DNA from: an uncultured Clostridium sp.
GTDB taxonomy: Bacteria; Bacillota; Clostridia; TANB77; CAG-508
Assembly: GCA_948468685.1 (NCBI GenBank)
Contig: CAOKJC010000002.1
Span: forward strand, 1 to 33,428
Direction of reading: 5' to 3'
Length of the DNA: 33,428 nt
The translations under genes and the position numbers were made by a program. The notes under the pieces are model-generated. The model saw nothing but the letters and a program-made list of their open reading frames with translations. It did no database searches and had not been told where the DNA came from. Within the stretch, counting starts at the first letter, position 1. Each line of letters opens with the position of its first letter. Positions 1-33,428 of the stretch are shown here, piece by piece.

Positions 1-1200
1 AGAACAAGCTTCATCTAAAATATCAATTGCTTTATCTGGCAAAAATCTATCATGAATATATTTTTCAGACATTTCAACTGCTTGGCGAATAACGTCTGTA
101 GATATTTTTACTTTGTGATATTCTTCATAATATTTTTTAATTCCATCTAAAATTCCAATAGAATCTTCAATATTAGGTTCTTCAACTAAAACCTGTTGAA
201 ATCTTCTTTCTAAAGCAGAATCTTTTTCAATATATTTTCTATATTCTTTTAATGTAGTTGTTCCAATTAATTGAATTTCTCCATTAGAAAGAGCAGGTTT
301 TAAAATATTTGCTGCATTCATAGAGTGTTCGCCATCACCAGCACCTATAATATTATGGATTTCATCAATAACTAAAATGATATTTCCGTATTCTTTACAT
401 TCATCAATAATACCTTTCATTCTAGATTCGAATTGACCTCTAAATTGAGTACCTGCAATTACAGCAGTCATATCTAAAAGATAAACTTCTTTATTCAATA
501 ACTTAGCAGGAACATTTTGATTTGCAATTTTAATTGCTAAACCTTGTGCAATAGCAGTTTTACCAACACCTGGTTCACCAATTAAACAAGGGTTATTTTT
601 AGAACGTCTATTTAAAATTTGTACAATTCTTTGAATTTCTTTTTCTCTACCAATTATCATATCTAATTGATTATTTTTGGCTTTATTTGTAAGGTTTGTT
701 CCATAAGTATCTAGATATTTTTTCTTTTTGCTTTGCTTTGCATCATTTTTCTTTTCAGCTTTAACAGTTACTTTTTTGTTATTTGAATCAGTTTTGTTAT
801 CTGATTTTTGAAAATCATCTGACTTATTTTGTGAAAACATATTTGAAAATATAGAACCCAATGGAATTGCAGCACCTGCAATTTTAGGTCCACTTTCTTC
901 ATCTATTTCATCTTCGCCATCTAAATCACCAAAGGTAATTGCGCCATCAATATTTTTTAAATCTTCTATATTTAAATTTTCTGCAAAATCTTTAAAGATT
1001 GATTCTAATTGTTTATTCATATCTGCTAGATTTATTTTATCTTTTGCTAAAACATCTTGTTGTCTAGCTAATACTTCTGTTGCGTCTATTCCTCTTTTTT
1101 TAGCACAATCGAAGCATAAACCTTCCATTGTACGATTTCCATTATCTATTTTTTCATAAAAAAGTATTGCTGGATTTTTTTTACATTCTGAACATGTCAT
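1..1200 (-). CDS. Clp/Hsp100-family AAA+ ATPase (ClpC/ClpA/ClpB-like), N-terminal 400 codons; gene continues past the left edge
   Basis: Hand translation of the minus strand from ATG at 1198-1200 (GAGGAA RBS upstream) gives [38 protein letters not shown]... Motifs: Walker [16 protein letters not shown], Walker [35 protein letters not shown]. The frame is open to position 1, so it is absent from the ORF track. It has a CxxC...CxxC N-terminus instead of a canonical Clp_N repeat. Confidence 0.88.
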
Positions 1201-1383
1201 AACTTTCTATTCCTCATTTCTATTTTTTTAATATTATATATAATACCGCAAAGTTGGCAAATAGTCAAATTTTTTACCAAAGTTTTTAGTTTTATCTTGA
1301 TTACTTTATGCAAATATGATATATTATATTTATGATATGTTTTAGTAACTTCAAAAATAATTTTTATTTAAGGAGGAAAAAGA

Positions 1384-1626
1384 ATGCCTAAAATGCCAAA
1401 AAAGTATGCAGCAAATCCTGATGAGTTTCGGGGAATCCGGAATAAGCAAAGAAAGGCAAATTACAAAAAGACTCGAAAGAACGGCGTAATTAGAGATTGG
1501 ACAAAGCAGGAAGATAAGGCAGTATTGGCACATGATATTCCTGATGCTGAATTATCGAAGAAAATTATGCGTTCAGTACAGGCAATACAAATTAGAAGAT
1601 CGAGACTGAAAAGTGGCCAAGTTTAA
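1384..1626 (+). CDS. small basic protein with a Myb/SANT-like helix-turn-helix repeat (80 aa)
   Basis: AAGGAGG RBS 6 nt upstream and a strong terminator downstream. The core RDWTKQEDKAVLAHDIPDAELSKKIMRSVQAIQIRRSRL follows the W-x2-(E/Q)ED-x2-L ... R pattern of SANT/Myb repeats. It is GC-richer than its neighbours and uses in-frame CGG Arg codons. Confidence 0.55.
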   Translation: MPKMPKKYAANPDEFRGIRNKQRKANYKKTRKNGVIRDWTKQEDKAVLAHDIPDAELSKKIMRSVQAIQIRRSRLKSGQV

Positions 1627-1632
1627 TAGGGG

Positions 1633-1667
1633 ACAACAGAGAGAACATAAACTCTCTGTTGTTTTTT
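1633..1667 (+). terminator. rho-independent terminator of the 80-aa gene
   Basis: 11-bp stem ACAACAGAGAG / CTCTCTGTTGT with an 8-nt loop, followed by a T6 run. Confidence 0.8.
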
Positions 1668-1902
1668 GTGTATAGGAAAAATCGTTCTACAGAAAAATTG
1701 CAGAGCAATTTTTCGTAGGCGAACAACAGTCGTGGCATGATAAGTAATCTAAAAGGTTAGGTATATTAGGTAGCTTTGGAGTTTTTAGATTGTTTATTGA
1801 ATATTATGTAAAAAAGTGGACAATAAAAATAGGTATTTTTATTGTGTCAAAAAATACCTAATTATATAATTATAAAAAATAAATAAAAGAAGGAGAAAAA
1901 AT

Positions 1903-2472
1903 ATGGAAAAGTTCAAAAGAGCTAATAGAGGTATAACATTAGTTGCACTAATTATTACAATAATAATATTGTTGATATTGGCAGGAATATCAATATCAAG
2001 TTTAACAGGAAGTGGATTATTTAGGAAGGCAGAAGATGCAAAAACACAATATGGAGAAGCTGAAAATAGAGAAAACTCAATATTAGGAGAATATGAAAAT
2101 TACATTAATAATTTAGGAAATAACTTATCTGATGTAGATAAAATTGTACATTTCTCTATAGATGGAGTAGAGTACTCATGTGAAAAGGGAAAAAGATGGA
2201 AAGATTTTGTTGATTATGAAGAGTATGGGGGAAATGAAGTAGTAGCTTATTTAGACGCATCACATTTTGGTGGTGAAATTGATGAAAATCAAAAAATATA
2301 TTGGATAGATTGGATGACTTTTGAAGGTGGTGTAGTAAGTATGGATGCTTATTTTGTTAAATTAGACGGGGAATATATTTACTCAAATTCAGAAATTGTT
2401 TCTGGAAAGTATATTATATCTGATGAAGTTACTTCAATTCATAATTATGGAAATTGTTATATAAAATTTTAA
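1903..2472 (+). CDS. pilin-like protein (prepilin-type N-terminal signal/hydrophobic helix) with a unique C-terminal domain
   Basis: GGAG RBS. The N-terminus MEKFKRANRG|ITLVALIITIIILLILAGISI matches the class III (prepilin) signal pattern K/R-G-[FI]-T-L-[IV]-x-L, but has Ala rather than Glu at +5. The N-terminal ~70 aa are paralogous to the 10815..12002 protein. Confidence 0.7.
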   Translation: MEKFKRANRGITLVALIITIIILLILAGISISSLTGSGLFRKAEDAKTQYGEAENRENSILGEYENYINNLGNNLSDVDKIVHFSIDGVEYSCEKGKRWKDFVDYEEYGGNEVVAYLDASHFGGEIDENQKIYWIDWMTFEGGVVSMDAYFVKLDGEYIYSNSEIVSGKYIISDEVTSIHNYGNCYIKF

Positions 2473-2488
2473 CAAAATTCTGTTTTTA

Positions 2489-2517
2489 AAAAGCAAGAAA
2501 AAATTTCTTGCTTTTTG
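2489..2517 (+). terminator. rho-independent terminator
   Basis: Stem AAGCAAGAAA / TTTCTTGCTT followed by a T run. Confidence 0.75.
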
Positions 2518-2720
2518 TCTTTTTATATAGTAAAATTAAGATAGCCATTCGAGCGAAGCGAGTTACGGATATCTTATACAAATGAACGATAGTGAATTTG
2601 TAATCAAAAGAGAGATAAGTAATAGCGAATTTGTAACAATAAAAAATAAATGAGGGCTGTCCCTTTTGGCTGATTTTTGTGTCAAAAAAGGGCGTTCCTA
2701 TTGACACAGAGGAGTAAAAA

Positions 2721-5700
2721 ATGTATTTAAAAAGATTAGAATTACAAGGATTCAAATCCTTTGCAGATAAAACAATATTAGAACTAAGACCAGGAATAAC
2801 AACAGCCATTGGACCAAATGGTTCAGGAAAAAGTAATATATCAGACGCAATAAGATGGGTACTAGGGGAACAAAGCATGAAATCACTAAGAGGAGCAAAG
2901 TCATTAGACGTCATATTTGCAGGTACACAAAATAGAAAATCTTTAGGGTTTGCAGAAGCATCTTTAGTGTTTGATAATAGTGATGGAGAATTGCCAATTG
3001 AATATACAGAAGTAACAGTCACAAGAAAGATATATAGAAGTGGAGAAACAGGATATTATATAAATAAAGTTCCATGTAGATTAAAAGATGTATTAGAATT
3101 ATTTATGGATACAGGAATTGGTAAAGATGGATATTCAATAATTGGGCAAGGTAAAATTGATGAGATTTTAAGTAATAAATCAGAAGATAGAAGACATATT
3201 TTTGAGGAAGCAGCAGGAATTGTGAAATATAGAACAAGAAAAGAAGAGTCAGAGAAAAAGTTAGAGCACACAAAATTAAATCTTCTTAGAATAAATGATA
3301 TTTTGTCTGAAATTGAAGGTAATTTAGAACCATTACAAATGCAAGCTGATAAGGCTAAGAAATATTTGAATTTAAGAGAAGAACTAAAAAGTATTGAGAT
3401 AGGTTTATTTGTATACAATATAGAAAAATACAAAAATGATTTACAAGAATTAGTTCAATCAATAGATGTAATGACTACTCAATGTAGTGAAGAGGAAGAA
3501 AAATTAGAAGCAGTAAAAGCATTAAAAGAAGAGCTAAAATCTAATATTGACAAAATTACAGAAGAGATTGAAAGTATGTCAAATATAGGGTTTGAAAGTA
3601 AAAAGCAAATTGAAATATTAAATTCAGATATTAATGTAGCAAAAACAAAAATTGAAAATAATAATGAAAATAGTGAAAGATATTCAAAAGAAATTGAAGA
3701 GCAAACTGTTAGAATTACAGAATTAAATGAAGAAATTGAACAAAAACAGAGTAAGAAAGATAATTTAAAGAAAAATAAAGAAAAGTTTGAAAATGAATTG
3801 AAGGAAAAGCAAGAAGAATTAGATAAATTGACACAAAAATTATCTTCAAAAGAATTGGAAATTGAAGGATATAAACAAACAGTAGAACAAAATACAGATA
3901 GAAAATATGAGCTTCAATCAGAGATTAACACACAAAATGTTAATTATCAAAACTATGAAAAAAGACAAGCACAAGTAAAACAAGAAATTCAAATTACAAT
4001 TTCAGAATTAGATGGTACAAGACTTAATAAAGAAGATATTTATAAACAATTTACTGAAATTGAAAATAAAAAGAACAAAATTCAAAAATCATTAGACGAT
4101 GTAGCAAAGCAAAGAGGAGAAGCAAATCAAAAAATAAAATCTTATGAAAATGAAATTAATAATTTATCTAGTGAGATGAGAATAAAAGAATCAAGACTTA
4201 AATTCTTAATTGAAACAGAAAAAGAAAAAGAAGGATATATAAAAAGTGTTAAATCTTTATTACAAGATTGCGAAAATGTTAAAGAATTAGGAAAAGGTAT
4301 GCATGGAGTTTTAGCAAATGTTATAGAAGTTCCTGATGATTTAGAAACAGCAATTGAAATGTGTTTAGGTGCTAGTCTTCAAAATATTGTAACAGAAACA
4401 GAAGATGATGCAAAAAAATTAGTTGAACATCTAAGAAAAAATAATTTAGGAAGGGCATCATTTTTACCAATTTCATCTGTTAAAGGTAAAAAATTAGATA
4501 AAATAAAAGGAAATGAAAAAGGTGTAATTGGTGTTGCATCAGATTTAATAAAATATAACAAAAAGTATGAGCAAATCATATTAAATTTACTTGGTAGAAC
4601 AGTTATTGTTGATACAATGGAAACAGCAATAAAAGTAGCTAAACAAAATGGATATACATTTAGAATAGTAACAGTAGAAGGAGACTTAATTAATCCATCA
4701 GGAGCAATAACAGGAGGTTCAGTTGCTAAAAAGACTGTAAATATATTAGGTAGAGGAAAAGAAATTGAAAAATTAGAAAAAGAAATTAATAATTTAAAAC
4801 AAAGAATTGAAAAATTACAAAATGACAAATTAAATTATGAAGAATCAATTGAAGGTATTTTAGAGTTATCATCAAATTTAGAAAAAGAGCTACAAGAAAT
4901 AGATATTACATATGCAACCGAAAAACAGAAGGTAGTTTCAATTGATGAAAATATAGAAAAGTTAGAAAAACGTTTAGCTAGATTAAAAGAAGAACAACAA
5001 AGTCTTGAAAAGCAAAAAGAAGAGGCAGTATCTGTAAAAGGTAATTTACAAGTAGAGATAAATAAAATTGCTGAACAAAATCAAGAATTATCAAAGGTTA
5101 TAACAGAGTTTGCTGAACTTAATAAAGATGACCAAAAATATATAGATGACTTAAATTTTGATATCACTAATTTAAAAATATCTGTATCATCATTTGATGA
5201 AAGTGAAGCTTCAATTGAAGAAATTCAAGAAAGAATTAATCAAGAATTAGAAAATACAAAAATAAGTATTGAAAATAAAAAGACTCAAATAGAACAAATA
5301 AAAGCAGAAAATGAGAACTTAGAAAAATCAATAAATGAAACACTTCAAAAAATTGAAGAAGTAAAAACAGAGGTTCAAAATAGCAGTTCTAAAATAGAAG
5401 AGTTGAAACAAGAAAGAATTCAAAAAAGTGAAAAACTTTCAAAACAAGAAGATGAAATTACAGATAAATTTAAAATAATAGAAGATTTAAAAGGTCAACT
5501 TGTAAAATTAGATGTAAAGAAAACAAAAATAGAAGAAGATATTAATGGAATTTATAATAAGATGTGGGAGGAATATGAGCTTACACCAAACAATGTAGGT
5601 GAATATCAAAGACCTGAAAATGTTCAATTAACACAAAGAAGAGTAAATAGTTTGAGAAATGAAATAAGAGAACTTGGAAGTGTTAACGTAGATTCTATTG

Positions 5701-6269
5701 AAGAATACAAGAATTTAAAAGATAGATATGACTTTATGAGTGAACAAAGACTTGATTTAGAAAATACAATGAGTAAACTTAGAAGTGTAATTTCTGATAT
5801 GACACAAATAATGAAAGAACAATTTAAAGAAAAATTCAAAGTAATAAATAAAAACTTTGGAGAAGTATTTGCAGAATTATTTGGTGGAGGAAAAGCAGAG
5901 CTAATACTAGAAGACGAAAATAATATTCTAGAATGTGGAATAGAAATTACTGTACAACCACCAGGAAAGAAATTACAAAATATGACTTTGTTGTCAGGTG
6001 GAGAAAAAGCATTTACAGCAATAGCGTTATTATTTGCAATTTTGAAAATAAATCCAGCGCCTTTCTGTGTACTAGATGAAATTGAAGCTGCACTTGATGA
6101 TGTTAATGTATTTAGATATGCTGAATATTTAAAGAAATTTGCTGAAAATACACAATTTTTGGTTATTACTCATAGAAAAGGAACAATGGAAGTTGCTGAT
6201 ACTGTTTATGGTGTTACTATGGAAGAGAGTGGTATTTCTAAATTGTTGTCGATGAAAATGTCCCAATAG
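2721..6269 (+). CDS. smc: chromosome segregation protein SMC
   Basis: 1182 aa. N-terminal Walker A GPNGSGKSNISDAIRWVLGEQS, long coiled coils, hinge GVLANVIEV...GRASFLPIS, C-terminal signature LSGGEKAFTAIALLFAI and Walker B FCVLDEIEAALDD. Confidence 0.97.
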   Translation: MYLKRLELQGFKSFADKTILELRPGITTAIGPNGSGKSNISDAIRWVLGEQSMKSLRGAKSLDVIFAGTQNRKSLGFAEASLVFDNSDGELPIEYTEVTVTRKIYRSGETGYYINKVPCRLKDVLELFMDTGIGKDGYSIIGQGKIDEILSNKSEDRRHIFEEAAGIVKYRTRKEESEKKLEHTKLNLLRINDILSEIEGNLEPLQMQADKAKKYLNLREELKSIEIGLFVYNIEKYKNDLQELVQSIDVMTTQCSEEEEKLEAVKALKEELKSNIDKITEEIESMSNIGFESKKQIEILNSDINVAKTKIENNNENSERYSKEIEEQTVRITELNEEIEQKQSKKDNLKKNKEKFENELKEKQEELDKLTQKLSSKELEIEGYKQTVEQNTDRKYELQSEINTQNVNYQNYEKRQAQVKQEIQITISELDGTRLNKEDIYKQFTEIENKKNKIQKSLDDVAKQRGEANQKIKSYENEINNLSSEMRIKESRLKFLIETEKEKEGYIKSVKSLLQDCENVKELGKGMHGVLANVIEVPDDLETAIEMCLGASLQNIVTETEDDAKKLVEHLRKNNLGRASFLPISSVKGKKLDKIKGNEKGVIGVASDLIKYNKKYEQIILNLLGRTVIVDTMETAIKVAKQNGYTFRIVTVEGDLINPSGAITGGSVAKKTVNILGRGKEIEKLEKEINNLKQRIEKLQNDKLNYEESIEGILELSSNLEKELQEIDITYATEKQKVVSIDENIEKLEKRLARLKEEQQSLEKQKEEAVSVKGNLQVEINKIAEQNQELSKVITEFAELNKDDQKYIDDLNFDITNLKISVSSFDESEASIEEIQERINQELENTKISIENKKTQIEQIKAENENLEKSINETLQKIEEVKTEVQNSSSKIEELKQERIQKSEKLSKQEDEITDKFKIIEDLKGQLVKLDVKKTKIEEDINGIYNKMWEEYELTPNNVGEYQRPENVQLTQRRVNSLRNEIRELGSVNVDSIEEYKNLKDRYDFMSEQRLDLENTMSKLRSVISDMTQIMKEQFKEKFKVINKNFGEVFAELFGGGKAELILEDENNILECGIEITVQPPGKKLQNMTLLSGGEKAFTAIALLFAILKINPAPFCVLDEIEAALDDVNVFRYAEYLKKFAENTQFLVITHRKGTMEVADTVYGVTMEESGISKLLSMKMSQ

Positions 6270-6343
6270 GGACGTTTCTTTTTGGGACATTTTGTCCCAA
6301 AAGGGACACATCTTATTATTAATAGCAAAAGAATTTGAATAAG

Positions 6344-6381
6344 AAAAACGATGGGACTTAGTTACTTTCCATCGTTTTTTT
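6344..6381. terminator. bidirectional terminator hairpin (smc on +, small ORF on -)
   Basis: Stem CGATGG / CCATCG with an A5 run on the left and a T7 run on the right. The sequence is repeated almost identically at 6725..6761. Confidence 0.65.
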
Positions 6382-6409
6382 GTGCATTTCAATTATTATA
6401 TTACTTTAG

Positions 6410-6649
6410 TTACATGATTGTAAATCCAGAAAGGCAAGCTTGGATTTTGCAGTCTTTTAATTTCATTTCAGTTTCAACAGGATAAACAGGAGATTCCGAA
6501 AGATAAAAGTTAACATTTTTCTTTCTTTTTCTTTTACCTTTTATCGGATGAGACTCTTTTAACCAGTTTACAAACCGGATATACTTTTCGTAGCTATCCG
6601 TTGTTGCAGTTATAGTTGTATGGGGTCCTTTAAAAGTAATTTTGTACAT
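6410..6649 (-). CDS. small hypothetical protein, paralogue A (79 aa)
   Basis: GGAGG RBS (revcomp of gcctcctat). N-terminus MYKITFKGPHTTITATTDSYEKYIRFVNWLKE is paralogous to the 6785..6991 product. GC-richer than the backbone. Confidence 0.6.
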   Translation of the reverse strand: MYKITFKGPHTTITATTDSYEKYIRFVNWLKESHPIKGKRKRKKNVNFYLSESPVYPVETEMKLKDCKIQACLSGFTIM

Positions 6650-6724
6650 AATTTTATGCCTCCTATATGTTAGTATAAAATAATTATATCACAATTTTAC
6701 AATTTTTACAATAACTAACATAAT

Positions 6725-6761
6725 AAAAACGGCGGAATTTAGTTACTTTCCACCGTTTTTT
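6725..6761. terminator. terminator hairpin, second copy of the cassette flank
   Basis: AACGGCGG ... CCACCGTT (one mismatch) plus a T run. The following GTGCATTTCAATTATTGTATTACTT is near-identical to 6381..6405. Confidence 0.55.
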
Positions 6762-6784
6762 GTGCATTTCAATTATTGTATTAC

Positions 6785-6991
6785 TTAATAGGCTGTGAGT
6801 CCGATACGGCGAGCTTTGGTTCTGCAAGCTATCAGCCGCTTTTCAGATGCGATAGGATATGCATCAATATCAACATCTCCATTTGTCGGATTATACTCAT
6901 GTAACCATTTTATGAACCGGACATACATCTCGTAATTATCCGTTTCAGCGGTTAGTGTTGTTTCAGGTCCTTGCAAAGTAATTTTGTACAT
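6785..6991 (-). CDS. small hypothetical protein, paralogue B (68 aa)
   Basis: Same RBS and 5'UTR as paralogue A. MYKITLQGPETTLTAETDNYEMYVRFIKWLHEYNP aligns with paralogue A. Noticeably GC-rich (CGG, CCG, GCG codons). Confidence 0.6.
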   Translation of the reverse strand: MYKITLQGPETTLTAETDNYEMYVRFIKWLHEYNPTNGDVDIDAYPIASEKRLIACRTKARRIGLTAY

Positions 6992-7055
6992 AATTTTTAT
7001 GCCTCCTATATATTGATAAAATAATTATAACATAAATTTACAACTAATGCAATAG

Positions 7056-7631
7056 TTAACATAAGAAAAATTTTGAAAGTCCTATAAAAATTAGTAAAAT
7101 TCCAGATATTAGTGACCATATATTTTCAGGTAATTTATAAAGTTTATTAATATTTTTACCCAAAAGACTACCAATGCTTAAAAAGAACAACTGAAAAATA
7201 CTAACTAATATAGGAAATAATCTTAAATTTATATTACTAATACTTCCTCCTATTCCAATACATAAACTATCTAAAGAAAGAGCTATTGCTAAAAATATTG
7301 ATTCTCTTGAATCTATAATTTTAGACTTATCTAAATCTGAAGATATAGGGTTATTGAATATATTTGAAAAATCTTCTTTTAATGCTTGCAAACATATATA
7401 AACTCCCATAAAAATTAGAATAGAGCTACCAATTAATTTGGTTAAAAAATGAGGAAAAATTGATTCTATAATGTTTCCTAGAAATATTGATATATAAGTT
7501 ACTGTTATAGAAATGATAAATAATAGTATTTTTCCTATTAAAGAAATTTTTGTATTTTTAATTCCATATGTAATTCCGATTCCTAGTGAATCGATGCTAC
7601 TTGAAATTGCTAAAATAAAAGAACTTAACAT
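7056..7631 (-). CDS. YtaF/MntP-family (DUF204) membrane protein
   Basis: Two internally repeated halves carry SIDSLGIGITYG and SLDSLCIGIGGS motifs, typical of sporulation protein YtaF / Mn efflux MntP. Start chosen at the internal ATG (MLSSFILAIS) preceded by AGAGGTG. The ORF-track start at 7703 has no RBS. Confidence 0.8.
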   Translation of the reverse strand: MLSSFILAISSSIDSLGIGITYGIKNTKISLIGKILLFIISITVTYISIFLGNIIESIFPHFLTKLIGSSILIFMGVYICLQALKEDFSNIFNNPISSDLDKSKIIDSRESIFLAIALSLDSLCIGIGGSISNINLRLFPILVSIFQLFFLSIGSLLGKNINKLYKLPENIWSLISGILLIFIGLSKFFLC

Positions 7632-7742
7632 AATAACACCTCTTAAAACATAATATGACAAAAAATAAAAAATGTTATTTAGTAATAAAAAAGTACAAGC
7701 CACATATAATTTAATAATTCATAAGAAAAAGGAGTGAATTTT

Positions 7743-10409
7743 ATGTGGCATACACAAAGAAAAGATGAAGTTTTAAAAAACTTAGGAACAAATGAAAAAA
7801 ATGGATTAGCAGATGAAGAGGTAAAAGTAAGACAAGAAAAGGATGGAAAGAATAAACTAGAAGAGAAGAAAAAAGATAGTTTTTTTATCAAATTTTTAAA
7901 ACAATTTAATGATTTTATGATTATTATACTAATAATTGCATCAATTGTATCTGCATTTGTTTCAAAAATGCAAGGTGAAAATGACTATGTTGATTCTATT
8001 ATAATTATTGGAATAGTAGTTTTCAATGCATTAATGGGAGTTATACAAGAAGCAAAAGCAGAAAAGGCAATTGAATCATTAAAACAAATGACACCTCAAA
8101 TTGCAAAAGTTATTAGAAATGGCAAAAAAATTGAGATTAATGCTGAAGAATTGGTAAAGGGAGATATTATAGAACTAGAAGCTGGAAATTTTGTTCCTGC
8201 TGATTGTAGAATTTTAGAAAGTCACAATTTAAAAATAGAGGAATCGTCTTTAACAGGAGAAACAGAGCCAGCGTTAAAAGATGCAGATATGATTTGTAAA
8301 AAAGATATAACACTTGGTGATATGAAAAATTCAGCTTTTATGGCAAGTATTACAGTAAATGGACATGGAAGAGCGGTAGTTACAGAAATTGGAATGAATA
8401 CAAAAGTTGGACAAATTGCTAATATGATTATTGAAGATACAGAACCAGAAACCCCATTACAGAAGAAATTAGGAGAAGTAGGGAAAATACTTGGATTAGC
8501 GTGTCTTGTTATTTGTATAATAATATTTGTAATTGGGTTAATTAAACATATAGAACCTGTTGAAATGTTTATGACTTCTGTTGGACTTGCAGTTGCAGCT
8601 ATACCAGAAGGTCTTCCAGCAATAGTAACAATTATGCTTTCTATTGGTGTTACAAAAATGGCAAAAAAGAATAGTATAATTAGAAAATTGCCAGCAGTAG
8701 AAACACTTGGAAGTAGTAGTGTAATTTGCTCAGATAAAACAGGAACATTAACTCAAAATAAAATGAGAGTTGTAGATGTAAGAGGAAAAAATAAGAAATT
8801 CATAATTGAATTAGCGACATTATGCACAGATTGTGAGATTTCTGTGGAAAATGGAAATAAGAATGTTTCTGGAGAACCAACAGAAAAAGCGATTGTAGAA
8901 GAAGGTATAAATATTGGTGCTATAAAAAGTGAATTAGAAGTATTGCTACCTAGAATTAATGAAATACCATTTGATTCTAATAGAAAAATGATGACAACAA
9001 TACATAAAATAGGAAATAAATATAGAGTAATTACAAAAGGGGCTCCAGATGTTTTATTACAAAAGTGTATAAAAGAAATTTCAGATATTAATGAAATAAA
9101 TAATCAGTATAATATAAAAGCTCAATCTTTAAATATTTCTAAGATACAAAATGAAAACAGACAAATGGCACAAAATGCATTAAGAGTAATTGCTGTTGCG
9201 TATAAAGATGTAGACTATTTGCCAACTAAAGTAGATACAGCAAATATAGAGAATAACTTAACATTTGTAGGTCTTATTGGAATGATAGACCCACCAAGAG
9301 AAGGCGTAAAAGAAGCTGTAAGGACATGTAAAGAAGCGGGAATAAGAACAGTTATGATTACAGGGGACCATTTAGAAACCGCAAGAGCGATTGCAAAAGA
9401 CTTAGGAATTTTAGAATCAAAAGATAAAGCTATTACAGGTCAAGAATTAGATAAAATGACTCAAGAACAGCTAGAAAGGAATATAAGAGATTATTCAGTA
9501 TTTGCAAGAGTAACACCTGAGCATAAGGTAAGAATTGTAAAAGCTTGGCAAAGAAAAGATGCAGTAGTTGCAATGACAGGAGATGGAGTAAATGATAGCC
9601 CAGCATTAAAAAATGCTGATATTGGAATTGCAATGGGAAAAAATGGTACAGATGTTGCTAAAAATGCAGCTGATATAATCCTTACAGATGATAACTTTGT
9701 AACAATAGTAGAGGCTGTAAAACAAGGTAGAAACATATATGATAATATTAAGAAAGCGATACATTTTTTAATTGCTACAAATATAGGAGAAATAGTAACG
9801 ATTTTTGTTGGATTGATATTAGGACTAAAATCACCATTACTTGCAATTCAATTATTATGGATAAATTTGGTTACAGATTCATTACCAGCAATAGCTTTAG
9901 GTTTAGAAAAGCCTGAAAAAGATATAATGAATAGGAAACCTGTAAGCCGTAAAAAAGGAATTTTTGCTGATGGATTATGGAATAAAATTATTGTAGAAGG
10001 TGTAATGATTGGTATTTTAACACTTGTTGCATTTAGTGTTGGTAATAAATATTATGGATTAGAAGTTGGTAGAACAATGGCATTTTTATCAATAGGTTTA
10101 TTGGAATTGATACATAGTTTTAATATTAAAAGTGACAAGTCAATATTTGGAAATAATTTATTTGAAAATAAATATTTGGTAGGAAGCTTTGTTTTAGGTG
10201 TGTTTATTCAAGCTATTGTAGTAGTTATACCATTTTTAGCAAATATATTTGAAGTTGTTCCTTTAAATTTAACTCAATGGATTATTACTGCTTGTATTTC
10301 TATGCTTCCTATTCCAATTGTAGAATTGCAGAAGAGAATGGATGTGAAAAATGGAGTAAGTTTAAGAAAAAATAACAAAATATATAATTGTATCAGTAAA
10401 AAAGTTTAA
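7743..10409 (+). CDS. P-type Ca2+-transporting ATPase (P2-type, YloB/SERCA-like)
   Basis: Motifs TGETEP, phosphorylation site ICSDKTGTLTQNKM, KGAPD, MITGDH, hinge TGDGVNDSPALKNADIGIAMG. About 10 TM segments. Start at ATG 7743, 8 nt after GGAG. Confidence 0.95.
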   Translation: MWHTQRKDEVLKNLGTNEKNGLADEEVKVRQEKDGKNKLEEKKKDSFFIKFLKQFNDFMIIILIIASIVSAFVSKMQGENDYVDSIIIIGIVVFNALMGVIQEAKAEKAIESLKQMTPQIAKVIRNGKKIEINAEELVKGDIIELEAGNFVPADCRILESHNLKIEESSLTGETEPALKDADMICKKDITLGDMKNSAFMASITVNGHGRAVVTEIGMNTKVGQIANMIIEDTEPETPLQKKLGEVGKILGLACLVICIIIFVIGLIKHIEPVEMFMTSVGLAVAAIPEGLPAIVTIMLSIGVTKMAKKNSIIRKLPAVETLGSSSVICSDKTGTLTQNKMRVVDVRGKNKKFIIELATLCTDCEISVENGNKNVSGEPTEKAIVEEGINIGAIKSELEVLLPRINEIPFDSNRKMMTTIHKIGNKYRVITKGAPDVLLQKCIKEISDINEINNQYNIKAQSLNISKIQNENRQMAQNALRVIAVAYKDVDYLPTKVDTANIENNLTFVGLIGMIDPPREGVKEAVRTCKEAGIRTVMITGDHLETARAIAKDLGILESKDKAITGQELDKMTQEQLERNIRDYSVFARVTPEHKVRIVKAWQRKDAVVAMTGDGVNDSPALKNADIGIAMGKNGTDVAKNAADIILTDDNFVTIVEAVKQGRNIYDNIKKAIHFLIATNIGEIVTIFVGLILGLKSPLLAIQLLWINLVTDSLPAIALGLEKPEKDIMNRKPVSRKKGIFADGLWNKIIVEGVMIGILTLVAFSVGNKYYGLEVGRTMAFLSIGLLELIHSFNIKSDKSIFGNNLFENKYLVGSFVLGVFIQAIVVVIPFLANIFEVVPLNLTQWIITACISMLPIPIVELQKRMDVKNGVSLRKNNKIYNCISKKV

Positions 10410-10417
10410 ATAATTAA

Positions 10418-10535
10418 ATTTGGGTTTCGATATTTTTTAATATAACATTATCAGATACCCCAAAACTAAGTTTAATATGGGATTATATTCCAAGAGAATT
10501 ATCAAAAGAGAATTCAAAATTTGTATATGGGCATG
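10418..10535 (+). pseudogene. short relic of an AAA_14/DUF4143-family ATPase gene
   Basis: The frame reads ...LSDTPKLSLIWDYIPRELSKENSKFVYGHV. This aligns with AFDSIPVQLAKENQKFQYKVI of the intact ATPase at 17160..18452. There is no start codon and similarity is lost on both sides. Confidence 0.45.
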
Positions 10536-10814
10536 TACTTATATTGTCTTTATTTTTATCGAAATTTGCAAAAAGTCTTGAAAAAACAAAAAAGTTATGA
10601 GATACTTTAGAAGTAAAATTATTATATTTTTGCAAATAAGAACTTTGAAAAAAGAATAATCCATAAAATAATATTTAAGTTTTTATAAAGTATATATTTA
10701 TTTATAAATGATAAAAACTTAAAAATATTATAAAAAATAAGTATATTTATTTGTAAAAATATAAATAATAAAAGAAAAAATAGAAATAAGGAACAAAGGA
10801 GGAAAAATTATAAA

Positions 10815-12002
10815 ATGAAAAAGCAAAACAAAGGTATAACACTTGTAGCATTAGTAATTACAATTATCATATTATTAATTTTAGCGGGAATCTCAATAAG
10901 TGCATTAACAGGAAGTGGATTATTCCAAAAGGCAGGAGATGCCAAAAATAGTTATGAAGAAGCAGAAAGAAGAGAAAATTCAATATTAGGAGAATATGAA
11001 AACTATATTGATAATTTAGGAAATGGTGGAAATGCAGGAAATTTACCATCAACTGAAGAAACAACACCATATATGCCAGATGAAAAAAGTAAAATAATAG
11101 AGAATTCAGATTTAGAAACAGGATTAGTAGTAGCAGATAAAAATAATAATGAATGGGTATGGATAGTAGTGCCAAAATCAGTAACAGCAAGTGCAACAAC
11201 AGATTTAGAAATAGAAAATGCATTACAAACATATGCAACAGATTATAGAAGTTCTTGGACAGATGAATGGTATGAAGGATGTGGATTAACAGAAGCACAA
11301 TATAATGGAAATAAAAGTAAAATGTTGCAAAGTATAAAAGCAAATGGAGGATTTTGGATAAGTAGATATGAAGCAGGAATAGAAGGAAGTGTGCAAAATC
11401 CATCTTTAGCAAGAACAGAGCCAGGAGAATTAACAGAAACATCACCAAAAGCAGTAAGTAAGCCAGACCATATACCATATAATATGGTAACATGTAGTCA
11501 AGCACAAAATCTAGCAAGTCAAATGAGTCCAGATACAACAAAAACAAGTAGTTTATTATTTGGAATACAATGGGATTTAGTGTGTAAGTACCTAGAGGGA
11601 AAAGACGGATTAACAACAGCAGATATAAATGAAGATAGTTCAAGTTGGGGAAATTATAGTAATAATTCATTAAATATAACAAGTGCAAAAGCTATGGGAG
11701 CAGAATTCAATACATCAACATATCAACTAGGAGAGTGGCAAAATGTTACTGAGAAACCAGCAAATAAACTAATTCTATTAACAACAGGAGCATCAATAGG
11801 AACTAAGAAGATGAATATATATAATTTTGCAAGTAATGAAGCAGAATGTACATTAGAAAAGGCGACCGACAGCTACAATCCATGTTGCAATAGGGGAGGC
11901 TCTTACTTTAGTACAGGTTCCGTCAGTCCAGCTTCTAGCCGCATCATCAATGATCCTTCTATCAGTAACGTCCTCATTGGTTTACGCGTTTCACTTTATT
12001 AA
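10815..12002 (+). CDS. pilin-like N-terminus fused to an FGE-sulfatase / C-type-lectin-fold domain (candidate DGR target protein)
   Basis: AAGGAGG RBS. N-terminus MKKQNKG|ITLVALVITIIILLILAGISI. C-terminal domain motifs of the formylglycine-generating-enzyme (DUF323) fold: GFWISRYEAG, PYNMVTCSQAQNLASQM, LLFGIQWDLVCKYL, NIYNFASNEAECT, RGGSY...IGLRV. Confidence 0.8.
   Translation: MKKQNKGITLVALVITIIILLILAGISISALTGSGLFQKAGDAKNSYEEAERRENSILGEYENYIDNLGNGGNAGNLPSTEETTPYMPDEKSKIIENSDLETGLVVADKNNNEWVWIVVPKSVTASATTDLEIENALQTYATDYRSSWTDEWYEGCGLTEAQYNGNKSKMLQSIKANGGFWISRYEAGIEGSVQNPSLARTEPGELTETSPKAVSKPDHIPYNMVTCSQAQNLASQMSPDTTKTSSLLFGIQWDLVCKYLEGKDGLTTADINEDSSSWGNYSNNSLNITSAKAMGAEFNTSTYQLGEWQNVTEKPANKLILLTTGASIGTKKMNIYNFASNEAECTLEKATDSYNPCCNRGGSYFSTGSVSPASSRIINDPSISNVLIGLRVSLY
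11862..12002 (+). other. DGR variable-region-like 3' segment of the pilin-FGE gene
   Basis: Abrupt composition and codon shift. 18 of the last 46 sense codons end in C (acc gac agc tac tgc ggc tac tcc gtc agc cgc atc atc atc aac gtc ctc cgc), whereas upstream codons are almost all A/T-ending. The peptide RGGSYFSTGSVSPASSRIINDPSISNVLIGLRVSLY fits the RGGSW(N)n..R(N)nP(N)n.IGFRV layout of FGE-type DGR VRs. Confidence 0.5.
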
Positions 12003-12214
12003 AGTAGGACTGAACTCTAAAGCCGTGACTATAACATTATAAAAAAATTAGTTTTAAAAGTACAGATTATAAAAAATTTATAGTCAAAATAGATTAATTA
12101 ATATAAAAACTATTGTAAAAACAGTAAATATATGTTAATATAATAAAGTAAAACAAAAATGAAACAATTAAAAAATCCGATTAAAAAGCAAAGTATATAT
12201 ATATTTCAAAATTT

Positions 12215-12505
12215 TACAGAGAGAATATCCAAGGTTGAGAGATATTTAAATAAAATATATAGAAATTTCACTTTTTAGGACTTCTTTTGAATAAAGAAAT
12301 ACAACTTCACAATAGTTCAGTTGTATAAGTCATTTGTAAAAAGCAAAGCTTTAACAACTGACTTAAGTAGGAAGAAGCGGTTGAACCGTTAAAACTATAA
12401 TGAGGTTAATTAAAAATAATTAATAAAATTAGGTGGTACCACGGAATAAATCCATTTCGTCCTATAACTATATAAAAAATATAGTAGGATGAAATGGATT
12501 TTTTT
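12215..12505 (+). promoter_or_regulatory. T-box riboswitch leader (tRNA-Phe expected) controlling pheST
   Basis: Stem I AGAGA box with a GGTTGAGA distal loop (12218..12245). Conserved T-box sequence AGGTGGTACCACG at 12431..12443. Terminator arms AAATCCATTTCGTCCT (12448..12463) / AGGATGAAATGGATTT (12486..12501) followed by T runs. I could not assign the specifier codon by eye. Confidence 0.85.
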
Positions 12506-12513
12506 GTGAAAGT

Positions 12514-12642
12514 GAGACATTTGGGACAGTACAAATATGTCTTACAAATTTAGTCGAATAATGTAAAAAATACACTTATAAAAGAAAGTCGACAAAAAAT
12601 AACAAAAATAATGAGACAAATTTGGACTGTCCCAAGTGTCTC
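12514..12642. repeat. 129-bp MITE-like inverted-repeat element, copy 1 (between the T-box terminator and the pheS RBS)
   Basis: Terminal inverted repeats GAGACATTTGGGACAGTACAAAT / ATTTGGACTGTCCCAAGTGTCTC (21 of 23 complementary). The 3' ~45 nt are identical to copy 2. The same-length copy is at 13707..13835. Confidence 0.8.
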
Positions 12643-12658
12643 AAGGAAGGAAATTATA

Positions 12659-13708
12659 ATGAAAGAACAAATTTCAAAAATCAAAGAAACTTCAGTAGAA
12701 GAAATAAAAAAAGCTGAAGACTTAAAAGAACTAAATGAAATAAAAGTAAAATACTTAGGAAAAAAAGGAGAACTAACAGCAGTATTAAGAGGAATGGGAG
12801 GACTATCACCAGAAGAAAGACCAATAATAGGAAGCTTAGTAAATGAAGTAAGAGATGAACTAGAAAAAATAATACAAGAAAAAGAAGGAAAATTCCAAGC
12901 AGAAGAATTAAATAAGAAGTTAGAAGCAGAAAAAATAGATATAACACTACCAAGCACTAAAATGAAAAGAGGAAGCTTGCATCCAGTAAATAGAATAATA
13001 GAAGATATAGAAGACTTATTTGTATCTATGGGATATGATGTAGTAACAGGACCAGAATTAGAAAATGACGAATACAATTTTGAAAGATTAAATCTTCCAA
13101 AAGGACATCCAGCAAGAGACATGCAAGACAGCTTCTTTATTAGTGATAAGTATTTATTAAGAACACAAACATCAGCAGTTCAAGCAAGAACAATGATGGC
13201 AAATGAAGAAAAAACACCAATAAGAATAATAACAACTGGAAAAACATATAGAAGAGAAGATGATGCAACACATTCACATCAATTTAATCAAATAGAAGGA
13301 TTAGTAATAGACAAAAAAGAAAGAAATGTATCATTAGCAGATTTAAAAGGAACATTAGAAGTATTTGTTAGAAAAATAATAGGAGCAAATTTAGAATTAA
13401 GATTTAGACCAAGTTATTTCCCATTTACAGAACCATCTTATGAAGTAGATGTAACATGCTTCAAATGTGGAGGAAAAGGATGTAATCTATGTAAACAAAC
13501 AGGTTGGATAGAAGTATTAGGAGCAGGGATTGTACATCCAAATGTTTTAAAAATGAATGGATATGACCCAGAAGAATTTGGTGGATTTGCATTTGGTACA
13601 GGAATAGACAGATTAGCTATGTTTAGATATGGAATTACAGATATGAGATATTTATATGCTAATGATGTGAGATTCCTATCTCAATTTGATAGAAAAGATG
13701 AAGAATGA
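12659..13708 (+). CDS. pheS: phenylalanine--tRNA ligase alpha subunit
   Basis: Start at [10 protein letters not shown] after AAGGAAGGA. The ORF-track start at 12611 reads through the repeat element. Class II motifs: [41 protein letters not shown]. Confidence 0.97.
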
Positions 13709-13835
13709 GACAAGTGGGACAGTACAAATGTGTCTCACAAATATGTCAAAATGTGTCGAAAAGTAATAAAAATAATATAATTCGACAAGAAACAACAAAA
13801 ATAATGAGACAAATTTGGACTGTCCCAAGTGTCTC
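13707..13835. repeat. 129-bp MITE-like inverted-repeat element, copy 2 (pheS-pheT spacer; overlaps the pheS TGA stop)
   Basis: GAGACAAGTGGGACAGTACAAATGTGTCTC ... GAGACAAATTTGGACTGTCCCAAGTGTCTC, followed by the AAGGGAGGA RBS of pheT. Confidence 0.8.
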
Positions 13836-13850
13836 AAGGGAGGATAAAAA

Positions 13851-16223
13851 ATGAAATTAAGTTTAAATTTTGTAAAAGACTATGTTGATATAGATGAAAA
13901 TATAAATGTGCACGAGTTAGCAGAAGCAATGACAAAAGCAGGAAATGAATATGACTCAGCAGAGAAGTTAATAAATGCAACAAAATTAGTAATAGGAGAA
14001 ATTAAAGAATGTGAGATGCATCCAGATTCAGACCACTTACATCTATGTAAAGTAGATATTGGAAGTGAAGTTTTAGATATAGTATGTGGTGCACCAAATG
14101 CTAGAAAAGGAATAAAAGTTATAGTAGCTCAAGTTGGAGCTGAATTACCAGGAGATTTTAAAATTAAAAAAGGCACAATTAGAGGTCAAGAGTCAAATGG
14201 CATGCTATGTGCTTTATATGAAATAGGAATAGACAAAAAATTCTTATCAGAAGCAGATAAAAATGGAATACATGAATTACCAACTGACGCTCCAATAGGA
14301 GAAGATCCAATAAAATATATGAAATTAGATGATAGTGTTGTTGATTTTGAATTAACAGCAAATAGAGGAGACTTATTAAGTATTTTAGGGATGGCTTATG
14401 AATTAGGAGCAATTTATGATAAAAAAGTAAAAACAGTAGAAATTTCATACAAAGAAAATGGAGAAGATATAAACAAAGAATTTTCAATAGGAATAGAAAC
14501 AGAAAATTGCAAACTATTCTTGGCAAGAAAAGCTAAAAATGTAATAATAAAAGAAAGTCCAGAATTTATAAAAAATAGATTAATAGCTTCAGGAATAAGA
14601 CCTATTAATAATGTAGTAGATATAAGTAACTATGTAATGTTAGAATTAGGTCAACCATTACACTTCTATGATGCTGATAATTTAGGAAATAAGATAGTTG
14701 TAAGACAAGCAGAAAATGCTGAAAAATTGACAACACTTGACAATATAGAAAGAACATTAACAGAAAATGATATAGTTATTGCAGATGAGAAAAAAGCTAT
14801 TGGATTAGCAGGAGTTATGGGTGGACTAGATACAGAAGTAGAAGAAACAACTAAAAACATCACAATTGAAGCTGCTATATTTGACTCAGTAAAAGTAAGA
14901 ATGACATCAAACAAAATCTTAAGAAGTGAAGCAAGTAATAGATTTGAAAAAGGCTTAGACCCAGCAAGAACATATATGGCAATGGAAAGAGCATGTACAT
15001 TATTACAAAAATATGCAGATGCAGAAATAGTTACAGGAATTGTTAAATATGATGTAACAGACAATAAAGAAAAAGTAATTGAAATAACATATCAAGAAAT
15101 AAATGATGTGTTAGGAACAAATATATCAAAAGAAGATATAATAGACGTATTTAGAAAATTAGATTTTAAAACAGAAGCAAAAGAAAGCTCAGTAATTGTA
15201 ACAGTACCAACAAGAAGAATAGACATATCAATTAGAGCAGATTTAATAGAAGAAGTTGGAAGAATTTATGGAGTTGACAACATACAAGGAAAACTACCAG
15301 TAGTTCCAATGAGAATGGGACACTTAGATAGAACAACAAGAAAAATAAGAGCTAAGATGTCAAATATGGGACTAAATGAAACATTATCATATATTTTAAT
15401 AAATGATAAAGATGTTCATAAATTCACAACAGATGAATTTGAAGAAGTAAAATTGCTAGACCCAATAACAGAAGAAAGAAATACTTTAAGATACAGTATG
15501 ATACCTTCATTATATAAAATTTATGAATACAATAAAGCGAGAGAGAATAAAGATGTTTGTTTATTTGAAATAGGAAAAGGTTTCTGGAAGAGAAACGGAG
15601 AATATGGTGAAAATCAAAAAATATGTGTATTGATGTCAGGAGAATATTATACAGGAATAGGTCATAGTAAAAATGTAGATTTTTATGATATCAAAGGAGT
15701 TACAGAGGAATTATTAGATTATTTAGGATATGAAAATAGATATAGCTTTGTAATGCCAAAGAAAATGATATCAGAATTCCATCCAGGTCAAGTAGCAGAA
15801 ATTTCAGTAAATAATGATATTGTAGGTAGAGTAGGAAGAATACATCCATCAATTGAAAAAGAAGCGGTTTATGTAATGGAAATAAATTTAGATAAACTAT
15901 TAGAAAAAAGAGTTGGAAAAATGAAATTTAAAGAGATTTCAAAATTCCCAGTTGTTAAAAAAGATATAGCAGTTCTAGTAAGTAAAAATATGACATCAAA
16001 AGATGTTGAAACTTTAATTAAGAAAAAAGCTGGTAAGTTACTATTAGATATTAAAGTATTTGATGTGTATGAAGGTAAAAATATTGATGAAAATATGAGA
16101 AGTATTGCTTATTCTTTAACATTTGGTACTCAAGATAGAACTTTGAATGATGATGAAATTAATGGTATTTTAGATGGAATTATTAAGGATTTAGAGAATA
16201 AAGGGATTAAGATTAGAAAATAA
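13851..16223 (+). CDS. pheT: phenylalanine--tRNA ligase beta subunit
   Basis: 790 aa. N-terminal tRNA-binding domain (HPDSDHLHLCKVDIG), B3/4 and B5 domains, and a C-terminal FDX-ACB-like domain (FPVVKKDIAVLV). Confidence 0.97.
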   Translation: MKLSLNFVKDYVDIDENINVHELAEAMTKAGNEYDSAEKLINATKLVIGEIKECEMHPDSDHLHLCKVDIGSEVLDIVCGAPNARKGIKVIVAQVGAELPGDFKIKKGTIRGQESNGMLCALYEIGIDKKFLSEADKNGIHELPTDAPIGEDPIKYMKLDDSVVDFELTANRGDLLSILGMAYELGAIYDKKVKTVEISYKENGEDINKEFSIGIETENCKLFLARKAKNVIIKESPEFIKNRLIASGIRPINNVVDISNYVMLELGQPLHFYDADNLGNKIVVRQAENAEKLTTLDNIERTLTENDIVIADEKKAIGLAGVMGGLDTEVEETTKNITIEAAIFDSVKVRMTSNKILRSEASNRFEKGLDPARTYMAMERACTLLQKYADAEIVTGIVKYDVTDNKEKVIEITYQEINDVLGTNISKEDIIDVFRKLDFKTEAKESSVIVTVPTRRIDISIRADLIEEVGRIYGVDNIQGKLPVVPMRMGHLDRTTRKIRAKMSNMGLNETLSYILINDKDVHKFTTDEFEEVKLLDPITEERNTLRYSMIPSLYKIYEYNKARENKDVCLFEIGKGFWKRNGEYGENQKICVLMSGEYYTGIGHSKNVDFYDIKGVTEELLDYLGYENRYSFVMPKKMISEFHPGQVAEISVNNDIVGRVGRIHPSIEKEAVYVMEINLDKLLEKRVGKMKFKEISKFPVVKKDIAVLVSKNMTSKDVETLIKKKAGKLLLDIKVFDVYEGKNIDENMRSIAYSLTFGTQDRTLNDDEINGILDGIIKDLENKGIKIRK

Positions 16224-16290
16224 ATTGCAATTTTAAAGGTATAAGTGATGATGATGATTGACCTCTGAAATAAGAAAATAAGAAAAATAG

Positions 16291-16325
16291 AAAACGCAAA
16301 TTCTAAAATTGAATTTGCGTTTTTC
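16291..16325. terminator. bidirectional terminator between pheT (+) and the Cys-rich ORF (-)
   Basis: 12-bp stem AAACGCAAATTC / GAATTTGCGTTT flanked by an A run and a T run. Confidence 0.8.
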
Positions 16326-16361
16326 CATATGATTATAAGTATTTACTTAATTCTTTTTTCT

Positions 16362-16877
16362 CTATTCGACATCATATGCATCAGAACATTCGGAAAACTG
16401 AAAACAATTAAAACGAGAAGACTCAATCACAACTTCCTTAACCAATGTAATACTTTCAAATTCAGCAAGAATATTTGGATTAGAACACCTGTGATACTCA
16501 GAATATTTACAAAGTTCACATTTGCAAATCACATTACGTTTTCTTAATCTGAAGAAATATGTATAATGTCTAATACTACGACACTCTCCAGGCATACAAA
16601 TCCTTTCTTCAATTATGCTAAATCCAGCCTCTTTCCATGATTCACGTATAAGATATAAAAATTTAGTTGCATACTTATTAGGATTTTTCATTAGTAATTC
16701 TTTTGATTCAAAGAAAAATAAAACATCTCCATTCTGTGTATCATAGCCAGAATTAAAAGAAGTACATTCATTCCATGAATATTGTTCTAACATAATCTTA
16801 GAACAATTTTTTACACATTTACATGCAGATTCAACGTTTTCGTTTTTTTCGTAAAAATGAGCATTAATATCTCCCAT
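16362..16877 (-). CDS. Cys-rich hypothetical protein (171 aa)
   Basis: GGAGG RBS (revcomp of aatcctcct). Twelve Cys, including two CKCxxxC / CKCxxC clusters (CKCVKNC, CKCELCK). I do not recognise a family. Confidence 0.6.
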   Translation of the reverse strand: MGDINAHFYEKNENVESACKCVKNCSKIMLEQYSWNECTSFNSGYDTQNGDVLFFFESKELLMKNPNKYATKFLYLIRESWKEAGFSIIEERICMPGECRSIRHYTYFFRLRKRNVICKCELCKYSEYHRCSNPNILAEFESITLVKEVVIESSRFNCFQFSECSDAYDVE

Positions 16878-17109
16878 AGCAATCCTCCTAAAGTTTTAGA
16901 ATAGATTTACAGTCACTAAAATATAATAACCTCCTTAAAAATTATTTTCTTATAAATGTCAATTCACAGAAGAGAAAAGGAGTATATAAATAAGAATAAT
17001 AAGAGTATATCAGAATTTTATGTAAAATTCAACAAATATTTTAAAATTTGAATAAAATATAATAAAACGAATAAAATAACATATAAGTTCTAAAAAGTAA
17101 TAATGATAT

Positions 17110-17138
17110 TTGACTTTTTGAAACTTATAAGATATAAT
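17110..17138 (+). promoter_or_regulatory. sigma-A-type promoter of the ATPase gene
   Basis: TTGACT, 17 nt spacer, TATAAT. Confidence 0.6.
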
Positions 17139-17159
17139 TAAGTCAAGGGGGAGAGATTA

Positions 17160-24513: not shown

Positions 24514-25800
24514 ATGAATTGTAAAGTTGAAAAAACAGAGAACGCAAATGAAGTAAAATTAGAGTTAACAATAGAAGCTCAAAAATTTGATGAAGCAATA
24601 AAAAAAGTATATTTTCAAAGTGCAAAATACTTTAACATACCAGGATTTAGAAAAGGAAAAGCACCATTAAATATAGTAGAAAAATATTATGGAAAAGAAA
24701 TCTTCTATGAAGATGCCTTCAATGAAGTAGCACCAGCTGAAATGGAAGAAGCATTAAAAGAAAATAATATAGAAGTTGTAAGTAGAGCAGATATAGATGT
24801 AAAACAAATAGAAAAAGGAAAAGATTTAATATTTACAGCAATATTCCAAACAAAGCCAGAAGCAGAACTTGGAAAATATAAAGGTATAGAAATCAAAAAA
24901 ATAGAGTATACTGTATCAGATGAAGATATAAACCATGAATTATCACATATGCAAGAACACAACTCAAGACTAATATCAGTAGAAGATAGAGCAGTAGAAA
25001 GTGGAGACACAACAGTAATAGACTTCGAAGGATTTGTTGATGGTGTAGCATTTGAAGGTGGAAAAGCAGAAGGACATGAACTAGAAATAGGAAGTAACAC
25101 ATTTATACCAGGATTTGAAGACCAAATAATTGGAATGAAAATAGATGAAGAAAAAGATATAAATGTAAAATTCCCAGAAGAATATTTCTCAAAAGACTTA
25201 GCTGGAAAAGATGCAACATTTAAAGTAAAATTACATGAAATAAAGAAAAAAGAACTACCAGAATTAGATGACGAATTTGCAAAAGATGTAAGCGAATTTG
25301 AAACATTAGAAGAATTAAAGAAAAGCATCAAAGAAAAAATGGAAAAAGAAAATGAACAAAAACAAAAATATGAGACAGAAGATGCTATAATCAAAGCAGT
25401 ATGTGAAAATGTAAAAGTAGAAATTCCATCAGGAATGGTAGAATTAGAAACAGAAGATATGTTAAAAAATGTAGAAAATAGACTTGCATATCAAGGACTA
25501 AAATTAGAACAATATCTTCAAATGATGGGAAAAACAGCTGAAGAAGTAAAAAAAGAATATGAACCTCAAGCAATTGAAGCTATAAAATCAAGATTAATGT
25601 TAGAAGCAGTAATAAAGGCAGAAAAAATAGAAGCAACAGAAGATGAAATAGTAGAAAAAGTAAAAGAAATGGCTAAAAATTATGGAAAACCAGATGATGA
25701 AGAATTCTTAAAAAATGAAAATGTAAGAAAATACATAAAAAATGGATTAGAATCAGAAAAAGCTTTAGAATTTTTAGTAAAAAACGCAAAAATAAAATAA
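24514..25800 (+). CDS. tig: trigger factor
   Basis: 428 aa. Ribosome-binding GFRKGKAP motif, central FKBP PPIase domain (DFEGFVDGVAFEGG), C-terminal helical domain. Sits upstream of clpP-clpX. Confidence 0.97.
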   Translation: MNCKVEKTENANEVKLELTIEAQKFDEAIKKVYFQSAKYFNIPGFRKGKAPLNIVEKYYGKEIFYEDAFNEVAPAEMEEALKENNIEVVSRADIDVKQIEKGKDLIFTAIFQTKPEAELGKYKGIEIKKIEYTVSDEDINHELSHMQEHNSRLISVEDRAVESGDTTVIDFEGFVDGVAFEGGKAEGHELEIGSNTFIPGFEDQIIGMKIDEEKDINVKFPEEYFSKDLAGKDATFKVKLHEIKKKELPELDDEFAKDVSEFETLEELKKSIKEKMEKENEQKQKYETEDAIIKAVCENVKVEIPSGMVELETEDMLKNVENRLAYQGLKLEQYLQMMGKTAEEVKKEYEPQAIEAIKSRLMLEAVIKAEKIEATEDEIVEKVKEMAKNYGKPDDEEFLKNENVRKYIKNGLESEKALEFLVKNAKIK

Positions 25801-25814
25801 GATATAAAAAATAG

Positions 25815-25865
25815 AAATGGTTGGGGTGAAAAAAATAAACAAAATTCATTGCCAGCCATTTTTTG
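25815..25865 (+). terminator. putative tig terminator (long loop)
   Basis: AAATGGTTGG ... CCAGCCATTT (one G:U pair), then TTTT. Confidence 0.5.
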
Positions 25866-25888
25866 CGTAAAATTAAATTTATTGGTTC

Positions 25889-25952
25889 TGTGTCAAAAGA
25901 GACGCCATTTTTTGACACAAAATCATGCCAAAAAGGGACGTCCCTTTTGGCA
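25889..25952. repeat. two GGGAC-family palindromic repeats upstream of clpP
   Basis: TGTGTCAAAAGAGACGCCATTTTTTGACACA (25889..25919) and TGCCAAAAAGGGACGTCCCTTTTGGCA (25926..25952). Confidence 0.8.
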
Positions 25953-25976
25953 CAAAATATATAGGAGGAAAAAAGA

Positions 25977-26588
25977 ATGTTAGAAAAAAATAGTTTAGTA
26001 CCTTACGTGATTGAACAAACAAGTAAAGGAGAAAGATCATACGATATATTCTCAAGATTATTAAAAGATAGAATAATATTTTTAGGAGAAGATGTAAATG
26101 CAACATCAGCAAGTTTAGTAATAGCACAATTATTATTCTTAGAATCAGAAGATCCAGATAAAGAAATATTTTTATATATAAACTCACCAGGAGGATCAAT
26201 AACAGATGGAATGGGAATAGTAGACACAATGAACTATATCAAATGTCCAGTAACAACAATATGTGTAGGATTAGCAGCAAGTTTTGGAGCAGTTCTACTA
26301 GCAAATGGTGAAAAAGGAAAAAGATTTGCAACACCAAACTCTGAGATATTAATACATCAACCATTAATCGGAGGTCAAGGTGGAGGAATTTCAGGTCAAG
26401 CAACTGAAATTAAAATACATGCAGATCATATGATAAGAACAAGAGAAAAATTAAATAAATTATTAAGTGAAAAAACAGGCCAACCAATAGAAGTAATAGA
26501 AAGAGATACAGAAAGAGACCATTACATGACAGCACAAGAAGCTTTAGAGTATGGATTAATTGATGGTATCATGGATAAAAGAATATAA
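25977..26588 (+). CDS. clpP: ATP-dependent Clp protease proteolytic subunit
   Basis: [19 protein letters not shown]; catalytic Ser in GLAASFGA, His in IHQP, Asp in ERDTERD. Confidence 0.97.
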
Positions 26589-26626
26589 ATATTTTAAATT
26601 TTGTTTTTAAAATTTCTAATTAAAAA

Positions 26627-26723
26627 TATTGTGAAATTGTTAATATATAAACATTTTTCGTTCAAAACATATCTGGGGTCTAGTATTAGGTCTTGAACTT
26701 CAAAATGTTTATATACCACAATA
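26627..26723. repeat. ~97-nt extended imperfect hairpin in the clpP-clpX spacer
   Basis: Nested complementary arms TATTGTG/CACAATA, TATATAAACATTTT/AAAATGTTTATATA and GTTCAA/TTGAAC around a GC-richer loop CTGGGGTCTAGTATTAGGTC. Confidence 0.5.
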
Positions 26724-26802
26724 AAAATAAAATTTGTTTAATTGTAACAATTAAATAAGAAAAAATTTAAAATAGTAAAAGTAGAGAAGGGAAAGAAAAA
26801 GT

Positions 26803-28122
26803 ATGGCTAAAAATGATGTGCCAAAAAATGTAAGATGTTCATTTTGTGGAAAATCACAAGAAAGTGTAAAAAAAATAGTTGCAGGACCAGGAGTATATAT
26901 ATGTGATGAATGTGTAGATTTATGTACAAGTATAATTGCAGCTGAAGTATATGAAGATGAAGAAGTAGGATATACATTAAATGACTTAGATAAAATACCT
27001 AGTCCAAAAGAAATAAAGAAAATATTAGATGAATATGTAATAGGTCAAGAAGAAGCAAAAAGAACATTATCAGTAGCAGTATATAATCATTATAAAAGAA
27101 TAGCACATGAAGACAATGATAAAAAAGATGATGTAGAAATACAAAAAAGTAATATATTACTATTAGGACCAACAGGATGTGGGAAAACACTTTTAGCAAG
27201 AACACTTGCAAAAATATTAAATGTACCATTTGCAATAGCAGATGCAACAACACTTACAGAAGCAGGATATGTTGGAGAAGATGTTGAAAATATTCTATTA
27301 AAACTTATACAAGCAGCAGATGGAGATATACAAAAAGCAGAAAAAGGAATTGTATATATAGATGAAATTGATAAAATAACAAGAAAATCTGAAAATTTAT
27401 CAATCACAAGAGATGTAAGTGGAGAAGGAGTACAACAAGCACTATTAAAAATAGTAGAAGGAACAGTAGCATCAGTACCACCACAAGGAGGAAGAAAACA
27501 TCCAAATCAAGAAATGCTACAAATAAATACAGAAAATATTTTATTTATTTGTGGAGGAGCATTTGAAGGATTAGAAAACATTATAAAAGAAAGAACTGGT
27601 AAAAAGAGTATAGGATTTGGAACAAAAATAGAAAGCCAAAAAGAAATTAATAAATATGAAATATTTCAAGAAATGTTACCACAAGATTTATTAAAATATG
27701 GTTTAATACCAGAATTTATAGGAAGATTGCCAATAATAGCAACACTTAAAGATTTAGATAAAGAAGCATTAATCCAAATAGCAACAGAACCAAAAAATGC
27801 TCTAGTAAAACAATACAAAAAATTATTAGAAATGGATAATGTAGAGCTTGAATTTAAACAAGAAGCATTAGAAGCAATTGTAGATAAAGCTATAGAAAGA
27901 AAAACTGGAGCAAGAGGACTTCGTTCAATTATAGAAGAAATAATGAGAGATATTATGTTTGAAGTTCCATCAACACCAAATATTTCAAAATGTATAATAA
28001 ATAAAGAAACAGTTTTAAATAAAGTAGAACCAGAAATAGTAATTGATGAGAATAGAGAAATAGAAAAACAGGCAAAAGCAAAGAAAAATAGACATGTACC
28101 AGAAAGTAAAGTAACAGCATAA
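26803..28122 (+). CDS. clpX: ATP-dependent Clp protease ATP-binding subunit ClpX
   Basis: N-terminal C4 zinc finger CSFCGK...CDEC, Walker [12 protein letters not shown], Walker [13 protein letters not shown]-type loop (IGFG), sensor-2 GARGLRSI. Confidence 0.97.
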
Positions 28123-28180
28123 ATTTGACTATATAATAGTATTGAACTATAATTTAGAACAAAAGCGGATTATAATATAA

Positions 28181-28221
28181 AAAAAGAAAAAAGACAGAAT
28201 TTTCTGCCTTTTTCTTTTTTT
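28181..28221. terminator. bidirectional A/T-flanked terminator after clpX
   Basis: AAAAAGAAAAAAGACAGAA TTTT CTGCCTTTTTCTTTTTTT. Confidence 0.65.
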
Positions 28222-28249
28222 GGATACTATCGTTTTCCATAGAGGAAAA

Positions 28250-28411
28250 TTATGCATATATCCGATTACCAAGAACATACAAATTTTGAAATTTTCCACG
28301 ATTTTGAAAATTTGTTGTTACATCAACTTCCTGTAAAAATTTTTCTAAAGCATTCATTGCATCTAAAAAAGAATCAAATTCAGTTGCTAAAAGTTCATCC
28401 AATTTTTTCAT
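28250..28411 (-). CDS. 53-aa hypothetical protein (below the ORF-track length cutoff)
   Basis: Hand translation gives MKKLDELLATEFDSFLDAMNALEKFLQEVDVTTNFQNRGKFQNLYVLGNRIYA. GGAGGAAAA RBS 5 nt upstream of the ATG. The terminator at 28181..28221 lies downstream. Confidence 0.45.
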   Translation of the reverse strand: MKKLDELLATEFDSFLDAMNALEKFLQEVDVTTNFQNRGKFQNLYVLGNRIYA

Positions 28412-28611
28412 AAGTTTTCCTCCTTTCAAATTAAGATAGTATTATATTAATATAAAATAAATGAAAAGTCTGTCGAAACTTGAAAATAGATTAAAAAAAG
28501 TAAAGTAGTAATTGATAATTGTACAAGCTTATGATAACATTATTCAGTAATTAAAAAGCGTAATAAAAAATACTGTAAAATTAAAAGATAGTGCAAAAGG
28601 AGAGAAAAAAT

Positions 28612-29190
28612 ATGAAAATTATATTAGCATCACAATCACCTAGAAGAAAAGAATTATTAGAATTAATAGTACCAAAATTTGAAATAATGGTAAGTAATGA
28701 AAAAGAAGAATTAGAAGAAGGATTAAAACCAGAAGAACAAGCAACTAGACTAGCTTATATAAAAGCAAAAAGTATATTTGATAAAACAGAAGGTGATAGA
28801 ATAATTATTGCATCAGATACAATGGTAGTAAAAAATGAAAAAATATATGGAAAACCTGAAAATAGAGAACATGCAAAAGAAATGATAAAAGAACTACTAG
28901 AAGGAGATAGAACTCATAAAATATTAAGTGGATTAAGTGTTTTAATTCAAAAAGATAAAGAATATAAAGAAATTAAAACATATGATGAAGTTAAAGTATA
29001 TCTAAAAAATATATCAGACAAAGAAATAGAAAAGTGGATAGATACAGGAAAGGCTATGGATAAAGCAGGAGCATATGGAATTCAAAATGAGTTCTGTGTT
29101 TTTGTTGAAAAAATAGAAGGAAATTATACTTCAGTTGTTGGACTTCCAACACATAAGGTGTATGATATTATAAAAGAATACATAGATTAA
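28612..29190 (+). CDS. maf: Maf-family nucleoside triphosphate pyrophosphatase (septum formation protein Maf)
   Basis: Start at MKIILASQSPRRKELL after AAGGAGAG. Motifs ASDTMV, KAGAYGIQ, NYTSVVGLP. Confidence 0.92.
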   Translation: MKIILASQSPRRKELLELIVPKFEIMVSNEKEELEEGLKPEEQATRLAYIKAKSIFDKTEGDRIIIASDTMVVKNEKIYGKPENREHAKEMIKELLEGDRTHKILSGLSVLIQKDKEYKEIKTYDEVKVYLKNISDKEIEKWIDTGKAMDKAGAYGIQNEFCVFVEKIEGNYTSVVGLPTHKVYDIIKEYID

Positions 29191-29339
29191 AATATTTAAT
29201 AAATAGTAAAAGGAAAATAATTACTTTATCAAAACAAAGAATTAAAATCGAATATACATAAACTGTTTACTTTTTAATATTCTTTGTGATATAATGCTAT
29301 CATAAATTTAGCAGAAGTAAAAATAACTTGTAAACAATA

Positions 29340-29729
29340 ATGATTTATCATAATATATATAAATCATGGGCATGGACAGGAGGACATGCAGATGGAGATA
29401 ATGATTTATTACATGTAGCATTAAAAGAGGCAGAAGAAGAAACAGGATTAAAAAATTTGAAGCTATTAAGTAATGGGATATATGGGATTCAAATAGTTAC
29501 TGTAGATAGTCATATAAAAAGAGGGAAATTTGTCCCATCACATTTACATTTAGACTGCTGTTTCTTATTAGAGGCAGATGAAGATGAAGTGGTAAGAATA
29601 AAAGAAGATGAAAACAGCGGAGTACAATGGATTGATATTGACAAAGCAGTAGAAGTTACAAATGAAGAAAAGATGAAACCTATATATAGAAAACTAAATG
29701 AAAAATTATGTAAAAAATATATAGGTTAA
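29340..29729 (+). CDS. NUDIX hydrolase, apparently lacking the usual N-terminal ~35-40 residues
   Basis: Nudix box GGHADGDNDLLHVALKEAEEETGL lies only 14 residues from the start. There is an in-frame stop 3 codons upstream of the ATG and no convincing RBS. Confidence 0.7.
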   Translation: MIYHNIYKSWAWTGGHADGDNDLLHVALKEAEEETGLKNLKLLSNGIYGIQIVTVDSHIKRGKFVPSHLHLDCCFLLEADEDEVVRIKEDENSGVQWIDIDKAVEVTNEEKMKPIYRKLNEKLCKKYIG

Positions 29730-29779
29730 AATATTTAGTAAATAATAAAAGGAAAAGATAAATCTTTATTAAAAAAATT

Positions 29780-29809
29780 ATGGGCAGAGAGAGAAAATTC
29801 TCTGCCCAT
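29780..29809. terminator. bidirectional terminator (NUDIX on +, M14 fragment on -)
   Basis: 11-bp stem ATGGGCAGAGA / TCTCTGCCCAT with A-rich and T-rich flanks. Confidence 0.8.
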
Positions 29810-29818
29810 ATTTCTATT

Positions 29819-30315
29819 TTATAATGCAGCACCCAAAACTAAAATACCTAGATTGTCTCTATAAATTTCATCAAATTGAGAAATAGGCAAAGGATTTTCA
29901 CCAATACCAGCCTCGATGGTATAACCAGGACGATTATAGGTTTGAATAAACCAATCTTTAAAACCTGCAAAACTAGAATTATAAGGAACATCAGTTAATT
30001 CATAACCACTAGAATTTGCGAAACGTTTACCAATCTCATAACCACGAGGAGGATTAATATTCTGAAAATTCCAATAAATTTCTTTACCTTGAGTATGATA
30101 AGAAATAGTCAATCTAAAATCATGTGAAAGAGCAAAATCATAAATAACTAAAGCCTCAGGCTCAGTTAAAGGACCAAAGCCAACAAAATCACGAGGTGCA
30201 GGGGTAGTAAAACCTTGTGAATATTTTATTTTTTTTGCATTTTCCCAACCAGCAGGAAATTGTAGATTTAAATCTACACCTGTGGTATTAAAAATATACC
30301 AACCACAAAAATAAT
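29819..30315 (-). pseudogene. 5'-truncated M14-family gamma-D-glutamyl-(L)-meso-diaminopimelate peptidase-like gene
   Basis: The open frame extends upstream of the track ORF without any ATG: ...NTTGVDLNLQFPAGWENAKKIKYSQGFTTPAPRDFVGFGPLTEPEALVIYDFALSHDFRLTISYHTQGKEIYWNF...YTIEAG. The N-terminal half, including the HxxE zinc site, is missing. Similarity ends near 30310. Confidence 0.75.
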
Positions 30316-30412
30316 TTAATAAAACGCAGTAATCATCTATATTACAGAGTTTCTTTTATCGTTGGAAGTTCCGAGTATTAACGAAGGAAAGCTCCATACG
30401 AGAAAAGTATGC

Positions 30413-30460
30413 GAATTGGTACAAATTCTTGAAAATTTATTTTTTAGAATTTGTCAATTC
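30413..30460. promoter_or_regulatory. pair of near-palindromic sites upstream of the Rep-like gene (operator/iteron candidates)
   Basis: GAATTGGTACAAATTC (30413..30428) and GAATTTGTCAATTC (30447..30460) in inverted orientation. Confidence 0.35.
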
Positions 30461-30522
30461 GTATTTCAAAAGAGAAACCCTGTATTTTTTATGCAAAATT
30501 ACTGCTAGAATTGGAGTGGTAT

Positions 30523-31008
30523 ATGAAAGAAAATCAAGATAATGTTGGATATTATTCTATAATTCCAGCAACAATTTTATACAATAAAGAACTAAAAGCA
30601 AATGAAAAATTATTATATGCAATTATAACATCACTTGCTTGTAAAGAAGGATATTGTTTTGCAACAAATAAATATTTAGCAGAAAAATTAGGTGTAAATC
30701 CTAAAACAATTTCAAATTGGATTTCAGATTTAAGCAAAAGAAATTTTATAATTGTTGAAGTAATTAGAAATGAGAATAAGCAAATTATTCAAAGAAAAAT
30801 TTATATAAATGATGTACCCTATCCATTAAATATTGGATACCAGTATCAATCAAAAAATGGACAGGCTATCCATCAAAAAGTGGAAGATAATAGTATAAGA
30901 AATAATATTAAAACTAATAAAAAGGGTTATTCAAATTATACAAATCAAAGAGAATATTCAGAAGAATTTTTGAATAGTTTGTATGCAAATTCACAATACA
31001 TAAATTAA
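30523..31008 (+). CDS. helix-turn-helix replication-initiator-like protein (HTH_36 / DnaD-type)
   Basis: Start at MKENQDNVGYYSIIPATILYNKELKANEKLLYAIITSLACKEGYCFATNKYLAEKLGVNPKTISNWISDLSKRNFI, the typical wHTH of plasmid/phage Rep-organizer proteins. GGAGTGG RBS. Confidence 0.7.
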   Translation: MKENQDNVGYYSIIPATILYNKELKANEKLLYAIITSLACKEGYCFATNKYLAEKLGVNPKTISNWISDLSKRNFIIVEVIRNENKQIIQRKIYINDVPYPLNIGYQYQSKNGQAIHQKVEDNSIRNNIKTNKKGYSNYTNQREYSEEFLNSLYANSQYIN

Positions 31009-31084
31009 AAATTTTGATGAAAAAATCAAACGAAGACTTATAAAAAATGAATAAAAAATTCTCCCAGCGGGTTAAAAAGGTATT

Positions 31085-31168
31085 AGGAGATTTTCTCCTA
31101 AACGGCAATTTGTGGTCCATTGGACCAAGCCGGCGAATATTGGGCATTAAAAAATGCCACAATATTCG
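31085..31168. promoter_or_regulatory. oriT-like cluster of inverted repeats upstream of mobC
   Basis: AGGAGA/TCTCCT (31085..31099), TGGTCCA-T-TGGACCA (31113..31127), and a nested hairpin CGAATATT-GGCATT-AAAA-AATGCC-AATATTCG (31134..31168). Locally GC-rich. Confidence 0.4.
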
Positions 31169-31263
31169 GATCAAAAATCTTTTGCTAAAAATATCAAATT
31201 TTGATTTGCTAGTATTGATATTTTATAACAAAGAAGTTTTAGTATATAAAGGAGTGAGTTAAA

Positions 31264-31677
31264 ATGGAATTAAATTCAGATAATAGAACAGAAATGATAA
31301 AAGCAAGAGTATCTGAAGAAGAAAAGATTTTAATAAAAGCAAAAGCAGAATATTATGGATATAAACAATTATCTAAATATATAAGAGATTCTGCAGTTTA
31401 TGAAAAGGTAACTAATATTGACTTAGTAGGAAAAAATGAAATATTAAAAGCATATTCAGATAATACACAGATATTAAAAGAAATGAATAAAAGTATAAAA
31501 CATATTGCGATATTTGCTACACAAATTGATAAATACGAAAGAGAAGAACTAAAATTTAAAATGCTTGAGATTTTAAAGAATCAAAAAGAAATGATAAAGT
31601 TAATTGATAAAAAATTAGATTTAGATATATGGCAAGAAGTAAATCATAGAAAATTAAATAAAAGGGCTGACAAATAA
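31264..31677 (+). CDS. mobC: MobC-like mobilization (relaxosome accessory, ribbon-helix-helix) protein
   Basis: RTEMIKARVSEEEKILIKAKAEYYGYKQLSKYIRDSAV matches the MobC signature (R..x..vRls.eE...l...A...G.s.S.yiR). Confidence 0.7.
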   Translation: MELNSDNRTEMIKARVSEEEKILIKAKAEYYGYKQLSKYIRDSAVYEKVTNIDLVGKNEILKAYSDNTQILKEMNKSIKHIAIFATQIDKYEREELKFKMLEILKNQKEMIKLIDKKLDLDIWQEVNHRKLNKRADK

Positions 31678-31745
31678 AATTGACAAATTACCAAAATAGA
31701 TACATAATGTTATTATATAATATGTAAAATTAGAAGGTGAAAGTA

Positions 31746-32384
31746 ATGAACATTTCTAAATTAGTTCAAGAGTGTATCGAAAATTATCAAGATACTGAGC
31801 CTATATTTATAGAAGATGTAAAAAAATATATCACAAAAAAATGTGATAAAAAAGATAATGTTATAAAGAATGTAAGTATAATATTAAATAAGTTAAAAAG
31901 AAAAGGAATTATAAAATCTGCATATAGAGGAATTTATTATAAACCTGGAAGGTGTGTTTTTGGAGAAACTGGATTAGACTATACAAGATTGATAAAATTA
32001 AAATATTTAAAAGATCGAGAAGGCAATATAAAAGGATATATAACAGGGGCTAAATTATTTAATTGGATAGGATTTATAACATTAGTTCCTAATGTAATGG
32101 AAATAGTAACAAATGAATGTAAATATTATAAAAAATATGATGATAAATTAAGAACATACATTATAAAACCTAAAATGCAAATAACAAACGAAAATCATCA
32201 ATATTTACAATTTTTAGATATTTTAGAAAATAAAGATAATATCCATATTGAAGTAGAGAAAGAAAATAAAATCTTATATAATATCATAAGAGAATGTAAT
32301 TTAAATTTTGAAAAATTAATAAAATATGCTAAAGAAACAAATAATAAAAAAGCATTAGTTAAACTATTAATATTAAAAAAGTGA
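31746..32384 (+). CDS. AbiEi-like / wHTH protein of unknown function
   Basis: Start at MNISKL after GAAGGTGA. LNKLKRKGIIKSAYRGIYYKP and GYITGAKLFNWIGFITLVPNVMEIVTNE resemble AbiEi-type antitoxin N-terminal and middle regions. No AbiEii partner follows. Confidence 0.4.
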   Translation: MNISKLVQECIENYQDTEPIFIEDVKKYITKKCDKKDNVIKNVSIILNKLKRKGIIKSAYRGIYYKPGRCVFGETGLDYTRLIKLKYLKDREGNIKGYITGAKLFNWIGFITLVPNVMEIVTNECKYYKKYDDKLRTYIIKPKMQITNENHQYLQFLDILENKDNIHIEVEKENKILYNIIRECNLNFEKLIKYAKETNNKKALVKLLILKK

Positions 32385-32464
32385 AAATTATTTATTAAAA
32401 CAATTGATTTTGAGATAAAATAATGATAAAATATTGATAATAAATGTAAAGGAGAGTGTGAGCT

Positions 32465-32776
32465 ATGATTAATATTAGACCAGTGTCAGATTTAAGAAAT
32501 AAATATCCAGAAATAGAGGACTTAGTTTTAAAAGAAGATGAAGCAGTTTATTTGACCAAAAATGGATATGGTTCAATGGTAGTTTTAAGTTTAGAGAAAT
32601 ATGCAGAAATGCTAAAAAGTTTAGATAAAGAAAAAGCTTTAGAGGCAAGATTTGGAGTCATTGATATTGATAAAGCTCTAGAAGAAGCAGAGGAAGAAGC
32701 TAATAATCCTAACACTAAATGCCATTCTCATGAAGAAATGAAACAAATGGCAAGGAGGATAATTGATGGTAAATAA
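32465..32776 (+). CDS. type II antitoxin, Phd/YefM family
   Basis: MINIRPVSDLRNKYPEIEDLVLKEDEAVYLTKNGYGSMVVLSLEKYAEM is the canonical Phd/YefM N-terminal fold. Overlaps the toxin gene by 14 nt. Confidence 0.8.
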   Translation: MINIRPVSDLRNKYPEIEDLVLKEDEAVYLTKNGYGSMVVLSLEKYAEMLKSLDKEKALEARFGVIDIDKALEEAEEEANNPNTKCHSHEEMKQMARRIIDGK

Positions 32777-33080
32777 AAAATATGAAATAGAATATCTTCC
32801 AACATTTATTTCACAATTTAATAATATTTTGTATTACATTACATATGAACTTAAAAATAAAATAGCAGCAGATAATTTTTATAATGAAGTAGTGAAACAA
32901 ATTGAGATAAGAAGCGAAGCTCCAGAAGCGTACGAAGTTTTTAAAACAATTAAAAATGGAGAAGTAAAATATTATAAAATAAATGTAAAAAATTATACAA
33001 TATTTTATGTTGTAAAAAACAATATAATGGAAATAAGAAGAATATATTATAGTCAAAGAAATTTTGATAATTTAATATAA
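32763..33080 (+). CDS. type II toxin, RelE/ParE family
   Basis: 105 aa. YEIEYLPTF...APEAYEVF...YYKINVKNYTIFYVVKNNIMEIRRIYYSQRNFDNL follows the RelE/ParE pattern. Translationally coupled to the antitoxin. Confidence 0.8.
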   Translation: MMVNKKYEIEYLPTFISQFNNILYYITYELKNKIAADNFYNEVVKQIEIRSEAPEAYEVFKTIKNGEVKYYKINVKNYTIFYVVKNNIMEIRRIYYSQRNFDNLI

Positions 33081-33145
33081 AATAGCATTGTACACAAAAA
33101 GAAAAAATAAAGTTTGTGAAAAAATGGGAAAATTTTAAATAGGTC

Positions 33146-33428: not shown

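Follow-up and report, generated by a model that had tools for sequence, protein, structure and literature searches.

The 3' end of a gene in the analysed stretch of DNA (33,428 nt from an uncultured Clostridium sp., here called the window) is occupied by a DGR variable region (VR) that has been separated from its retroelement. The original prediction, which placed a DGR VR at the 3' end of a gene for an FGE-type C-type-lectin-fold protein, was supported and is essentially right. The history regarded as probable, with considerable room for doubt, is that this genuine VR lost its cassette from the locus and is now an orphan, frozen in sequence. Judged from comparisons with sister strains, the cassette was most likely removed by a deletion, and since the reverse transcriptase (RT) and the template that adjoin the gene in sister strains were lost, the VR is probably frozen. 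The features discussed below are collected in Table 1.

Table 1. Features of the orphan VR locus and its surroundings (positions in the window).
Feature	Position	Strand	Basis and description
Paralogous gene, 189 aa	1903..2472	+	Shares promoter-proximal region and first ~70 residues with target; other, small C-terminal domain
DGR target gene, 395 aa	10815..12002	+	ORF/translation; prepilin-like leader and hydrophobic helix, long helix, Gly/Asn-rich linker, FGE-type C-type-lectin head with C-terminal VR
Prepilin-like N-terminus (MKKQNKG, then ITLVALVITIIILLILAGISISAL)	10815..10910	+	Basic leader ending in Gly, hydrophobic helix; +5 = Ala
Head domain, FGE-subtype C-type-lectin fold (residues 90-395)	11082..11999	+	AF2 model, pLDDT 96.8, pTM 0.94
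DGR VR	11863..11996	+	134 nt, collinear with sister-strain TR; A-derived substitutions ~11868 to 11974
VR 3' end, IMH-like, invariant (ATTGGTTTACGCGTTTCACT then T)	11976..11996	+	VR/TR alignment; ATTGGTTTACGCGTTTCACT common to TR
Post-VR element, candidate cis element for target recognition (core AGTAGGACTGAACTCTAAAGCCGTGACTATA)	11997..12070	+	Last codon, stop codon, 68 nt
Breakpoint	12070..12071	.	Homology to cassette-bearing sister strains stops, 68 nt after stop codon; MSL/Avd-RT-TR module absent
pheST T-box leader	12171..12467	+	Rfam RF00230, 81.3 bits, E 7e-18; below gathering score 93
Prepilin peptidase (A24) gene, split	19041..19794	+	167-aa and 87-aa ORFs; 1-nt insertion just 5' of GFGD catalytic motif

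The VR stands out in the codon usage of its gene. C-ending codons make up 18 of the last 46 codons and 10 of the first 349 (Fisher p = 3e-12), while A-ending codons fall from 210 of 349 to 6 of 46 (Fisher p = 7e-10), the third bases of the last 46 codons being C 18, T 20, A 6 and G 2. The adenine content decreases from 45.4% to 22.5% at the same border, and the GC content calculated for 100-nt segments peaks at 0.48 at 11850-11949 versus about 0.3 elsewhere in the gene. Nowhere else in the 17 plus-strand ORFs of the window does a 46-codon stretch hold more than 10 C-ending codons. The shift in codons and adenines described in the original prediction was thus confirmed; the peptide quoted there for the last 46 codons is correct by translation, and the VR start placed at 11862 was accurate to one base, the TR-homologous segment beginning at 11863.

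A blastn search (word size 7) revealed no second copy of 11841-12030 within the window, and tblastn with the RT, Avd and MSL of a sister strain gave no match in it (all E above 1), which agrees with the earlier statement that the window contains neither a template repeat (TR) nor an RT. These three genes and the TR were also absent from a further 8 kb leftward on a 52-kb contig. The cognate TR, together with Avd and an RT of the DGR type, had been proposed to exist elsewhere and was found in sister strains of this species beside the orthologous gene, which is directly followed there by an MSL-like ORF, Avd, RT and TR on one strand. Set against the TR of L001, one of these sister strains (TR at 12693-12826), the VR aligned without gaps over 134 nt, and 18 of the 20 mismatches hit TR adenines (Fisher p = 8.6e-8), as expected for a DGR VR; for the VR of L001 itself, 19 of 21 mismatches with the TR fell at TR adenines. 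The TR of the sister strains (CGACCAACAGCAACAATCC...ATTGGTTTACGCGTTTCACTC) is rich in AAC and AAT. The 3' end of the aligned segment reads ATTGGTTTACGCGTTTCAC and lies 3 nt 5' of the stop codon; at position 11996 the VR has T and the TR has C, and the two sequences diverge onward.

The proposed hypervariability was found to be confined to the VR. Between the window and L001, substitutions were counted at 29 of 134 positions in the VR, 25 of 1048 in the gene body and none in the post-VR element (Fisher p = 3e-15). Five VR alleles are present in the population, differing from the TR mostly at adenines, and across the family the entropy equals 3.06 bits at TR-Asn codons versus 1.13 at other VR positions. 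The JGI metagenome contigs scanned for the VR allele of the window and for the post-VR element gave no match. Mutagenic retrohoming from the TR now seen in the sister strains wrote the VR, the adenines of the AAC/AAT-rich TR being copied as random bases, by which 16 Asn-templated codons were recoded on the ligand-binding face of the lectin head.

The MSL/Avd-RT-TR module spans about 1.7 kb in L001. Its MSL-like ORF codes for 150-155 aa and shows a faint to weak match to MutS_I. Both MSL and Avd are intact in L007, in which Avd matched NF033474 with E 4.7e-22 and 78.3 bits (cut-off 80). In most strains a 502-bp deletion fuses MSL to the Avd C-terminus and leaves only the C-terminal 44 positions of the Avd profile. 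The intact RT (P0122) has 339 aa and carries IGNYTSQ (motif 4), which is missing from the common form (P0121), as most strains have an in-frame deletion of 28 aa that removes it. Surviving cassettes are usually crippled, with Avd truncated and motif 4 missing from the RT. Ordered by damage, the loci of this one species suggest a decay series from intact MSL/Avd in L007 through fused Avd and RT without motif 4 to the window, which has no cassette. Among related RT loci in species-representative genomes of gut Clostridia, a target-family gene lies just upstream in 45 of 80.

MSL-containing DGRs, of which the Legionella DGR is an example, correspond to architecture D, and avd-RT-TR cassettes to B2 (Wu et al. 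2018, PMC5758913). The sister-strain cassette resembles both in its order and single-strand arrangement, but differs from them in the MSL-Avd fusion and the RT without motif 4 found in most strains, and in its complete absence from the window.

The post-VR element is identical in all sister strains. It is also kept 3' of the different target gene of a sibling DGR (L013) and partly kept 3' of paralogues in another genome. A hairpin or cruciform of the kind that follows the VR of phage BPP-1 was not detected after the VR, where the DNA is no more stable than shuffled sequence (z-score +1.35). Beyond the breakpoint lie the pheS promoter and T-box leader, and from 12105-12171 onward the sequence is homologous to the DNA upstream of pheS in related species. 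No Rfam family was matched at gathering thresholds in the whole window, the T-box emerging only at an E-value threshold. The position of this leader indicates that the DNA after the breakpoint is the native upstream region of pheS and not a remnant of the cassette. The RT of L012 is intact, and the DNA beyond the cassette of this strain matches, over 52 nt only, a terminator region that lies about 700 nt 5' of pheS in the related species L015, consistent with target, cassette and pheST as the ancestral order. A single deletion of about 2 kb in the window lineage would then have taken out the cassette, and the orphan VR would stay in its last written state, allele SYFSTGSVSPASSRIINDPSISNVL.

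It counts against this history that target and cassette were also found in other contexts in closely related material, downstream of rplS and an HTH gene in L094 and L095 and downstream of a LysM gene in L096. The rplS/HTH context of L094 was considered as the ancestral neighbour of pheS in a reciprocal rearrangement and rejected, as no such synteny occurs in ten related species. The pheS of the species-representative genome of the sister strain was not among the best 80 matches.

The original prediction had allowed for a remote DGR target, and the VR could indeed still be rewritten in trans by a cassette or a copy of the same TR elsewhere, e.g., at a locus like L094 (rplS, HTH, target', Avd, RT). 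The trans-acting cassette would recognise the IMH-like 3' end and the post-VR element, both of which (the latter over all its 74 nt) are fully intact in the window. We consider this possible but doubtful, and not the best reading of a locus from which a normally neighbouring cassette has been taken out, probably by the deletion described above. Distant targets are within reach of DGRs (Wu et al. 2018, PMC5758913); however, the IMH 20-mer is confined, within the species-representative genomes, to the TR next to the sister-strain gene, apart from an exact 20/21-mer match in a Gottesmanbacteria MAG (L011) that is most likely due to chance, since about one match is expected in 596 Gb by our own estimate. 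A candidate helper exists in the same population, as the sibling DGR of L013 is ICE-borne, has intact MSL, Avd and RT, and its TR flanks are nearly identical; its TR is nevertheless ruled out as the donor of the window VR, from which it differs over the 3' third and in the IMH region. The target copy of L094, followed by Avd, comes from ERZ14864636, the same sample as L192, which is 99.84% identical to the window (coverage 5.6x and 5.2x). The closest cassette-bearing relatives, L095 and L096, have a truncated 84-aa Avd fusion.

The population data bear on the remote reading from both sides. In the near-clonal pair L001 and L179 the cassette carries the same two defects, and still their VRs are unlike at 13 positions, of which 11 are TR adenines, so damaged cassettes may receive help in trans, or recombination may swap VR segments. 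On the other hand, the window, L009 and L096 carry an identical VR allele on three contigs from at least two studies, which argues against recent turnover of the VR. In L096, the VR is identical to that of the window (134/134) and the gene body has one mismatch, yet Avd and RT are present downstream. In another genome, of 1.47 Mb, paralogues of the family commonly have no RT next to them or within 10 kb, so that remote targeting may be usual in the target family.

An assembly artefact at 12070/12071, i.e., a cassette really present and the post-VR element misjoined to the region upstream of pheS, is very unlikely. It would be favoured by the origin of the sequences from metagenomic short-read assemblies, by the tendency of related-strain contigs to break at or beside the VR (L012 and L194 begin just after it) and by the occurrence of the target in several contexts among low-coverage contigs, such as L096 at 1.7x. 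However, the same junction was found in contig ERZ14863986 NODE_538 (L009/L190), and the separate 52-kb contig that carries it has different ends and 1-3 mismatches to the window. Moreover, no repeat by which an assembler could have been misled was found to be common to the post-VR element and the DNA upstream of pheS, and the tail of L012 independently ties the cassette to sequence resembling the pheS upstream region. Hardly any credence is left for a segment of non-DGR origin, either a foreign GC-richer recombination patch or a codon-usage quirk of a conserved motif, as its higher local GC and non-native codons are accompanied by a collinear TR with mismatches confined to adenines, by Avd and a DGR-type RT adjacent in sister strains and by hypervariability exactly at the Asn-templated codons, and this reading is already refuted.

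For the target family, about 7000 homologues were counted, with 16,870 clusters at 50% identity (E<=1e-3). FGE-sulfatase Pfam matches were obtained for 50 of 117 relatives and not for the window protein itself at E<=0.01; the family profile matched SUMF2 (1y4j) with E 0.034 on the C-terminal motif. The full-length AF2 model (pLDDT 69.6, below 50 in the VR) gave no PDB fold match, which was solved by a domain-only query and a more diverse alignment, and a single-sequence PDB search with the target protein yielded weak pilin matches only. With the model of the head domain, Foldseek placed TvpA (2y3c, 2.8e-4) first and TaqVP (5vf4) next among PDB structures, ahead of PvdO, FGE, SUMF2, EgtB and Mtd, and the predicted FGE/C-type-lectin fold was thereby confirmed.

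In both TvpA and TaqVP the VR lies at the extreme C-terminus with the scaffold residues RGG, R and G.R kept. Asn-templated positions are varied in these proteins as in the window target, and all three are cellular and not phage DGR targets. The similarity of the window head to them is low, with 10-13% identity and TM-scores of 0.28-0.44. The window target differs by its prepilin-like N-terminus, by an extra N-terminal subdomain (residues ~90-170) and by MSL and Avd as accessory genes, whereas TvpA is a lipoprotein and the accessory gene of the Treponema DGR is HRDC.

The head is joined to the N-terminal part by a Gly/Asn-rich linker of about 15 residues. A helix covers residues 6-32 in the AF2 model; Gly7 is nearly invariant in 117 relatives, and position +5 is Ala12, nearly invariant across the family, with Glu+5 absent. 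The target protein matched Pfam N_methyl with E 0.0016 and 18.3 bits, under the 21.2 cut-off (44 of 117 relatives matched at E<=0.01), and no NCBIfam pilin; the family profile matched geopilin (E 0.005) and type IV pilins (E 0.005-0.6). The 189-aa paralogue is 67% identical to the target over residues 1-89 (81% mean column identity in the DNA alignment), and the ~70 residues they have in common comprise the leader, the hydrophobic helix and the long helix. Given the prepilin-like helix, the second long helix and the flexible linker, the target most likely serves as a binding protein displayed on the cell surface.

Minor type IV pilins and pseudopilins without Glu5 (GspK/PilX-like) have a short basic leader up to a Gly, a hydrophobic helix and a large C-terminal domain. 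The target protein shares these traits, including the missing Glu at +5, but its linker is unusual for pilins and the window contains no pilus assembly genes; genes of the PilB/PilC type were not found among the window ORFs scanned, and ComEC lies 6.5-8.5 kb left of the left edge of the window on the same contig. The predicted prepilin peptidase gene about 7 kb downstream is present (ORF 19041-19544, Peptidase_A24, 30.5 bits) but split by a frameshift; in five related species it is a single ORF of 250 aa, and the insertion was mapped to GGG-CGG-A at 19503-19509. Of the proposed pilin anchor, the leader ending in Gly and the hydrophobic helix stand, while Glu+5, an N_methyl score above the cut-off and an NCBIfam match are lacking. 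As Glu+5 is absent and the nearby peptidase gene is frameshifted, pilin anchoring is a resemblance at the level of motifs and is unproven.

Membrane-anchored FGE-like DGR targets have been catalogued, among them a 371-aa entry with a transmembrane helix at 7-24 and a PvdO-like region (5HHA_A) at 110-370 (Roux et al. 2021, PMC8144416). The window protein shares with these targets an N-terminal transmembrane helix followed by an FGE/PvdO-like lectin domain with the VR; neither a prepilin-type leader nor this Clostridia family is dealt with in that survey. A GspG-type pilin domain is known among the rare VR-holding domains (PMC11661182). The architecture, which the original prediction did not recognise as a described target class in Firmicutes, has been recorded but not discussed as a class; no description of a DGR combined with a prepilin, pseudopilin or type IV pilin as a class was found in the literature. 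DGR-diversified type V pilus adhesins are known from Bacteroides (bioRxiv 10.1101/2024.11.15.621889), in a report that mentions neither type IV pilins nor Firmicutes. The concept is the same, with a DGR that varies the adhesive portion of a protein associated with pili in gut bacteria, but the pilus system (type V, Bacteroidota) is different and the protein family unrelated, and incorporation of the window target into a pilus is unproven.

As the locus demonstrates, codon usage alone can reveal a DGR VR, even one whose retroelement is missing. Orphan targets will escape surveys built on an RT close to a TR/VR pair, and they may be common because many paralogues of the family have no RT nearby. 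The sister strains would form a natural decay series within one species, leading from an intact system through a truncated Avd and an RT minus motif 4 to a frozen VR with no cassette. In gut Clostridia, a very large family carries its variable lectin head behind a prepilin-like N-terminus. Speculatively, and against the odds in our own estimation, it could be a large undescribed class of DGR-diversified, Glu5-less adhesins of the minor-pilin type, with leader, helical stalk, linker and head, that show the lectin at the tip of a filament or pseudopilus, their chromosomal copies being kept variable by sibling DGRs, some on conjugative elements, which complement damaged cassettes in trans. AT-rich gut Clostridia would then hold thousands of variants, often as several paralogues per genome, and if type IV pilus machinery truly assembles the proteins, they would be a Gram-positive counterpart of the Bacteroides adhesins.

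The target gene, coding for 395 residues, changed its codon usage abruptly near the 3' end, just as the original prediction had described. Among codons 1–349, 210 ended in A and 10 in C, whereas in the final 46 codons the third base was C in 18, T in 20, A in 6 and G in 2 (Fisher p = 3e-12 for the excess of C-ending codons), and the adenine content dropped from 45% to 22% in this terminal segment. The GC maximum (0.48, 100-nt windows) was also located there. In the 17 plus-strand ORFs of the window that were scanned, no other 46-codon stretch had more than 10 C-ending codons; the runner-up (10/46) was the gene of a predicted membrane protein, which also carried three in-frame CGG codons. The window itself is AT-rich bacterial chromosome (27% GC) with genes such as SMC, P-type ATPase, pheST, EF-P, trigger factor, ClpP, ClpX and Maf. 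Neither a second copy of the variable region (VR) nor a reverse transcriptase (RT), Avd or MSL gene was found in the window, in line with the predicted absence of a template repeat (TR) and RT.

Features of the window and of related contigs (L001, sister strain; L013, sibling element; L094, contig with the target in another context)
Feature	Sequence	Coordinates	Remarks
189-aa pilin-like gene	window	1903-2472	
Repeated leader DNA	window	1825-2121; 10733-11024	~77% identical
Target gene	window	10815-12002	
GC maximum	window	11850-11949	
VR	window	11863-11996	
Post-VR element	window	11997-12070	74 nt
Breakpoint	window	12070/12071	68 nt past stop codon
pheS T-box leader	window	12171-12467	E 7e-18
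Hairpin-forming repeat, ~150 nt	window	12513-12664; 13706-13856	copies 81% identical
Hairpin-forming repeat	L094	1580-1734	
HAD/YqeG-like phosphatase gene	window	18532-18918	frameshift 18901-18907
Prepilin peptidase gene	window	19041-19794	frameshift 19503-19509
Predicted membrane protein gene	window	22956-23933	325 aa, no Pfam match
Small ORFs	window	30451-33080	right end of window
VR	L001	11049-11182	
MSL/Avd deletion	L001	11527-11583	
RT deletion	L001	12207/12196	
TR	L001	12693-12826	
Second breakpoint	L001	12977	
Sibling DGR	L013	7216-11301	ERZ14650996 NODE_213

Nearly all differences between the target protein and its nearest relatives (92–98% identical) were at fixed positions within the final ~46 residues. 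Contigs with the 92% orthologue shared the upstream synteny of the window (189-aa pilin-like gene, SMC, MntP, ATPase, then target) and carried an Avd-like ORF and an RT directly 3' of the target; the window segment recurred as a 134-nt repeat downstream of that RT. Gapless alignment of the window VR with this TR in L001, a cassette-bearing sister strain, gave 20 mismatches, 18 of them at TR adenines (p = 8.6e-8), and the VR of L001 differed from its own TR at 21 positions, including 19 adenines. In the target reading frame, 16 of 44 aligned TR codons were AAC/AAT (Asn). Substitutions between the window and L001 numbered 25/1048 in the gene body, 29/134 in the VR (Fisher p = 3e-15) and 0 in the post-VR element through 12070. 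The available contigs had five VR alleles, each differing from the TR mostly by changes at adenines, and column entropy in 117 family members was 3.06 bits at Asn-templated positions, compared with 1.13 elsewhere in the VR and 1.06 over the remaining head. The intact RT (P0122, 339 aa) bears IGNYTSQ, the form of motif 4 typical of diversity-generating retroelements (DGRs), the intact Avd of sister strain L007 matched the DGR Avd model (E = 4.7e-22), and an MSL-like ORF before Avd fits the MSL architecture of Wu et al. 2018 (PMC5758913). The mismatches at TR adenines, the variability confined to the VR and the DGR-type RT and Avd of the sister strains therefore mark the window segment as a bona fide DGR VR, and, taken alone, its writing by a DGR is virtually certain. 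The predicted adenine-biased TR copy beside RT and Avd was thus found in sister strains, together with the expected strain hypervariability.

Homology of the window to all cassette-bearing contigs ended at the breakpoint. The preceding post-VR element was conserved in all sister strains, was present 3' of a 577-aa Big_2 protein, the target of the sibling ICE-borne DGR of L013, and was partly conserved downstream of paralogues in another genome; fold analysis found no significant hairpin in it. Judging from this sequence conservation, we take it as a candidate DGR cis element. Beyond the breakpoint lay the pheS promoter region with a T-box leader and a hairpin repeat, homologous to pheS upstream regions of related species. 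The leader scored 81.3 bits and was missed by the default Rfam scan because the gathering score is 93. The repeat, which separates the T-box terminator from pheS and recurs upstream of pheT, attracted spurious miRNA-precursor matches on both strands and may be a dispersed REP/MITE-like element.

A separate 52-kb contig had the same junction. In L096, the VR was identical to that of the window and the gene body had one mismatch, yet Avd and RT came next, so the cassette loss in the window lineage was recent. Contig L012 has an intact RT, and its sequence past the cassette matched a terminator region that precedes pheS by ~700 nt in the related species L015. The simplest history would be an ancestral order of target, cassette and pheST, from which a deletion of about 2 kb would have removed the cassette. 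The "possibly remote" DGR target of the original prediction is thus a DGR target, with "remote" to be qualified, as the cassette adjoins it in sister strains. The full statement, that the window VR is orphaned and probably frozen, appears reasonably likely.

Cassettes were also damaged in other strains of the species. L007 had an MSL-like ORF of 155 aa and a full Avd of 124 aa, whereas most contigs had a 502-bp deletion that left an 84-aa fusion of ~33 N-terminal MSL and ~51 C-terminal Avd residues. The common RT (P0121, 311 aa, on at least 22 contigs) had an in-frame 28-aa deletion flanked by LNEI direct repeats, which removed IGNYTSQ. Both deletions kept the reading frame and were flanked by short direct repeats, LNEI...LNEI for the RT deletion and a ~57-nt overlap for the 502-bp one; they fit replication slippage and could have arisen more than once. 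Thirteen contigs from many samples encoded the same target protein with VR allele 2 (P0002). The window, without the cassette, is the end of this decay series.

Alternatively, the window genome could have the cassette at another locus. The target was also found in other surroundings, with the cassette or alone: rplS and an HTH gene preceded it in L094/L095, and a LysM gene did so in L096. One of these contigs came from a sample that also holds a window-like strain at similar coverage. Sister strains L001 and L179 were near-identical and shared the same doubly defective cassette (truncated Avd, motif-4-deleted RT), yet had 13 VR differences, 11 at TR adenines, with VR positions 63–112 identical. 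In a 1.47-Mb genome (L187/L188; ERZ28756056 contig_9157), at least five target-family paralogues were on one contig, and the two inspected were surrounded by housekeeping genes and had neither RT nor Avd within 10 kb. These other contexts, the VR differences and the RT-less paralogues keep a cassette elsewhere in play, though we consider it rather unlikely; the orphaned VR is the preferred reading.

The VR differences between L001 and L179 suggest partial rewriting or recombination after cassette damage; possible causes would be a sibling DGR, for instance that of L013, complementing in trans, or recombination between strains. The L013 DGR was located in a conjugative-element context (TraG/TrwB, DnaB_2) and was intact (MSL 150 aa, Avd 124 aa, 88% identical RT P0123); its TR was nearly identical to the chromosomal one in the flanks and over the 5' two-thirds. 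In L188, several family genes stood in a row, some with a CTAAAG..GTGA.TATA post-VR motif. The short cassette contigs L012 and L194 started just past the VR, which may reflect mixed VR alleles within samples; they shared the second breakpoint, beyond which they differed from L001 and from each other.

The target protein had about 7000 database relatives, and a cluster search likewise showed a large family (16,870 clusters at 50% identity with E<=1e-3, 377 with E<=1e-30). An initial AF2 model of the whole protein was of poor quality over the VR and gave no structural matches; a domain-only query (residues 90–395) with a more diverse alignment gave a pLDDT of 96.8. Its best PDB matches were the DGR variable proteins TvpA and TaqVP, then PvdO, FGE, SUMF2, EgtB and Mtd, which bears out the predicted FGE/C-type-lectin fold. 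Sequence evidence agreed, as Pfam FGE-sulfatase matched 50 of 117 relatives and the C-terminal motif of the family profile aligned to SUMF2. Giant proteins P0241 (5309 aa), P0244 (6477 aa) and P0246 (3424 aa) contained 10–17 tandem matches to the family head domain. In 45 of 80 RT loci of one RT clade from gut Clostridia MAGs, a target-family gene was located just upstream; the family is tightly linked to this clade.

The N-terminus (MKKQNKG|ITLVALVIT...) had a basic leader with a final Gly and a hydrophobic helix, followed by a second long helix and a Gly/Asn-rich linker before the head. The matches to the N-methylation motif and type IV pilins were sub-threshold, mature position +5 was Ala across the family and no NCBIfam pilin model matched the target. 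From its sequence features, "prepilin-like anchor" is a fair description, while the predicted "pilin" is unproven. The 189-aa gene had promoter-proximal DNA and its first ~70 residues in common with the target; the two share a leader/helix/stalk module with different heads, a possible recombination substrate.

The prepilin peptidase gene predicted 7 kb downstream was present, albeit frameshifted in the window strain. This gene and the adjacent phosphatase gene were each broken by a 1-nt insertion; in five related species they were single ORFs of 250 and 172 aa, respectively. Both frameshifts occurred in one context, GGR-CGG-A, with the frame restored by skipping C, and in-frame CGG accounted for 5/7763 codons in the window, two of the five being the frameshift sites. 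Explanations would be genuine pseudogenization, an artefact common to both genes, or +1 frameshifting where the CGG codon is hungry or unassigned. The small ORFs at the right end of the window (HTH_36, a weak DUF6577 match, others without matches) may mark where a mobile element begins.

DGRs, FGE-type variable proteins, MSL/Avd accessories, the avd-RT-TR order and remote targets have all been described (Roux et al. 2021, PMC8144416; Wu et al. 2018, PMC5758913). Membrane-anchored FGE-like cellular DGR targets are catalogued by Roux et al. 2021 (PMC8144416), one entry having the same layout as our target. A GspG-type pilin domain is among the rare VR-holding domains in one survey (PMC11661182), and DGR-diversified type V pilus adhesins are known from Bacteroides (bioRxiv 10.1101/2024.11.15.621889). 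No description of DGR targets with prepilin-type leaders in Firmicutes was found in the literature. Interest lies in two features of this DGR target: its prepilin-like leader, and an orphaned VR at the end of a decay series within one species.
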